Below are positions 1-64,000 of a DNA stretch of 64,000 nucleotides, piece by piece. Under the pieces are notes generated by a model. That model was not told the DNA's origin, searched no databases, and saw nothing but the letters and a program-made list of their open reading frames with translations. Position 1 is the stretch's first letter. Every line of letters starts with the position of its first letter. The DNA lies in NCBI GenBank assembly GCA_965224485.1, contig CBDCZH010000018.1, positions 43,603-107,602 of the forward strand. Direction: 5' to 3'. The position numbers and the translations under genes are program-made. This stretch comes from Arcobacteraceae bacterium (GTDB lineage: Bacteria; Campylobacterota; Campylobacteria; Campylobacterales; Arcobacteraceae).

Positions 1-866
1 TTTTTTAAATTTGGAAATTCATTATCTTCGGAAAAAAGAGATTTTTTATTATGTACTTGATTTAATTTTTTTAAAAAAAGTCTTGTTAATTCTTCTGGAA
101 CATCTTTTCTTGCTACTAAGGTTGCAGTAGTTGATAAAAGTTTAATATTTTCATCTGGCAAGTTTTTATATAAATCAATTGTTCCTTCATATAAGTCTAA
201 AGCATCTAAATAAGAGTACTTTTGACTATAAGCTTTGGCTCTTTTTACATTTAATACATTTACCTTAGGATTTTCAAGAAGTTCTTTTACAATTTTTGAC
301 TTATGTGAGGCTACTATAAACATAGCATCAATTTCGCCTTTTATTAAAAGCTCTTTTGCTTTCATATTATCATATGAAAGAATTGTTGAATTATTAGAAT
401 TAAGTCCATTATCATTTAAGATAATTTGGGACAGATATTTACTGCCACTTCCTTCTTTTCCCGTAGAAATCTTTTTTGAAATTAATTGAATCAAATAATC
501 CATTTTATACTTATCATTTTTATAAAATACCCATAAAGGTTCATAATATACATTTGCTAAGAAATCTAAGTTTGAAGTATTATCTAAAATACCATTTTGA
601 ACAAAAGCAAAATCAGCTTTTTTATCTTTTAGCAAAGCAATATTTTCAATTGAACCAGCACTTTTAAGAAGGGTAACTTTTATCTTGTCTTTTTCTAATA
701 AAGCCTTATAAATAAGAGCTGTTTTATAATAAGCACCATTTATTCCTCCTGTTGCTATAATAATCTCTTTTTTAGGAGCAGGTTGTATAAACTGAGCTGT
801 TATGTAAAACATTGCTATTCCTAGCAAAATTATTGGAAAACTTACTTTAAAGAAATTATTGTTCAT
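1..866 (-). CDS. TAXI-family TRAP transporter solute-binding subunit (3' end outside window)
   Basis: Hand translation from ATG at 866: MNNNFFKVSFPIILLG...IIIATGGINGAYY...SAGSIENIALL...DFAFVQNG...VYYEPLWVF...STGKEGSGS, which are TAXI motifs; frame is open to the window edge. Confidence 0.8.
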   Translation of the reverse strand, partial: MNNNFFKVSFPIILLGIAMFYITAQFIQPAPKKEIIIATGGINGAYYKTALIYKALLEKDKIKVTLLKSAGSIENIALLKDKKADFAFVQNGILDNTSNLDFLANVYYEPLWVFYKNDKYKMDYLIQLISKKISTGKEGSGSKYLSQIILNDNGLNSNNSTILSYDNMKAKELLIKGEIDAMFIVASHKSKIVKELLENPKVNVLNVKRAKAYSQKYSYLDALDLYEGTIDLYKNLPDENIKLLSTTATLVARKDVPEELTRLFLKKLNQVHNKKSLFSEDNEFPNLK

Positions 867-938
867 ATGGACTCTTTATTTTTTAATAATTTAAAATAAC
901 ATATTTTGTATAAAGACTAAGAACATTAATTTTTCTTA

Positions 939-953
939 TGATAATAGTTATTA
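939..953. promoter_or_regulatory. Fur-box-like site
   Basis: TGATAAT-A-GTTATTA, 7-1-7 imperfect palindrome in the divergent TAXI/regulator intergenic region. Confidence 0.4.
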
Positions 954-980
954 AAATTGATATTTAATGTATAATACAAG

Positions 981-1667
981 ATGTTAAAAAAAGAATTTGA
1001 AAATATCAAAATATTGTATGTGGAAGATGAAGATTATATTAGAAAAAATGCTGTTTCATATTTAAAAAGATTGTTTAAAGAAGTTTATGAGGCTAAAGAT
1101 GGATATGAAGCTTTAGCGCTAATAGAGTCAGAAAAACCACATATTATAATAACAGATATAAAGATGCCAAGAATGTCTGGTATTGAATTAGTTAAAAAAA
1201 TAAGAGAAACAAATAAAGATGTTCAAATTATCATGATAACAGCTTTTACAGATACTTCTTATTTAATATCAGCTGTTGAATTAGGTTTAGTTAAATATTT
1301 AGTAAAACCAATTATGCATGATAAACTTTTTCCTATTTTACAAATATGTGCAAAAAGTATTAAGGAAGATGTTTCTGCTTTAGTTTATATCTCTTCTACT
1401 TGTATTTATGATAATTTTAATAAAACTTTAGAGCAAAATAAACAAATAATCAAATTAAGTAAAAATGAATTAAAATTACTTGATTTATTATGTTTAAATA
1501 AAAATAGAGTTACTTCTTACGAAGAAATTCAAAATAAAATATGGTATTACGCTTTCATGAGTGAAGATGCTCTGCGTTCACTTATACGAAATTTAAGAAA
1601 AAAACTACCAAAATACTCATTAGAAAATATTTCAAAATTAGGTTATAAGTTAGTACTAAAGTGTTGA
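981..1667 (+). CDS. OmpR-family two-component response regulator
   Basis: Receiver domain (YVEDE, ITDIKMP, KP) plus winged-helix C-terminus (LRSLIRNLRKKL...GYKL). Confidence 0.93.
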   Translation: MLKKEFENIKILYVEDEDYIRKNAVSYLKRLFKEVYEAKDGYEALALIESEKPHIIITDIKMPRMSGIELVKKIRETNKDVQIIMITAFTDTSYLISAVELGLVKYLVKPIMHDKLFPILQICAKSIKEDVSALVYISSTCIYDNFNKTLEQNKQIIKLSKNELKLLDLLCLNKNRVTSYEEIQNKIWYYAFMSEDALRSLIRNLRKKLPKYSLENISKLGYKLVLKC

Positions 1668-3378
1668 CGGTATATTTTCCTTATAATCATACTAAGTCTT
1701 TCCTTGCAAGCTAGTTTATTAATCAAATCTTCTAATTAATGAAATCTCTATTTCTTCTTTTGGTGTATACAAGAATATAAAAGATTATGACTTAGATAAA
1801 GTTCGTTTTAAAAAGTTTTTTATAAAACTTGAGGTAAATAGAGAATTTCTTTCTTCTGATACGTATTATATACAAGTTAGATGTGATATAAATACTCTTA
1901 GGTCTTCAAATGTTTTTTATAAAAAGTCTTTAAATTATGTACTTATAAAAGTAGATAAGAACTCACCTTCAAATATAATATTAGAATTTGAATATAAGAA
2001 GGAAAAAGCTCTAGGAATTAGATTATCTGTTCATAATACTTTTATATATAAATATCTTCTTCCAAACGAAGGTAATACTTTTTGGATGGTCTTATGGAAT
2101 TATATTTTGTGCTTTTTTATACAATTTAATTTTATATATTTATGCAAGACAAAAGGTATTTTTATATTATTCTTTAAATGCAAATTTCTCTTTTATGTAT
2201 TCTAGTGATGATAGTTTCTGTATTAGATAAAAATAGTGTAAGTGATATGTTTAAAGCATCTTTAGAGTTCTTAGAAAGTTTATGTATGTTATTTATTATA
2301 TTATTTTCAAAAGAAATTCTAAATATTAAGAAGTTAATGGAAAAATATAAATAAATTATACTCCCTTTTTAATATATATAAATATTGTTGATTTGATTTT
2401 TATTCTTATTTTTCACGAATCTTTATTATATGAATATGTAACAAAATCTCTCTTTGCTGGTATTTTTGTCCTTAGTGGAATAATTTCTTTACTAAAAGGA
2501 CGTAGAGTTGCTTTATATTACATACTTGCCTTGGGTAGTTCTTTTTTTCTCACTATTTATAGCAGAACAAGATTTAGTGCAACTTTCAGAAATCTACATT
2601 ATACATATAGGTTTTCCTTTGGAGTCATTAATTTTATCTTTTGCTCTTGGTTATAAACTAAAGTTAAATTTAAAAGAAAAAGAGCAAAATGACCAAATTT
2701 TAATACATCAAAGTAAATTAGCTTCCATGGGTGAGATGATTAATAATATAGCTCATCAATGGAGACAGCCTTTAACTCATTTATCTTATATTAATATGAA
2801 CCTAGCTTTAGCTTATGAGGATAATGATTTTGATAAAAAGTATTTAAACAAGAAATTAAAAGAATCAAATTCTCAAATAGATTTTATGTCACAAACAATA
2901 GATTAACTTTAGAGACTTTTATAAACCAAGGAAAGTAAAAGAGTTATTTTATATCTCAAGTGCAAGTGTAAAAGCCTTAGATATTATTAAACCTTCTTTA
3001 TATAATGCAAATATTAAAATTGATCTAAATATCATAAGCGATAAAGAAATTAGAGCTTATGAAAATGAATATTCTCAAGTTGTTCTAAATCTTTTAACAA
3101 ATGCAAAAGATGCTTTAGTTCAAAGAAATATTAAAAATCCTAAAATAAGTATTATTATAAAAGAAGAAAATAAAAAGTCTATTCTTTATATTAAAGATAA
3201 TGCAAAAGGAATAAAAAAAGAAAATATTAAAAAAATCTTTGAACCATATTTTACAACTAAAAAGAAAAGTTCAGGTATTGGTTTATATATGTCTAAAACT
3301 ATTATAGAATCGCATTTTAATGGGGATATAAGTGTTAAAAATGATTCAGAAGGTGCTTGTTTTAGGCTTGAGGTTTAA
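1661..3378 (+). pseudogene. Membrane sensor histidine kinase (7TM-DISM-like), broken by several indels
   Basis: H-box MGEMINNIAHQWRQPL; after a frameshift near 2903, N-box VLNLLTNAKDA, DNAKGI, IFEPYFTTK, GIGLYMS, stop at 3378; several upstream frameshifts (real decay or sequencing error); start approximate. Confidence 0.8.
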
Positions 3379-3981
3379 TAAGCTTAAAATAGTAGTATAT
3401 ATGTCATTTTGTGAATAGTTAAATCTAAATTGTGATTCTTTTAATTGTATTTCAAAAGTTATCTTATTTAAACCTCTGAATTTTTTTAATCTTTTATTAA
3501 TAAAATCTTCTAAATCATTTGTTGATTTTAAAAACTTTGTTAACAAAAAACTTTTTTTAGTTTTATTAAAAAGAACCTTTGCACTTTTGTTTTTTTGATT
3601 TTTTATAAATGTTTCTTCTAGTTCATTTTTAATAAAACTATTTATATTTGGAAAAATTTCATTATGTAAATCAAGAAAACAAACTTTTTTATTACACTCA
3701 ACAAAATATTTTAAATCAAAGTTAGTTTTTATATATTTTATATTGAAGCTTTCATTACAATAGTTATTGTTTTTAAAAAAAACGATTAATTCTTCTTGTT
3801 TTTGAAGAAGTAAAATTCTAATAATTTTATAATAGTTATTAATAGTTTGTCTGCTTAAGTTAAGTTCTTTTGCTGTTTGGCTTGCAGTATAATCTTTAGA
3901 AAAATAATAAGAGATTTTTTCTAATATTCCATTTTGTATTTTTGTATTTTTTAAATAATTAAATATTTCATCTTGTTGCAT
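3346..3981 (-). CDS. IS1595-transposase-derived HTH protein lacking a recognisable DDE core
   Basis: N-terminal YFSKDYTASQTAKELNLSRQTINNYY and C-terminal RLKKFRGL...QLKESQFRFN match IS1595-family termini; no DESYFG or SDGW motifs. Confidence 0.6.
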   Translation of the reverse strand: MQQDEIFNYLKNTKIQNGILEKISYYFSKDYTASQTAKELNLSRQTINNYYKIIRILLLQKQEELIVFFKNNNYCNESFNIKYIKTNFDLKYFVECNKKVCFLDLHNEIFPNINSFIKNELEETFIKNQKNKSAKVLFNKTKKSFLLTKFLKSTNDLEDFINKRLKKFRGLNKITFEIQLKESQFRFNYSQNDIYTTILSLLNLKPKTSTF

Positions 3982-4042
3982 AAAGCAGTATAGTAAAAAA
4001 AAATGTACGAAAACGGGCAAAAAAAGAAAATTGTAAAATTTA

Positions 4043-4057
4043 TAATAATCATTATTA
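4043..4057. promoter_or_regulatory. Fur-box-like site
   Basis: Perfect 7-1-7 palindrome TAATAAT-C-ATTATTA. Confidence 0.5.
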
Positions 4058-4066
4058 GTTTAGGTA

Positions 4067-5248
4067 TTAAATCTTAATACCCAAACTTTTTGCTATTTGT
4101 TTAGCTCTGCTTTTTTCGTATTTATTTAAAGATGCTAGATGTAAATATTTTTTACTATCTTTTTTATTTTCTAACTCATGAGAACATAAAGCCATTAATG
4201 TAAACTTCTTCCCTTCTTCTTTACTATGCTTTGAAAACTTATTACTTTTTAATACTTTGATTGTTTCTTTGTAATCTAGTTTGTTATAATATAAATTTGC
4301 TAAAAGAAGTGAAAATTTTGGTTTTTTTAGAAACTTTGAACTTTTTAATACGTTAATAGCATCATCAATTTGTCTTGCATTTAAATAAGAAGAAACTAAA
4401 GTTTCAAGTATTTTTCTATCTTTTTTAATTAGTTTCTTTTTTAAAGCATCACTAATAACAATAGCAGCCTTATTATATAAGTTATTTTGTAATAATACAT
4501 TTGCAAAATATAAGGTATGTTTGGATCTTTTTAAGCCATTTTTCTTATAGGCTAATTCAAATGTTGCTAAAGATTTTTTATAATCTTTATTTTCTTGGTA
4601 TAAAGAAATAAGTTGCAACCAATAATTCTCATTTTTATGCCAAGTTTTAAGCATAATTTTTAAAGTGCTAATAGCTTTTTTGTAATTCCGTAACTGAATA
4701 TAAGAAGAATATAAAATTTGATATAAAGATTCTGCTGGTTTTTTTATATCTTTAAATAAAGTATTTATATAAAAAATACTATTTTTAAAATCATCTTTAT
4801 AATAAGATGAGTAAATTAAGTTTTCATAAACACTTTGTTTATTAACTGCCTTACTAAGCAATAACTCTTTTGATAAGATAATACATTCTTTATATTTTTC
4901 TAAAGATAAATAAATTCTAGATAAGGAGTATTTTATTTTATCTATATTATCTTCTTCAAAAGCTTTCAACTTTATTATCTTTTCGTAATAAGAACTAGCT
5001 TTTTTATAATTATTTTTCTCAATAAATATATTTGCTGCATATTGTAAAGCATAAGATTTTTCATAATCATTTTTATTAGAATTAATAACAGTTTTTAAAA
5101 GTTTAAGAGAAGAGTTATACTCTTTTTTTAATAAAAACTCTTGAGACTTATTTAATGTCTCAAAAACAGATTTTGACATAGTGCCTTTTGTTTTTTTTGC
5201 TTGAAGTAGGGATAAGGTAATACATAAGATAATTAATATTTTTTTCAT
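4067..5248 (-). CDS. TPR protein of the TonB2 system (TtpD-like)
   Basis: Signal peptide, TPR-like helical repeats, last gene of the ttpC-exbB-exbD-tonB operon. Confidence 0.75.
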   Translation of the reverse strand: MKKILIILCITLSLLQAKKTKGTMSKSVFETLNKSQEFLLKKEYNSSLKLLKTVINSNKNDYEKSYALQYAANIFIEKNNYKKASSYYEKIIKLKAFEEDNIDKIKYSLSRIYLSLEKYKECIILSKELLLSKAVNKQSVYENLIYSSYYKDDFKNSIFYINTLFKDIKKPAESLYQILYSSYIQLRNYKKAISTLKIMLKTWHKNENYWLQLISLYQENKDYKKSLATFELAYKKNGLKRSKHTLYFANVLLQNNLYNKAAIVISDALKKKLIKKDRKILETLVSSYLNARQIDDAINVLKSSKFLKKPKFSLLLANLYYNKLDYKETIKVLKSNKFSKHSKEEGKKFTLMALCSHELENKKDSKKYLHLASLNKYEKSRAKQIAKSLGIKI

Positions 5249-5848
5249 TTGGCTAACCTAAAATTGAATGTAATTGTTGCATCTTTAGCTTCTTTAATTG
5301 CTTTAAAATGCCATTTTTTTAATAGCTTGAAGAGAAGATTTCTCAAAAATTCCCTTAGGCTTTGAGTCTAGGACTCTAGCATTACTCACTGTTCCATCTT
5401 TATTAATTGTAAATACAAGTTGAACAAAACCAGATAACTTTCTTATTTTAGCTTTTCTTGGGTATCTTGGATTTCTTTTAACACTAGCTATTAACATTCT
5501 AGCATCAAGTAATTCCCTACCTATAGCTATTTTTGCCCCACTTAAAGAAGAAATAGAAGAGATATTAATCTTTCTTTGTTGAATATTTAAGGGCTGTATT
5601 TTGATCTTTTTATCAATTCTTGTATTTAGTCTTGTTTGTTTAAGTTCGATTTGTTTAGGAGGTTCTTTTGGTTTGATTCTAGATTTTTTCTTAATAATAC
5701 TCTCTTTTTTATCTCTTAAATAAACCATATGAGGCGTACTTTTTACTTTAGCTTCAAGATTATTGTTTAAAGAAATCATTTGTTCCATGCCAAAAAATAT
5801 GAACATAGTAACTATAATAGAAGCAAAAAATGCAAAAAATAATCTCAT
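5245..5848 (-). CDS. tonB: Energy transducer TonB (apparent extra A in an A7 run near the 3' end)
   Basis: N-terminal TM, PKEPP, PRYPRKA...GFVQLVFTI...G.V; removing one A near 5314-5320 gives KKWHFKAIKEAKDATITFNFRLAK* overlapping the next ATG (ATGA). Confidence 0.88.
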
Positions 5849-5849
5849 T

Positions 5850-6254
5850 TTAATTCTTTATTGTTGATATAGAAATATTAGTAATACCAGCTAGTCTTAC
5901 TTGATCCATAACTTTAACTAAGGTTCCTGTTTTTGCGTCTTTATCTGATTGAATTACAATAGAATTTTGAGAATTACTTGCTTTTAATCTTTCAATATTA
6001 GCTCTTATTGCTCTTACATCTACCATTCTTTTATCAATCCATATTTCATTGTCATTTCTAATTGCAATGATAATATTGGCCTTAGGTTTTTGCTTACTTG
6101 TTGAGGCACTTGGTCTATTTACTTCAATACCACTTTCTTTAACAAAAGAAGTTGTAACTATAAAAAATATAAGCATAATAAACACTACATCTAACATCGG
6201 AGTTAGATTTATTTCTGTTTCTTCTTTGTACTGTTTGTGTGAAAATCTTTTCAT
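5850..6254 (-). CDS. exbD: Biopolymer transport protein ExbD
   Basis: EINLTPMLDVVFIMLIFFIVTTSF motif. Confidence 0.95.
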   Translation of the reverse strand: MKRFSHKQYKEETEINLTPMLDVVFIMLIFFIVTTSFVKESGIEVNRPSASTSKQKPKANIIIAIRNDNEIWIDKRMVDVRAIRANIERLKASNSQNSIVIQSDKDAKTGTLVKVMDQVRLAGITNISISTIKN

Positions 6255-6772
6255 GCTAAAACCTTTGAAATCTCTAAATGTAATTTTTGAGTTTGATATC
6301 TAATTGATAACTCTAATTTTTTTTCAAATAAAATACCACTTAGGGCAACTACCATTCCAGCCATTGTTGGAATAGTAGCCATTGAAACACCATTAGCCAT
6401 TGATTTTACATTACTTGTTCCTGCAATTGCCATAACATCAAAAACTTCAATCATTCCTGTTACTGTTCCTAAAAGACCAACTAAGGGGCAAACTATAATA
6501 AGAGTTTTAATAAAAGAAAGTCCAACTTTTAATCTTGAACTTGCGTCTTCCACAAAATAAGCTATGATTTCATTTATGAATCTTTTATTATAATTATGTT
6601 CTTTTATATCACTTAATAAATCTTTTTTGTATTTTTTATAGCCATAATAGACATAAATATATCTATCAATAAGTAAAGTCCATAAAAAAATAGCAATAGC
6701 GAAAACCAGATATAAAACTATTCCACCTTTATTAAAGAATTCACCTAAGTTATCTATATATAAGTCAATCAT
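6251..6772 (-). CDS. exbB: MotA/TolQ/ExbB proton channel protein
   Basis: PLVGLLGTVTGMIEVF, GVSMATIPTMAG. Confidence 0.92.
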   Translation of the reverse strand: MIDLYIDNLGEFFNKGGIVLYLVFAIAIFLWTLLIDRYIYVYYGYKKYKKDLLSDIKEHNYNKRFINEIIAYFVEDASSRLKVGLSFIKTLIIVCPLVGLLGTVTGMIEVFDVMAIAGTSNVKSMANGVSMATIPTMAGMVVALSGILFEKKLELSIRYQTQKLHLEISKVLA

Positions 6773-8088
6773 TTTGACTCAAGATTTCTTGCTAACATTC
6801 CAATACTTTGTTCTTCTAAAATAGAAACAATTGCTTCTGCTTTTGATGAAATATATGTATATGAAAAAAGCAAAGGAATAGCTGTTACTAAACCTAAAAC
6901 AGTAGTAATTAAAGCAGTTGAAATACCACCTGCCATAAGTTTTGGATCACCTGTTCCAAATAGTGTAATAGCTTGGAACGTTGCAATCATACCTGTTACA
7001 GTACCTAATAAACCCAATAATGGAGTTACTGCTGATAAAAGTTTTACAAAACTCTGACCTTTTTTAATTTGATTTATTTCTCTTAGAATTACTTCACTTA
7101 CTTTTGTTTCTAAATCAAGAGTACTTCTATGTTGGTTTTTATAAAAAACATCTGCAATTTTTCCTAAAGAGTTATCATCAGTAGGACTTTTAATATTTAA
7201 CATTTGTTTGTTTATTTTAACTTGAGCTAGATTTAAAATAAGCATTTTATAAAAAGCAACTAATAATCCAAGTGCTCCTAAGAATATAATAATATACCCA
7301 ACAATTCCACCTTGATTTATTCTATCAAGTAAAGAAGGTCTATTATTTAACATTTCAAATAAAGTTCCTCTTGTTGGATCTATTAATATATTTTTTATTT
7401 CATTAGTACTGTCTTGAAACTCTTGTGCTAAATCTTGTCTTGCTCCACTTGGTTGTGTTGATAATTCAATTAGTGAATTCATATCTTTGGAATATTCTAA
7501 ATAATTACCATTGGAAACAGCAGAGAAAAGCCCAATTCTTGTAACTTCTTGATTTACTTTTTCACCAGAGTGTAAAATAATACTAGCAGTATAAGAAGTA
7601 ATATTCCCACTTTGTGCAATTTCTTCTAACATAGCATGCCAAAAACTTTTTAGTTTTTCTAAGTTCGGTAGTTTTTGTGAATTTGCAAACTCTTTAAATA
7701 AAGTAAGTTTTGAAGGAAATTCAGAAGCTGTTAATGAGTGTTGAAAATTAATAGAAAAATCAGATGATGTTTGTCTAACACTTCCAAACATTTCCCCTAA
7801 GTCACCCATTTTAAGAGCTAACTCGGCTTCTTTAATAGCTAATAGTTTTTCATTGTTTTCAATAATAGTTTTTAATGTTAGACTTCTTTTATTTTGTACT
7901 GCTAACTTATTCTTTTCTTTTGCAAGAAGTATCTTTTGTTCTTGTTTATTTTCAATAAAAGTACTAATTCTTTTCTTTTCTAATACTAATTCTTCTTTTG
8001 CATCATGTTTAATATCTTCTAATAAATGTTCAAGATTCAAAGCAAAAATAGTATTAAAGCTAAGAATTAAAAGTAATATATATCTCAT
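6769..8088 (-). CDS. ttpC: TtpC-like long MotA/TolQ/ExbB protein
   Basis: Periplasmic coiled-coil N-terminus (LGEMFG, VTRIGLF, IDPTRG) plus ExbB domain (PLLGLLGTVTGMI...LFGTGDPKLMAGGISTAL). Confidence 0.85.
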   Translation of the reverse strand: MRYILLLILSFNTIFALNLEHLLEDIKHDAKEELVLEKKRISTFIENKQEQKILLAKEKNKLAVQNKRSLTLKTIIENNEKLLAIKEAELALKMGDLGEMFGSVRQTSSDFSINFQHSLTASEFPSKLTLFKEFANSQKLPNLEKLKSFWHAMLEEIAQSGNITSYTASIILHSGEKVNQEVTRIGLFSAVSNGNYLEYSKDMNSLIELSTQPSGARQDLAQEFQDSTNEIKNILIDPTRGTLFEMLNNRPSLLDRINQGGIVGYIIIFLGALGLLVAFYKMLILNLAQVKINKQMLNIKSPTDDNSLGKIADVFYKNQHRSTLDLETKVSEVILREINQIKKGQSFVKLLSAVTPLLGLLGTVTGMIATFQAITLFGTGDPKLMAGGISTALITTVLGLVTAIPLLFSYTYISSKAEAIVSILEEQSIGMLARNLESK

Positions 8089-8836
8089 TATTTTATGTCC
8101 TTTGTACTTAAAAATGGAAGTTCTAAAAAGTTAACATTTTGTTGTTTTTTAGCTATTTTAATACCTTTTCTTATATTAGCCTGAGCCGTACTATTTTCGA
8201 TACTTTCCCATTTAGATTCTTTTTTATTCCAATATCCATATTGTGAATAATCTAAACTTTGAAAATATAAACCAACTCTTCCAATTCGTAAAAAGTTAAA
8301 GGTTTTATTATCTAAACTATCTTGATATGTTTCAATATTTTTTGCATAATCATATTCTATTTTAAAAGCTTCTAAAATAATTCTATATTTCTCATGAGTT
8401 TTAATATCAGCTCTATTAATCATTTTTTCCAATTTTAAAATACGAGCTTTTCTCTCACTTAGTAAAAAAGGAGCATCTAGTTGAACTATTTATCTAGACT
8501 TTTAATCATATTATTCATTAATGGAAAAATATTTTTTTGTGTTTCTTCTATTTCAATTAGTTGTTGGTTAATTTCTTTTATCTCTTTATTTTGAGAAGTG
8601 ATAACTTCTTGTAGTTGTTTATTATAAGCTTTTGTATTTTTAATCTCTTGGTTTACATACTTATATTTTGATACCAGTACATTTGTTTGGTCATCAATTT
8701 TGTCGATTTTTTTTTGGTAAGTGTCTAGGGTCGTATTAGTTTTTTCTATAAGATTGATAGATTTATCAATATTGTTATTAGCAAAACAAGTTGCATAAAA
8801 ACAAATTAGAATAGTTAGTATTCTTGGTAAAAACAT
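8088..8836 (-). CDS. DUF3450 family protein (TtpB-like), split by one missing A near 8489
   Basis: Adding one A joins the two ORFs (SLDKIVQLDAPFLLSERKARILKLEKM); EKYRIILEA, FLRIGRVGLYFQSLD motifs. Confidence 0.82.
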
Positions 8837-8861
8837 TATTTATTTCCTTTAAAATATTTTA

Positions 8862-8925
8862 TGATAATAATAATCAAAATATACTAAGATAAAACTTATA
8901 CGAAAAGCAAACATGACAAGCAGAA
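8862..8925 (-). promoter_or_regulatory. Promoter with ATTCTGCTTGTCATG motif and Fur box
   Basis: Fur-like TGATAAT-A-ATAATCA at 8862-8876; GACAAGCA (plus strand) begins at 8915, 38 nt away; same layout at 19272 and 21672. Confidence 0.65.
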
Positions 8926-8976
8926 TGTAAATACTAGTAATTATTTTTTGATTTCAAGTTCTAATATTAATAATTA

Positions 8977-9025
8977 TGATAATTATTCTCTACTAATAAG
9001 ACGTGAAAATATTAAAAAACGGACA
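8977..9025 (-). promoter_or_regulatory. Putative ECF-sigma promoter TGTCCG-N16-CGT followed by a Fur box
   Basis: -35-like element 9020-9025, CGT 9001-9003, Fur-like 8977-8991; same layout at 12551-12600. Confidence 0.65.
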
Positions 9026-9052
9026 AAAATATAAATATTCTTTGAAATTTGT

Positions 9053-9091
9053 AAATATTTCACTACTTAAGTTATCTTAGTAGTGAATATT
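9053..9091 (-). terminator. Hairpin terminator after PepSY gene
   Basis: AAATATTTCACTACT...AGTAGTGAATATTT inverted repeat just after the stop. Confidence 0.55.
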
Positions 9092-9095
9092 TAAT

Positions 9096-10151
9096 TTAAT
9101 TAAGAGTTTTATTTCTTTTTTTATACATTAGACTAAGTCCTGAGATACTCAATAATAATGGACTTAAAGCAAGTAAGAACCAAATGAATTTAGTAAATTC
9201 ATTATAATAACCGTAGTGTACTTTTCTAAATGTATTAAAGAATCTCTTCTTCAAGTCTTGCTCTTTAATTTTAAAAGTTGATACTAATTCCCCCGTATGT
9301 TTATCAAATCTAACTATGTTTGCATATTGATCATATAAAATATTATCATTAGTCAGTTTTGCGTAAAAAGAGATGGGCCATTTTTCTTTATATGGAAAAC
9401 TTATATAGTGTAGAGTATTTTCTCCCAGCTGTATATTTACTTGTTTATATAACGCATCTAAGGATATGTTTGCATTGTATAAATTTGGCTTAACAATATA
9501 TCTAGGTTCTTTCTTAAAAGTATCTAAAGAAGAATTAACAGACCAATACGTACCAATACTTACAATAATAAGTAAAATTGGGGATGAAATTATACCAATA
9601 GTTTTATGGAAACTACTAAAATATATCTTAGTCTTTTTATTAAAATTTAATTTAAAAAAGTTTTTCCAAAAGTTTTTATATATGATAATTCCACTTAGGG
9701 CAACAAGGCAAAAGATAAAACCTATAATGCTAAGGATAAAAGTTCCATATTTTTTTAAAAACAAACTTGTATGTAATTCATCAATAAAACCAGTAAAATA
9801 CTTATTTCTTTCTTTCATTGTATTTAATAAAGTACCAGTATACTGGTTAATATAAAGAAGATTCTTTTCTTTTTCATTATGTTTGATTAAATATATTTGA
9901 TGGGCTAATGTATCATCTTCTGGTAATAACCACCCAACTATTTCATAGTTGGGATAATTCTTATTTATTTTTTCTTTTAAAATATCCAAAGATATACTTC
10001 TTTCTTTTTTTACACTAAGAGCATTTGATAAAGAAAGATTATCTATTTCATATTTATATACTAAAATAGCCCCAGTTAATGAAACTACTATAATAGGAAT
10101 AAATATGAGAAAAGATAAGTATTTATGTATACGTAGAGCTATTTTTCTCAT
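9096..10151 (-). CDS. PepSY-associated TM helix protein (putative ferric-siderophore reductase)
   Basis: IHKYLS, SLTGAILVY, ELHTSL, FHKTIG, VHYG histidine-bearing TM motifs; directly downstream of a receptor. Confidence 0.88.
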   Translation of the reverse strand: MRKIALRIHKYLSFLIFIPIIVVSLTGAILVYKYEIDNLSLSNALSVKKERSISLDILKEKINKNYPNYEIVGWLLPEDDTLAHQIYLIKHNEKEKNLLYINQYTGTLLNTMKERNKYFTGFIDELHTSLFLKKYGTFILSIIGFIFCLVALSGIIIYKNFWKNFFKLNFNKKTKIYFSSFHKTIGIISSPILLIIVSIGTYWSVNSSLDTFKKEPRYIVKPNLYNANISLDALYKQVNIQLGENTLHYISFPYKEKWPISFYAKLTNDNILYDQYANIVRFDKHTGELVSTFKIKEQDLKKRFFNTFRKVHYGYYNEFTKFIWFLLALSPLLLSISGLSLMYKKRNKTLN

Positions 10152-10154
10152 ATT

Positions 10155-12527
10155 CTAATATGTCCATTTAAGAGTCAAATATGCAGATCTTGGCGCTCCA
10201 TAAAAAGACTGATTCTTATAATATAAACTTGTTAGATACTTCTTGTTTGTAATATTATTAATATTTAACGTAGCTTCTAAGTTTTTGTTTATTTTATACT
10301 GAGTCATTAAATTAATTAAAGCATATGATTCTTGTCTAGTTATCGCATTTTGCCCTGTTTTTGCACCAACAGTAATTTTTCCTTGTTCTCTATAAATATC
10401 ATCTTGCCAATTAATACTTGCTCCTATTTTTAAGTTCTGCATTGATTGAAAAGTATATGTTGTAGCTAGTTTAATTGTTTGTTTAGGAATATATGTTCTT
10501 ATTTCATTCCCTTTTGTATCTTTTATTCTTAAGTTTGAATATGAAATAGAATTATTTAATCCAGTAATAAAACTTCCTGTAACTTCAGCAGTAAAACCAC
10601 TACTTGTAATACCATCATTAACACTATAATAATTACTTCCATCAGTTAATTTACCTTCATTTTGAGGTGCATTTTTTTGATTTATTCTAAATAGTGAAAA
10701 TGCAGAATGTAGCTTATTATCAAAGTATGAACCTTTTGTACCAATTTCATAATTGACTGATTCCGTAGGATTAAGTTGTTTTGAATTTTTATCAATTTTA
10801 GCTTGAGGAGTAAATGAATTAGTATAACTTCCATAAATCATATTATTATCATTTAAAGTATAAACTATACCTGCATATGGAGTTAAAATTGAGCTACTTT
10901 TTGAACTTTTTAAAGCCTTGTGTTCAATAACATTTTTTTCCCAAGTAGTTAGTCGTCCTCCTAGAATTAAAGATATATCATCACTTAAATGTATATTACT
11001 AGCTAGGTATATAGCTTTTTCTTTATCTATAAAATGAGCTATTTCTGGTTTATCAACTAAATTAGGATATGGTGTTTTCCCTTTCCATTTAGTAAAATCT
11101 CCAATAGAGGGAGATCCATTAATGCTATCATATAATGAAGTCTCATTAGTTTTTCTTTGAGCATATGATAAACCAATAATTGCTGAGTTCTCATATCCAA
11201 ATAATTCATATGGCCCTTTAGCATGAATATCAATACTTTTTTCATTTGTTTCTCCTTTTCTATAATTTGAAGCAAAACCAGTTAAACCAAGGTTCGTACC
11301 AGCTGTTGGAGTTTTATAAATATAGAATAAGTCTGAATCAAGTTTTGTTTTCTTTTTTGTTAAGGCAACATTTACTTGCCAATCATTATTAAAATCTTGA
11401 GATAAGGTAGAAAACAATTCTGTTTTAGTGATATCCCAATAAGACCAAGAAGCAGCTGTATTTGCACTTCTATCAAAGTTTGTTGCAGTTCCATTGGTAT
11501 AATACATCTGAAGTGCGCCCCACATGGGACTTTTAGGATTTTCATTGCTTCTTTTGTATCCAAATGTTAATAAAGTACTATCACTTAAATTAGCTTCAAA
11601 AATTGTATAAAACAAGTTATTATCAGTTTTATATCTATCAAGATATGATTCACTATTTTCCTTTGATACAATAGCTCTTGCTCTAAAAGTATTTGAAATT
11701 GAACCAGAAATGTCAGCAGAAATTTTTTTCTTATTTTCTGATCCTATTATTAAAGAAGTATTAGCTTGAAACTCTTTTGTTGGTTTTTTTCTTATCATAT
11801 TAATTGTAGCAGAAGGATCACCAGCCCCACTAGTAAGTCCAGAAGCTCCTCTAGTAATTTCAATATGATCATAAATAATAGTATCTTCATCTCCATAATT
11901 TCTAGCATCACTTAGAGGTAAGTTAATTCCATCAACTTGGAAATTTGATATATCAAATCCTCTTGAAGTATATTTAGTTCTTTCTGATTCACTATCCTCT
12001 ACTGTAATTCCAGGTGCAAATTCTAGAACTTCATTAATAGTATTTAATGCATAGTCTTTCATCTTTTGATTTGTAATAACAGATACTGTTTGAGGAGTTT
12101 CAAAAATAGATAAATCCATTTTTGTTGATGTACTCATAGAATTAATAGAATATGAGTTACTATTTTCACTTATATTATTTGATGTTCCAAGTACATCAAC
12201 CTCTCCTAAATTTGATGAGTCATTATTAGTTTTAACTTTCTTTTTTATAATAATGGTCTCATTTTTTATAATAGCTTCTAAATTTGTATTTTTCAATACT
12301 TCTTTTAGTGCATTTTGTACACCAGTTATATCTTGCAAAGTTGGTGCTTGTTTTCCTTTTATTAAACTTTCCTCTACGATATATGGAAGTTTAGCTTTTT
12401 TGGCTATAATTTCTAGTGCCTCTGTCAATGTATTAGCTTTAATTGTGTAGTTCTCTTGGGCAAAAAGATTAGTACTTAACAATAAAGCAAGACTAGGGGC
12501 TATTAATGAAGATTTTAATAAATTCAT
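10155..12527 (-). CDS. TonB-dependent siderophore receptor with N-terminal signalling (STN) domain, FhuE/FpvA-like
   Basis: STN extension, plug ETPQTVSVIT, SRGF, RGASGLTSGAGDPSATINMIRKKPT, terminal aromatic residue. Confidence 0.93.
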   Translation of the reverse strand: MNLLKSSLIAPSLALLLSTNLFAQENYTIKANTLTEALEIIAKKAKLPYIVEESLIKGKQAPTLQDITGVQNALKEVLKNTNLEAIIKNETIIIKKKVKTNNDSSNLGEVDVLGTSNNISENSNSYSINSMSTSTKMDLSIFETPQTVSVITNQKMKDYALNTINEVLEFAPGITVEDSESERTKYTSRGFDISNFQVDGINLPLSDARNYGDEDTIIYDHIEITRGASGLTSGAGDPSATINMIRKKPTKEFQANTSLIIGSENKKKISADISGSISNTFRARAIVSKENSESYLDRYKTDNNLFYTIFEANLSDSTLLTFGYKRSNENPKSPMWGALQMYYTNGTATNFDRSANTAASWSYWDITKTELFSTLSQDFNNDWQVNVALTKKKTKLDSDLFYIYKTPTAGTNLGLTGFASNYRKGETNEKSIDIHAKGPYELFGYENSAIIGLSYAQRKTNETSLYDSINGSPSIGDFTKWKGKTPYPNLVDKPEIAHFIDKEKAIYLASNIHLSDDISLILGGRLTTWEKNVIEHKALKSSKSSSILTPYAGIVYTLNDNNMIYGSYTNSFTPQAKIDKNSKQLNPTESVNYEIGTKGSYFDNKLHSAFSLFRINQKNAPQNEGKLTDGSNYYSVNDGITSSGFTAEVTGSFITGLNNSISYSNLRIKDTKGNEIRTYIPKQTIKLATTYTFQSMQNLKIGASINWQDDIYREQGKITVGAKTGQNAITRQESYALINLMTQYKINKNLEATLNINNITNKKYLTSLYYKNQSFYGAPRSAYLTLKWTY

Positions 12528-12550
12528 TTTTTTCCTTTGTTTTATGATTT

Positions 12551-12600
12551 TGAGAATTGTTATCTCTAGCTTATAACGGAATTATGAAAAAAAACGGACA
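12551..12600 (-). promoter_or_regulatory. Putative ECF-sigma promoter TGTCCG-N16-CGT followed by a Fur box
   Basis: CGGACA at 12595-12600 and ACG at 12576-12578 (plus strand); Fur-like TGAGAAT-T-GTTATCT at 12551-12565. Confidence 0.65.
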
Positions 12601-12639
12601 TTTAAATAAAAGAATTTTAATTTTTTTGTAAATTTATAT

Positions 12640-13602
12640 TTAAAGTAGGGGTAGAATTTTAATTATATCTTTGTGTCTTTGTATACGTAAGGGGTAGATT
12701 TCAGGCAAGGCTTTGATAAATTTATCTAATTCTTTAATAGAAAATACTCCAGAAATCTTAAATTGTGAAACTTTATAATTTTCTAAAATAATATTTGTAT
12801 TTGAATATCTTGCAAACTCTTTTAGAGCTTCTTTTAAACTAGTATTTTCAAACTTAATTAAATCATTTTTCCACTTTGCTATATCTTGTAATTTAATATC
12901 TTGAAGTGAAATATTTAAACCTAAGTTATTAAAAGAGAATGATTGACCTTTTTGAAGAATGATTAAATTTTTAAATTTCTGATTATACTTATAGGCAATT
13001 TTTACAAAACCTTCTATAACATTAATCTGTCGTAAGTTAGCTATATTTATGAGCTCAAACTTAGTTCCTAGTACCTCGATATTTGTATTTCCACTTCTTA
13101 TTATAAATGGTCTATTTTTGTCTTTTGCCACAGAAAATAAAGCCTTGCCAGAAGGAAAATTTATTAAGCGTTTGTTTTTATAATAGTTTACTTCAATACT
13201 TGAGTGTACATCTAAATCAATAAGAGTATTATCTGGTAAGGTAATATTAACTTTTTTTGTATTCGTAGTAAGATAGTTATTTGTGTAGATACTTTTAGTA
13301 TTTTCATAATAAAAATAAGTACAGAAACAAACAATAACAATACTTGCAGCAATAGGTGATAATATCTTTTTTTGTAAGAAATATCTTTTATCTTTTTTAA
13401 TAGAGTTTTGTATCTTAGTTTTATCTTCTTTTTTTAAGAATGTACATGAAGAGTGTAAGGTTTTATATTTATCATAAGCTTTTTTGTTATGAATATTACT
13501 TGAAAATTTTTCAAAAAGTACTTTTTCTTCTTTACTAAAACCTTCTTTTTCTCTCATAAGCCAAGAGAGTGCTTGCTCATTAATTTTATCATTAATATTC
13601 AT
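12640..13602 (-). CDS. fecR: FecR-family anti-sigma factor
   Basis: EQALSWL, one TM, LPDNTLIDLD, GKALFSVAKDKNRPF, VLGTKF. Confidence 0.92.
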   Translation of the reverse strand: MNINDKINEQALSWLMREKEGFSKEEKVLFEKFSSNIHNKKAYDKYKTLHSSCTFLKKEDKTKIQNSIKKDKRYFLQKKILSPIAASIVIVCFCTYFYYENTKSIYTNNYLTTNTKKVNITLPDNTLIDLDVHSSIEVNYYKNKRLINFPSGKALFSVAKDKNRPFIIRSGNTNIEVLGTKFELINIANLRQINVIEGFVKIAYKYNQKFKNLIILQKGQSFSFNNLGLNISLQDIKLQDIAKWKNDLIKFENTSLKEALKEFARYSNTNIILENYKVSQFKISGVFSIKELDKFIKALPEIYPLRIQRHKDIIKILPLL

Positions 13603-14077
13603 CTCTAAAACCACCTTTTTCTAGTTCTTCTTGTACTTTTATACTTGCTCTTTGAATATTCTTTTCAACCGCGCTTATTCCAATATTCATTTTTACTGCA
13701 ATCTCTTTTCTTGAATATCCTTCAATAACATACAAATAAAAAGCTTCTTTGTTTTTAGGGCTTAAGGTGTTAATGCATTGTAATAATAAGGTATTTTTGT
13801 CTTTTTTTTCTATAATTTCTTCTGTTTGTAAAGAAGGTGATATTTCATAGTTTTCTTCTGTATAGATAATTTCTTGAACATTCTTCTTTTTTCTTGATTC
13901 ATCAAAAACCAAGTGTTTTGCAATTTTATATAAATAAGCTCTTTTATTTTCAACTTTCTCATGAACTTTTAAGTGTAGTGCTTTGGCATAAGTTTCTTGA
14001 GTTAAGTCTTGTGCTAAATGTTTATCTCCACTTAGTCGTTGTACATAATTTAATATTTCATTATAAAACTCTATCAT
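13592..14077 (-). CDS. fecI: FecI-like ECF sigma factor
   Basis: AQDLTQETY, RAYLYKIA, EGYSRKEIA; coupled to fecR. Confidence 0.9.
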   Translation of the reverse strand: MIEFYNEILNYVQRLSGDKHLAQDLTQETYAKALHLKVHEKVENKRAYLYKIAKHLVFDESRKKKNVQEIIYTEENYEISPSLQTEEIIEKKDKNTLLLQCINTLSPKNKEAFYLYVIEGYSRKEIAVKMNIGISAVEKNIQRASIKVQEELEKGGFRDEY

Positions 14078-14103
14078 CTAAAAAAGAAATCCTTTTAAGT
14101 AAT

Positions 14104-14118
14104 TGAGAAATGTTATCA
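14104..14118. promoter_or_regulatory. Fur-box-like site upstream of fecI
   Basis: TGAGAAA-T-GTTATCA followed by TAATCATTCT. Confidence 0.55.
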
Positions 14119-14251
14119 TAATCATTCTTATAATATAAAAATATATATCATTAATTATATTCTATAAGAAAGATTGTAGATGACTTAATATTTTACTATT
14201 GCCTTATCTTAATTAACCTTATTTAAAAAAATTTTCTTACTTTTTTAAACT

Positions 14252-14398
14252 TCAATTATCTTTATCCTTGTTTCTCTTATCTTTTTTACTTGCACAAGCA
14301 CAAGATCCACAAGAGTTTTTTTTAAATAAAGTCTTATAAATATAATAAAGTGCAAAAGAAAAAATTATTGCAGTAAAAGCTAATTCTTCATTTGTCAT
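14252..14398 (-). CDS. FeoB-associated Cys-rich small membrane protein (48 aa, not in ORF track)
   Basis: Hand translation MTNEELAFTAIIFSFALYYIYKTLFKKNSCGSCACASKKDKRNKDKDN*; ATGA overlap with the upstream gene. Confidence 0.8.
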   Translation of the reverse strand: MTNEELAFTAIIFSFALYYIYKTLFKKNSCGSCACASKKDKRNKDKDN

Positions 14399-14694
14399 TC
14401 AACTATGTCCTCCCCTTTTATTGTAACTAAATGACCTTTTCCTGCATCAAAAGAGACGCTATAAGCTGCTATTGGTTTATTAAAAGTAAATTCACTATCT
14501 TCATTCATAATACTGTCAATAACTTTTCTAGTATTTTGTGTTATATAAATATTAACTCCACTACCACTAGCCCCAGATGAAAAACCACCCTCGCAAGTAA
14601 TAGTATTATCTCCATTGTCAAAACAAGTCATAATTGCTGTATGTGCTTGTGCACTTATTAGTAAAACGCTTGTTAGTAAAAATTTTTTAATCAT
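14395..14694 (-). CDS. Small secreted protein in the feo operon
   Basis: Signal peptide ending AQA-H, C-x8-CEGGFS, FDAGKGH; overlaps the feoB stop. Confidence 0.7.
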   Translation of the reverse strand: MIKKFLLTSVLLISAQAHTAIMTCFDNGDNTITCEGGFSSGASGSGVNIYITQNTRKVIDSIMNEDSEFTFNKPIAAYSVSFDAGKGHLVTIKGEDIVE

Positions 14695-17134
14695 AAATTT
14701 CCTTCTTATTATTTGGTATTAAACTTAGAGCTATGGTAATTATTATTACAAATATATAAAAATAAACCATTGCACTAACCCCACTTAATTGAAAATAATT
14801 TCCTAGTTGAAAAACTCCTATAGAAAAAAATAAGCCTAAAAACATTGGGTAAATAATAGCAAAAATCATCCACTTATAAGAATTACTTTGAACTTTTATC
14901 ATTATCATTGTAGCAATACAAGGAGGAGTTAAAGCCATAAAAATTATAATAGCAACAGCTCCTAATTGACTATAAGCATTTGAGCTTTTAATAGAATTTG
15001 CATCTGTGTCTTTATTGCTTTCGTAAATTGCTCCAATAGTTGATACAGAACTTTCTCTTGCCGCAAATGAAGATAAAAATGCTACATTTATTTTCCAGTC
15101 AAAACCAGCATATTTCGTAACAGGAACAAAAAACTTACCCATAGCACCTAAAGCTGAGTTTTCAACTTTTTCATTTTTTATTTCACGAAAAAGTCTTTTT
15201 CTTATTTTTAAGAGTTTCTTCAATGCGTTGTTTATTTTTCTTGCTTCTTTATTTCTTTTAGGTTTGACAAAGGTAAAAAATACTGCATTTTTATTTTTAT
15301 AATATGCATCAATCTTTAAAGCTGTAGTTTTACTTTTAGTATTCATTTTTTCTTTTTTATAAGATGAATAATAATTTATTAAAGCTTTTAATTCTTCTTC
15401 TTCATTTACATACTTAGAGTATTTATTATTATTTGTTTTTTTATAAAAAGTTTCTTCCATAAGAGTAGCTTTATTATCAAAATGGATTTTTTTCTCTTTA
15501 GATATTCCAGGAAATTGAATAAGTACAAATAATACTACTGCAACAGCTGCAACTATAGTTACAATCTTTTTTAAATATAAATAAATTCTATCAAATACTT
15601 TTCCTAAAAGACCTCTTAGTGTTGGTAAATGATAAGAAGGAAGTTCCATTATAAAAGGTGTGCTTTCATGTGCTCGTAATACAGTTAGAGTTAAAAGTTT
15701 TGAAACAATTAGAGCTATAAAAATAGTAATAGTTGAAATTAAGAACATCATTAAAGCTAAGTTTTCTTTAAAGAAAGCAACTAAGATTAGAGTAAAAAAA
15801 GGAATTTTAGCTAAACAGTTCATCAAAGGAACGGTTAGCATTGTAGCCATTTGTGCTTTTTTATCATTCATTCCTTTTGTTGCCATAACTCCAGGAACTG
15901 CACAACCTCCTGCAAAAATACCACCTAAAACTAGAGGAAGAGTTGATTCTCCATGCAAACCAAAACGTACAAAAATTCTATCTAAAATAAAAGCCATTCT
16001 TGGCATATATCCTATGTTTTCAAGTAAAGCAATTAAAAAGAATAATATGAAAAATATAGGTAAATAATTTAAAAGAGCATTAACACTATTTATCATCCAT
16101 AGAGCAAACTGAGTAATATAAGGAATACTAGCAATGTTTTCATTAGGAAAAAATGAAATAAGTGAATTCTTAATCCAGGCTAAAATAGGCCAGGTATAGT
16201 TTGTAAGTTCATAACCATATACTATGGATAATTGGTATAAAGTATAAATAATAAGAGCTAAAATTGGAAGAGCTAGGTATTTATTTAATACAATATTATC
16301 AATTTTATCACTTATTGTTTTTTCTTTTGTTTTATTTTGAATAACACAAGCACTTACGAACTCATCAGCTTTTTCATAGCGAATTTTAACTATATATGAA
16401 TGAGCAGTTATATTATATCTTTCTTTAAAACCTTTTTGGTATTCAAGAATTTTTGATAAAATCAAAGCAGAATTAGCTGATTTTTCTTTTATTATTTTTA
16501 TAATTTCTGTATCATTTTCAAAGAGTTTTACAGCTAAATAGTGTTTTGAAACATCTAAAGATTCTATATGTATTAAATCTTTAATTTTATTTATATACTT
16601 TTGTAAGTTTTTATAATCAATAATATTTGAAATATATAAATTTTTATTATCTTTTACTTCATGAATAGCATCTTTTAGTGAGCTAAGACCCTCTTTTTTA
16701 CTAGCAATTGTTTTAACTATTTTTGCTTTAGTTAAAGTTTCTAGTTTTTTAAAATCAAATTTATAGCCATTTGTTTTTGCTACATCTAACATATTAAAAG
16801 CAAAAACTATAGGTTTTTGCATATCAAATAACTGCATACTTAAATAAAGGTTTCTTTTTATATTTGATGAATCTATAGTATTTACAATAATATGCGTATT
16901 TTCATTTAAAATATAATCTCTTGTGATTTTCTCTTCACTTGAAAAAGAGGAAAAAGAGTATGTTCCTGGTAAGTCAATTACATTTATTTTTTCATTTTTA
17001 TGGGAATAAACACCACTCTTTTTATCAATTGTAACACCTGGATAATTTGCAATTTGCTGTTTTATATTTGTAAGCATATTAAATATACTAGATTTTCCAC
17101 AATTAGGTTGTCCTACAAGTGCAATATTATGCAT
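14687..17134 (-). CDS. feoB: Ferrous iron transporter B
   Basis: GQPNCGKS, NYPGVT, DLPGTYS, NMLD, GYMPRMA, FIMELPSY, PPC. Confidence 0.97.
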   Translation of the reverse strand: MHNIALVGQPNCGKSSIFNMLTNIKQQIANYPGVTIDKKSGVYSHKNEKINVIDLPGTYSFSSFSSEEKITRDYILNENTHIIVNTIDSSNIKRNLYLSMQLFDMQKPIVFAFNMLDVAKTNGYKFDFKKLETLTKAKIVKTIASKKEGLSSLKDAIHEVKDNKNLYISNIIDYKNLQKYINKIKDLIHIESLDVSKHYLAVKLFENDTEIIKIIKEKSANSALILSKILEYQKGFKERYNITAHSYIVKIRYEKADEFVSACVIQNKTKEKTISDKIDNIVLNKYLALPILALIIYTLYQLSIVYGYELTNYTWPILAWIKNSLISFFPNENIASIPYITQFALWMINSVNALLNYLPIFFILFFLIALLENIGYMPRMAFILDRIFVRFGLHGESTLPLVLGGIFAGGCAVPGVMATKGMNDKKAQMATMLTVPLMNCLAKIPFFTLILVAFFKENLALMMFLISTITIFIALIVSKLLTLTVLRAHESTPFIMELPSYHLPTLRGLLGKVFDRIYLYLKKIVTIVAAVAVVLFVLIQFPGISKEKKIHFDNKATLMEETFYKKTNNNKYSKYVNEEEELKALINYYSSYKKEKMNTKSKTTALKIDAYYKNKNAVFFTFVKPKRNKEARKINNALKKLLKIRKRLFREIKNEKVENSALGAMGKFFVPVTKYAGFDWKINVAFLSSFAARESSVSTIGAIYESNKDTDANSIKSSNAYSQLGAVAIIIFMALTPPCIATMIMIKVQSNSYKWMIFAIIYPMFLGLFFSIGVFQLGNYFQLSGVSAMVYFYIFVIIITIALSLIPNNKKEIYD

Positions 17135-17351
17135 AAATAACTTCTATATATCTTGATTCTTGAACTCTAAGAGTGATGTTATAAGATAATATTTCTACTT
17201 CAATAGGATCTTGCAAGGGTGATCTTCTTATTAGTTTAAGTTTATTGCCTTCAATAAATCCCATATCATATAGTTTTTGTAAAAGTTTAGAACTAGCTGT
17301 AATTTTACTAATTACAGCTGTTTTATTAAGTTCTATTTGATTTAATGTCAT
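17127..17351 (-). CDS. feoA: Ferrous iron transport protein A
   Basis: KLYDMGF, SPLQDPIEV; directly upstream of feoB. Confidence 0.95.
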   Translation of the reverse strand: MTLNQIELNKTAVISKITASSKLLQKLYDMGFIEGNKLKLIRRSPLQDPIEVEILSYNITLRVQESRYIEVIYA

Positions 17352-17394
17352 TTTTTCCTCTTTATCTCTTTATCATAAATCAATCTCTACTTCT

Positions 17395-18936
17395 TTATTC
17401 TTCAAAAAAGTCTTTTTTAATTTTAAAAGCTAAGTAAATAAATAAAAGACCTATTATAATAAGCGCTAGGTCTGTATAGAAAACTTCCCATATCTCTAAG
17501 TCATAAGTTCTGCTCATTGTAAAACCAGAAAAATAATTATGATTTATACTTGCTAGTATAAATAAAATACCTGATGAAATAAAGGTATATTTACTTAAGT
17601 TATAAAAAGATTTATTTAGTAATATATAAATTAATATAAAAAGAAATACCAAATAAAATAGTATCTCATGGGAATAATAAAGTGTTTCTTTATATGTAAA
17701 ATACAAATATGATTTCGGAATTAACCAAGATGTAAAAAATAATAGTGATGTACTTAAAATTGAACCCATAATAATTGTAAAAATTAAAGGTTTAATAACT
17801 TTTGTTGAAAATGCATCTTTGGCAGCTCTTTTCATCCATAATAAGGCAGAAAAAATTAAACCAAATAAAATTCCAATAGATAAAAAAGCAAAAATAATTC
17901 TAGGTATATCTTCAAATGTTCTTAGATAATGCAAGTAAAATAGGGCATCTAATGTTTTTTCTGTAAAAGTACCATCTTTTGCTGTTTTTTTATCAAGTAC
18001 TTTTCCTGTATTTGCATTTAATACTATATATGTTTCATTTGTCATTGAAGATATAAAAATATTTCTAGGTTCAAATCCAATAAATTTTACACGTGCATTA
18101 ATATCATTATAATTATAAACTTGCATTTCATAAAAACTTATATTTTCAAACTCTTCTTTAGCTTTTACATATAAAGTATTTAAATTTATAGATTTAACTT
18201 CTTTAGTACTTTTTATCTTTTTTAAATCTAAGTCTTGAAGAATATTCTTATCTAAGGCTAAAATATTCATAGTCTCACCCTTAGATAAATAATTAGTAAT
18301 AAGAGGGGAGCTATATACTCCTAAATTAAACAAAGCGCCAGTAAGACCAAACATAAATACTAAAGGAAGAGAATAAAGGAGTATTAATCTATGATATTTA
18401 GCTAAAAAGGCCTTAGCTGTTTTAGTTTTAGTGTTTCTATATGAATTTTTTATAATTAAGAATATTCCTGATAAACATAAAAATACAATAGCAACAGAAG
18501 CAAAACCAAACAATATTCTAATAAGTAGTGAGTTAAATATCCATCCTCTATGAATACTATCAAAGAATTTTGAGATTCTAAAAGATTTGATTCTTATTTT
18601 CTTACAACTATTAGGGTTTAGGAAAAAATTTGGTCTATTTTTAACTTGTATTAAATTAGTTGAACTAATTTCTTTTGATGGAAAATACAATTTAATTACA
18701 TCATTTGATAGTTTTTTTCCATTTTCACCAAAATAAGTTCTTTTAATAATTTGTTTAAAACACTTATTTAAATTAATATCTTCAATATTAACTTCTTTAA
18801 TATGCATTTTTTTATCTTCCCAAATATTAATATAAGGTTGAAATATTGTCAAAATACCAAAAAATAAAGAGATAAAAAAGAATAAAATAACATTTATTCC
18901 TATCAACTTGTGAATATTAAATAATTTCTTTTTCAT
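17395..18936 (-). CDS. PepSY-associated TM helix protein
   Basis: LFNIHKLIG, IHRG, YHRL, GLTGA, YLHY; likely start MKKKL at 18936. Confidence 0.85.
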   Translation of the reverse strand: MKKKLFNIHKLIGINVILFFFISLFFGILTIFQPYINIWEDKKMHIKEVNIEDINLNKCFKQIIKRTYFGENGKKLSNDVIKLYFPSKEISSTNLIQVKNRPNFFLNPNSCKKIRIKSFRISKFFDSIHRGWIFNSLLIRILFGFASVAIVFLCLSGIFLIIKNSYRNTKTKTAKAFLAKYHRLILLYSLPLVFMFGLTGALFNLGVYSSPLITNYLSKGETMNILALDKNILQDLDLKKIKSTKEVKSINLNTLYVKAKEEFENISFYEMQVYNYNDINARVKFIGFEPRNIFISSMTNETYIVLNANTGKVLDKKTAKDGTFTEKTLDALFYLHYLRTFEDIPRIIFAFLSIGILFGLIFSALLWMKRAAKDAFSTKVIKPLIFTIIMGSILSTSLLFFTSWLIPKSYLYFTYKETLYYSHEILFYLVFLFILIYILLNKSFYNLSKYTFISSGILFILASINHNYFSGFTMSRTYDLEIWEVFYTDLALIIIGLLFIYLAFKIKKDFFEE

Positions 18937-18938
18937 TT

Positions 18939-19232
18939 TTATCCTAAAAATTGTATAAATGAGAATAGAATTATAAAAGGAATAATAAATTTTATAATTG
19001 CAGTGATTTTCTTTTCTGACATAATAATCCATAAGGCAAAAGCAGACCAAAGTATTGGAAGTATAATAATAACAAGTACGATATTTTCAAATATTGAAAA
19101 AAGTAAAAAATATGATATTAGGCATATAAGAGTATAAGCATTAATAAGACCACCTAAAAAAGCGCATAAAAATCTTATACTTCCTATGTTAGCATTTTTG
19201 TCTTTTTCTAAAAGTGATTTTCTAAAATTCAA
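18939..19232 (-). CDS. Small 3-TM iron-uptake-associated membrane protein
   Basis: RFLCAFLGGL, three hydrophobic helices, located between receptor and PepSY gene (DUF3649-like context). Confidence 0.6.
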   Translation of the reverse strand: MNFRKSLLEKDKNANIGSIRFLCAFLGGLINAYTLICLISYFLLFSIFENIVLVIIILPILWSAFALWIIMSEKKITAIIKFIIPFIILFSFIQFLG

Positions 19233-19271
19233 TTTTTCCCTTTTCTTTTCTTCTTTTAGTAATAATTATTT

Positions 19272-19332
19272 TGATAATGATAATCGAATACTTATGAATA
19301 AGTTCTTAAATAAATACCTCTCATGACAAGCA
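19272..19332 (-). promoter_or_regulatory. Promoter with TGCTTGTCATG motif and Fur box
   Basis: Fur-like TGATAAT-G-ATAATCG at 19272-19286; GACAAGCA begins at 19325 (38 nt gap). Confidence 0.6.
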
Positions 19333-19347
19333 TGAAAGATATTTATT
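19309..19347 (-). terminator. Hairpin downstream of the TonB-dependent receptor
   Basis: 17 bp stem AATAAATATCTTTCATG / CATGAGAGGTATTTATT with 2 G-U pairs, loop CTTGT. Confidence 0.6.
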
Positions 19348-19357
19348 AAATAAATTC

Positions 19358-21649
19358 TTAGAATTTATATGTAGCAGTTAATTTGAAAGTTCTTTCTTGG
19401 ATAGGAGATAATGAAACACTATCTGTATATCCTCCTGTTGTTGCTTTTTTATTAAATAAATTGTAAATATTTAATGATATATTCCACTTATCTAATTGTG
19501 TAGCTATCATTGCATCAGCTAAGGTATAAGATTTAGCTGTAAACTTCTCTAGTCCATAATTTCCAGGGAAAACATGTGCTGGATTTAAGTTATCACCTTG
19601 GTAAGAACTAAGCTCTCCAATATATTTAATACCAGCACCTATCTTAATTTTTCCAAGTTTTGATTTTGAGAAAGTATAATCAGTCCAAAGAGAAGCAGTT
19701 AATTCTGGAACTCTTGATACACTTTTACCTTTTAAGAATGAATAACCAGCTTTTTTATACTCAGAATGTAATTTAGCAAGAGAAAATACAAGATTAAGAT
19801 TTTCTAAAGGGCTAGCTGTAATATTAAGCTCAATACCTTTTACATTTTGTTCGGAATCTTGAATCTTAAAACTTGTATCATTAGGATCTACTTCAACAGC
19901 ATCTTCTAAGCTTAAGTCAAAAATAGATAAAGTTGCAAACATATTAATATTTTCTGGTCTATATTTTATTCCTGTTTCAATTTGTTTCCCAGTTGAAGGT
20001 TTAAATGCACTTCCACTCTTTGTTGTTCCAAAGTTTGTTTGAAAAGATGTAGAGTAAGAAACATATGGAGACATTCCATTATCCATTAAATATATTAAAC
20101 CTACACGTCCTGAAATATTATCATCTTTTTGAGTATTCTTAGAACCACTTATTTCATTTTCTATTTTGTCATTTATTTTGTCATATCTTAATGATGTAGA
20201 TAAAACATACTTAGAATTTATTTTCATATTATTAGAAGCATACAAGCCCAGTTGTGTAATATCTTGATTCTCTTTTGTACTTAATAAATTTGTTCTTGTA
20301 ATTTTTTGATGTGGATTTGGATTTTTTAAATTATATACATATGCCACAGGTTTTGTTCTTTGTTTTTTACCCTTAGATTTTTGTATATCTAATCCAAAAA
20401 TAGAAGAGTTTTCAATATTTTTACTTCCCCAATTATATTGTAAGTTATTATCTAAAATAATACTTTTTATTTCTGATTCTGATTCTATAAATGACATTGG
20501 AAACTTTGATAAGTCTGCTGTAAATAGTGGACCTGTTGGTGTAAGCATACCAGCTGAATCAGGCTGTGAAAAATATGTATTTGCACTTATTTTGTTGAAT
20601 CTTATTGAAGATGTAAGATTTAAGTTGGTATTTATCTCTTTATTTAATGTTGCAGTAATACTTGTTTGCTTTTTTTCAAATAACTCATAATCTGCTAAAC
20701 CTATAAACATATTATCTTTTAAATAAATATCATTTAGTTCTTTAGCACTTTTAGTTAAAGCAGCTTTATTAAGAAAACCACCTGCTATAGTATTAAGAGC
20801 ATCAAAGTTTTTAAGAACACTATTTTGATATACAAGATTTGCAGGAGCTCCTGAATAGCCTAAACCTAAAGAATCTATTGAATGTTTTGCAAAACTTGCT
20901 GATACATCTAAACTTGTATTATCATCAATTAGGTATTTTACTGTAGGGTTAAGAAAATATGAGTCAGTTGATGATTCATCTAATTGTGCATCTGCTTTTG
21001 AATAATCAGCCGTAACTCTAACAAAAAGATTTTCATTGATTTTACGATTAATATCAGTAAATACAGATTTTGATTGATTAGAACCATAAGAAATACCTAC
21101 TTCGGCACTATTTGTAGTATTTGCTTTTTTACTTTGTAAGTTTAATAATCCACCAGGACCACTATCACCATATAAAACTGAAGAAGGTCCTTTCAAAATT
21201 TCAATTCTCTCTAAGGCATATGGAAAAACAAATGGCATTGCTGCACCATAAGGAACTTGTTTTAATCCATCTAAAAAAGTAGAATTATAAATTAAATCTA
21301 AACCTCTTATTTTTCCATAATTAGTTCTTAAATCCATAAGTCCTGAGGGAAATGATACAGAAGAATCATAAGCTATAAGACTTTGTACACTTGCTTCATT
21401 TTTAATGCTTATCATGTCATTTGTAATAACAGAAACACTTTGTGGTATTTCTGCAATATCAATATCCATTTTAGAGCCTGTTGAACTTTTTGTTGCAACA
21501 TAACCTTTTAATTCTCCATAAGCACTTTGTCCAGTAGAGCTAACTTCGTGAGTAATATCAGATGTTTTACTTTGAGCAAATGCAATATTAGCTGTGCAAA
21601 TACTAATCATAGATGTCAGTACGAATCTATTTAATGTTTTTAAATTCAT
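19358..21649 (-). CDS. TonB-dependent siderophore receptor (FhuA-like, no STN domain)
   Basis: EIPQSVSVIT, LERIEILKGPSSVLYG, GGLLNLQSK, terminal YKF. Confidence 0.93.
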   Translation of the reverse strand: MNLKTLNRFVLTSMISICTANIAFAQSKTSDITHEVSSTGQSAYGELKGYVATKSSTGSKMDIDIAEIPQSVSVITNDMISIKNEASVQSLIAYDSSVSFPSGLMDLRTNYGKIRGLDLIYNSTFLDGLKQVPYGAAMPFVFPYALERIEILKGPSSVLYGDSGPGGLLNLQSKKANTTNSAEVGISYGSNQSKSVFTDINRKINENLFVRVTADYSKADAQLDESSTDSYFLNPTVKYLIDDNTSLDVSASFAKHSIDSLGLGYSGAPANLVYQNSVLKNFDALNTIAGGFLNKAALTKSAKELNDIYLKDNMFIGLADYELFEKKQTSITATLNKEINTNLNLTSSIRFNKISANTYFSQPDSAGMLTPTGPLFTADLSKFPMSFIESESEIKSIILDNNLQYNWGSKNIENSSIFGLDIQKSKGKKQRTKPVAYVYNLKNPNPHQKITRTNLLSTKENQDITQLGLYASNNMKINSKYVLSTSLRYDKINDKIENEISGSKNTQKDDNISGRVGLIYLMDNGMSPYVSYSTSFQTNFGTTKSGSAFKPSTGKQIETGIKYRPENINMFATLSIFDLSLEDAVEVDPNDTSFKIQDSEQNVKGIELNITASPLENLNLVFSLAKLHSEYKKAGYSFLKGKSVSRVPELTASLWTDYTFSKSKLGKIKIGAGIKYIGELSSYQGDNLNPAHVFPGNYGLEKFTAKSYTLADAMIATQLDKWNISLNIYNLFNKKATTGGYTDSVSLSPIQERTFKLTATYKF

Positions 21650-21671
21650 CAAAATTTCCTTTTTAATATTT

Positions 21672-21736
21672 TGAGAATGATAATCGATTTTACTTTACCT
21701 TTAACTTTTTTTTATATCAATCAAGACAAGCAGAAT
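21672..21736 (-). promoter_or_regulatory. Promoter with ATTCTGCTTGTCTTG motif, TAAAAT -10 and Fur box
   Basis: Fur-like TGAGAAT-G-ATAATCG at 21672-21686; GACAAGCAGAAT begins at 21725 (38 nt gap). Confidence 0.65.
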
Positions 21737-21815
21737 AAAAAAAAGTATTTGAATAGGGCGTATATAAGCATTTTTAAATATTAAAATAAAATCAATATGT
21801 ATAAGGCTATTGTAC

Positions 21816-21830
21816 TAATAATCATTATTA
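21816..21830. promoter_or_regulatory. Fur-box-like site
   Basis: Perfect TAATAAT-C-ATTATTA palindrome. Confidence 0.45.
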
Positions 21831-21950
21831 AAGACTAAAGAGGCAAAATCAACTTTTTTCTAACTTTCTAATCAAGAGCTTAAATATTATAAAAGCCTTC
21901 ATATATAAACTTTTAGATATAATGGCAAAAAATTAATGTGAAAGTATGAA

Positions 21951-23198
21951 ATGATTGATATAAAATTATTGCAAAAAGATTTTGAGCTAGTATCAAGTGC
22001 CCTTATTAGAAAAGGGGTTGATGTTTTACTATTAGATGAGCTAAAAGAATTAACATTAAAAGCAAAAGAAAAAAGAGCTTTAATGGAAAACATTACAGCA
22101 AAACAAAATAAATTATCAAAAGAGTTTGGAAGATATAAAAAAGAGGGTTTAGATATAAAACCTTTACAAGAAGAAATTTCTAAGTGCAAGAGCGAAAAAC
22201 TAACATTTGAAGATGAGGTAAAAGTTTTAGAAGAAAAACTTACTTCAATTGTTTTAGGAATCCCAAATATGCCTGATGATTGTGTTCCTAATGGCGCTGA
22301 TGAAAATGAAAATGTTTTAATTGAAACAATAGGTGAGAAACCAAGTTTTTCTTTTGAACCTAAAGAACACTGGGACTTAGGTGAAAAAGATGGAACATTA
22401 GACTTTAAACGTGGGGTTAAACTAGCTAAATCAAGATTTGTAGCGATGAGTGGAATTGCTGCAAAACTAGAGAGAGCTTTAATAAACTATATGCTTGATT
22501 TTAATACAAAGAGAGGTTTTAATGAGTGGTATGTACCTTTTTTAGCAAATACTAAAACACTAGAAGGAACAGGGCAATTACCTAAATTTGAAGATGATTT
22601 ATTTAAAATTGAAGGCGAGGATTTATATCTTATTCCAACTGCTGAGGTAGTTTTAACTAACCTTTATAATGATGAGATTTTAAGCAAAGAAGACTTGCCT
22701 TTACTTTTAACTTCATATACTCCTTGTTTTAGAAAAGAAGCAGGATCTGCTGGACGTGATACTAGAGGATTAATTAGACAGCATCAATTTGATAAGGTTG
22801 AAATGGTTGCAATTACAAGCCCTTCTCAAAGTGAAGAAGTATTTGAAAAAATGGTTGCTTGTGCTAGTGATTTATTAAGCTCACTTGGACTTTCTCATCA
22901 AAAAATGCAATTATGTACTGGTGATTTAGGTTTTAGCGCTGCTACCACCATTGATTTAGAAGTATGGCTACCAGGACAAAATAAATATAGAGAGATTTCA
23001 TCAATTTCAAATACACGTGAGTTTCAAAGTAGACGAGCAAAAATAAGATATAAAGATGGTAAAAAGAATATTTTAACACATACTTTAAATGGTTCAAGTT
23101 TAGCAGTAGGACGAACTTTAGTGGCAATTTATGAAAATTACCAAAATGAAGATGGAACAATAAGTATTCCAGAAGTTCTAAAGCCTTATATGGGATAA
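21951..23198 (+). CDS. serS: Serine--tRNA ligase
   Basis: [51 protein letters not shown]. Confidence 0.99.
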
Positions 23199-23220
23199 TC
23201 AGCTTGAAAGAGCTGATTAT
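23195..23220 (+). terminator. Hairpin after serS
   Basis: ATAATCAGCT-TGAAAG-AGCTGATTAT. Confidence 0.6.
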
Positions 23221-23269
23221 AATAAACGATTTTTTATAAAAGTCGTAAAATTTTAACACATTGAGTAAT

Positions 23270-23956
23270 ATGATAAAAAAAATACTAAAAATCTTTCTTG
23301 TACTTATCTTTTTTCTAGTAAAAAAAATATTTGTTAGAGAAAATAGAGTGCCGCATAAAATTATGGATAGTTTAGCTAATAACTTACATGCTATTTTTAT
23401 ATTTACATCTTTTCCTATACTTTATACATCATTGTTTAGTATTAAAATAAATGAGTTTGATGTTAATACTATCTTATATATAATTTTATTTTTGCAGTTT
23501 GTTTTGATTATTAGATATTTTAATCCAGAAATGCTAAAAGAAAAAAAACTACAATCTAAAATTATTAGACAAATAAAAAAAGTATCATTATTTATATTTA
23601 TTGCTAACTGGGTATTTGTTTCTTTTCTTTTTGCCTTAGCTTTTAGTATTATGTTCTTTATAAATTATTCTTTCTATGTTTTTATTCTAAACCAAATTAA
23701 GAAACAAAAAGAACAAGAAGAGTTTAGAAAACAGTTTGGAGAAGGTACTTATTCCAAACAAGATATAACAAAAACACATATAATAAATTTATTTGAAGTA
23801 AATATTGATGTTAAAAAACTAACAAGAAGTGATGTTAAAAAACAGTATAGGTTAATGGCAAAAAAATATCACCCCGATGTTTATAAGGGAAATGAAAAAG
23901 ATAAATTTACATCTATTAACAAATCTTATAATTTTTTACTTGATTTCTTTAAATAA
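23270..23956 (+). CDS. Membrane protein with C-terminal J domain
   Basis: Several TM helices; VKKQYRLMAKKYHPD...F..INKSY. Confidence 0.8.
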   Translation: MIKKILKIFLVLIFFLVKKIFVRENRVPHKIMDSLANNLHAIFIFTSFPILYTSLFSIKINEFDVNTILYIILFLQFVLIIRYFNPEMLKEKKLQSKIIRQIKKVSLFIFIANWVFVSFLFALAFSIMFFINYSFYVFILNQIKKQKEQEEFRKQFGEGTYSKQDITKTHIINLFEVNIDVKKLTRSDVKKQYRLMAKKYHPDVYKGNEKDKFTSINKSYNFLLDFFK

Positions 23957-23960
23957 GAAC

Positions 23961-25946
23961 TTATATTAGTTTTTCTGGTTTACCAAAATAATATCCTTGA
24001 GAATAATCAATTCCCATTTTGGTTAAAATATTGTAAATATTTTCATTTTCAACGTATTCAGCAACTGTTTTTATATTTTGTTTTTTCGCAAAAGTTACAA
24101 TAGTTTCTACTATATTTCTTGAAAATTTATTAGTTTCAATATTTTTAATTAAAGAACCATCAATTTTTAAAATATCAGGAGAATAATCTAAAAGTCTTTC
24201 AAAATTAGAGTACCCACTGCCAAAGTCATCTATAGCAATCTGTACATTACCTATTCTTTTTGCTTCTTGAATAAAATCTTTTACAGTTTGAAAATCTTTT
24301 ATATTTTCATCTTCTAATAATTCAAAAGTAACTCTATTGTTGTATTTAGGAACTGCAACTAAGTCTAATAATATTTCTCTTATTTCTATATTTTCAATAT
24401 CCAAAATAGATAAATTTATACTCACATTATGTTTTATATGATCTAAAACATTAAAAGTACTCTCAATTACTCTTTTTGTGATTTTTGTATAATATGTACC
24501 TTTTTTAGAAATATCTAAGAAAGCATAAGGTGAAATAATTTCTTCTTTTTCATTGATTAGTCTAACTAAAGACTCATATTTTATAATTTCTTTAGTTTTA
24601 TTATCAATAATAGGTTGAAAATATGAGATAATTTTTTTATTATCTAGGGCTTTTTTAACCATACGAATAGTTTCTATATTTTTTTGTGCTATTTTTTGGG
24701 ATTCATCTATTAAATTATTTGCAAGTATTAAATTTAAATGACTTTTTATAGCCTTTTCAAGACCATATTTTGCATTTTCAAAGAGGTTATCTTTTCCATA
24801 ACAATAACTTACAACAATTGAAGCATCATATTCAATATTTTTAAATCGGATACTTGCATGTTTTGCTGCCAAAATTAGTTTTTCTAAGTCTTCTTTTATA
24901 TTAATATTGTTCTTTTTTATATTATCTAAATCTTCTCTTAGTGCAAATCTTCCATCACCTAATCTATATATTTTCATAAAGACACTATCTTTTGGTAATA
25001 AACTCAAAATTGTTTCAGAGAACTTACTTTCAATTTCATCAATAGTTTTTGAATTATAAAACTTATCTAAAATATCAAAATTATCAATTTGAATAATAGC
25101 TAAGAATGATTCATTCCTATTCTCTAAGGCTGCAAGTAATTGTTTTTTATCACTCATAACTGCACTTATATCATTTCTTAAAGCCATAAATTCTAAAATA
25201 TTTCCATCTTGGTCTAAAATAGGTTTAACTGTTGATTTTACATAATAAGTTTTGCCATCTTTTGACAGGTTTTTAATAATTCCCTGCCAAGACTCTTTTT
25301 TGATTTTAATTATATTCCAAAGATTTGAAAAGACTTCTTTTTTGGTATCAGGATGTCTTACAATATTATGGGATTGTCCAATTAATTCTTCTTTTGTATA
25401 TCCAGAGATTGAACAAAATTTATCATTTACATAAGTAATAATTCCATTTGCATCAGTTTTAGAAATTATTGAACTTTTATTAGTTATTTCTTGATACTGT
25501 TTTAATAAGTGAATATTTTTTTCGTTTTCTTTTTTGGAAAGTATATTTTTCACTACTTTTTTTATAGTATTTAAAAATTGCTCATGATTTAGTGGTTTTA
25601 GAATAAAACCATCAATTCCTAATAAAATAGCTTTAAATATATATTCTTGATTGCTATAAGCAGAAAGTATTATTTTTTGAACATCATAATTTTGTTTACT
25701 GATTTCTTCAATAAGTTCAATACCATTCATTAAAGGCATATTAATATCAGTTATAAGTAAATCTATTTTATTGTTTTTTAATAGCTCTAAAGCTTCAATT
25801 CCATTTGAACAAACATGAATATTTTTAAAAAATAAATTTAATAATTTTACTGTACCTTTTTGAGTATTTATATTATCTTCTACGAAAAGCACATTTATCG
25901 GCGCGGTAAGTGTTATTATTTGGTCATGATTTAATTCAGTAAACAT
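23961..25946 (-). CDS. REC-PAS-degenerate GGDEF-EAL c-di-GMP phosphodiesterase
   Basis: Receiver (VEDN, TDINMP), PAS (HNIVRHPD), GDGRF in place of GGDEF, EAL motifs (FQPI, YESLVR, DDFGSGYSNF, KIDGS, AEYVE, QGY). Confidence 0.9.
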   Translation of the reverse strand: MFTELNHDQIITLTAPINVLFVEDNINTQKGTVKLLNLFFKNIHVCSNGIEALELLKNNKIDLLITDINMPLMNGIELIEEISKQNYDVQKIILSAYSNQEYIFKAILLGIDGFILKPLNHEQFLNTIKKVVKNILSKKENEKNIHLLKQYQEITNKSSIISKTDANGIITYVNDKFCSISGYTKEELIGQSHNIVRHPDTKKEVFSNLWNIIKIKKESWQGIIKNLSKDGKTYYVKSTVKPILDQDGNILEFMALRNDISAVMSDKKQLLAALENRNESFLAIIQIDNFDILDKFYNSKTIDEIESKFSETILSLLPKDSVFMKIYRLGDGRFALREDLDNIKKNNINIKEDLEKLILAAKHASIRFKNIEYDASIVVSYCYGKDNLFENAKYGLEKAIKSHLNLILANNLIDESQKIAQKNIETIRMVKKALDNKKIISYFQPIIDNKTKEIIKYESLVRLINEKEEIISPYAFLDISKKGTYYTKITKRVIESTFNVLDHIKHNVSINLSILDIENIEIREILLDLVAVPKYNNRVTFELLEDENIKDFQTVKDFIQEAKRIGNVQIAIDDFGSGYSNFERLLDYSPDILKIDGSLIKNIETNKFSRNIVETIVTFAKKQNIKTVAEYVENENIYNILTKMGIDYSQGYYFGKPEKLI

Positions 25947-26040
25947 AAATTTTCTTTAGTAATAATTTTTTGAAAGTATATCATAAGTTTTGGAATTTTA
26001 TATATTTCTTTATTAGATGTTTAGCTAGCTTATGTTAAGA

Positions 26041-26055
26041 TGATAACGATTATTA
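26041..26055. promoter_or_regulatory. Fur-box-like site upstream of FTR1
   Basis: TGATAAC-G-ATTATTA next to the RBS. Confidence 0.6.
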
Positions 26056-26067
26056 TAAAGGATATTG

Positions 26068-26886
26068 ATGTTAGCTAGTTTTTTAATTACATTTAGAGAA
26101 GGATTAGAAGCTTTTTTGATTGTTGGAATTATTTTGTCTTATTTAGGAAAATTACAAGCAACAAGATTTAATAAATATATATATTTAGGTGTATTTATGG
26201 GAATCTTTATTTCATTGCTTATTGCATATATTTTTCAAGTTGTTATTTACGGTATGGATAATGAAGTTTATCAACACTATTTGATGATAGGTATTTTACT
26301 TTTTGCTACTATTGTTTTATCCTATATGGTAGTTTGGATGGCAAATCAGTCAAAACAAATAAAAGGCGAGATTGAAGAAAACTTAAGAAATCTAGTTAGT
26401 GCTGGAAATATTGCGGGAATGGTTTTTTTAGCTTTTTTAGCAGTTCTAAGAGAAGGTTTTGAAACTGTATTATTTTTCTCATCATTAAGTATAAGTGAAG
26501 ATATTTCATTGCAAGATGGATTTATAGGGGCTTGCTTAGGTCTTGTTGTCTCTTTAATTCTAGTATATGCTTTAATGAAAGGTGCTAGAAATATTCCTTT
26601 AAGTGCATTTTTTAAATATACTGGACTTTTAATTCTTATAATTGCAGGAGGACTATTTGGTTCTGCTGTTTCTATGATGCAAGCTAGTGAACTCTTACCT
26701 ACATATATTCCTATGATATATGATATCTCTGCACTTCTAGATGACAGAGGTTTATTTGGAACATTCTTAAGAGCTTTATTTGGTTATAACTCTTCTCCAA
26801 CATTTTTACATTTTCTTTCATGGTTTTTATTCATGTTAGTTGCAATATCTTTATGGAAAAAGACTTACTCATATGCAAAAAAGTGA
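26068..26886 (+). CDS. FTR1/EfeU-family iron permease
   Basis: Two REGxE motifs (FREGLEA, LREGFET), about 7 TM helices. Confidence 0.93.
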   Translation: MLASFLITFREGLEAFLIVGIILSYLGKLQATRFNKYIYLGVFMGIFISLLIAYIFQVVIYGMDNEVYQHYLMIGILLFATIVLSYMVVWMANQSKQIKGEIEENLRNLVSAGNIAGMVFLAFLAVLREGFETVLFFSSLSISEDISLQDGFIGACLGLVVSLILVYALMKGARNIPLSAFFKYTGLLILIIAGGLFGSAVSMMQASELLPTYIPMIYDISALLDDRGLFGTFLRALFGYNSSPTFLHFLSWFLFMLVAISLWKKTYSYAKK

Positions 26887-28267
26887 TGTATTAATTATAG
26901 GCGGTGGTGTTTCTGGTTTAATTGCAGCAATTGAATTAGCTAAGCATAACAAGAGTGTGATTCTTCTAGAAAAAGAAGATGTAGTAGGAGGACAGTGTAA
27001 AACTGAAGTTCTAAAAATCAAAGATGAAGAGTATAGATTTGATTATGGTGGACATAGGTTTATTACAAATAATGAAGCTTTATTAGATTTTGTAGAAGAT
27101 ATTTTAGGCGATGATTTATTAATAGCCCAAAGATCTTCTGTTATTTTACATAAAAGTAAGATGTATGAATATCCTTTAAATTTAAAAAACTTATTAAGAG
27201 TTGCTCCTTTTAAACTTCTATTTGGAGCTTTTATTGATACTTTGAAAATTATTACTAAAATTACTAAAACAGATAATAGCAATTTTAAAACGTGGATTTC
27301 TTCACGTTTTGGTAAAACTTTATATGATAATTTTTTTGGACCATATACAAAAAAACTTTGGGGAATTGAGCCTGAAAAACTTAGTGCTGATTGGGCAGGG
27401 CAAAGAATTTCTTTACTTGATTTAAAAGATGTAGCAAAAAAGCTACTTTTCCCTTCTAAAAAAACTGCAAGAACATATGCAAAATCATATAGATATCCAA
27501 GATATGGTTTTGGTGGTCTTCCTTTAAAAATGGCTAAAAAGTTTGAAGATCTTGGCGGAAAGATTATTACAAATGCAGAAGTTCTATCTTTTTCTTATAC
27601 TGGTAATAAAATCACTTCTATTAAAACTAAAAATGATGAGTTTCAAGCTAGTGAAATAATATCTACAATGCCTTTAAATGAAATGTCTTTAAAATTAGGT
27701 TTTGATTCAAAATTGAAATTTAGATCTTTAAGATTTTTATGTTTAGGTCTAGATTTAGAAGATTTTTCGCCTCATACTTGGCAATATGTTAGTGATTTTG
27801 AATTATTACCAACTAGAATTCAAGAACCTAAGCGACGGTCACCTTCAATGTCCCCTAAGGGCAAAAGTTCAATTATGTTAGAAATTCCTTGTAATGTAAA
27901 TGATAATATTTGGAATATGAGTGAAGAAAAACTTTTAGAAATAGTTAAAAAAGATTTAAAAAAGTTAAAATTTGATATAGAAGAGCATATTATTGATTAT
28001 TTTTCATTTACAACAGAACATGCGTATACCTTAATGGATGTTGATTATAATCTTAATAGAGATAAAACAATTGAATATTTAGCTAAGTTTGATAACTTAT
28101 TAATGGCTGGACGTCAAGGAACATTTAGATATATATTTTTAGATACAGCTATGGAAACAGGTTTAATGGCGGCTCAAAAGTTGCTAAATCATAAAAATAT
28201 TACTAAAGAAGATATTTATAATCATAGAAATGAGAAGACAGTAATCGAGACAAAAAGTATAATATAA
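26873..28267 (+). CDS. FAD-dependent oxidoreductase (protoporphyrinogen oxidase/UDP-galactopyranose mutase-like)
   Basis: IIGGGVSGL, DYGGHRF, YTKKLWG, GRQGTFRYIFLD. Confidence 0.8.
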   Translation: MQKSDVLIIGGGVSGLIAAIELAKHNKSVILLEKEDVVGGQCKTEVLKIKDEEYRFDYGGHRFITNNEALLDFVEDILGDDLLIAQRSSVILHKSKMYEYPLNLKNLLRVAPFKLLFGAFIDTLKIITKITKTDNSNFKTWISSRFGKTLYDNFFGPYTKKLWGIEPEKLSADWAGQRISLLDLKDVAKKLLFPSKKTARTYAKSYRYPRYGFGGLPLKMAKKFEDLGGKIITNAEVLSFSYTGNKITSIKTKNDEFQASEIISTMPLNEMSLKLGFDSKLKFRSLRFLCLGLDLEDFSPHTWQYVSDFELLPTRIQEPKRRSPSMSPKGKSSIMLEIPCNVNDNIWNMSEEKLLEIVKKDLKKLKFDIEEHIIDYFSFTTEHAYTLMDVDYNLNRDKTIEYLAKFDNLLMAGRQGTFRYIFLDTAMETGLMAAQKLLNHKNITKEDIYNHRNEKTVIETKSII

Positions 28268-28305
28268 ATTTCTTTTTCTCTTTATATTTAAGATTATTTC
28301 CATAT

Positions 28306-28320
28306 CAATAATCATTATTA
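28306..28320. promoter_or_regulatory. Fur-box-like site upstream of the imelysin operon
   Basis: CAATAAT-C-ATTATTA. Confidence 0.5.
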
Positions 28321-28395
28321 TTATAAGTTTTACTTAAGATTTTTTATGGTACATTTATGTCATTAAAAGTCACGATAAATTAAAAGGATATATAA

Positions 28396-29721
28396 ATGAA
28401 GAAAACAAGATTAGTAGCCGCTGGTTTAAGTATAGCAGCAGCGTTAGTATTTTCAGGTTGTGTAACAAATAATATGGATGTTAGTAAAATGCAAGAGAAT
28501 AATATGCTTCAAGCATATTCATCAATTGCAGCTAAAAATTATGCAGATACATTAAAAGATGCTATTGCATTAAGATTTCAACTTGATATTTTTGCAACTA
28601 ATCCAAGTGCAGCTAATTTAGCAGCAGCTAAAAATGCTTGGTTACAAGCAAGAGAATCTTATGGTCAAACTGAAATTTTTAGACTTTCAAATGGTCCTAT
28701 TGATGCTGAAGAAGGTTGGGTTGCTGATACTTATGGTTCTTTAGAAGGGCAGTTAAACGCTTGGCCTTTAGATGAAAACATGATTGATTATACAACTGAT
28801 GCAAACGGGAAAAAAACTTCTGGTAATATTATTGATACAAAAGGTGAGTTTAACCCAGGTGGTGAAGATTCACAAGCTGTAAATGTTAAAAAAATTACTG
28901 TTAAAGCAATTACTGCATTAAACGAAAATGGTGGAGATGCAAATGTTGCAACTGGTTATCATGCAATTGAGTTCTTATTATGGGGACAAGATCAAGATTA
29001 CACTAACTTTGTAAAAAATTCTTTTAACAAGGGTGATTTACAAGCTGGTCAGAGACCATTAAGTGACTTTACTACTGATAAGAATGCAAAAAGAAGATTA
29101 GCTTATTTAAAAGCTGCATCTGCTAAAATAGTAAGTGATATTGCTACTGTTTCTTCTGCTTGGTCAGGCGACTCTATGTATTCAAAAGCATTAAATTCAC
29201 AATTAAGTGGTGATAATGCTTCTAAAAATATTGATAGAAAAACTGCATTAACTCAAATCTTTGCAGGTATGGGTGTATTTGTTAAGTCTGAATTAGCAAA
29301 TGAAAGAATTGCGGTTGCTGTATTAACTCCTTCTGAAGAAGATGAGCATTCTTGCTTCTCTGATAATACTCATAGAGATATTGCTTTAAACTACCAAGGA
29401 TTTAAAAATATTCTTTTAAGTACTTATAATGGTGTAGATTTTGGAAAAGCTCCTATTGATGCTTTAGATGCTGATGCTAAAATGAGAGTTATGGATTTAA
29501 TGACTTCAATTGAAACTAAAATTGCATCAATTAATACTATTGCGCAAAACAATAGACACTTTGATAGACAAATCAGACCAAATGATCCTCAAGCTAAAGT
29601 TATTGTAAAACTTAAAAATGAGTTAAGAAAACTTGGCGATGAAATGGTTAATGTTGCACATGCTAATGGAATTAGCTTATCAGTTGAAGATGTAACTGAT
29701 GCAGAAGAAACTAAATTTTAA
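28396..29721 (+). CDS. Imelysin-family lipoprotein (IrpA-like)
   Basis: Lipobox FSGC, NAWPLDE, TGYHAIEFLLWGQD, EDEHSCFSDNT. Confidence 0.9.
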   Translation: MKKTRLVAAGLSIAAALVFSGCVTNNMDVSKMQENNMLQAYSSIAAKNYADTLKDAIALRFQLDIFATNPSAANLAAAKNAWLQARESYGQTEIFRLSNGPIDAEEGWVADTYGSLEGQLNAWPLDENMIDYTTDANGKKTSGNIIDTKGEFNPGGEDSQAVNVKKITVKAITALNENGGDANVATGYHAIEFLLWGQDQDYTNFVKNSFNKGDLQAGQRPLSDFTTDKNAKRRLAYLKAASAKIVSDIATVSSAWSGDSMYSKALNSQLSGDNASKNIDRKTALTQIFAGMGVFVKSELANERIAVAVLTPSEEDEHSCFSDNTHRDIALNYQGFKNILLSTYNGVDFGKAPIDALDADAKMRVMDLMTSIETKIASINTIAQNNRHFDRQIRPNDPQAKVIVKLKNELRKLGDEMVNVAHANGISLSVEDVTDAEETKF

Positions 29722-29724
29722 TAA

Positions 29725-31071
29725 ATGAAGATAATAAAAATTTTTGGTCTCATGGCATTTTTTGCCATGGGACTTTTTGCATTAGATAATAATACTTATT
29801 ATACAAAAGCAAATAGTAAAAAATCCTTTTCAAAATCATATAATAATTTAAATAACGAAGAAATAGATATTTTTATGTTGGGAAGAAGTTTTTTCAGAAT
29901 TCCTTGGGTTGAAGCACCAAGTGCAACAACAGCAAGAGATGGTTTAGGACCTTTATTTGGAGCTAATACCTGTCTTAGCTGTCATCCTAATAATTCTCAA
30001 GGTTCTGTTTATAATAAAAATAATAATATTTCAAGATCTATGGTCGTAAGACTATCTATTCCTTCAAATAATTCAAAAGAACATAAGTTACTTTTAAAAA
30101 AATCAGGTTTTATTCCTGAGCCAGTTTATGGGGCACAAGTCTCTTTAAACGGAACAAAAAATGTACCTTTTGAAGCAAAACTTAAAGTTTTATATACAAA
30201 TAAATATGTAACATATAAAGATGGACAAACTGTAATTTTAAGTAAACCAAACTACTCTTTTAAAGATTTGAATTATGGAGCTTTACATAAAGATACTATT
30301 ATAACTGTAAGAAAAGCTCCTGCTTTAGTAGGGCTTGGTTTATTAGAAGACTTAAGTGATGAAGAGATTTTAAAAAATGTTGATGAGTTTGATAAAAACA
30401 ATGACGGAATTTCTGGCAAAGCTAATATGGTTTATTCACTTGCTGTAAAAAGTGAGTTATTAGGTAGATATACATATAAGGCAAGTGCACCAACAGTTAA
30501 ACAACAAAGTGCTGCTGCTTTTCATAATGATATGGGTCTAACAACAACATATTTTCCAAATGATAACTGTACAAAATATCAAACAAAATGTTTAAATTCC
30601 CCAAAAGCAAGAGATGCTATTGATGTAACAGATTTTAGACTTTATTCGATTGATTTTTATTTAAGACATTTAAAAGTGCCAAAATCTAAAATAAAAGAAA
30701 AAGAAGGTGAAGCTTTATTTGCAAAACTATCCTGTACCTCTTGTCATATTAGTTCTTTTACAACAAAGAAAAATATGATTATCAAACCTTATAGTGATTT
30801 TTTATTACATGATATGGGTGAGGGTTTAAGTGATGGACGAAGTGAATTTAGGGCAACAAAGAATGAGTGGAGAACAACACCTTTATGGGGTATAAACTCT
30901 TATAGAAAAACACTGGGTAAAAAACCAGATTATTTACATGATGGTCGAGCTAAAAGTATAGAAGAAGCTATATTATGGCATGGTGGAGAAGCTTTAAACT
31001 CAAGAAACTCTTTTATCTTAATGGATCAAATCAAAAGAGATAAAATAATTAAATTTATAGGAACACTTTAA
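29725..31071 (+). CDS. Di-heme oxidoreductase family protein (DHOR/DUF1111)
   Basis: DGLGPLF, CLSCH, CTSCH, LLHDMG, EWRTTPLWG, YLHDGRA, AILWHGGEA. Confidence 0.9.
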   Translation: MKIIKIFGLMAFFAMGLFALDNNTYYTKANSKKSFSKSYNNLNNEEIDIFMLGRSFFRIPWVEAPSATTARDGLGPLFGANTCLSCHPNNSQGSVYNKNNNISRSMVVRLSIPSNNSKEHKLLLKKSGFIPEPVYGAQVSLNGTKNVPFEAKLKVLYTNKYVTYKDGQTVILSKPNYSFKDLNYGALHKDTIITVRKAPALVGLGLLEDLSDEEILKNVDEFDKNNDGISGKANMVYSLAVKSELLGRYTYKASAPTVKQQSAAAFHNDMGLTTTYFPNDNCTKYQTKCLNSPKARDAIDVTDFRLYSIDFYLRHLKVPKSKIKEKEGEALFAKLSCTSCHISSFTTKKNMIIKPYSDFLLHDMGEGLSDGRSEFRATKNEWRTTPLWGINSYRKTLGKKPDYLHDGRAKSIEEAILWHGGEALNSRNSFILMDQIKRDKIIKFIGTL

Positions 31072-32029
31072 TGAAAAAAATTATTCTACTACTTACTTTA
31101 TTTTCTTTCTCACTGTTTGCAAAACAAGAAGTGATGAAATCAATTTTAGACAATGTTTTATTAGCTAATTCACAAAATGCGATGAATGTAGCTTTAGAAT
31201 TTTCTGCGAATATAAAAGATAAAAAAGATTTAACAATATTAAAAAAAGATTTTACAAAACTTGTTAGTGCTTGGAAAAAAGTAGAAACTTTTTATTTAGC
31301 TGCTGAATTAAATGAAGATACTATTGATACTCCAAGATATATTGATATTTTCCATAATATAAAAGAAAACTTACATGAGCAAATTCAAAGAGTAATTGAT
31401 TCAAAAGATGATGTAGAAGTTGAAATGTATAAAAACTCTTTTAAAACTATAAATGCTTTAGAATATGCATTATATACAAAAGGTTTTGATGATAGAAGAT
31501 ATGAAATCATAAATGTAATCATGAATAATATGTTAAATAGACTTGATGAAATAAATGACGTTTATTTAAATGATACGTCTAAGTTCTTAAATGATACTAA
31601 ATGGGCAAATGCGGCTATTATTAATATGTTAATTGATAGTTCTTTTAAATTAAGAGATTGGCGTATTGGAGATATGGCTGGTTTATCTTTAAAGTACAAG
31701 AACAAGCCTAATAACAAAAGAGCTGAATATTACTTAAGTTTAAATTCTAAAATAGCCCTAAGAGCTATTTTAGAAGTACATGATTCAATAATCAACTCTA
31801 GTTATGGTGATTTTTTAATTTCCAAAGGAGCTAAAGCTCAAATTACATTAATAAGAAAACTTATTGCTAAGTCCTTAGAAAACTTAAAATATTTACAAAA
31901 TGATGATTATTTAGCTAAAGATGTAAAAAAACTATATGTACAAGTTGATAAACTTCATAAAACATATTATGTAGCTTTAATAAACTCTTTAGAATTACTG
32001 CAAAAATATTAGATGCTGATGGTGACTAA
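31071..32029 (+). CDS. Second imelysin-family protein (apparent frameshift near 31992)
   Basis: AWKKVE, INALEY; adding one base near 31992 gives the family-typical end ITAKILDADGD* with TAATG overlap to the next gene. Confidence 0.75.
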
Positions 32030-32928
32030 TGAGTGAATACCTTGTTTTAGAATATTTCTTTGATGCCAATAAAAGAGTTTTTTATTTATATTTATTAAGC
32101 TCATTTTTTATTGCCTTAGTTTATTTATATTTTAATGCAAAAGATAGAAGAATAAATCTAAGTGCAAAACTATGGTTACATCCTAGTTCCATCTTAGATT
32201 ATTCATATTTTTTTCTTTCATATTTTATAAAAACTTTACTTATCTTTCCTCTTGTTCTTAGTGCTAAAACTGTAGCTGTTTATACGCTGATGTTTTTACT
32301 TGAGAATTTTAACTTTACTTCTTTATCTTGGTCATTTGAAAGTATAATCATTGTTTTTACTCTTACTTTATTTGTTTTAAGTGATTTTACTAGGTATTTA
32401 CTTCATCGGCTTTTACATGCAGTTCCATTTTTATGGGAATTCCATAAGGTTCATCATAGTGCTAAGGTTTTAACTCCTTTTACTTTTTATAGGGTTCATC
32501 CAATAGAAAATATACTTTTTGGATTTAGATATGTTTTAACAATAGGTATAACAACTGGTGTATTTATTTACTTATTTGCAGGTAAAATTGATCTTTATGA
32601 TGTTATTGGAGTAAATGTATTTGCTTTTATTTTTTCACTATTAGGAAGTAATTTAAGACATTCTCATATTAAATTTAAATATCCAAGATTTTTAGAAACA
32701 TTTTTAATCTCACCTTATATGCACCAAATTCATCATAGTAAAAAACATTTTAATAAAAATTTTGGTGGTTATCTCTCGATTTGGGATTATTTATTTAAGA
32801 CTCATTTATACTCAAGTGAAGTTAAAAATATGATTTTTGGATTAAAAAATATTCAAAATAAAGATTATGATTCACTTGTAAAATTATTATTAACACCATT
32901 TAAAAGATTAATAAATAAAGCTAATTGA
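32029..32928 (+). CDS. Sterol desaturase / fatty-acid hydroxylase family protein
   Basis: His boxes HRLLH, FHKVHHS, HSH, HQIHH. Confidence 0.9.
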   Translation: MSEYLVLEYFFDANKRVFYLYLLSSFFIALVYLYFNAKDRRINLSAKLWLHPSSILDYSYFFLSYFIKTLLIFPLVLSAKTVAVYTLMFLLENFNFTSLSWSFESIIIVFTLTLFVLSDFTRYLLHRLLHAVPFLWEFHKVHHSAKVLTPFTFYRVHPIENILFGFRYVLTIGITTGVFIYLFAGKIDLYDVIGVNVFAFIFSLLGSNLRHSHIKFKYPRFLETFLISPYMHQIHHSKKHFNKNFGGYLSIWDYLFKTHLYSSEVKNMIFGLKNIQNKDYDSLVKLLLTPFKRLINKAN

Positions 32929-33014
32929 TTATTTTAATAATAACTAATATCAATTAAGTTTTGATTAAGAGCTATGCTCGTATTATTTGTATATAAATAT
33001 AAAAAAGGTAAATT

Positions 33015-34163
33015 ATGAAAGCAAAATATCTACTTTTAGCTAGTTTAGCTATTCTACTATCAGCTTGTAACGGAACACTTAATGAAGCAGAAAAAATCAA
33101 AGTTCAAGAGGAAAAAGCTGTTTTAGGAAAAGTTTTATTTTTTGATAAAAATCTATCAAATAATAGAACACAGTCATGTTCAACATGTCATAATCCAGAA
33201 GCAGGTTTTGTTGATGATAGAGATAACGGTGTACAAAAACAAGCTTCTTTAGGTGATGATGGTCATTCAATTGGAGATAGACAAGCACCTAGTGCTGCTT
33301 ATGCAATGTTTAGCCCTGTTTTTCATTATGATAAAAAGAAAAAAGAGTATATTGGTGGACAATTTTGGGATGGTAGAGAACCTACTTTAGCAGGACAAGC
33401 AGGTGGTCCTCCTACAAATCCAGTTGAAATGGGTATGAAATCAAAAGAAGCTATGATAATAAGACTACAAGAAAATCCTTATTATGTACAAAGTTTTAAA
33501 AAACTGTATGGAGAAGATATTTTCCTTGACATTGATGCTTCTTATAAAGCTATGACTAAAGTTATTGAAGCTTTTGAGCAAACAAAAGAGTTTGCTCCTT
33601 TTGATTCTAAATATGATAGATATTTAAAAGGTGAATATGATGTTACTGTATTAGAAGATCTTGGTATGGCACTATTTTTCTCAAACAATAATAACTCTTG
33701 TGCTTCTTGTCACTTATTGAAAAAAGAGGGTCAAAGTGGCGAAACATTTACAAGTTATGAGTTTCATAATATTGGAACACCAATTAACAGTGATTTAAGA
33801 GCAAAAAATGGTGCAAGTGCAATTGATAATGGTTTATTAAATAATCCAATGGTTAGTGATATTAAACATAAGGGAAAATATAAAGTTCCAACACTTAGAA
33901 ATGTTGCGGTAACAGGACCTTATATGCACAATGGAGTTTTTAAAGATTTAAGAACTGTTGCTTTATTTTATGATAAGTATAATAATAAAACAAGACTTAT
34001 TAATCCAGAAACAAAAAAACCTTGGGCTGCGCCTGAAGTAAAAGAAACAATCAATTTAGATGATTTAAAATCTAAAAAACAAAGTGATAGAAAAATTGAT
34101 GCAATAGTAGCTTTTATGAAAATGTTAACTGATAAAAGATATGAACACTTATTAGAAAAGTAA
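33015..34163 (+). CDS. Di-heme cytochrome c peroxidase (MauG/MbnH-like) lipoprotein
   Basis: Lipobox LSAC, SCSTCH, QFWDGR, NPVEMG, CASCH, KVPTLRNVAVTGPYMHNG. Confidence 0.9.
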   Translation: MKAKYLLLASLAILLSACNGTLNEAEKIKVQEEKAVLGKVLFFDKNLSNNRTQSCSTCHNPEAGFVDDRDNGVQKQASLGDDGHSIGDRQAPSAAYAMFSPVFHYDKKKKEYIGGQFWDGREPTLAGQAGGPPTNPVEMGMKSKEAMIIRLQENPYYVQSFKKLYGEDIFLDIDASYKAMTKVIEAFEQTKEFAPFDSKYDRYLKGEYDVTVLEDLGMALFFSNNNNSCASCHLLKKEGQSGETFTSYEFHNIGTPINSDLRAKNGASAIDNGLLNNPMVSDIKHKGKYKVPTLRNVAVTGPYMHNGVFKDLRTVALFYDKYNNKTRLINPETKKPWAAPEVKETINLDDLKSKKQSDRKIDAIVAFMKMLTDKRYEHLLEK

Positions 34164-34165
34164 TA

Positions 34166-34194
34166 ATTAACAGCTGAATTCTTCTGCTGTTAAT
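34166..34194 (+). terminator. Hairpin after the peroxidase gene
   Basis: ATTAACAGC...GCTGTTAAT. Confidence 0.5.
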
Positions 34195-34258
34195 AATAAG
34201 TAAAGTATTATTTTTATAGTATTTTGATATTAAGAGTCAATCGCAAAAAAGGAATTAT

Positions 34259-34828
34259 ATGAAAGTTTTAAAAAAAGTAGTTTTATTACTTGTTTTTTGT
34301 TTATTTACATTCTCTTCTTTAGAGGCTTATTCATATGCTTCAGCAGGAAAAGAACCAACATTAGATGCACAAGATGCAATTTTAAATGCCATAAATGAAA
34401 GTGATTTTAAAAAAGCTAATGATACTTTTGTTTTATATAAGAAAAACTATCAATATTTAAATGATGATTTTAATAATAAACTTTATTCATCTTTGCAAAA
34501 TGCAATAAAAGCAAAAGATAAAAAACTTATAGTTAAGTGGTTAAGAGTTTCACTTGCTCTTGAAGTTCAAAGACGACTTGAGGGTGGTTTAGAAAATATA
34601 AGTACTTTTAATGTTTCAAAAGTAATGCTTGCAAAAGCTAATAAATTTTATAAAATCTTATCAGGTAGTTTAGAATTCAAAACTAATAAAAAGCTAAAAA
34701 AAGCTATAAAAAACTGTATTGGTGCTATTGGTAATCCTGGACTTTTTGGTGTTGGGGCTAAAAAAGCTAATATAAAAGAATACAAAAAAAATCAAAATAT
34801 TGCAGTTGAAATTCTAAAATCTTTATAA
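34259..34828 (+). CDS. Secreted helical hypothetical protein
   Basis: Signal peptide, YSYASAGKEP, C-terminal GNPGLFGVG; RBS AAGGA. Confidence 0.75.
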   Translation: MKVLKKVVLLLVFCLFTFSSLEAYSYASAGKEPTLDAQDAILNAINESDFKKANDTFVLYKKNYQYLNDDFNNKLYSSLQNAIKAKDKKLIVKWLRVSLALEVQRRLEGGLENISTFNVSKVMLAKANKFYKILSGSLEFKTNKKLKKAIKNCIGAIGNPGLFGVGAKKANIKEYKKNQNIAVEILKSL

Positions 34829-36061
34829 ATGAAATTTCATAAAATTATTATAGGTATAAGCACTCTAGCTTATGCCTATTTTATTTTATCTTACCCTATA
34901 TCTTATTATAATGATGATTCTTTATTTCTCTCTCGTGGAATTGAACATTTTTCTGTTATAGATTTCTCCCCACACTTTCCAGGTTATGTTTCTTTAATAC
35001 TCCTAGCAAAGTTTATAAATTTTTTTCTTTTAGATGTTAAGTTATCACTTTTTGCTCTTAGCTCTTTTTGTGCTATTTTCACTCCTTTTATAATCTATTT
35101 GTATGTTAAAAAAATCAAAAACAAAGATGTAGCTCTTATAGCTTTTTTTCTAAGCCTAAGCTCCCCTTATCTAAATAATTTTGCTCTCTCACTACTTTCT
35201 GATTCTGTTGGTTTTTTCTTCTTATTTTTAGCTCTATATTTATTAGAAGATAAAAAATATAAAATGAGTGGAATAATTTTAAGCCTTGCTTTTTTTGCAA
35301 GACCTTCTTATTTTGTATTTTATGCCTTTGGTTTACTGTATTTAGTTTTTTTTAGAAAAGAAGCTTTGAAAAGTATTCTCATCTATTTTTTCCTAAGTTT
35401 TATTCTATTTTTTTTATATATTTATATAACAAATGGCAATTTATATTTTATAGAAGCAAAAAGGTTTATCTTAGGTCATTTTAATATTTGGGGTGTAGGA
35501 CAGAACTCTTCTTATACTTGGTTCTCAAATGTTTTCACGTTGATAAATCTTCCTTTTTTACTTCTTTTTATTTTTAAATATGATAAAAAATTTATCTTAA
35601 TGTATATATTTTTTATATCTTATTTTTTATGGATTATTTTTTATCAAAATCCTGAAAATTTACGTCATTTAATTCCCTTAGTTTTTATAAGTACAATATT
35701 AATCTCAAAGGTTTTAGAAAATTTCAAAAGTATAGTTTTCTTTATTTTGATTTTAAATATTTCTTTTATGTTTAGTTTTACTCAAAAATATTCACCTATT
35801 ATGCAAATTTCTAAACTTATTAATAAAGAAAAATTTATTCTTGTTACAAATCACTCTATAGAGCTCTTGCGTGAGTCAAATTTCCTTGTGGTAGATAAGT
35901 TTTATAAGGCAAATGCTTCGTATATTAGTAAAAACGATAATGTTATTATAATAACAACAGCAAAGAAGGAACTTCCTAAGTCAAGAGCCTTTTTTGGGAG
36001 GTTTATAGGTGAAAGAACTACATATCTTTATTCTAAAATCCCTCTAAACGCCACTAAGTAG
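34829..36061 (+). CDS. Multi-pass membrane protein, GT-C glycosyltransferase-like
   Basis: Acidic NDDS in the first loop, PHFPGY, LLSDS, ARP, RH.IP; about 11 TM helices. Confidence 0.65.
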   Translation: MKFHKIIIGISTLAYAYFILSYPISYYNDDSLFLSRGIEHFSVIDFSPHFPGYVSLILLAKFINFFLLDVKLSLFALSSFCAIFTPFIIYLYVKKIKNKDVALIAFFLSLSSPYLNNFALSLLSDSVGFFFLFLALYLLEDKKYKMSGIILSLAFFARPSYFVFYAFGLLYLVFFRKEALKSILIYFFLSFILFFLYIYITNGNLYFIEAKRFILGHFNIWGVGQNSSYTWFSNVFTLINLPFLLLFIFKYDKKFILMYIFFISYFLWIIFYQNPENLRHLIPLVFISTILISKVLENFKSIVFFILILNISFMFSFTQKYSPIMQISKLINKEKFILVTNHSIELLRESNFLVVDKFYKANASYISKNDNVIIITTAKKELPKSRAFFGRFIGERTTYLYSKIPLNATK

Positions 36062-36085
36062 TCACTGGATAAAGTTTTTCCTTTA

Positions 36086-36100
36086 TGATAATAATTCTTA
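36086..36100. promoter_or_regulatory. Fur-box-like site
   Basis: TGATAAT-A-ATTCTTA upstream of the 674 aa gene. Confidence 0.55.
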
Positions 36101-36167
36101 TTTTAAGTATTAATTAAGATTTATTAGCTTAAAATTCAACCAAGACAATCTTATACTAAGGAATTAA

Positions 36168-38192
36168 ATGAAAAAATTAATTAAGTTATCAGTTGTTGCG
36201 TCATTAATTGCAACATCTGTTTATGCAAGTGATTATAAGAGTACAAAAACTTCTGTAATTGACAAAAGATTCGATACAGCAGGTTCAATGTTTGCTTATA
36301 CTGAATTTGAATTATCTGGTGAACCAATGTCAGAAGGTCTTGGACTTGATTTAGATACTTTAGATCCAAATGCAAGAAACCAACCAACTGAATTTGATTA
36401 TACAGCTGGAATTGAATCATATGAGTATTCAGAAGAAGCTATGTATGCATTAAATTACCAATCTAAAATGGGACCTCATTTAGTAAATGGTTTATTAAAT
36501 GCTAAACGTGGTGGAGATATGAAATCTTTAGCAAAAAGATTTATCAAATTTGCTAAAGCTACTGGAAATGATGCTTCTGTTTTACCATTAAATATGCATC
36601 CAACTGCACTTCCATATATTTCAGGACTTCCAGAATTTGCACAAAAAGTTGATATGACTGTTGTAAATAATGATGAAGTTGTTGTATTTAAACATGGTAA
36701 AGAAAAAACTATTAAAACAGCAGTTCCTGCTTATTTAAGAGATTATAAAACTTTATCTTGGGTTGAAAAAGGTATGGATAAAACATTTAATCCAGCTGCA
36801 TTTGGAGCTGCTTTATTAAAAGATACTATGTGGGCACAAGATTTCTTAGGTGGAATGCATATTATTGCTAATGATGAAGAAGTAGAAGCAACAAGTTCAA
36901 CTATGGATCAAGATGGTAAACATGCTCTTGGTGTTTCATCAGCTGATGGTGTAAATGGGGCTATTTTAACTGAACTTTCTTGGGAAAGAATTCTTTTCAT
37001 GCAAGAGAAATTAGGATCTAATGGTAAAAAATTAGGTTTAAGTTTTACTCCTTCATATGATGCAAGTAAACCAGTATGGTTTGCACATAAAGTATCTGTT
37101 AAAGAAGGTAAAAAGAATGGTACTAAAAGTATTGCTTCTTTAAAAATCAAAGAAGGACATTCTTCTCTTAGAGATACTTGGCAAGTATTATGGCCAATTG
37201 CTGAATTCTATGCTTATTCTGATCAAAGAGTTAACAATGCTAATCAAAATCCAGCATTTTTAAGTGTATTTGATGGTGACCCTTTCAAAAAAGCACCTAA
37301 AGCAAATGTGGATGCTAAAAGAGGAAATGATATCAAAGCTGATGATGCTTTCTCTGTTGCTGCAAATATTGCTAACTTAATGTTTGAAAATATTTCAACT
37401 ATCCATTACAATAAAAAAATGGGAACATTTGTTGATACATTTGATGGCAAAAAAGGTAACATAGTTACAACTTTTGATGCTGCTTATTCTATTGAAGCTT
37501 TAAGAATTTTCCAAAGAGCTATTGATGCTTTACCAGTTGGTTATGGATCTGCTGATGGTGCTAAATCATTAGAAACAGCTCAGGGTAAAGAAGCTTTAAT
37601 GTTAATCAAAAAACAAGCTGATTTCTTAATTAAAAATCTTAAAAACAAAAATGGTTTATATTCAAGTGCTTATAACTTAAAATCTTCTGCTAAAACTGGT
37701 CTTACTGTTGGAACACAATTCGCAGTAGTTCGTGGATTAACAGCTGCTTATTTAGCAACTAAAACTGAAATGTACAGAAGCGAAGCTCGAGCTTTAATGA
37801 TTTCAATTGAAAAAAATATGTTTGATAAAAACATAGGAACTTATGTTGATTCAACAAAAGAATATACTCCTTACTCAATTGGTGCAGTTAGTGGTGGTTT
37901 AAGAGATGCTATTAATCATTTAAAAAATGTAGGTAGCGAAAAAGCTCCATCATTAGAATTAAAAAATCTTACTGATAGATTTACAAGATGGTTCCAATTA
38001 GTTATTAATGGAAACTCAACAACTGAGGGTGCTCAATTAGCTGAATGGTTACTTGATACTGGTGAGTTTGTTGATGCAAGTGATATGAAAAATGCAAATA
38101 GTGATGGTGATAATGTTGTATCTGTTACAGCAGCTGGTGGTAAATATGGTACTGCTATGACTATGGCTTCTAAAGTTAAACTTTCAAAATAA
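36168..38192 (+). CDS. Large secreted hypothetical protein (674 aa)
   Basis: Signal peptide, RBS AAGGA, own Fur-like box and terminator, acidic motifs ELSGEP and GIESYEYSEEAMY. Confidence 0.85.
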   Translation: MKKLIKLSVVASLIATSVYASDYKSTKTSVIDKRFDTAGSMFAYTEFELSGEPMSEGLGLDLDTLDPNARNQPTEFDYTAGIESYEYSEEAMYALNYQSKMGPHLVNGLLNAKRGGDMKSLAKRFIKFAKATGNDASVLPLNMHPTALPYISGLPEFAQKVDMTVVNNDEVVVFKHGKEKTIKTAVPAYLRDYKTLSWVEKGMDKTFNPAAFGAALLKDTMWAQDFLGGMHIIANDEEVEATSSTMDQDGKHALGVSSADGVNGAILTELSWERILFMQEKLGSNGKKLGLSFTPSYDASKPVWFAHKVSVKEGKKNGTKSIASLKIKEGHSSLRDTWQVLWPIAEFYAYSDQRVNNANQNPAFLSVFDGDPFKKAPKANVDAKRGNDIKADDAFSVAANIANLMFENISTIHYNKKMGTFVDTFDGKKGNIVTTFDAAYSIEALRIFQRAIDALPVGYGSADGAKSLETAQGKEALMLIKKQADFLIKNLKNKNGLYSSAYNLKSSAKTGLTVGTQFAVVRGLTAAYLATKTEMYRSEARALMISIEKNMFDKNIGTYVDSTKEYTPYSIGAVSGGLRDAINHLKNVGSEKAPSLELKNLTDRFTRWFQLVINGNSTTEGAQLAEWLLDTGEFVDASDMKNANSDGDNVVSVTAAGGKYGTAMTMASKVKLSK

Positions 38193-38216
38193 TTTTTTAA
38201 AAAAGTTATTTTGCAC

Positions 38217-38253
38217 AAAACCCTCTAGGCACTACACCTAGGGGGCTTTTTTT
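38217..38253 (+). terminator. Rho-independent terminator
   Basis: CCCTCTAGG-cactaca-CCTAGGGGG followed by a T run. Confidence 0.75.
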
Positions 38254-38361
38254 CTAATTTAATAATAATAACTCCCATTTTCACTATCAATAATCTTTGC
38301 TTTCTTTAAGAATAGCCGGCTATAATTTCATTATAATTTATTTTTAATAAAAGGTTAAGAA

Positions 38362-41300
38362 ATGAAAATAGCATATATAGAACTTTCAATTGTTCTAATG
38401 TTTTTAACAGGTATCTTACAATGGGATTTAATAGATATTCCTTGGGTTTATTTTACTTTTTTACAAGCTACTCACATTATTGCATCAATTTTAGTTGCAG
38501 TTTTTTTAATTATTCCTTTCGTGAATATGCATACGTATAAATACAGAGTTAATATAATGGCTAGAAAAAGAAATAGTACAAATGGAATGATTTTAGGTAT
38601 TGTTTTATTACTTATAATTGCAAGTGGTGTTTACTTGTTTTTTGTAGGTAACAGAGGTGGAGATGATATAGGGTATTATTCATTTTTAATTCACTTATAT
38701 GGTTCATTTTTATTACTGTTTTTCTTATGGTATCACTCTATGTTTTCAAATGCAAATATAAGAAGAAAAAAAGCAGCTAGAGAAAAAAGAGCAAAAGAGA
38801 ATGCCCTACATGCAAAAATGGCAAATGTTAAAAGTTTTGCTTTTATTCTTTTAAGCATAGCTTTTTTATATCCAAGTTTAGCTTACTCAAGTGTAAGTTC
38901 TTCTGCTTTATATTTAAGCAAAGATTCAAAATATTTATACTCTGCTAACTTAGATGCTGGATCAGTTACAAAAATTGATGCTTTGAGTGGAAAAGTAATT
39001 TTTGAGAAAGTTTTAGGAGAAGATATTAGAAGAATAGCTTTTAATAGTGATGAATCTGTTTATGCTGTAACTGATTATATGAAAGATAAAGTAATTTTTT
39101 TAAATAAAAACAATGAAATTATAAAAGAAATTAAAACTAAAAATAGACCTCATGCTATTATTTATGATGCTAAAAACTCTTACTTCTTTGTAACTATTTT
39201 TGAAGATAATGAACTTTTAGTAATTGATGATAAAAATTTTGAAATTATTAAAACTATTAAAACATTCAAAACTCCAAGAGGTTTGGCTTTAACTGATGAT
39301 GGAAGATTATTAGTAAGTCACTCTATGATTGGAATGGTATCTATTTATGATAGTAGATCTTTTGCAAGATTAAAAACTATTACTTTACATTCAACACAGA
39401 ATAAAAATGAGTTTGTATCTCAAGGGAAACCTAGACTTTTAGATGATATTGAGATAAAACCAGATGGAAAAGAAGCATGGTTACCTCATGTTTTATGGAA
39501 CTTTGACCATGCTTTTCAATTTCAATCAACAGTTTTTCCAAGTATCTCGATTATTTCTTTAGAAAAGGGACATGAAAAAGAGTTAAATGAAAAAAGAAAA
39601 CATCTTTTTAAAGCAATTAATATTTTAAATAATGCAAACTCAACTATGATTGTATCAAATCCTTGGGATTTAGCTTTTTCATCTGATGGTGCAAAAGCTT
39701 TTGTTACCCTTGCTGGTAGTGAAGATGTTATGGTTTTAAATATTGGACGAAGCATGGGAAGTGCTAAGAAAAAAAGACATAGAAAAAGAGGAAAAAGAGC
39801 AGGAAAAGGTGCAAAAGTAACACAAATACTTAGAGCATATCCTAATAATACAAATCCACAAGCAATAATAACAAGTCCAAAGAGCAATGATATTTATGTA
39901 CAAAATGCATCAAGACTTGATCTTACTTTATTAGATAGTGGTGGTAGCCATCCTTTTGCAAGACTTACAGTTAAAATAGACTCTTTTTCAAAAGTAGTAA
40001 AAAAAGATTTATTGGCTAAAAATATAAGAGAAGGTAAAACTTTATTTAATAATGCAAATACTAATACAAATAAAGAAACACCAATGGCAGGAGATTTTTG
40101 GATGTCGTGTAATTCATGTCATTTTGAAGGTTTTAACTTTACAAATGGTTTCTTATTTACTGATACAAAATTAAATAAATCACTTAAATCAACTATAGGG
40201 CATGATACCTTAAAGGGTTTTATTTCTAAAGATCCTTTAGGTGATTATGTACGAATAGCTAGAGATACTCAAGGTGGTATGGGAGCAGACGAAAAAGCAG
40301 AACTTACAATAGTTGACCCAGCTAAAATGAGTGCTAAGTTAAAAACTAAAATGCAAGCTCTTCATTCATATGTAAAATCAAAAGATAATTTACGTTATTT
40401 ATCTAACTGGATTAAACTAGAAGAAGATGTTGAAGAATACCATGTAGAAGATTGGACAAATTCTGCAAAATGTAAATCTTGTCATAATGAAATTTTTAAC
40501 CAATGGGCTGATTCAAATCATAGAAATCTAGTTGGAACTAACCCTTATTATATTGTTGTAGAAAATGTAGCTGCTCAAGTTGAGGGTGAAGAGTTTAGAC
40601 AGTGGTGTATGGGATGTCATAGTCCAAGTGCAATAACAACAGGTCTTGTTAAAAAAACAACTCATACTATGGATAAATTTTTTGAAAGTGGAGCAAAAAC
40701 ACTAATAAATGAATTAAAAGTTCATGGAAATTCAAAACTAGAAGAGGGTGTTTCTTGTGTAGCTTGTCATAGAATTACAAAAGTTGAAGATGCAGGTGGA
40801 AATGCTGCTTATACTTTAGCTGTAAAAAGTAGACCTAAGTATGCTTTTGAAGATAGTGACAATGCAGGTTTACAATTTTTAAGTGAAAAACTAATTAATT
40901 CAAAACCACAAAAACACATAGACTCATATATGAAACCAATTTATAAAAAAAGTGTTTATTGTGCAACTTGTCATGATGAATTTACACCTGGAAATGGAAG
41001 TAAAATTGTATCAACTTTTAAAGAGTGGGAAAACTCAAAATATAATAATCCAGATGATCCAAGTGAACATAAATCTTGTATAGATTGTCATATGACATAT
41101 TTAAAAAATGATAAGTTATCTCCTTTAAGAGGTAGATCAACTGATGGTGGAAAAATTAAAGATGATGTAAAAGTTCATTATTTTGCAGGTGCAAATCATT
41201 TCTTATCTGGACTTAAAAGTAAAGAACATGAAGACCAAACTTTACAACTTTTAAGAACATCAGCAAAATTAGATGTTAATGTAAAAGATGGAAAAGTGAT

Positions 41301-41748
41301 TGTTGGAGTTAAAAACGTAGGAGCTGGGCATCATTTACCAACAGGAGTTGCCGATTTTAGAGAATTATGGTTAGATATTACACTTAAAGATGCAAATGGA
41401 AAAGTTGTATTTGAAAGTGGAAAACTAAAAGATGATGGTAACTTAGATACAGATGCAAGACCATTTATGAAAGTATTTGGTGATAAAAATGGAAAACCAG
41501 TTGGACTTTTATTTTGGAAATATGAAAAACTTTTAAGTGATACAAGAATTAAAGCAGGGGAGAGACGAATTGAAACATATGATATCTCAAAACCTGAGAA
41601 ACTTATTTATCCTTTAAGTGTTATAGTAAAACTAAATTTCAGAATTTATCCTCAGTGGGTTACTGATGCTGTTAGAAAAGCTTATCCTCAACTACCAAAT
41701 CCACCAGTAGTTGAATTAGAAAAAATAATGAAAGACTTTAGTAAATAA
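38362..41748 (+). CDS. Fusion: His-bearing TM domain + YncE-like beta-propeller + six c-type heme motifs (c554/c552-like C-terminus)
   Basis: TM helices with His (ATHII, NMHTY, LIHLY, WYHSM); TPRGLALT and NPWDLAFS propeller repeats; CNSCH, CKSCH, CMGCH, CVACH, CATCH, CIDCH; GAGHHLPTG. Confidence 0.85.
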   Translation: MKIAYIELSIVLMFLTGILQWDLIDIPWVYFTFLQATHIIASILVAVFLIIPFVNMHTYKYRVNIMARKRNSTNGMILGIVLLLIIASGVYLFFVGNRGGDDIGYYSFLIHLYGSFLLLFFLWYHSMFSNANIRRKKAAREKRAKENALHAKMANVKSFAFILLSIAFLYPSLAYSSVSSSALYLSKDSKYLYSANLDAGSVTKIDALSGKVIFEKVLGEDIRRIAFNSDESVYAVTDYMKDKVIFLNKNNEIIKEIKTKNRPHAIIYDAKNSYFFVTIFEDNELLVIDDKNFEIIKTIKTFKTPRGLALTDDGRLLVSHSMIGMVSIYDSRSFARLKTITLHSTQNKNEFVSQGKPRLLDDIEIKPDGKEAWLPHVLWNFDHAFQFQSTVFPSISIISLEKGHEKELNEKRKHLFKAINILNNANSTMIVSNPWDLAFSSDGAKAFVTLAGSEDVMVLNIGRSMGSAKKKRHRKRGKRAGKGAKVTQILRAYPNNTNPQAIITSPKSNDIYVQNASRLDLTLLDSGGSHPFARLTVKIDSFSKVVKKDLLAKNIREGKTLFNNANTNTNKETPMAGDFWMSCNSCHFEGFNFTNGFLFTDTKLNKSLKSTIGHDTLKGFISKDPLGDYVRIARDTQGGMGADEKAELTIVDPAKMSAKLKTKMQALHSYVKSKDNLRYLSNWIKLEEDVEEYHVEDWTNSAKCKSCHNEIFNQWADSNHRNLVGTNPYYIVVENVAAQVEGEEFRQWCMGCHSPSAITTGLVKKTTHTMDKFFESGAKTLINELKVHGNSKLEEGVSCVACHRITKVEDAGGNAAYTLAVKSRPKYAFEDSDNAGLQFLSEKLINSKPQKHIDSYMKPIYKKSVYCATCHDEFTPGNGSKIVSTFKEWENSKYNNPDDPSEHKSCIDCHMTYLKNDKLSPLRGRSTDGGKIKDDVKVHYFAGANHFLSGLKSKEHEDQTLQLLRTSAKLDVNVKDGKVIVGVKNVGAGHHLPTGVADFRELWLDITLKDANGKVVFESGKLKDDGNLDTDARPFMKVFGDKNGKPVGLLFWKYEKLLSDTRIKAGERRIETYDISKPEKLIYPLSVIVKLNFRIYPQWVTDAVRKAYPQLPNPPVVELEKIMKDFSK

Positions 41749-41783
41749 TATAGTATTGTAAGATACTAATAATAAGGAAAAAC

Positions 41784-42301
41784 ATGAAAAATATAAAAAA
41801 TTACTTTGCTATAATTATCATGATATTTGTTTTTAATGGGTGTCTTGCTCCCTTAGTATCTTATAGCAATAGTTCAAAAGTATTGTCTCTTAAATTATAT
41901 GATGAGCAACGTAAAGAAGTCAAATTTGAGAATGAAAAGTATAAAACCAGTGCCGGTTATTGTATTTCTAAATCATTCTTATTATCTTCAGATAATGTTG
42001 AAAACTATGGTTTCTTATCTGTAGAGCATATTAAGATTAAAGACAGATGTGAATGGAAAGGATTAGCTGAAGGTTTTTATATTGAAAAAATAAAAAGAAT
42101 TTTTGATAATAGTGAAGTTAATCTTATTAAAAGAACTGAACTTGGTCAATATATATTTTCAGAATATGAAGTAGTAGGTGTACAAAATGTATCACTTATT
42201 GAATTGTGAGGGGAGCAAAAGAAAATACTTTTATTCTTGATTTTGATGGTAAATTATCAAAAGAACTACAAAAAGACTTAAAAAGTCAATATCTGAAATA
42301 A
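41784..42301 (+). CDS. Hypothetical lipoprotein (ORF track stops at 42209; probable indel)
   Basis: Lipobox FNGC; a shifted frame continues GAKENTFILDFDGKL...* to 42301, just before a terminator. Confidence 0.55.
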
Positions 42302-42304
42302 TCT

Positions 42305-42330
42305 AAATAGAGCCAAACTTGGCTCTATTT
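42305..42330 (+). terminator. Hairpin terminator
   Basis: AAATAGAGCCAA-AC-TTGGCTCTATTT. Confidence 0.7.
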
Positions 42331-42412
42331 TTAAATTCTTTAAAATCCTTACTCTTTCAAATAATAAACATAGTAAACTTATCTTATTATTCTAAATAAT
42401 AAAAGGATTTTT

Positions 42413-42859
42413 ATGAAAACTACACGAATTAAAAACTTAATACTTCAAGGACTTAGTACAAGAACTAATAATAAAAATGAAGCTGATAAAAAAACAGCAA
42501 AAATTTCTCCTTTATGGACTGAATATGTTGATGAAAATATTTATGCAAAAACATTAAATAAAACACATGATGATTATTTATACGGTGTTTATTCAAACTA
42601 TGAAAGTGATGTTAATGGTGATTATGATGTTACAGTAGCACTTGAAATTAAGAAAAAATCAAAAAAATATATTTTTATTGAAAATACAAAATATTTAGTG
42701 TTTTCAAAAAAAGGTGAATTTCCAGAAATCGTACTTGAATTATGGAAAGAAATTTGGGAATATTTTGAAAATAAACCAGAATATGAAAGAGAATATAGTA
42801 TTGATTTTGAGAAATATGTACAAAAAGATGAAATAGAAATTTATATTTCAATAAAGTAA
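42413..42859 (+). CDS. GyrI-like / AraC effector-binding domain protein
   Basis: GLSTRTNN, YGVYSNYESD, LWKEIW, DFEKY, IEIYISI. Confidence 0.85.
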   Translation: MKTTRIKNLILQGLSTRTNNKNEADKKTAKISPLWTEYVDENIYAKTLNKTHDDYLYGVYSNYESDVNGDYDVTVALEIKKKSKKYIFIENTKYLVFSKKGEFPEIVLELWKEIWEYFENKPEYEREYSIDFEKYVQKDEIEIYISIK

Positions 42860-42863
42860 AATC

Positions 42864-43640
42864 TTGTTTGAAATAAAAGATATAAATGATGAAAGAATTA
42901 AAGAGTTTATATCTTTAAAACAATCTTCTTTAGATGAAAAATATGTAGTAGTTGAGAGTAAAAATGTTTTTAAAAAACTTTTTAGCAAAAACATAAAAAT
43001 TCATAAAGTTTTTACAAGTTTAGAAAACTGTGATTTTATAAATAAAAATTGCAAAAACATAGATTTTGAAATTTTCACTTCAAGTAATGAAATTATGAAA
43101 AAAATAGTAGGCCATAAAATACACCAAGGTCTACTAGCTTTAATATCAAGACCCCAATATATAAACTTTGAAGATATAAAAGGAAATGTAGTAGTTTTAA
43201 ACTCTCTTACTTTTTCTCCTGAAAACGTAGGCTCAATTGTACGTTCATGTGCTTCTTTTAATATAAAGAACATAATAATAGATGAAAAAACTTGCTCTCC
43301 TTTTATAAGAAGATGTATAAGAGTTTCAACAGGTAATATTTTCAATATAAATGTATATAAATCAAAGAACCTAAAAGAAGACTTAGAAATTTTACAAAAA
43401 AATAATTATAAAATAATCTCAACAGCAAATACAAAAGAAGCAAAAAGTCTAAATACTTTTACCTTCCCTCCTAAGTCAGCAATCATAATTGGAAATGAAG
43501 GTTATGGTGTTTCTAAGGACATACTAGCCATGTCTGACGATGTTCTAAAAATAGATATAAGTGAAGAGGTAACAAGTTTAAATGCAGCAATTGCTAGTTC
43601 TATTGTCCTTTATGAGATGAGTAAAAATAAAACTAGCTAG
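42864..43640 (+). CDS. TrmH/SpoU-family RNA methyltransferase
   Basis: HQG, PENVGSIVRS, IIGNEGYG, SLNAAIA. Confidence 0.9.
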   Translation: MFEIKDINDERIKEFISLKQSSLDEKYVVVESKNVFKKLFSKNIKIHKVFTSLENCDFINKNCKNIDFEIFTSSNEIMKKIVGHKIHQGLLALISRPQYINFEDIKGNVVVLNSLTFSPENVGSIVRSCASFNIKNIIIDEKTCSPFIRRCIRVSTGNIFNINVYKSKNLKEDLEILQKNNYKIISTANTKEAKSLNTFTFPPKSAIIIGNEGYGVSKDILAMSDDVLKIDISEEVTSLNAAIASSIVLYEMSKNKTS

Positions 43641-43716
43641 ATATTTCTTTATTTAATTAATGTTTAAATTTAGAGACGTTCTGTGTTCGCTGTGAGGACT
43701 TATTGTATCTTCTACT

Positions 43717-43995
43717 TTAAGGTTTATTTTTATTAAATATGTTTAAAATTATTATTGAGTTGTTATTTAAATCAACTTCATAAACGATAGTATATTTTTT
43801 AAAGGTCATATCTCTAATGTTTTCATCATTAAAATAATATGATTTTCTAAATTTATATGGATAATGTGGGAGTTCTTTAATTAGTTCAAATAAGTTTTTT
43901 CTAAATTTCTTTGAAGCTGATAATTTGTCTTTAGCTATATAGTCTAAAATTGAGTAAAAATTTATTTCAAATTTTTTATCAAGTTTAATTCTCAT
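43717..43995 (-). CDS. RelE/ParE-family toxin
   Basis: ILDYIAKD..SA, PYKFR, YTIVY; overlaps the upstream antitoxin. Confidence 0.85.
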   Translation of the reverse strand: MRIKLDKKFEINFYSILDYIAKDKLSASKKFRKNLFELIKELPHYPYKFRKSYYFNDENIRDMTFKKYTIVYEVDLNNNSIIILNIFNKNKP

Positions 43996-44242
43996 ATTTT
44001 AATTCTAGTTCTTTTTCAAATTTATTTGTACTATTTTCAAAATCTTCAAATGAAGTTAAATTTCTATTTCCACTTTTTATATCACTTCTTATTTCTTGTA
44101 ATTCTTTTTGTCTTTTATAAAAGTAAGGGTCAACTTCTAAATTTTTATCTTTTGAAATAGTGATATCTTTACTATGGTTATGAACATAACTCATAAAATT
44201 TTGTACATAATTATCTTGAACTTGTACTAAAATTGTTTGCAT
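43985..44242 (-). CDS. Putative antitoxin
   Basis: Small protein translationally coupled upstream of the toxin. Confidence 0.7.
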   Translation of the reverse strand: MQTILVQVQDNYVQNFMSYVHNHSKDITISKDKNLEVDPYFYKRQKELQEIRSDIKSGNRNLTSFEDFENSTNKFEKELELKYEN

Positions 44243-44451
44243 AACATTCCACCTATATTTTATTTATACACTATTATATCAAAACTAAAGTGATTTTACT
44301 TTAGTTTTAAAGTTAGAATTAGGTTTGATTACACCTAGTCGTATTCCCTTGTATCAGTCAGTTTCAATTTAATTAATTTTTTTCTTGATAAATACAAATA
44401 CAATTTGCACTATGCTTGTCAAAACAATCTCATCTTTACCTTAGCAAAGTT

Positions 44452-44505
44452 TTATAACGTTTAATTTCAGCAAGGCTCTGCATTTGTTTCAAGATTTTGT
44501 TATGT
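44452..44505 (-). other. Truncated or interrupted attC-like site
   Basis: Minus strand ACATAAC-AAAATCTTGAAACAAAT...GTTATAA; starts like the attC at 50097-50228 but lacks a complementary right arm. Confidence 0.35.
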
Positions 44506-44518
44506 GTTTTACTTAGTT

Positions 44519-44646
44519 AAAATAAAGTTGACTGTGCCTTTTATTCTTTATTAATAATTTAGTATCGTGTCCCCGGAATTTAAAAATAAAGTTGACTGTG
44601 CCTTTTATGCTTTACTAATAATTTAGTATCGTGTCCCAGAAATTAA
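44519..44646 (+). repeat. Tandem direct repeat, 2 x 64 bp
   Basis: AAAATAAAGTTGACTGTGCCTTTTAT...TAATAATTTAGTATCGTGTCCC repeated with period 64. Confidence 0.9.
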
Positions 44647-44669
44647 TATTTTTATTAGCACTATTTTTA

Positions 44670-45665
44670 TCAAATACTATCTTCTAATATTTTTTGAAAT
44701 TCTTCTTTATTTGGTAAAACAGTTAGATATTTACTTGCATAAATTTGATTATTATCTTCTGGTAATGTCATCTCTACTAAACCATTACTTTTATCTTTAC
44801 ATAAAATTATACCTACAGTTGGGTTTTCATTTTCAAGTTTTTCATACCTATCAAAATAATTTACATACATCATCATTTGACCTATATCTTGATGTTTTAA
44901 CTTACCAATTTTTAAATCTATGACTATAAAAGATTTTAATATACGATTATAAAAAACTAAATCAACTGCAAAATGTTCTTCATCTATAGTAATTCTTTTT
45001 TGTCTTGCTACAAATGTAAAACCTTTTCCAAGTTCTAATAAAAAATGTTCCAACTTGTCAATAAGTTTTTGTTCAAGTTCACTTTCACTATAACTATTTT
45101 CTACACTTAAACCAACAAACTCTAGTATATAAGGGTCTTTTATCATATCACCAACAGATTCTATAATTTGCCCTTTAGATGACAACTCTTTAACTTTTGA
45201 TTTATCACGGCTTAGCTGTAATCTTTCATAAATACCACTATTAAATTGTCTTTTAAGTTCTCTGAGTGTCCAAGAGTTATCTACTGATTCTATCTCATAG
45301 AAATCTCTTTCACTAATATTTGAGATTCTTGATAAAAATATATAATGAGACCAACTTAAATTGAATTTGTGAGACAGTGTCTCGCTTTTTGAAAATGCAT
45401 TATAAAATAGTCTCATGTTTTTTAAATTATCTTCGGAATAACCTTTTCCAAATTCTTTGGTAAGTTCTACAGATAAGTTTTTCAATAATGCTTTTCCATA
45501 TTTAGCACGACTTTTTCCATCTTGTTCTTCTTCAACTATCATCTTACCTATTTGCCAATAGGTTTGTGTCATAGTTATATTTATAGTGCTATATACTTTG
45601 TTTTTAGCATTTTGTAGGAGTGTTTTTATTTCATTGTAAAAATTTGATTGTTTTTTTAAATTCAT
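44670..45665 (-). CDS. yhcG: YhcG/DUF1016 PDDEXK nuclease-domain protein
   Basis: YWQIGK.IVEEEQ.G..RA.YG, LSWSHY, KDPYILEF, FLLELGKGFTFVARQ, DLKIGK, GQM..Y. Confidence 0.9.
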   Translation of the reverse strand: MNLKKQSNFYNEIKTLLQNAKNKVYSTINITMTQTYWQIGKMIVEEEQDGKSRAKYGKALLKNLSVELTKEFGKGYSEDNLKNMRLFYNAFSKSETLSHKFNLSWSHYIFLSRISNISERDFYEIESVDNSWTLRELKRQFNSGIYERLQLSRDKSKVKELSSKGQIIESVGDMIKDPYILEFVGLSVENSYSESELEQKLIDKLEHFLLELGKGFTFVARQKRITIDEEHFAVDLVFYNRILKSFIVIDLKIGKLKHQDIGQMMMYVNYFDRYEKLENENPTVGIILCKDKSNGLVEMTLPEDNNQIYASKYLTVLPNKEEFQKILEDSI

Positions 45666-45749
45666 TACTTATTATACCTTTATTTCAAATCTAATTTATT
45701 TATGATATTAATTATTGAACCATAATATATTATCTCTTCTATAACTATT

Positions 45750-45962
45750 TTAATAGTAAATTTTATTTTGTAGACTTTTAAAATATTCTAGGAGTCTTAA
45801 TTTTTGTTTATATTTCATAGATAAATCTTGACCTAATTTTAAATTCCATTGGTCAAGTATTACATCAACACCATTATGTCTTAATCTTGTTGCTACTTGC
45901 ATCACCCAACTTTTGTGTTCATCATTATCATGTGAATATGATATAAAAACTTGTGATGACAT
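45750..45962 (-). pseudogene. Truncated TIR/SEFIR-domain gene
   Basis: VFISYSHD..EHKSWV..A..LR..GVDVILDQW..GQDL, then similarity ends abruptly. Confidence 0.75.
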
Positions 45963-46020
45963 AAAACTTCTTTTTTCTGTAAACATTACTATTTGTTGTA
46001 TTTGGGTTTAATCAGTCACT

Positions 46021-46310
46021 TTGTTAGTTTATACTTTAATTTACTTAAAAATAAGAACTCATTAAAATATGCTCTACTCGTATGATTATTTGTACTAAAG
46101 AGTACAAATTACCATACTCCTATTTCTTAACGTGCAAACAGTTATGGCTGGGTTACGTAAATAAAGAAAAACTTACTCACGAGGTTTGCCTTGTGCTAAA
46201 GAGCACAAGTTTTCCTTCTTCCTCTGCTAAAGCAGATATAGTTCGAGCACATATTCATTCAAGGAATAAAAGATAAGTGTATTTCCTGCCCTAGGGGTGT
46301 GTAACTTCCA
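46021..46310 (+). repeat. Structured non-coding repeat, partial rearranged copy A
   Basis: Shares TTGTTAGTTTATAC, CAGTTATGGCTGGGTTACG, ACTTACTCACGAGGTTTGCCTTGTGCTAAAGAGCACAAGTTTTCC and TCTGCTAAAGCAGATAT with copies at 51.35-55.08 kb. Confidence 0.85.
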
Positions 46311-46368
46311 ATTAATGGTGCCAGTCCCGAATGGCACAGCAAGGCTCTAAATTAATGGTGCCAGTCCC
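46310..46368 (+). repeat. Direct repeat AATTAATGGTGCCAGTCCC x2 (period 40)
   Basis: 19 bp exact repeat; the first copy forms the hairpin GTGCCA-gtcccgaa-TGGCAC and the second supplies the lmuB stop codon. Confidence 0.85.
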
Positions 46369-48136
46369 CTTTTTCCTTAGTGATACCTAAAAACATTTTT
46401 TGTTCAAAACCTTCAAAAGTAGCTAACCATTCTTTATCATTTACATCACATTCATATCGATAAGATGTTGTTGAATATATAAGTTGTGCATTATAGAGGT
46501 TACATAATTTCTTTAATTCACCAAGAAACTCGCTAAGATCACTAAGGTCTAACTCTTGTTGTCTTGGAGTATCAAAAATTAAAAACCTAAGGCTATTCCT
46601 AGAAGAATTTTTTAAATATACTTCAAATATTGTTGCATGAATTGCTAATACAACCCTTATTAGCGTACTTCCTTGTATTTGACTAAGTTTTTCCCCATTA
46701 AATGTTGGTTTAAAATCATTATCTATTTCAATATTCCTTGATACATTTTTTGTTTTTAATATATCTAACCAAAAAATTAGTTTTTCTTTCAGTTGAGTCT
46801 TAATTTCATATAATTTAGTATTAATATCATTTTTACCACCAGTCAAAGAAGCTATACTATCTTGAACTCTTTCTCTTTCTTTTACTCTTTTTGTTAATTT
46901 TTTCTTTTCTTCAAAAAAATACTCATAGGATTGTTTAGTTTGCTCTAATTGAAAAACTTCTTTAAATAATTCATTTAAACCATTTACTATTCTCTTTGAT
47001 TCTTGAGTATCATTCATTTGGCTAACTTCGCCCTCAATTCTTTTGATATCATCTATTAAATTCTCTTTTGATTCATTTAACATCATGATTTCTTTTTGAA
47101 AGATAAAGGAATTCCGCTGCATATCTTTTATTTGATCTTTTAAATATAATAAATTCTTCCCATATGATTCTGAACTTTTCATAAATAAACCGCAGTTTTG
47201 AGAGTAACATATTTCATTAAAAGATTGAAATATTCTTTTAGACTCTTCATTTAAACTTAAAGTATTAATTTCTAATTCAATTTCTATTTTAATCTTCTCA
47301 AAACTATCTATCCTAGTTTCTAATTCCAAAATATTATTATCTATAAATTGAATTTTTTTCTGTTTTGTAAAAATTAGATTATCTAAGTTAATTATTAGAT
47401 CATTTTTAAGTGTTCTTGAATTACTAAGGTTGTCTATTTGGCACGTATGATTTTCTATATTTTTAATAATATCTAAATGATCTTTTTCAAAATCACCAGT
47501 TGAGGAGCTCATACTATCAATTAATTTCTTTGATTTTACAATTTTTTTATCTAGTAAGTCTTGTTGTGATTTCAAATTAAATATTTCTTTTTTTTGATCA
47601 AATGAATGCTTTGGAAGAATATCAAATATTAATCTTATCATTTCACTATATTGGTCTTTTATAAATACTGAAGGCGCTTTATATAAGTTACTATATCCAG
47701 TATCTTGATTTAAAAATAATAAAGGTAATAATGTTGAGAGATAAGGATGAGTAGGTTCTTTACCAATTGAGATAAGTGTGGGATATTTTATATTCAATAA
47801 TTCAAATAAAAAAGAAGTCAATTTTTCTTCCATATAAAAAACATCCCTTTTATTTTTACTATAGAGTTCTACATGAAATTCTGTACAAATTTTTCTTTTT
47901 AATTGAATTTCTTCTTTATTATGTTCAAAATACAAATTCACATATTCACAATTTTGGTAAATGTCTTCTCTAAACTTAGCACTGTAACCTAACGCATATA
48001 CAATAAATTGTACTATAGGAGTTTTTCCAGATCCATTAAAAGCAAAAATTTGTGTAATATCATTACCAAATATTAATTCTTCTGATTGCCATCCTTTACT
48101 ACTAGATGATTCTATAAATAATTTAGTTAATTTCAT
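46352..48136 (-). CDS. lmuB: Lamassu SMC-like ABC ATPase
   Basis: Walker A FNGSGKT, coiled coil with central C-x4-C, QGSTLIR signature, Walker B FLIFDTPRQQE. Confidence 0.8.
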   Translation of the reverse strand: MKLTKLFIESSSSKGWQSEELIFGNDITQIFAFNGSGKTPIVQFIVYALGYSAKFREDIYQNCEYVNLYFEHNKEEIQLKRKICTEFHVELYSKNKRDVFYMEEKLTSFLFELLNIKYPTLISIGKEPTHPYLSTLLPLLFLNQDTGYSNLYKAPSVFIKDQYSEMIRLIFDILPKHSFDQKKEIFNLKSQQDLLDKKIVKSKKLIDSMSSSTGDFEKDHLDIIKNIENHTCQIDNLSNSRTLKNDLIINLDNLIFTKQKKIQFIDNNILELETRIDSFEKIKIEIELEINTLSLNEESKRIFQSFNEICYSQNCGLFMKSSESYGKNLLYLKDQIKDMQRNSFIFQKEIMMLNESKENLIDDIKRIEGEVSQMNDTQESKRIVNGLNELFKEVFQLEQTKQSYEYFFEEKKKLTKRVKERERVQDSIASLTGGKNDINTKLYEIKTQLKEKLIFWLDILKTKNVSRNIEIDNDFKPTFNGEKLSQIQGSTLIRVVLAIHATIFEVYLKNSSRNSLRFLIFDTPRQQELDLSDLSEFLGELKKLCNLYNAQLIYSTTSYRYECDVNDKEWLATFEGFEQKMFLGITKEKGDWHH

Positions 48137-48608
48137 AAAGCTCCAATTCAATTTTCTTTTCGGTATTAATATCTCTATATTTTCTATTAATTACATTTAA
48201 CGTGTATGATAAATCATTTTCTTTAGATAATGTATAATCAATCACTTTTTTTCCAAGATCAGTTGATATTATCTTTTGTTTTTTATTATCAATAGTTATT
48301 AAATTTGAGATTTCCAAAAAATTCAATGCTGTAATTGTTCTTATTCGTAGATTCGCAGACCAACCCAAGTGTTGAGAAGAACCTTTAAATCCCTTCATGC
48401 TTAACTCTAAGCACTCACCAATTAATTGACCAAGAGAATCAACTTGAGGTTTTTTTCTATTCTTTGCCAAAAGTAATATAACTATAGATAAAAATGGTAA
48501 TTGAAATAATGCTTCATTATTTAATAAAATTTCTTTACTTGTATTATTTATAGTTGCTATCTTAATATCTTTTTTTCGAACTGACTTTAACATTTTTTCA
48601 AAATTCAC
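48123..48608 (-). CDS. lmuC: Lamassu / ABC-three-component middle component
   Basis: 161 aa gene overlapping both the effector and ATPase genes. Confidence 0.7.
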   Translation of the reverse strand: MNFEKMLKSVRKKDIKIATINNTSKEILLNNEALFQLPFLSIVILLLAKNRKKPQVDSLGQLIGECLELSMKGFKGSSQHLGWSANLRIRTITALNFLEISNLITIDNKKQKIISTDLGKKVIDYTLSKENDLSYTLNVINRKYRDINTEKKIELELYEIN

Positions 48609-49776
48609 TGAGATAACCTCCGTACAAGAGATGATAATGCACCACCTAATAATAATTCATCAGTAATAACTTTTATTTTTATAGTTTTATTTAATTTTTC
48701 AATTTCTTCAAGTAATTTTTCAAATGAAATAGTATTTAATTCTGAACTATTTGAAACTGCCCTGTCTAATTTAGTTAAGATCTTATTTAATTCAAAGGGA
48801 GGAATAATATGTCTATTAGTTCTTAGCCATGTATCCCAATCAGTTTTAACCTTAGAACAAAATTCAAGTATCTCTGGAGACGCGACAGATAATGTTCTTT
48901 GAAGTATAGAGGCATTCTTAATAGCTTGTTCATCTCCTCCTTTTAATAATTCATTATAAACATTTTGAGAAATAGATAATATCTCGAGTATATCTTTTAA
49001 ATTAATTCCACACGCATCATCTAATTCTTCTTTAGATAACTCAGAAATTTTCACTCTTGATTTTTTCTCAATTAGTGCTATTAAACTATCAGTAATTTCT
49101 TTTGATTCTAAATAATGTAAATCTATTTCACTATATTTCAAAATCTTAGTTCTTATTTTTTCATAAAAATCTTCAGCATTATCTTCCAATAAATAAACAT
49201 TATTAGTATCAAAACATAATTTTTTTAAATGCTCTTTAATCTCATCCTCAAGGATAACTTTTCCCTTAGGAAGAAAACACTCATTAAACTTTTCAATTAA
49301 TAACAAAGTAAATTTATTTTCAAACAGTTCTTTATCTATATCATCATTTATATTTTCAACATGGTCATGAATATTTATATTTGTTAAAAAAGTTATTGAG
49401 GAACAAGAAGATTTAAAGTTTACAGTATGTAGCAACATTTTACCAACAAAACTATCTTTTATTTTTTTAATTTCTGTTTTTTCTACAGCTACTTTTTTTC
49501 TTCTTGTATATAATCCAAAAATATCAGAAATACTCCACAAATGATTTTTTTTTGATTTAGTTTTAACTTGATAGAAATTATATTTATATTCCTTATCAAT
49601 TTTTCTCTAACAACAAAATCGTCGTGATAATCACAATAGACCATATCAACATTATTATTTTCAAGTATTTTGACAACTTCTAATGAAGCTGCTCTAAATT
49701 GAGCATGAAACCTTTTTATGGTTTCTCTTCCCACTTCTTCTCTAGCCTTAATATCGTGTATTTCAATGTTATTCAT
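48605..49776 (-). CDS. lmuA: Lamassu effector with Cap4/DUF4297-like dsDNA nuclease domain (one missing A near 49600)
   Basis: RE..GR.T..RF..Q, CDYHDDFV; adding one A restores YNFYQVKTK (PD-(D/E)xK-type) and joins both ORFs into about 390 aa. Confidence 0.78.
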
Positions 49777-50096
49777 TAATACTCCATAAAATTTACTAAC
49801 TTTAAATAATTATTTTTTAACTTAATTAAATGTATAAAGTATCCAACTTGTGTCACAATCTCCGTTATAAAGAACAGAATTGTGTCTTTGTATATTTTAT
49901 TTTAAAATTTTTTAAAATTTTCAAAAGAAAAAAAGTTATTTGATAATCAAATCCTTTTAAATTTTCTACACCACTCATTAAATACTCTTATACTTTTTAT
50001 ATATAAACCTAAATTTATTATTTGATAATAAATTTAGTATTATGTCTCCATTATTTTTGTGGTCTTAATAACTTTGTATCCAATACCCCTTTGTGA

Positions 50097-50228
50097 ATCT
50101 AACGACCGAACTGAAGGACAAGTGGGCGAAACGACTTGACAGTTTGGTCTTTATATTTTTTTATTCGAGATTTAAAAGCTCAAATTTTTCGCCCTTTACA
50201 CTTATTCGTTTCCTGTGTTTTGTTATAC
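50097..50228 (-). other. Integron attC-like recombination site (132 bp)
   Basis: Minus strand: R'' GTATAAC 7 nt after the stop codon, internal GGGCGAAA/TTTCGCCC and AAGTG/CACTT arms, R' GTTAGAT. Confidence 0.7.
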
Positions 50229-50235
50229 ATATTGA

Positions 50236-50983
50236 TTAATTGGAAAAACTGGGATCAAGAAGTTTATTTCCAGATTCTATTAGACTACCAATAAAACTTG
50301 AAATTCCATTGTAATATCTTTGCATTTCATAATCAATTTTTTGTAGATTTTCACCTTGGAGGGTAGAAAAGAAAGTAAATTCAGCTAATCGTGAACTAAC
50401 AATATCCCCATGCTTTATCGTATTATTAAGAACACGACATTCGTCAGCATCAGAATATCCATCTAATGTGTTAAGTATTATTGACTTTGTTTCGAATAGT
50501 GAAATTAGTTGATCCCAACGATAGGGAACGTTAATATTTTGAATGGGGTGTCCCAGTTTGTAGATGTTCAATATTAGCATAAACCTTTCCCATAAACTTT
50601 TCTGCAGTTGCCCATAAACCTATCACACTAAATTCATCAGAAAATCTTTTGCAACGATCTATGACAGCATCGTGAGTCATAAAATGACTATTAGTTTGGG
50701 ATGCTTGATACGTGAAAAATTCTTTTTCTTCCTCTCCTACAACATTAACTTTGTCTTTTTTCTTTTTTTCTTGAAATAATTGAAATTGTATATCTAAATT
50801 ATCATTTTTTTTATTTAAATCATTGTATATGATTTGATGTAATCGAGCAAGGTCATGCAAATGCCAATCTAATTCAGATTGTAAGATTGATAGTGGACCA
50901 GCAATGTTTGTCATATAAGAAATTGGCATATTTTCATTTCCAATTTGCTGTTCAATAGAGAGTAATGGCATGTATGTTGTCAT
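50236..50983 (-). CDS. Cassette-borne hypothetical protein with HEPN-like motif (one extra C near 50546)
   Basis: Removing one C joins two ORFs (TGTPIQNINVPYRW) into about 248 aa; CRVLNNTIKH resembles a HEPN R-x-H motif. Confidence 0.6.
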
Positions 50984-51019
50984 CAAAGTTCCTTGATTAT
51001 TATAAATTTTGAATTTGTA

Positions 51020-51260
51020 GTATAACTACTTATTAGTAGAACACTTTATACCTATTAACACAAATATTCAGTATTAATAGACATAATTTATGTACCTATA
51101 ATAATGAGAAATAGTGATATTTTGAATATTATGTTCTTTTTTCAATAATTTTCATTAAAATTGATGTCCATTTAAAGCTAAAATACTTGTTATTTGGACA
51201 AAAATGTCTACTAATTATTGAATTTTGTGTTAAAAGAACATAATGTTCTTTTTAAAACTA
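51020..51260 (-). other. attI-like region with palindromic repeats
   Basis: Core GTTATAC (51020-51026) is the exact reverse complement of the cassette R''; nearby TAGTAGAACA/TAATAGACAT/ATGTCTACTA motifs and the palindrome AAAAGAACAT-A-ATGTTCTTTT. Confidence 0.55.
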
Positions 51261-51349
51261 AAGTTTAAATTTACACTTTAATAATAGTATACAAGAAACG
51301 TGTCACAGTTTGTGTCACAAAAAAGAATAAAAGGATTAGATACTGAACT

Positions 51350-51985
51350 TTTATAATTATTAGTTTACATATTAAAATAGTTTGAAATAACTGGTGTTTG
51401 CTCTTGTAAACTTTCAGTTCCCGCTTTCTTACTTTTGTATTGACAAAAAGTAAGCAAAAACAACTACGTTTCGGAGGTCTTCGACTACCTAAAGTTTTTT
51501 TATTTTCTTGCTTAGCCCTAAAACTCGTTAAAATATGCTCCCAGCATATTTTTTCACACTCAGACAGTTATGGCTGGGTTACGCAATAAAATAAAAAAAC
51601 TTTAGCTCCTGCAAATGTAGCAATCAACGGAATAATATTTTGTCTACTTCGTAGATATAGTTTTAATACATATTTAGAAATTTATTTTTATATTGGGCAT
51701 TTTGATTACTTGCTCTACCCCTGCCTTTGAGGAATCTAGAGTTTGAGAGTTTATTTTGCCTGCAAGCAGGATTTTGTCACTGCGTTCTAGCATCGGTAAT
51801 AAGGAAGTAAAGGAAACTTGTTTTAGCATAAGGAAAACTTTACGCGTCATGTTTGGAACCCGGAGGGCTTCAGCAACCGGCAGTCGACTTTTTTGTTTCT
51901 TTTTGATCGATAAAAAAAGATGCCTGAGCATAGCGATACAATCCTGTAAGGGAAAAAAGCGCGAAGGTTCACCTTTGTAAGAGTT
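51350..51985 (+). repeat. Structured non-coding repeat, full copy B (~635 bp)
   Basis: Colinear with copies D and E; many hairpins; ends GGTTCACCTTTGTAAGAG. Confidence 0.92.
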
Positions 51986-52008
51986 CTAAAAGTCAAAACT
52001 ATATTAGG

Positions 52009-52099
52009 TTTTATAATTGTTAGTTTATACTTTAAAATAGTTTGAAATAATTGGCTTTTGCTCTTGTTGTAAACTTTCAGTTCCCGCTTTCTTACTTTT
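52009..52099 (+). repeat. Structured non-coding repeat, 5' fragment copy C
   Basis: TAGTTTATAC...TTTGCTCTTG...AAACTTTCAGTTCCCGCTTTCTTACTTTT, cut at the first hairpin. Confidence 0.88.
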
Positions 52100-52381
52100 A
52101 TGTGGCACATTTTTACTTTGTACTACTGGTGTATTTTAGCATTGCATTTAACAATATCCATACAATATTTTTGAAGAAGGGGAAGAAGAGTTTTTTTCTC
52201 AATTTAATTGAATATATGGGTATTGGAAATTTTACAAAATATTTTATGACTATACGATTAAAATACAATAAGGATATAGGACTTTCAAATGAAGAAATTC
52301 CAAATAGTGATTTCTTATAAAAGAGTGAATTCCAATAAATATGCTATAATTAGGAATACATTCCTAAAAAAGGACTAAAAT

Positions 52382-53647
52382 ATGGATTCTATTTTACTTG
52401 AAGACAATGCTCATTGGATAAATGATGAGAGTTATAATGATTTTGTATCTAGAGAAGCAATAGAAAAAGCTATGTCATATATAGATACAAAAGAGATAAT
52501 TGCTATTATTGGTGGTAGACGAGTGGGGAAAAGTACTTTGGCTAAGTTGATGATACGAAATTTACTTAAAACTGTAGATGCAAAAAATATTTTTTTTATC
52601 AATTTAGAAAAACTAAGTTTTATACCGTATAAAAACGACCCAAATTATTTAGATAAAATATACAATCAGTACCTAAAAATAGCAAATCCAGATTTAAATG
52701 AAAAGATATATTTTTTTATAGATGAAATTCAGATATTTGATAACTGGGAAGTATTTATAAAGTCAAAATATGAAAATAGTAATATTAAGTTTATTATTAC
52801 TGGCTCAAACTCATCATTACTTACTTCAAATTATGCTACTGTTTTAACAGGAAGAGTATTAAAGTTACGGCTATATAGTTTTAATTTTCGAGAATTTTTG
52901 ACTTATAAATCTATTGATTTTTCATCAAAATTAAAAATAGTACAGAATACTGTGAATATAAAACGGGCATTTGATGAGTATCTTATTTGGGGTGGATATT
53001 TCTCTGTTATTTCGACACAAGATATACAAGTAAAAAAAGAATTATTGAAAAATATTGCAGAAGATATTATTTTAAAAGATATTGTACCTAGGTATAAGAT
53101 TAAGAATTCTAGTGAGATACGAGATATGTTTTTTTATATTGTATCCAATGCAACTACACTTGTAAACTATTCTACATTGGCAAATAAACTAAATCTTGAT
53201 GCTAAAACTGTTAAAGAATATATCAATTATTTTGAAGATAATTTTTTGATAACTAGAATATCAAATTATCATCATAAACTGACACAACAAATTAGATCAA
53301 GTAAAAAGATATATTTAAACGATAATGGTTTTTTGAACTTAGGTATAAATCTAAGTAAAAACAACGGAACCTATTTAGAAAATTTGCTGTTTAATAGCTT
53401 GTACCAAAAAGATGAAAAACTTACATATTTAAAAGACACTTATGAAATTGATTTTTTTAGTGAAAATATTTTGTATCAAGTTTCTTACGATATTAGCGAT
53501 GACAAAACAAAAAAGAGAGAGTTTAATGCTTTTAAATATTTTCAGTTCAATGATACTATACAAAATAAACTCATAAGCTATGATACAAATGAGCAAATAG
53601 AAAATATAGAAGTGATAAGTTATGATAAATTTATTTTAGATGTGTAA
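52382..53647 (+). CDS. AAA_14 ATPase with DUF4143 domain
   Basis: GGRRVGKS, FIDEIQ, ITGSNS, LTGR, WGGY, KIYLNDNG, LEN, EIDF. Confidence 0.88.
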   Translation: MDSILLEDNAHWINDESYNDFVSREAIEKAMSYIDTKEIIAIIGGRRVGKSTLAKLMIRNLLKTVDAKNIFFINLEKLSFIPYKNDPNYLDKIYNQYLKIANPDLNEKIYFFIDEIQIFDNWEVFIKSKYENSNIKFIITGSNSSLLTSNYATVLTGRVLKLRLYSFNFREFLTYKSIDFSSKLKIVQNTVNIKRAFDEYLIWGGYFSVISTQDIQVKKELLKNIAEDIILKDIVPRYKIKNSSEIRDMFFYIVSNATTLVNYSTLANKLNLDAKTVKEYINYFEDNFLITRISNYHHKLTQQIRSSKKIYLNDNGFLNLGINLSKNNGTYLENLLFNSLYQKDEKLTYLKDTYEIDFFSENILYQVSYDISDDKTKKREFNAFKYFQFNDTIQNKLISYDTNEQIENIEVISYDKFILDV

Positions 53648-53734
53648 AACACATGGTAAATATCACAGGTACAATCATAAAGTAATGATTGTATAATTTG
53701 ACAAATGTATCTATATGTTGTGGTATGTATCTAC

Positions 53735-53920
53735 AATATACTAATATTAGATAAAATTATAGAACTTAAAAATGGTAATTTTACTAATGATAAAGCCTTA
53801 AAAGGTAGACATAAAAATAAATTTAGAAAAAGAGCAGATAATTATAGAATAGTATATTTAAGAGAAAATGATATTTTATTAATTACATTAATTAGAATAG
53901 TTCATAGAAAAGAGTTCTAA
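53735..53920 (+). pseudogene. 5'-truncated RelE-family toxin remnant
   Basis: KALKG...FRKR..NYRIVY...LITLIRIVHRKE; no intact N-terminus or antitoxin; the stop lies in the repeat junction sequence. Confidence 0.65.
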
Positions 53921-53923
53921 GAG

Positions 53924-54583
53924 TTTTATATTTATCAGTTTATACATTAAAATAGTTTGAAATAACTGGCTTTTGCTCTTGTAAACTTCCAGTTCCCGCT
54001 CTTTTCTTCTTTTGCCAAAAAGAAGAAACAAGAAAGTGTCTACGGTTTCGGAGGTCTTCGACTACCTAAAGTTTTTTTATTGATTTACTTAAAAATAAAA
54101 CTCACTAAAACATGCCTCAAGGCATCTTTTTTCACGCTCTAACAGTTATTTTTGGGTTACGTAAAGAAATAAAAAAACTTACTCACGAGGTTTGCCTTGT
54201 GCTAAAGAGCACAAGTTTTCCCTATTCCCCTGCAAATGTAGCAATCAACGGAATAATATTTTGGCTACTTCGTAGATATAGTTTTAATACATATTTAGAA
54301 ATTTATTTTTATATTGGGCATTTTGATTACTTGCTCTACTCCTGCCTTTGAGGAAGCTAGAGTTTGAGAGTTTATTTTCGGTAACAAGCGAAGCACGTTT
54401 TAGCGAGTTCTGTAGAGTAGAGAAACAATGGAAAACTTATGCTCTTTAGCATAAGGCAAACTTTGTGCGTTAATTCTTGAACTCTAGGCACCCGGAGGGC
54501 TTCATCAACCGGCAGTCGACTTTTTTGTTTCTTTTTGATCGACAAAAAAAGAAAAGAGCGCGAAGGTTCACCTTTGTAAGAGT
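53924..54583 (+). repeat. Structured non-coding repeat, full copy D (~660 bp)
   Basis: Colinear with copy B; contains an internal inverted pair of CTTRTGCT-AAAG-AGCAYAAG hairpins. Confidence 0.92.
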
Positions 54584-55083
54584 TTTATATTTGTTAGTTT
54601 ACACCTTAAAGTACTTTTAAATAACTGGCTTTTGCTCTTGTAAACTTCCAGTTCCCGCTTTCTTACTTTTGTATTGACAAAAAGTAAGCAAAAACAACTA
54701 CGGCTTCATCGGCCTAAAGGCTACCTAAATATTTTTTATTGATTTACTTAAAAATATAACTTCCTAAAACATGCCTTAGGGCATCTTTATTAACGGTCAA
54801 ACAGAAATTTTTGGGCTACGCAAATCAATAAAAAATATTTAGCTCTTGCAGATGTAGCAATCAACGGAATAATCTTTTGTCTGCTAAAGCAGATATTGTT
54901 TGAAGACATATTTATAAATTTATTTTTATATTGGGCATTTTGATTACTTGCTCTTTTCCTGCCTTTGTGGAAGCTAGAGTTTGAGAGTTTCTTTTGTTAA
55001 AAAAGAAGTAAATAAAACTTGTGCTCTTTAGCATAAGGAAAACTTTACTTGTAATGTTTGCACCAATAGGTTCACCTTTGTAA
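54584..55083 (+). repeat. Structured non-coding repeat, copy E (~500 bp, tandem to D, internal 3' deletion)
   Basis: Head-to-tail with D; compensatory changes in stems; ends GGTTCACCTTTGTAA. Confidence 0.9.
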
Positions 55084-55101
55084 TACTTCTTATATTTAAA
55101 A

Positions 55102-56352
55102 TTATGACAAAAGTTTGATTTGACTATCTATGTCACTCTTATACTTTTGAATATCACTATCTTCAAAACCTAAAGTTTCTGCACGTTCTTTAAATGTTGA
55201 AGCAACTTTAATACACTCATTAATGATCGTATTCGCAAGGGTAGATTTAATAGAATATGAACTTGCAATTTTTAAAATATCATCTTTAGTGATTTTTAAA
55301 GCCTTTCCTCCAATAGTAGTAATATGTTGTTTTGCAAGACCTTTTGAATAAGTAATGTCATATGCAGGTGATAAAGACCACTTACCTGATTCATGCATTA
55401 AAAATGCAAAGTTCTTAGCGTGATCATCAAAGTTAAAAACTAATACATTTAAAACCATTCTTTTAAATAGTTCTTCAATATCTTCTTGGCTTTTACATAT
55501 TTCTTTTGTTAGCATTAATAACTGCTCATATGTGCTAACTTGAGTAATTGAAATATCAATATGCATTAATGCTGCTGCTGTTGACATATGAATTTTTTTA
55601 TCATCTTTTGTTCTATCAAATCTCTTTACTAATAAATGAGAAGATTCATTTTCTTCTATTAACTCAAAGTCTGCTGTTTGAATGCCTACTTCTTTTGCCA
55701 TACTCATCATAATAAACTCTAATTTTGTAAGTCCAATACTTCCTACACCTTCATAAATTTCATCAAATTTTATTATTGCTCTTATATACCCTTCTTCTAA
55801 CTTTTGTGTATTTATTTTAATTTTACTAGTTCTCTTATTGTATTGCACAAGCATTTTAGGTCTTCCCCCACCTACAGGAGAAACACTATCGAGAATATTC
55901 ATTAATTCTTGTATTGAGGAATCTTTATTGTTAATACTATTTTTCATTTTTTCATAGGCATCTTTTGCATTGATTACATCTGCTTTTAAAATATCTTCAT
56001 TATGTTCTTTTGGAAGATACTCTATTGCTCCCATACCTCTATTTGCAATAAAGCTAAGTTTATGAAGCAGGGTGATTTCATTTTGATTAAAGCCTTGTCT
56101 TTCAAAATATCTATCAATAAAAGCCATTCCATGTCTATCTGGCAAGGAATCAAAAAACACACCAGGCATTCCTTGATATAAAGACTTGTGTTCTTTGTTT
56201 GTAAATAAATAATCTTTTAAAGGAAGTTTTATAGGAGATATTTCAAGTTTATTAGCAATAAAATTTTTATCGTATTGAAAAAATATACTTCCTTTATGCT
56301 CTAAAAGAGTACCTATTTTTTTACCATAAATATATGCATAAATCTCAGTCAT
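55102..56352 (-). CDS. hipA: HipA-family kinase toxin
   Basis: DSLPD, RGMGAIEY, VGGGRPK, LLVKRFDR, NFDDHAKNF, LSPAYD. Confidence 0.92.
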   Translation of the reverse strand: MTEIYAYIYGKKIGTLLEHKGSIFFQYDKNFIANKLEISPIKLPLKDYLFTNKEHKSLYQGMPGVFFDSLPDRHGMAFIDRYFERQGFNQNEITLLHKLSFIANRGMGAIEYLPKEHNEDILKADVINAKDAYEKMKNSINNKDSSIQELMNILDSVSPVGGGRPKMLVQYNKRTSKIKINTQKLEEGYIRAIIKFDEIYEGVGSIGLTKLEFIMMSMAKEVGIQTADFELIEENESSHLLVKRFDRTKDDKKIHMSTAAALMHIDISITQVSTYEQLLMLTKEICKSQEDIEELFKRMVLNVLVFNFDDHAKNFAFLMHESGKWSLSPAYDITYSKGLAKQHITTIGGKALKITKDDILKIASSYSIKSTLANTIINECIKVASTFKERAETLGFEDSDIQKYKSDIDSQIKLLS

Positions 56353-56656
56353 TTTTACTCCTTCTAACTCTTTTTTTAACTTTGTTAATTTTTGCTTTTC
56401 TAATTTCATCTAAGGAAGTGAACTCTTCAACTTTTACTAATTCTTCAAGTTTTGAGCTTAAATCTAATGCAAATAATAAGTTTATAATATTTTCAAATTT
56501 TGTATTTTTTGTATCCATGAAAGAACGATATGCACTTGCAGATAAACCAGAAGCTTTATATAAATCTTTTTGAGTCATATTTTTTCTAATTCTCTCTTTT
56601 TCAATCATAAATACAAATTGTTCCATGATCTCTAATGATGTGAAAAATTGAAACAC
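56345..56656 (-). CDS. HipB-like XRE HTH antitoxin
   Basis: ERIRKNMTQKDL...SGLS; overlaps the hipA start. Confidence 0.8.
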   Translation of the reverse strand: MFQFFTSLEIMEQFVFMIEKERIRKNMTQKDLYKASGLSASAYRSFMDTKNTKFENIINLLFALDLSSKLEELVKVEEFTSLDEIRKAKINKVKKRVRRSKND

Positions 56657-56925
56657 AATTATTCCTTTTTAGATAATTAAGCTATATTATTAGTCATAAT
56701 TATTTGTTTCTAAATAATTATAACATATATTAATTTCTTTTTCTATAAGTTTTAAATAAAGTGATAATAATTAATTATAGTTTTTGCTTTTAAATATTTG
56801 TCATATATTTATGTTAATTGTGCTTTTCCATTAGCAAATGACAAGTTTTCCTCAATTATTTCAATAAACTAGAAGAAACTAAGCTTCTTAATAATATAAT
56901 TTTAATTATTATTTAAAGGAATATA

Positions 56926-57213
56926 ATGGAATTAGTAAGAGTTTATGCACCTCCTGGTGTATATGGTCCTGAAACAAAAATGAATAAAGCAAATTGTGGA
57001 AGAAAAGCACATTATAAAGAAGTTTCTGTATCATCAGAAGTTAGAATAAAATCAAATGTTATGATAAAAATACATCTACCTACAAGTTTTCAACCTATTG
57101 AATTTATAGGACCTGGAACGAAAGAATTTTTAGTTACAGAAGAGTGTTTCCATATTGGATTTAGTGCTAAAAGTATTGGTCCTGGACAAATTTTAAGATT
57201 TGAGGTGAAATAG
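56926..57213 (+). CDS. Hypothetical protein
   Basis: RBS AAGGA, 95 aa, first of three co-oriented genes. Confidence 0.65.
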   Translation: MELVRVYAPPGVYGPETKMNKANCGRKAHYKEVSVSSEVRIKSNVMIKIHLPTSFQPIEFIGPGTKEFLVTEECFHIGFSAKSIGPGQILRFEVK

Positions 57214-57215
57214 TT

Positions 57216-57602
57216 ATGAAGTTTTTATTAATATTAACATTATTTATAGTTTCACTATCTGCAAGAATAGATAATAGATTTTTTGTTATTAATGATTCTA
57301 TGACATTAGAGTGTAAGGATGTCTTAAAAATAAACAAGCTTAGTAATAAAATGGTTCAAATAGTATATACAAATTCTGGACGAAAAAAGATAAACGATTT
57401 TTCAAGTAAGAATTTAAATAAAGAATTTAGTTTAATTGCTGAGAATACAGTAATATTTTTAGATATGAAAATAACAAAACCTTTAGCTGCTAATCATATT
57501 ACAATACCTTCCATTGAATTCTATTCAAAAGAAGGAAAGATAGATAAGTTTATAAATAGCTTTAAACATTGTAAGAATCTTTTATCTACAAAATTTAAAT
57601 AA
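57216..57602 (+). CDS. Secreted hypothetical protein, possibly SecDF P1-head-like
   Basis: Signal peptide; VQIVYTNSGRKKINDFSSKNLNKEFSLI resembles the P1 head pattern. Confidence 0.5.
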   Translation: MKFLLILTLFIVSLSARIDNRFFVINDSMTLECKDVLKINKLSNKMVQIVYTNSGRKKINDFSSKNLNKEFSLIAENTVIFLDMKITKPLAANHITIPSIEFYSKEGKIDKFINSFKHCKNLLSTKFK

Positions 57603-57624
57603 TAAATAATTATATGGAGAAACT

Positions 57625-58107
57625 ATGATTCAAGTTACATTTGGATTAACAATGTTTTTATCATTGTTGATTCCTTCTCATTTCTTAATACAGTTATTAC
57701 TAGGTGATATGTATGCAGTTTTATTTTCATCTACTATATCTTCTTTATCAATTCTAATTAGCTTTGGAATAACTCTATTTATTCCTTTTATTATAAGCAT
57801 TATTTTTGTAAAAAAATCAAATTTGATAAGTAGACTTCCTTTCCCCATCCCTAGTCAAAATTTGATGCTCTTAGGTAGTTTCTTTATTCTACTACCATCT
57901 TTTTTGCAAATAATATTATTAATGATTGATAAAATTTATAATTTAACTCTAGTACATACTTATTTTGTATCAATTAAAGGTATGAGTAATATATTATTCT
58001 TTGTTAATTATATAGCTAAAGTGTTATTGATAGTAGGAGTATTTCAACTGTTATTGTCAGTTAAACAAAATAGTAGATATTTATATTGGGATAATACTGA
58101 ACTATAA
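57625..58107 (+). CDS. Hypothetical membrane protein
   Basis: RBS GGAG, four hydrophobic helices. Confidence 0.65.
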   Translation: MIQVTFGLTMFLSLLIPSHFLIQLLLGDMYAVLFSSTISSLSILISFGITLFIPFIISIIFVKKSNLISRLPFPIPSQNLMLLGSFFILLPSFLQIILLMIDKIYNLTLVHTYFVSIKGMSNILFFVNYIAKVLLIVGVFQLLLSVKQNSRYLYWDNTEL

Positions 58108-58172
58108 ACTAGTTTAGCTTATATACTATATTATTCTAGACTTGATTTTATTCTAATTTGTATTTTATTATA

Positions 58173-58550
58173 TTATTTTACAAAAACACTCATATCATAT
58201 ACTTTGTTACTTGTGCCTACTTTTATAAAACCACTACTTACTGTGTAATGCTTATAAATTAGTTCTTTTCCAATGATTAGTTTATTTTTTACTATATGTT
58301 TTGAATTGTATAAGTGACCAATAGAAGTACCTATTCTTACTTTTAGTTCTTCATGATATAAGTTACCAAAAGTGTGTATTTTGGTATATGTTAGATTTTT
58401 ATAGTTTTTACTTGTTTCTCGTTTTCCTTGTAGTTTTTCTTCATTGAAATTTGAGTCATAAATAGATACAACATAAGCACTTAGGACTTTTGAGTTATTA
58501 CTAAAACTTATGTTTACAAAAAGAAATAAGGAGATTAATATTTTAAGCAT
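58173..58550 (-). CDS. Secreted hypothetical protein
   Basis: Signal peptide; last gene of the nap-linked run. Confidence 0.65.
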   Translation of the reverse strand: MLKILISLFLFVNISFSNNSKVLSAYVVSIYDSNFNEEKLQGKRETSKNYKNLTYTKIHTFGNLYHEELKVRIGTSIGHLYNSKHIVKNKLIIGKELIYKHYTVSSGFIKVGTSNKVYDMSVFVK

Positions 58551-58555
58551 AAATA

Positions 58556-59005
58556 TTATGACAACTCATATGTTATTACTCTTTTATATTCCCCACAAGC
58601 AGTTTTCATATAATCATATTTATTTTGATACTTCTTTTTATCTTCATAAGAAATTGGAGTTCTCACTGACTTATACTCAACTAATACACCATCTTTTAAA
58701 ACAGATGAAACTTCTGCGTAAACCCAATAAAAACCCTTGTCTTTTCTTAGGTTTTTAATAACTCCACTCCATTTTCCTGTCTCTTTTAAATTTTGCCAAA
58801 GTTCTTTAAAAATAGCCTTTGGCATATCTGGATGTCTAACTATATTATGTGATTTTCCTATTAATTCATCTATTTCATAATCACTAATATTTGCAAAAGC
58901 TTCATTTGCATAAGTGATTATTCCGTTTAATGATGTTCTTGAAACTATTAATTCATCATTTGGAACTATTGTTTCAAGTAAAAATTCACTATAATTAAAC
59001 TGCAT
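58556..59005 (-). CDS. Stand-alone Aer/CetB-type PAS domain protein
   Basis: IVSRTSLNGIITYAN, HNIVRHPDMP, W..L, KNLRKD..FYWV. Confidence 0.85.
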   Translation of the reverse strand: MQFNYSEFLLETIVPNDELIVSRTSLNGIITYANEAFANISDYEIDELIGKSHNIVRHPDMPKAIFKELWQNLKETGKWSGVIKNLRKDKGFYWVYAEVSSVLKDGVLVEYKSVRTPISYEDKKKYQNKYDYMKTACGEYKRVITYELS

Positions 59006-59006
59006 T

Positions 59007-59393
59007 TTATTTTCCTGTTTTATCAAATTCTCTTGCAAAACCTTCTAGGTTTTTCTTTTTTAAATCACCATTATAAATTATATCTTCTGGTTTAATATCT
59101 CGTTCATGTAAAATAATTGGAACAGCGTCTGAGTTTTCTAATACTTCCATATGTGCATCTAATTCATCTTCACTATAAGCCATTTGCATATCTGCTGCTA
59201 TTACATGAGGTATTGCTTCAATTACTTTTAGTTTTTTTAACTCTTCTTCAACCCCAGAACCTTCAATCGTAATAATGATTCTTCCTAATTCATCATGTAA
59301 ATGATAATCACAAGCTTCACATTTTTTTAAAGATTCTACTACTTCTTCTAGATATTCTGGTACGGTTTGAACTACTATACTTGATACATTCAT
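59007..59393 (-). CDS. napD: NapA chaperone NapD
   Basis: MNVSSIVV, GRIIITIEG; position in the nap operon. Confidence 0.9.
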   Translation of the reverse strand: MNVSSIVVQTVPEYLEEVVESLKKCEACDYHLHDELGRIIITIEGSGVEEELKKLKVIEAIPHVIAADMQMAYSEDELDAHMEVLENSDAVPIILHERDIKPEDIIYNGDLKKKNLEGFAREFDKTGK

Positions 59394-60364
59394 TTTATTT
59401 CCTTTAATTTCCAATAATTTATTATCTCATCATCACTTGCAGTAAATAACTCATTTTCACTTATAAAAATAATTTTGTTAAGTGTTGTTTTTGTTCCTCT
59501 AAGTGTATAAAGATTTTGCTTTGTACTTCTTTTAAAAACACTTATATTATTATCCTCATCATTCGCATATGCAACTAAATTTCCTTGCGGACTTAAAGCA
59601 ACTGAATATATTAAAAAACTTGCCATTTTATAGTATGAACTGTTTTTGTTCTTATCATATACTACACATCTTCTATCTTGTCCAGCTGTTGCTATAAAGG
59701 AGTTCTTGAAATCTATTTGAAAAACATTATCAAGATTTTTCCCTTCATATCGTTTTTGTATTTTGCCAGTTTTTACATCTATTTGTTTTAAATCACCACT
59801 TTCATCAGCAAGAATAAGAGTGTTTTTTTCTTCATTTAAAGCAAAATCAGAAAACTTTGAGTGCGAAACTTGTATCTCCCAAAGAGTTTTTTTATTTTTT
59901 ATATCATATAAAAACATTTGATTACTAAGAAGTGAAAAAATTATCAAATCTTCATTAATAAACTTAGCTTTTGCAATAAACATTTTACTTTTTTCACTAA
60001 TTATAAGACTTAATGTGTTATTTTCGTGTATATAAATTCTTCTAAAACCTTTTTTCCCTTGTGAGGTGATTAAAATTTTATCTTTTAAAATATCAATAGA
60101 ATAAACTTTTGAATCAATAATATCTCCTACAAAATCTTTTACTTTTGGGAGTTTAATTGTTTTTATAAGTTTTTGTGTTCTTAAATCAAAAATATCCACA
60201 GCACTTGAACTTGTTGCTGCATATAAGTAAGGTTTTTTATATACTAAATCAATTACTGAAGCACTTGCTTTAAAACTTTTACTTGCTTTTAAATTTTTAA
60301 TATCTTTTGCAAAAAGAATATTTACAAGAACTAATATAAGTAAAATATATTTTATTTTATACAT
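59390..60364 (-). CDS. napL: WD40-repeat periplasmic protein NapL
   Basis: DESG, NLDNVF, TAGQDRR, FLIYSVALSP; between napF and napD. Confidence 0.85.
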   Translation of the reverse strand: MYKIKYILLILVLVNILFAKDIKNLKASKSFKASASVIDLVYKKPYLYAATSSSAVDIFDLRTQKLIKTIKLPKVKDFVGDIIDSKVYSIDILKDKILITSQGKKGFRRIYIHENNTLSLIISEKSKMFIAKAKFINEDLIIFSLLSNQMFLYDIKNKKTLWEIQVSHSKFSDFALNEEKNTLILADESGDLKQIDVKTGKIQKRYEGKNLDNVFQIDFKNSFIATAGQDRRCVVYDKNKNSSYYKMASFLIYSVALSPQGNLVAYANDEDNNISVFKRSTKQNLYTLRGTKTTLNKIIFISENELFTASDDEIINYWKLKEIK

Positions 60365-60365
60365 C

Positions 60366-60848
60366 TTAAGTAACCTTTATACTAATAGCATCAGTAGGAC
60401 AAACGTTTAGGCAAAAACCACAAACCGTACAGCTTTTATTTATTTCTGGTCTAAACATTGCTAAAAAAGTGATTGCTTCATCATCACAGGGGTCTTTACA
60501 AGAAAAACACATTGTTTTATTCCAAGAAAGACACTTTAAAATATCAATGCTAATATTTGCAGTAATATTTTTTTTATTTGAAATACTTAAAACTGTACTT
60601 GGACAATGTTTTGCACATAAATCACAGTAAGTGCAGCCATTTTTAGAAAAATCTAATTTTGGAGTAGAATCTTCTTGTATTATAATTATTTGTTCTTCAC
60701 AAAAAGTGGCACATATACCTTCACAAGATATACACTCTTTGAGAAAATCAGAGTTTTCATCATAATAAGGAGGTCTTAGTATTAACTCTTGCTTTTTCTC
60801 TTTTTTTAAAGGAAAAGCAAGAGAACTAAATAGTTCTCTTCTTTCCAT
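60366..60848 (-). CDS. napF: Ferredoxin-type protein NapF
   Basis: RPP and several CxxC clusters. Confidence 0.88.
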   Translation of the reverse strand: MERRELFSSLAFPLKKEKKQELILRPPYYDENSDFLKECISCEGICATFCEEQIIIIQEDSTPKLDFSKNGCTYCDLCAKHCPSTVLSISNKKNITANISIDILKCLSWNKTMCFSCKDPCDDEAITFLAMFRPEINKSCTVCGFCLNVCPTDAISIKVT

Positions 60849-60852
60849 TATT

Positions 60853-61446
60853 TTACTCTACACCCTCATTGATATTATCAATTAAGTTTGATTGTGCATT
60901 TAAGTTTGTGCCTCTAAAGTCAGCTTCAAAAGTATTTTCTACTAATTGACCTGTACTTTGTGGTGCATGACATTGACTACAATTATATCTAGCTCCTGAT
61001 AAAGAACTTAGAGCTTGCGAACCAATTTTAAAATCACTTGTATTATCAACTTCAGCCCCATTTTTAGTAATTTTACCATTACTAGCTAATGCAGTTGTTG
61101 GTCTAAAATCAGTAAAGTGAGTTTGAGGAATAGCAGTTGCACCCATAGATGAAGCAACAGCTGGTTCATGACAACCTGTACAAGAGTTATTATCTATTGT
61201 AATTGGTAACATTCCTTCTACATCATGAGGAATCATTGGAGGTGCATTTTCAAATGATCTTGCAATCATTTTAGACTCACCAGCCATTACTTTTGAATAA
61301 GTAGTTTTATCGCCAGTAATCTTGCTTTCATCAAAAGCACTATCTTTTCTTAGACTTAAAGATTCATCACTATATTGTGTAGTACACCCAGTGATAAACA
61401 AAGCCGTAGCAGTAGCTAAACCTAAAGCTATATTTTTTAAGTTCAT
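60853..61446 (-). CDS. napB: Nitrate reductase diheme cytochrome c subunit
   Basis: RSFENAPPMIPH, CTGCH, RYNCSQCHAPQ. Confidence 0.95.
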   Translation of the reverse strand: MNLKNIALGLATATALFITGCTTQYSDESLSLRKDSAFDESKITGDKTTYSKVMAGESKMIARSFENAPPMIPHDVEGMLPITIDNNSCTGCHEPAVASSMGATAIPQTHFTDFRPTTALASNGKITKNGAEVDNTSDFKIGSQALSSLSGARYNCSQCHAPQSTGQLVENTFEADFRGTNLNAQSNLIDNINEGVE

Positions 61447-61456
61447 TTTCTTTCTC

Positions 61457-62266
61457 CTAATTTTTTAATTTTTTAATTGAAAAGTTTAAAGCATCATCAT
61501 CACATACTTCTATACATCTAGCACAGTTAGTACACTCCCCACTTAAAACAGGAAGAGACTCTTTTGTAATCATATGTAAAACTTGACTCTCCGGACAAAT
61601 ATCTTTACATTTCATACAAGCTGTACAATTATCAGCATCATGATGAACTCTTATAAAACTAAACTTTCCTATAAGTGAATGAACTCCACCTAAAGGACAT
61701 ATATGACCACACCAGCCATTTTTTAAAACAAATAGATCAAATAGAAATATTACTAACATAGCAGCCCAACCAAAACCTAGACCAAATATTAAACCTCTGT
61801 ATACCATAGATACAGGTGAGATTAATTCAAATGCAGTAAGTCCCATAAAAAATGAGATTACAAGAGAAATCGCAATTACAAAATATCTTATATTTCTACT
61901 AGCAGGTTGTTTTTTTTGAATTTGATTAAATCCAAGTTTTGCTCTTAAGAAGTTTGCTAAGTCTGTAATCATATTTACAGGACAAACCCAAGAACAAAAA
62001 GCACGACCGCCTATAGTCATATAAAAAACTGTAATAATAAGTGCTCCTAAGATTACATCAAAGCTTAAAACTGCACCACTTGCAAGCATTTGAAGTACTG
62101 CATATGGATCACTTAAAGGAATTATTCCTAAAATAAGTGATGAGCTTAAATTGCCATTTAACCAATTTAAACCATATATATTTGTTAGTATATATAAAGC
62201 CATAATTGATATTTGAGATATTCTTCTTAAGATGAGGTATCTGTTTTTTGCTAATATTTTAATCAT
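61457..62266 (-). CDS. napH: Quinol dehydrogenase membrane component
   Basis: GRAFCSWVCP, GWCGHICPLG, two 4Fe-4S motifs. Confidence 0.95.
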   Translation of the reverse strand: MIKILAKNRYLILRRISQISIMALYILTNIYGLNWLNGNLSSSLILGIIPLSDPYAVLQMLASGAVLSFDVILGALIITVFYMTIGGRAFCSWVCPVNMITDLANFLRAKLGFNQIQKKQPASRNIRYFVIAISLVISFFMGLTAFELISPVSMVYRGLIFGLGFGWAAMLVIFLFDLFVLKNGWCGHICPLGGVHSLIGKFSFIRVHHDADNCTACMKCKDICPESQVLHMITKESLPVLSGECTNCARCIEVCDDDALNFSIKKLKN

Positions 62267-63059
62267 TTAACAATCCTTCTAATCCACTATTCAATGAATC
62301 TAAGGCTGATTTCTCGCTTATTTTTGTTTTTGTTATTTCACTTGTTGCATTTTCTAATCTCTTTTCATCATTTTTATCCCAACCCTTAATATAATAATCA
62401 CCAGCACGACCAAGGGCAACTTCTCTTGGAAGTATAAAAATTGCTGCTTTTTGCGTAACACAGGCTCTTTCACATAAACCACAGCCTGTACATATATCAG
62501 CATGAATAACGGGTTTCATTAAAGCATGTTTCCCTGTTCTTTCATTTTTTGTATACTCAATCGTAATTGCCTCTCCTAAAATAGGACAGGCTCTGTAACA
62601 GGCATCACATTGTATGCCCCAAAAAGCAATACAGCTTTCATCATCAATTACAGCAACTCCCATTTGTGCCAGATTTATATCAAGTTCTTCTTCCTTGTTT
62701 TGTAAGCTTAAAATATCTAAAGCTCCTGTAGGACATACAGGAACACAAGGTATTTCATTACACATATAACAAGGAATATCTCTAGGAATAAAAAATGGTG
62801 TTCCAAGAGGTTTATTATCTCCAGGCTTAGCTAGCATTAATGTATCAAAAGGACATGCTTGAACACACATTCCACACTTAATACAAGTACTTAAAAAATC
62901 TTCTTCTTTTATAGCTCCTGGTGGTCTTAGTAGAAGTTTTGATGCTGATACTTCATCAACATATGCACTCCATGTAAGACCACCTAGAACTGCAAGTCCT
63001 GCAGCTCTAGCCATTGATAGGAAAAATCTTCTTCTGCTAGATATAGCGCCTGTTTTCAT
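62259..63059 (-). CDS. napG: Ferredoxin-type protein NapG
   Basis: Tat motif SRRRFF, LRPPGA, four Fe-S motifs. Confidence 0.95.
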   Translation of the reverse strand: MKTGAISSRRRFFLSMARAAGLAVLGGLTWSAYVDEVSASKLLLRPPGAIKEEDFLSTCIKCGMCVQACPFDTLMLAKPGDNKPLGTPFFIPRDIPCYMCNEIPCVPVCPTGALDILSLQNKEEELDINLAQMGVAVIDDESCIAFWGIQCDACYRACPILGEAITIEYTKNERTGKHALMKPVIHADICTGCGLCERACVTQKAAIFILPREVALGRAGDYYIKGWDKNDEKRLENATSEITKTKISEKSALDSLNSGLEGLLND

Positions 63060-63073
63060 ATTTCTTTTACCTT

Positions 63074-64000
63074 TTATGCTTTGTAAACGTTAACAGCACA
63101 TTTTTTAAAGTCTGTTTGTTTTGATTGTGGACAAGTATAATCAGCACAAACTTTATTTATAAATACTTTTTCATCAAACCATGGTACAAATAACAGACCT
63201 CTTGATGGTCTATTTCTACCTTTTGTTTCAACTCTAGCTTTAACTTTTCCACGTCTTGATTCAACCCAAGCTAATTCGCCTCTTTTAACACCAAATTTTT
63301 TGGCATCTTCTGGGTGCATATAACATAAAGCTTCTGGAACTGCTCTATATAATTCTGGAACTCTCATAGTCATAGTTCCTGAATGCCAGTGTTCTAAAAC
63401 TCTACCAGTACTCATCCACATTGGATATTTTTCATCTGGCATTTCTGGTGCATCCATATAAGGACGTGCAAAGATTTTTGCTTTGTTTTTTAAGCTTACT
63501 TTTTTAGAATCTTTTATACCACGTAAATCACCTTGTTTAAGTGCTTTAGCTAATGTTCCATAAAAAGCAAAATCTGTTCCAGGTTTACCATATTTTTTTG
63601 CATATGGATCGTATTTAGTATTAAATCTCCATTGAGTCTCTTTACCATCAACAACAGGCCATTTTAAACCTCTAACTCTGTGATAAGTATCAAAATCAGC
63701 TAAATCATGTGCATGACCTCGTCCAAAATCGGCATACTCTTCAAATAAATACTTATGAATAAAGAAACCATAACCTTTGAATTCTTTTCCATCTGATCCT
63801 ATAACAGCTCTTGAATCTCCATTACACTCTGAGTTATCATACCCAGCTTGAATTGGATCTTCTAAATCAATTTTATAAGATTTTGCTTTTTCATTTGCAA
63901 ATAAAATGTCATACATTGTTGTATTTTCATCATATCCTAAGGCTTGAACTGAACCTGTAACATCTTTAAGTTTTTTACCATTTCTAAGAGTATGGACCCC
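63074..64000 (-). CDS. napA: Periplasmic nitrate reductase catalytic subunit (5' part outside window)
   Basis: [42 protein letters not shown]. Confidence 0.97.

What the first reader, a model, noticed from the sequence alone, without database searches (positions are those of the whole stretch)
51350..55083. Multi-copy ~500-660 bp non-coding element with compensatory base changes, arrayed in the defence island
Seen: five same-orientation copies (46021-46310 partial, 51350-51985, 52009-52099 fragment, 53924-54583, 54584-55083), two pairs of them head-to-tail, with no ORF conserved across copies. Stems covary between copies: GTC-ttc-GAC vs GCC-taaa-GGC; TCTAC-ttc-GTAGA vs TCTGC-taaa-GCAGA; ATATGCT-ccc-AGCATAT vs ATGCC-tcaa-GGCAT; CTAAAGTTTTTTTATT...AATAAAAAAACTTTAG vs CTAAATATTTTTTATTGATTT...AAATCAATAAAAAATATTTAG; AGCCCTAA/TTATGGCT vs AAAAATAA/TTATTTTT. 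Structure rather than sequence appears to be conserved. Inference: this is a large structured ncRNA or a non-autonomous element acting as folded ssDNA. No transposase or reverse transcriptase lies in the window, and I cannot assign it to a named family.
Basis: partly seen in the sequence, partly recalled or inferred. Interest (0 to 1): 0.88.

Follow-up and report, generated by a model that had tools for sequence, protein, structure and literature searches.

The report
Large structured repeat family in Arcobacteraceae
A non-coding DNA element of about 0.5-0.65 kb that folds into many conserved hairpins is scattered in dozens of copies through this bacterium and its relatives, sits at the seams between defence and toxin-antitoxin gene modules, and matches no catalogued RNA or mobile element, but what it does is still unproven.

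Summary
The five window copies belong to a family with 9 full, 20 left-half and 7 right-half copies plus fragments in this 2.8-Mb, 27% GC genome. A covariance model finds 51 core units. Relatives occur in 40 of 151 genomes and 10 of 22 genera of the same family, whose named relatives are Arcobacter sp.. None were found in 144 genomes of 12 sister families.

- **Known families:** no Rfam match, and no plasmid or phage match.
- **Structure:** 139 pairs in 22 helices are 91.5% paired against 83.7% when shuffled. 54 pairs change on both sides against 37.0 ± 2.9, reached by 0 of 500 shuffles.
- **Anatomy:** two inverted rod-like hairpin units of about 170 nt lie around an AT-rich centre, with accessory hairpins and terminal inverted repeats.
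- **Not an attC site:** it is not an integron attC site, although it shares islands with attC-bounded cassettes, and one copy truncates the genome's integron integrase.
- **IS110:** this insertion sequence has landed three times at one conserved site in the unit.

My best reading is a new, unusually large REPIN/Correia-like interspersed repeat whose hairpins act in single-stranded form, probably RNA. Its function and its mobilising enzyme are unknown. The scan had not noted this element before.

The parts
51347..51995 (+). Copy c1, full element: species-specific 5' extension (about 51347-51400), left hairpins, left unit, AT-rich centre, right unit, right hairpins, 3' terminal hairpin and 3' extension
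   Evidence: Profile hit 51351-51983, model 2-616 of 616. Fold z-score -2.97 on + against -0.79 on -.
51456..51624 (-). Left rod-like core unit of c1
   Evidence: Covariance model R2, 116.9 bits, E 1.3e-25
51717..51888 (+). Right rod-like core unit of c1
   Evidence: R2, 45.9 bits, E 6.8e-9
52009..52099 (+). 5' fragment of a further copy (5' extension plus first hairpins), following c1 head-to-tail
   Evidence: Profile hit 52012-52099, model 3-87; repeat families D4 and D6
53922..54583 (+). Copy c2, full element carrying a 43-nt extra hairpin in the left arm and its mirror in the right arm
   Evidence: Profile hit 53926-54582, model 2-616; inverted repeat I2; alignment
54051..54184 (-). Left core unit of c2
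   Evidence: R2, 67.2 bits, model 17-149
54338..54520 (+). Right core unit of c2
   Evidence: R2, 51.7 bits
54583..55100 (+). Copy c3, joined directly to c2; its right half is largely deleted
   Evidence: Profile hit 54585-55065, model 2-517; alignment
54693..54861 (-). Left core unit of c3
   Evidence: R2, 86.9 bits
54955..55078 (+). Degenerate right core unit of c3
   Evidence: R2, 21.6 bits, E 0.0038
46021..46310 (+). Partial, diverged copy between a truncated bSEFIR/TIR gene and the Lamassu operon
   Evidence: Profile hit 46026-46259, model 146-333; R2 remnant 46036-46165 on -, 22.5 bits

Best explanation
The element is a lineage-specific interspersed repeat of Arcobacteraceae. It is a very large, composite relative in kind of REP/REPIN, ERIC and Correia-type palindromic repeats.

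**Anatomy.** Each full copy is an imperfect palindrome with terminal inverted repeats (CTCTTGAAG...CTTCATGAG in the Arcobacter sp. relatives). Inside each end is a small covarying hairpin, then a CTTAC...GTAAG-type hairpin, then a rod-like hairpin unit of about 170 nt. The two units face away from an AT-rich centre.

**How I think it works.** It encodes no protein. It spread in the past as DNA, by an enzyme supplied in trans that I could not identify. It is now largely sedentary: copies sit at orthologous sites in different species. The hairpins are kept by selection on a single-stranded form, most probably RNA made when the element is transcribed. Modules are also exchanged between copies by recombination.

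**Effects in the genome.** It acts as dispersed homology and as a landing pad. Gene modules (integron-type cassettes, toxin-antitoxin pairs, defence systems) are joined, swapped and truncated at its copies. An IS110 element inserts at one conserved site in the unit.

**Shown:** repetition, fold and covariation, anatomy, distribution, position at module seams, the IS110 site and the truncated integrase.
**Inferred:** past mobility, the trans-acting enzyme, and that RNA is the folded form.
For: - **Copy number:** 100 BLAST pieces and 100 profile hits counting both strands. These resolve to 9 full, 20 left-half and 7 right-half copies plus end fragments in G000. The unit model finds 51 units at E <= 0.001.
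- **Spread:** 40 of 151 genomes and 10 of 22 genera of the family. Dozens of 515-580-bp copies per genome in a second genus. 0 of 144 genomes in 12 other families of the class.
- **Palindrome:** the profile matches its own reverse strand over model positions 52-598.
- **Ends:** the termini are conserved inverted repeats in 24 copies of the second genus.
- **Context:** flanking genes are unrelated between loci, from housekeeping to restriction and toxin-antitoxin genes.
- **Covariation:**
- **Orthologous copies:** in three species pairs the element is 79%, 84% and 93% identical, against 67-89% for homologous flanks. Differences are concentrated in stems and are compensated.
- **Seams:** in the window, copies separate bSEFIR | Lamassu | PDC-S01+ParE-like | HipA modules. 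Elsewhere they separate HepT/MNT, a restriction-modification pair, ParE, HipBA and MazEF. Homology between species breaks at the element's edge (L103/L118: left flank 23%, element 84%, right flank 88%).
- **Cassette comparison:** a YefM-YoeB cassette has the element beside it in 3 of 5 genus members. In the other two it is a plain attC-bounded cassette, although one of those contigs ends about 120 bp after the cassette.
- **Integrase:** one copy abuts an integron integrase that lacks its first ~87 residues.
- **IS110:** three insertions lie at ...TTTTAGTGAGTT^ in the same orientation relative to the unit, in both left and right units.
- **RNA-type signal:** the + strand is more stable in 10 of 10 and 21 of 24 copies with RNA energies, but in only 14 of 24 with DNA energies. 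The right domain forms 14 pairs on + only, holding 169 G.U cells.
Against: - **No mobilising enzyme found:** DDE_3/IS630 in 0 of 5 genomes. No Y1 HUH transposase in G000. The only reverse transcriptase lies on a contig without copies.
- **No clean empty site:** none was recovered, so mobility is unproven. TA dinucleotides flank both ends in only about 8 of 24 copies, and they cannot be told from an extension of the inverted repeat.
- **Conservation suggests a host function:** copies held at orthologous sites, at identities equal to or above flanking coding DNA, fit a host-useful function better than junk.
- **Size:** at 0.5-0.65 kb with 22 helices, it is far beyond any described REP, ERIC or Correia element.
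- **Strand signal is uneven:** strong for the right domain (34 of 34) but weak or reversed for the left (+ better in 10 of 34).
- **Expression untested:** no RNA run was listed.
- **Orientation bias unexplained:** full copies follow the replichore in 17 of 17 cases in two genomes. This reading does not account for that.
Confidence: 0.5

Rival explanations
1. It is a family of genuine structured non-coding RNA genes. Either one + strand RNA of about 520-650 nt spans the element, or each ~170-230-nt unit is transcribed outwards from a bidirectional promoter in the AT-rich centre. The RNA would have a cellular or anti-invader role, and the DNA copies would be gene duplicates.
For: - Strong covariation in 22 helices.
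- A helix with five G.U positions that vary only between wobble and Watson-Crick pairs (pairs 540-549/588-601).
- Loops of UAAA, UUCG and GAAA type.
- The outward strand is more stable in 34 of 34 right units and 22 of 34 left units, with G>C on that strand in both.
- The right domain scores -74.3 on + against -59.7 on - in the alignment fold.
- All 20 left-half and 7 right-half copies of G000 keep the centre, overlapping model positions ~300-335.
- Orthologous copies are conserved at or above coding flanks.
- The 5' extension in G000 carries a -10-like TAAAAT box at three copies.
Against: - Fifty copies with fragments, tandem arrays and IS insertions look like repeat DNA, not genes.
- The whole-length palindrome needs a DNA-level origin.
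- Consensus promoter scans in the centre are weak, and no terminator follows the units.
- The left unit shows almost no strand preference.
- There is no orientation rule relative to neighbouring genes: 5 co-oriented against 4 divergent upstream genes in G000.
- In two genomes the better-folding strand lies head-on to replication in 17 of 17 copies, which is unusual for expressed genes.
- No expression data exist.
Confidence: 0.27
2. It acts as folded single-stranded DNA. The hairpins would be recognition sites for an unidentified recombinase or transposase, working like attC sites with IntI, REPIN with RAYT, or IS200/IS605 ends. Copying or exchange would be coupled to the replication fork.
For: - The palindromic build and covarying hairpins exist on both strands (82 pairs, 37 of them with compensatory changes, on the - strand).
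- The element co-occurs with attC cassettes in the same islands.
- Orientation follows the replichore in 17 of 17 full copies of two single-contig genomes whose dnaA lies at base ~300-850, and in 28 of 44 copies in G000. Replication-linked ssDNA elements and integron arrays show this kind of bias (my own knowledge, not tested here).
Against: - No HUH gene in G000.
- The element does not follow integron integrases: IntI over cut-off in 13 of 40 genomes with the element against 28 of 111 without (my count).
- The element profile has no hit in five 20-kb stretches beside integrase genes; attC-type repeats were seen in three of them.
- Helices rich in G.U would be G.T mismatches in DNA, and with DNA energies the strands do not differ (14 of 24).
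Confidence: 0.15
3. It is an integron part: a giant attC site or an ORF-less gene cassette multiplied by IntI.
For: - Tandem head-to-tail copies with junctions at G|TT.
- Neighbouring attC-bounded cassettes, at window 43655-43708 and 44452-44505 around a ParE pair.
- A truncated intI beside one copy.
Against: - attC sites of this family are 65-70 bp, of the form ATAAC...GTTAT.
- The attC model does not hit the element, and the element profile does not hit the stretches beside integrase genes.
- In other genera copies lie between housekeeping genes.
- The element does not track IntI (13 of 40 against 28 of 111).
- The copy beside intI destroys the gene rather than serving it.
Confidence: 0.03
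4. It is a type I toxin-antitoxin locus of the hok/sok or Ldr/Rdl kind: a highly folded mRNA for a tiny toxic peptide, plus an antisense RNA, repeated in tandem.
For: The size (~0.5 kb), tandem repeats, heavy folding with the 5' and 3' ends paired (helices 1 and 3), and location among toxin-antitoxin genes all resemble the long direct repeats of E. coli (my own knowledge).
Against: No small ORF is conserved. Across 34 copies, ORFs of 14 aa or more that share a start column vary in length from 14 to 83 aa and in sequence. The most regular one (16 aa, 22 copies of one genus) loses its ATG in G000 and is not hydrophobic.
Confidence: 0.02

Closest known systems
REP / BIME / REPIN repeats and their RAYT transposases (Enterobacteria, Pseudomonas)
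   Same: High-copy intergenic palindromic repeats arranged in inverted pairs that form larger hairpins. They are kept for long periods at orthologous sites, are targets of IS110-family elements, and act in single-stranded form.
   Different: REP units are 20-40 nt and REPINs about 100 nt. Here each unit is about 170 nt and the element 520-650 nt with 22 helices. No RAYT/Y1 gene was found in G000. The sequence is AT-rich, not GC-rich.
Correia elements (NEMIS/CREE) of Neisseria, and ERIC/IRU elements
   Same: Non-autonomous repeats with terminal inverted repeats and TA-flanked ends, with no known transposase in the host. They fold as hairpins when transcribed and sit beside variable genes.
   Different: These are 100-155 bp simple hairpins. 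Here the TA duplication is unproven (about 8 of 24 copies), the size is four to five times larger, and the fold is multi-domain with covariation.
Integron attC sites, gene cassettes and CALINs
   Same: Imperfect palindromes that fold as single strands, mark cassette borders and lie among toxin-antitoxin and defence cassettes. This genome has attC sites and a decayed intI.
   Different: The defining ATAAC/GTTAT boxes and the 55-140-bp size are not met. The attC model and the element profile do not cross-hit. The element is independent of IntI across genomes.
Neisserial intergenic mosaic elements (NIME: RS units framed by dRS3)
   Same: Mosaic, modular non-coding repeats at the borders of exchangeable gene blocks; recombination and insertion hotspots. 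This analogy came from earlier scan notes on other genomes.
   Different: NIME are built from short direct and inverted repeat units without a conserved multi-helix fold. I made no sequence or structure comparison.
Large structured bacterial RNAs (OLE, ROOL, GOLLD) and the Arcobacter-confined candidates HRC-4, HRC-5 and unnamed motifs of Stav et al. 2019 (PMC6429828)
   Same: Several hundred nucleotides long, many covarying helices, no fixed gene neighbourhood. HRC-4 and HRC-5 come from 1.5-kb and 0.65-kb intergenic regions of Arcobacter sp. L with 'varies' context (supplement table and text seen).
   Different: No Rfam 15 model matches, with the best hit 21 bits against cut-offs of 40-171. 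OLE, ROOL and GOLLD are not palindromic and not 50-copy. I could see neither figures nor sequences of HRC-4 or HRC-5, so identity with them is neither shown nor excluded.

Membership tests
Any Rfam 15 RNA family (including group I/II introns, HEARO, OLE, ROOL, GOLLD) | Score at or above the family's gathering cut-off | tested here: not met
   0 matches at gathering over the whole window. At E <= 10 there were only 2 chance hits in 10 kb (21 bits against cut-offs of 171 and 40). A relative's copy gave 10 chance hits of 9-18 bits.
MITE (miniature inverted-repeat transposable element) | Terminal inverted repeats | tested here: met
   Ends CTCTTGAAG... and ...CTTCATGAG are conserved in 24 copies of a second genus. 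In G000 the ends are CTCTTGTAAAC... and ...TTTGTAAGAG.
MITE (miniature inverted-repeat transposable element) | Target-site duplication seen against an empty site | tested here: inconclusive
   TA lies on both sides in about 8 of 24 copies and on the left in about 12 of 24. TA is self-complementary and may belong to the repeat. No empty site was found.
MITE (miniature inverted-repeat transposable element) | Autonomous partner IS with matching ends | tested here: not met
   DDE_3 (IS630 type) in 0 of 5 genomes. Y1 HUH in 0 of 1. The IS110 and IS30-like genes near copies are inserted into or beside the element and do not share its ends.
Integron attC site | R''/R' boxes (ATAAC...GTTAT in this family), 55-140 bp, found next to cassettes downstream of intI | tested here: not met
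   The attC model R1, built from 21 sites, finds 11 sites in G000, none inside an element. The element profile finds nothing in five 20-kb stretches beside integrase genes; attC-type repeats were seen in three of them.
REP/REPIN-RAYT system | Short GC-rich palindromes in inverted pairs plus a RAYT (Y1 HUH) gene flanked by them | tested here: not met
   Inverted pairing is present, but units are about 170 nt and AT-rich. No PF01797 match in G000, which is 92% complete.
Type I toxin-antitoxin locus | Conserved small ORF for a hydrophobic peptide | tested here: not met
   No ORF of conserved length or sequence across 34 copies on either strand.
Structured non-coding RNA gene (generic) | Discrete transcript with its own promoter and terminator | not testable with these tools
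   No RNA run was listed for this sequence. Consensus promoter and terminator scans are not informative.

The most novel reading that the evidence does not exclude
The ~170-nt rod units are a new class of abundant, host-maintained structured nucleic-acid modules of Arcobacteraceae. They would be transcribed outwards from the element's centre, or folded on one DNA strand at the replication fork. On this reading they serve as dedicated docking and exchange sites: safe landing pads for RNA-guided IS110 recombinases and seams at which defence, toxin-antitoxin and integron cassettes are swapped. That would be a cassette-exchange system parallel to, and independent of, integron attC/IntI.
Probability: 0.15. 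Interest if true: 0.8.

Novelty: new variant of a known kind. Interest (0 to 1): 0.6.

Why it matters
If the reading is right, Arcobacteraceae carry the largest and most elaborately folded interspersed repeat yet seen in bacteria. It has about 50 units per genome, conserved across genera and at orthologous sites, and it shapes where defence and toxin-antitoxin modules are joined.

- It gives a concrete, testable case of how repeat DNA organises defence islands and decays an integron.
- It gives a natural, conserved target for an IS110 bridge-type recombinase.
- It gives a candidate new RNA fold with 22 covarying helices.
- For annotation, it explains many 'empty' 0.5-kb intergenic regions and assembly breaks in this family.

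If it is only a dead repeat, it is still a useful marker of genome rearrangement.

Tried and rejected
- **Assembly artefact:** rejected. Adjacent copies are about 76% identical and the family occurs in single-contig genomes.
- **Rfam:** nothing.
- **Plasmid and phage collections:** no match by blastn with 11-base words.
- **attC or giant attC:** rejected.
- **Type I toxin-antitoxin:** rejected.
- **IS630-type MITE partner:** none in 5 genomes.
- **HUH Y1 transposase:** none in G000.
- **Reverse transcriptase:** one, on contig C16, which has no copies.
- **Tyrosine recombinases:** seven in G000. Only the truncated intI lies beside a copy.
- **Empty-site search:** failed. Same-genus genomes are only 76-81% identical in housekeeping genes and are fragmented. 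In the second genus the tested locus had the element or half of it in every genome.
- **RNA evidence:** no RNA holder was listed, and read laying was not used.
- **Combined left and right units:** folding them in one alignment gave no clear strand preference, and the alignment was gappy.
- **Gene-neighbour pattern:** 11 loci of other genera gave about 7 tandem, 2 convergent and 1-2 divergent arrangements, so no terminator-like bias.
- **Promoter and terminator scan:** 30 promoter-like sites against 21.6 ± 4.5 expected. The terminator-like hits are the element's own hairpins.
- **Literature:** five full-text searches found no description of the element:
  - Arcobacter + repetitive element + intergenic
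  - Arcobacter + miniature inverted-repeat
  - Arcobacter + integron + attC
  - Arcobacter + small RNA + transcriptome
  - foldback / MITE / structured RNA / intergenic repeat

  These were; I saw listings and abstracts only. For Stav et al. 2019 I saw passages and supplement passages.
- **Earlier scan notes:** a lookup by sequence found nothing.


Full report
**1. The observation.** The window is contig C18:43603-107602 of a 2.79-Mb, 24-contig, 27% GC genome. A BLAST search of that genome with copy c2 gave 100 matching pieces at E <= 0.001. A profile built from first-round hits gave 100 hits counting both strands. Sorted by model coverage, these are 9 full copies, 20 left-half copies, 7 right-half copies and a number of short end fragments, clustered on ten contigs. 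In window coordinates the copies are 51351-51983, 52012-52099, 53926-54582, 54585-65 (that is, 54585-55065) and 46026-46259.

**2. Not a known RNA, plasmid or phage sequence.** Rfam 15 gave no match at gathering thresholds over the whole window. At E <= 10 it gave only chance hits, on the 10-kb region and on a relative's copy. Blastn found nothing in 72,556 plasmid records or 50,697 phage records. Five literature searches found no description. Stav et al. 2019 (PMC6429828; passages and supplement passages read) list Arcobacter-confined intergenic candidates (HRC-4, HRC-5 and unnamed ones) with varying gene context. I could not see their sequences or figures, so an overlap with this family is possible but unverified.

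**3. Anatomy.**
- The profile matches its own reverse strand over model positions 52-598, so the element is an imperfect palindrome about a centre near model position 325.
- Alignment with copies from other genera shows that the conserved core runs from CTCTTG(T/A)A... to ...T(T/A)CA(A/T)GAG. These are terminal inverted repeats.
- In G000 the core carries a species-specific 5' extension of about 55 nt and a 3' extension of about 25 nt. Copies in two same-genus genomes start at model position 51.
- Inside each end lies a small, strongly covarying hairpin, with variants such as AAGGT-TCA-ACCTT, AAGAT-TCA-ATCTT, GACC-TTCA-GGT, GACT-GCTA-AGTC and GAGG-TTTA-CCTC. Next comes a CTTACTTTT...AAAAGTAAG-type hairpin, then a rod-like domain of about 170 nt. 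The two domains are separated by an AT-rich centre of 62 nt in the second genus and about 100-115 nt in G000.
- A covariance model of the domain (R2: 167 positions, 58 pairs) finds 51 units in G000 at E <= 0.001 and 7 in the window at E <= 1. Left units always lie on the - strand and right units on the + strand.
- Small hairpin insertions of about 23, 33 and 43 nt are present or absent at mirrored positions in either arm.

**4. Structure and covariation.**
- RNAalifold on 14 copies gave 94 pairs, 45 of them with compensatory double changes, on the + strand (-48.4 kcal/mol). On the - strand it gave 82 pairs, 37 with double changes (-37.4 kcal/mol).
- On 34 copies (8 from G000, 24 from a second genus, 2 from two further genera), a 139-pair, 22-helix structure computed on the + strand is 91.5% paired, against 83.7 ± 0.3 when shuffled.
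- In that structure 54 pairs change on both sides (37.0 ± 2.9 shuffled), 325 cells carry double changes (95.6 ± 8.8), and the covariation score is 0.247 (0.121). For these measures 0 of 500 shuffles reach the observed value. For further pair types the figure is 1 of 500.
- Slid controls give 44-52% pairing and scores of 0.06-0.09.
- The controls overstate independence because the copies are related. Orthologous copies show that some stems differ as whole 'alleles' also seen in other copies, which points to exchange between copies as well as compensatory mutation.

**5. Which strand, RNA or DNA?**
- With RNA energies the + strand folds better in 10 of 10 G000 copies and in 21 of 24 copies of the second genus (mean 4.6 kcal/mol). 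With DNA energies it folds better in only 14 of 24. For c1 the z-score is -2.97 on + against -0.79 on -.
- Split by halves, the right half is better on + in 34 of 34 copies (mean 11 kcal/mol). The left half is better on + in only 10 of 34.
- For the core domains read outwards, the figures are 34 of 34 (right) and 22 of 34 (left), with G>C on the outward strand in both.
- Alignment folds agree. The right domain scores -74.3 on + against -59.7 on -, with 14 pairs formed on + only that hold 169 G.U cells. The left domain scores -47.2 against -52.2.
- One right-domain helix has five positions where G.U is the commonest pair and variation is only between wobble and Watson-Crick pairs.
- This favours RNA, but it does not decide between one long + strand RNA and two outward transcripts. 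The left domain's near-symmetry weakens the case. No RNA run was listed, so expression could not be tested.

**6. Distribution and age.**
- BLAST finds relatives in 40 of 151 sampled genomes of the family and in 10 of 22 genera.
- An exact-pattern scan of named genomes hit 10 places in records titled Arcobacter sp. or Epsilonproteobacteria MAGs.
- In one genus, 7 of 8 genomes carry many 515-580-bp copies.
- The unit model found none in 144 genomes of 12 other families of the class, and found units in 1 of 6 sampled genomes of its own family, under the stricter filters used for large searches.
- Copies sit at orthologous sites in different species. Three pairs show element identities of 79%, 84% and 93%, against 67-89% for homologous flanks.

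**7. Surroundings: a decayed integron-type island.**
- The window stretch from about 43.6 to 58.5 kb holds, in order: a ParE-type pair bracketed by attC-like sites (44452-44505, 32 bits; 43655-43708, 18.5 bits), PDC-S02, a bSEFIR fragment, the partial copy, a Lamassu system (LmuA split into two ORFs, LmuC, LmuB), c1 plus the fragment, PDC-S01, a ParE-like ORF, c2 and c3, then HipA with an HTH gene.
- Integron integrases are common in the family: 41 of 151 genomes score over the TIGR02249 cut-off. Their attC sites are ordinary 65-70-bp sites.
- A model of these sites finds 11 attC-like sites in G000, most of them in the islands that hold the elements.
- The only intI of G000 (C19:179207-179911) scores 279 bits but starts at profile position 88 of 315, directly after a truncated element copy.
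- The YefM-YoeB pair next to a full copy on C15 is an attC-bounded cassette. In two other species of the genus the same cassette has the element beside it. In the remaining two it has none, although one of those contigs ends about 120 bp after the cassette.
- Elsewhere in G000, copies separate HepT/MNT, a restriction-modification pair, ParE, HipBA and MazEF modules between conserved housekeeping genes.
- The element itself is not integron machinery. Its profile has no hit in five 20-kb stretches beside integrase genes. The attC model does not hit it. IntI is present in 13 of 40 genomes with the element against 28 of 111 without (my count). In other genera it lies between housekeeping genes.

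**8. Interactions with other mobile DNA.** A 1.27-1.31-kb IS110-family element (323-aa transposase) interrupts the element three times, on C12, C19 and C23. Each time it lies after ...TTTTAGTGAGTT, in the same orientation relative to the unit's outward strand, once in a right unit and twice in left units. This shows that the two halves are equivalent units. It also shows that the most conserved stretch of the unit is a programmed-looking IS110 target. Earlier scan notes on this genome had reported an IS110 bridge RNA aimed at a palindromic repeat. I did not check whether that is the same target.

**9. How it moves, if it does.**
- The termini are inverted repeats, and TA often flanks them: both sides in about 8 of 24 copies and the left side in about 12 of 24, against about 13% expected per site. 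TA is self-complementary, and no empty site was recovered.
- No IS630-type DDE_3 gene in 5 genomes. No Y1 HUH gene in G000. One reverse transcriptase, far from any copy.
- Breaks of synteny coincide with element edges (L103/L118; L033/L091), and halves can be replaced independently (L033/L090). Recombination at copies is therefore shown. Transposition is only inferred.

**10. An unexplained bias.** dnaA lies at base ~300-850 of two single-contig genomes. In these, all 12 and all 5 near-full-length copies listed lie on the - strand in the first half of the chromosome and on the + strand in the second half. The better-folding strand is thus opposite to the leading strand in 17 of 17 copies, although several are orthologous and not independent. 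In G000, 28 of 44 copies lie the same way by local GC skew. This points to a link with replication or to selection on one strand, and none of my readings accounts for it fully.

**11. Verdict.**
- The finding is real and the structural claim is supported.
- The best reading (0.5) is a new, very large and elaborately folded member-in-kind of the bacterial interspersed palindromic repeats. It is non-autonomous, mostly sedentary, constrained in single-stranded (probably RNA) form, and it acts as a recombination seam and an IS110 landing pad in cassette and defence islands.
- A true RNA gene family (0.27) and an ssDNA recombination element (0.15) remain open.
- attC (0.03) and type I toxin-antitoxin (0.02) are nearly excluded.
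- It is a new variant of a known kind. Interest is 0.6.

Noticed in passing
L058:7208-7912 (G000:C19:179207-179911), outside the window: This is the genome's only integron integrase. It scores 279 bits on TIGR02249 but begins at profile position 88 of 315, directly after a truncated copy of the element. Upstream lie about ten small ORFs without Pfam matches, mostly on the opposite strand, with no attC-type repeat among them.
   Followed up: partly
window 43655-44505: A ParE-type toxin gene (43717-43995) and an upstream small ORF (43985-44242) are bracketed by attC-like sites (44452-44505, 32 bits; 43655-43708, 18.5 bits) right after a SpoU methylase gene. This is an integron-type cassette without an integrase nearby (CALIN-like).
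   Followed up: partly
window 44519-44645 and 50022-50056: A 64-bp unit is repeated twice in tandem and contains AATAATTTAGTATCGTGTCCCCGGAATT. A third, diverged copy lies at 50022, and a similar motif flanks an element copy on contig C12. Its function is unknown.
   Followed up: no
window 46352-49776: A Lamassu defence system lies on the - strand: LmuB (46352-48151), LmuC (48123-48608) and LmuA. LmuA is split into two ORFs (48605-49540 and 49489-49776), which suggests a frameshift. Next to it, a bSEFIR/TIR gene is cut down to 78 aa (45750-45986) beside the partial element copy.
   Followed up: partly
L059:6207-7477, L063:8098-9366, L056:7238-8543 (G000 contigs C12, C23, C19): Three copies of a 1.27-1.31-kb IS110-family element are inserted in the repeat at the same conserved site (...TTTTAGTGAGTT^) and in the same orientation relative to the unit. 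Whether its bridge RNA reads this site was not decoded.
   Followed up: partly
window 51300-51325, and 5' flanks of copies on C10, C13, C15, C19: The motif GTGTCACAGTTTGTGTCACAAAAAAG recurs 25-30 nt upstream of at least five copies. It is a direct repeat of GTGTCACA and looks like a protein-binding site.
   Followed up: no
window 51919-51952; L097, L103-L106, L113-L115: Mini-insertions of about 33 nt and 23 nt, each itself a small hairpin, are present or absent at mirrored positions in the left or right arm of different copies and in either orientation. They behave like tiny mobile or slippage-generated modules.
   Followed up: no
G017 and G081 single contigs; G000: The orientation of full copies follows the replichore. 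17 of 17 copies have the better-folding strand opposite to the leading strand, and 28 of 44 do in G000.
   Followed up: partly
flanks in L038, L097, L102, L103, L110, L118: A short motif (ATAAAACTACATTTT and variants) recurs next to element ends in the second genus, on either side and in either orientation. It may be a separate small repeat family.
   Followed up: no
window 46300-46370: AATTAATGGTGCCAGTCCC occurs twice within about 50 bp, between the partial element copy and the end of lmuB.
   Followed up: no
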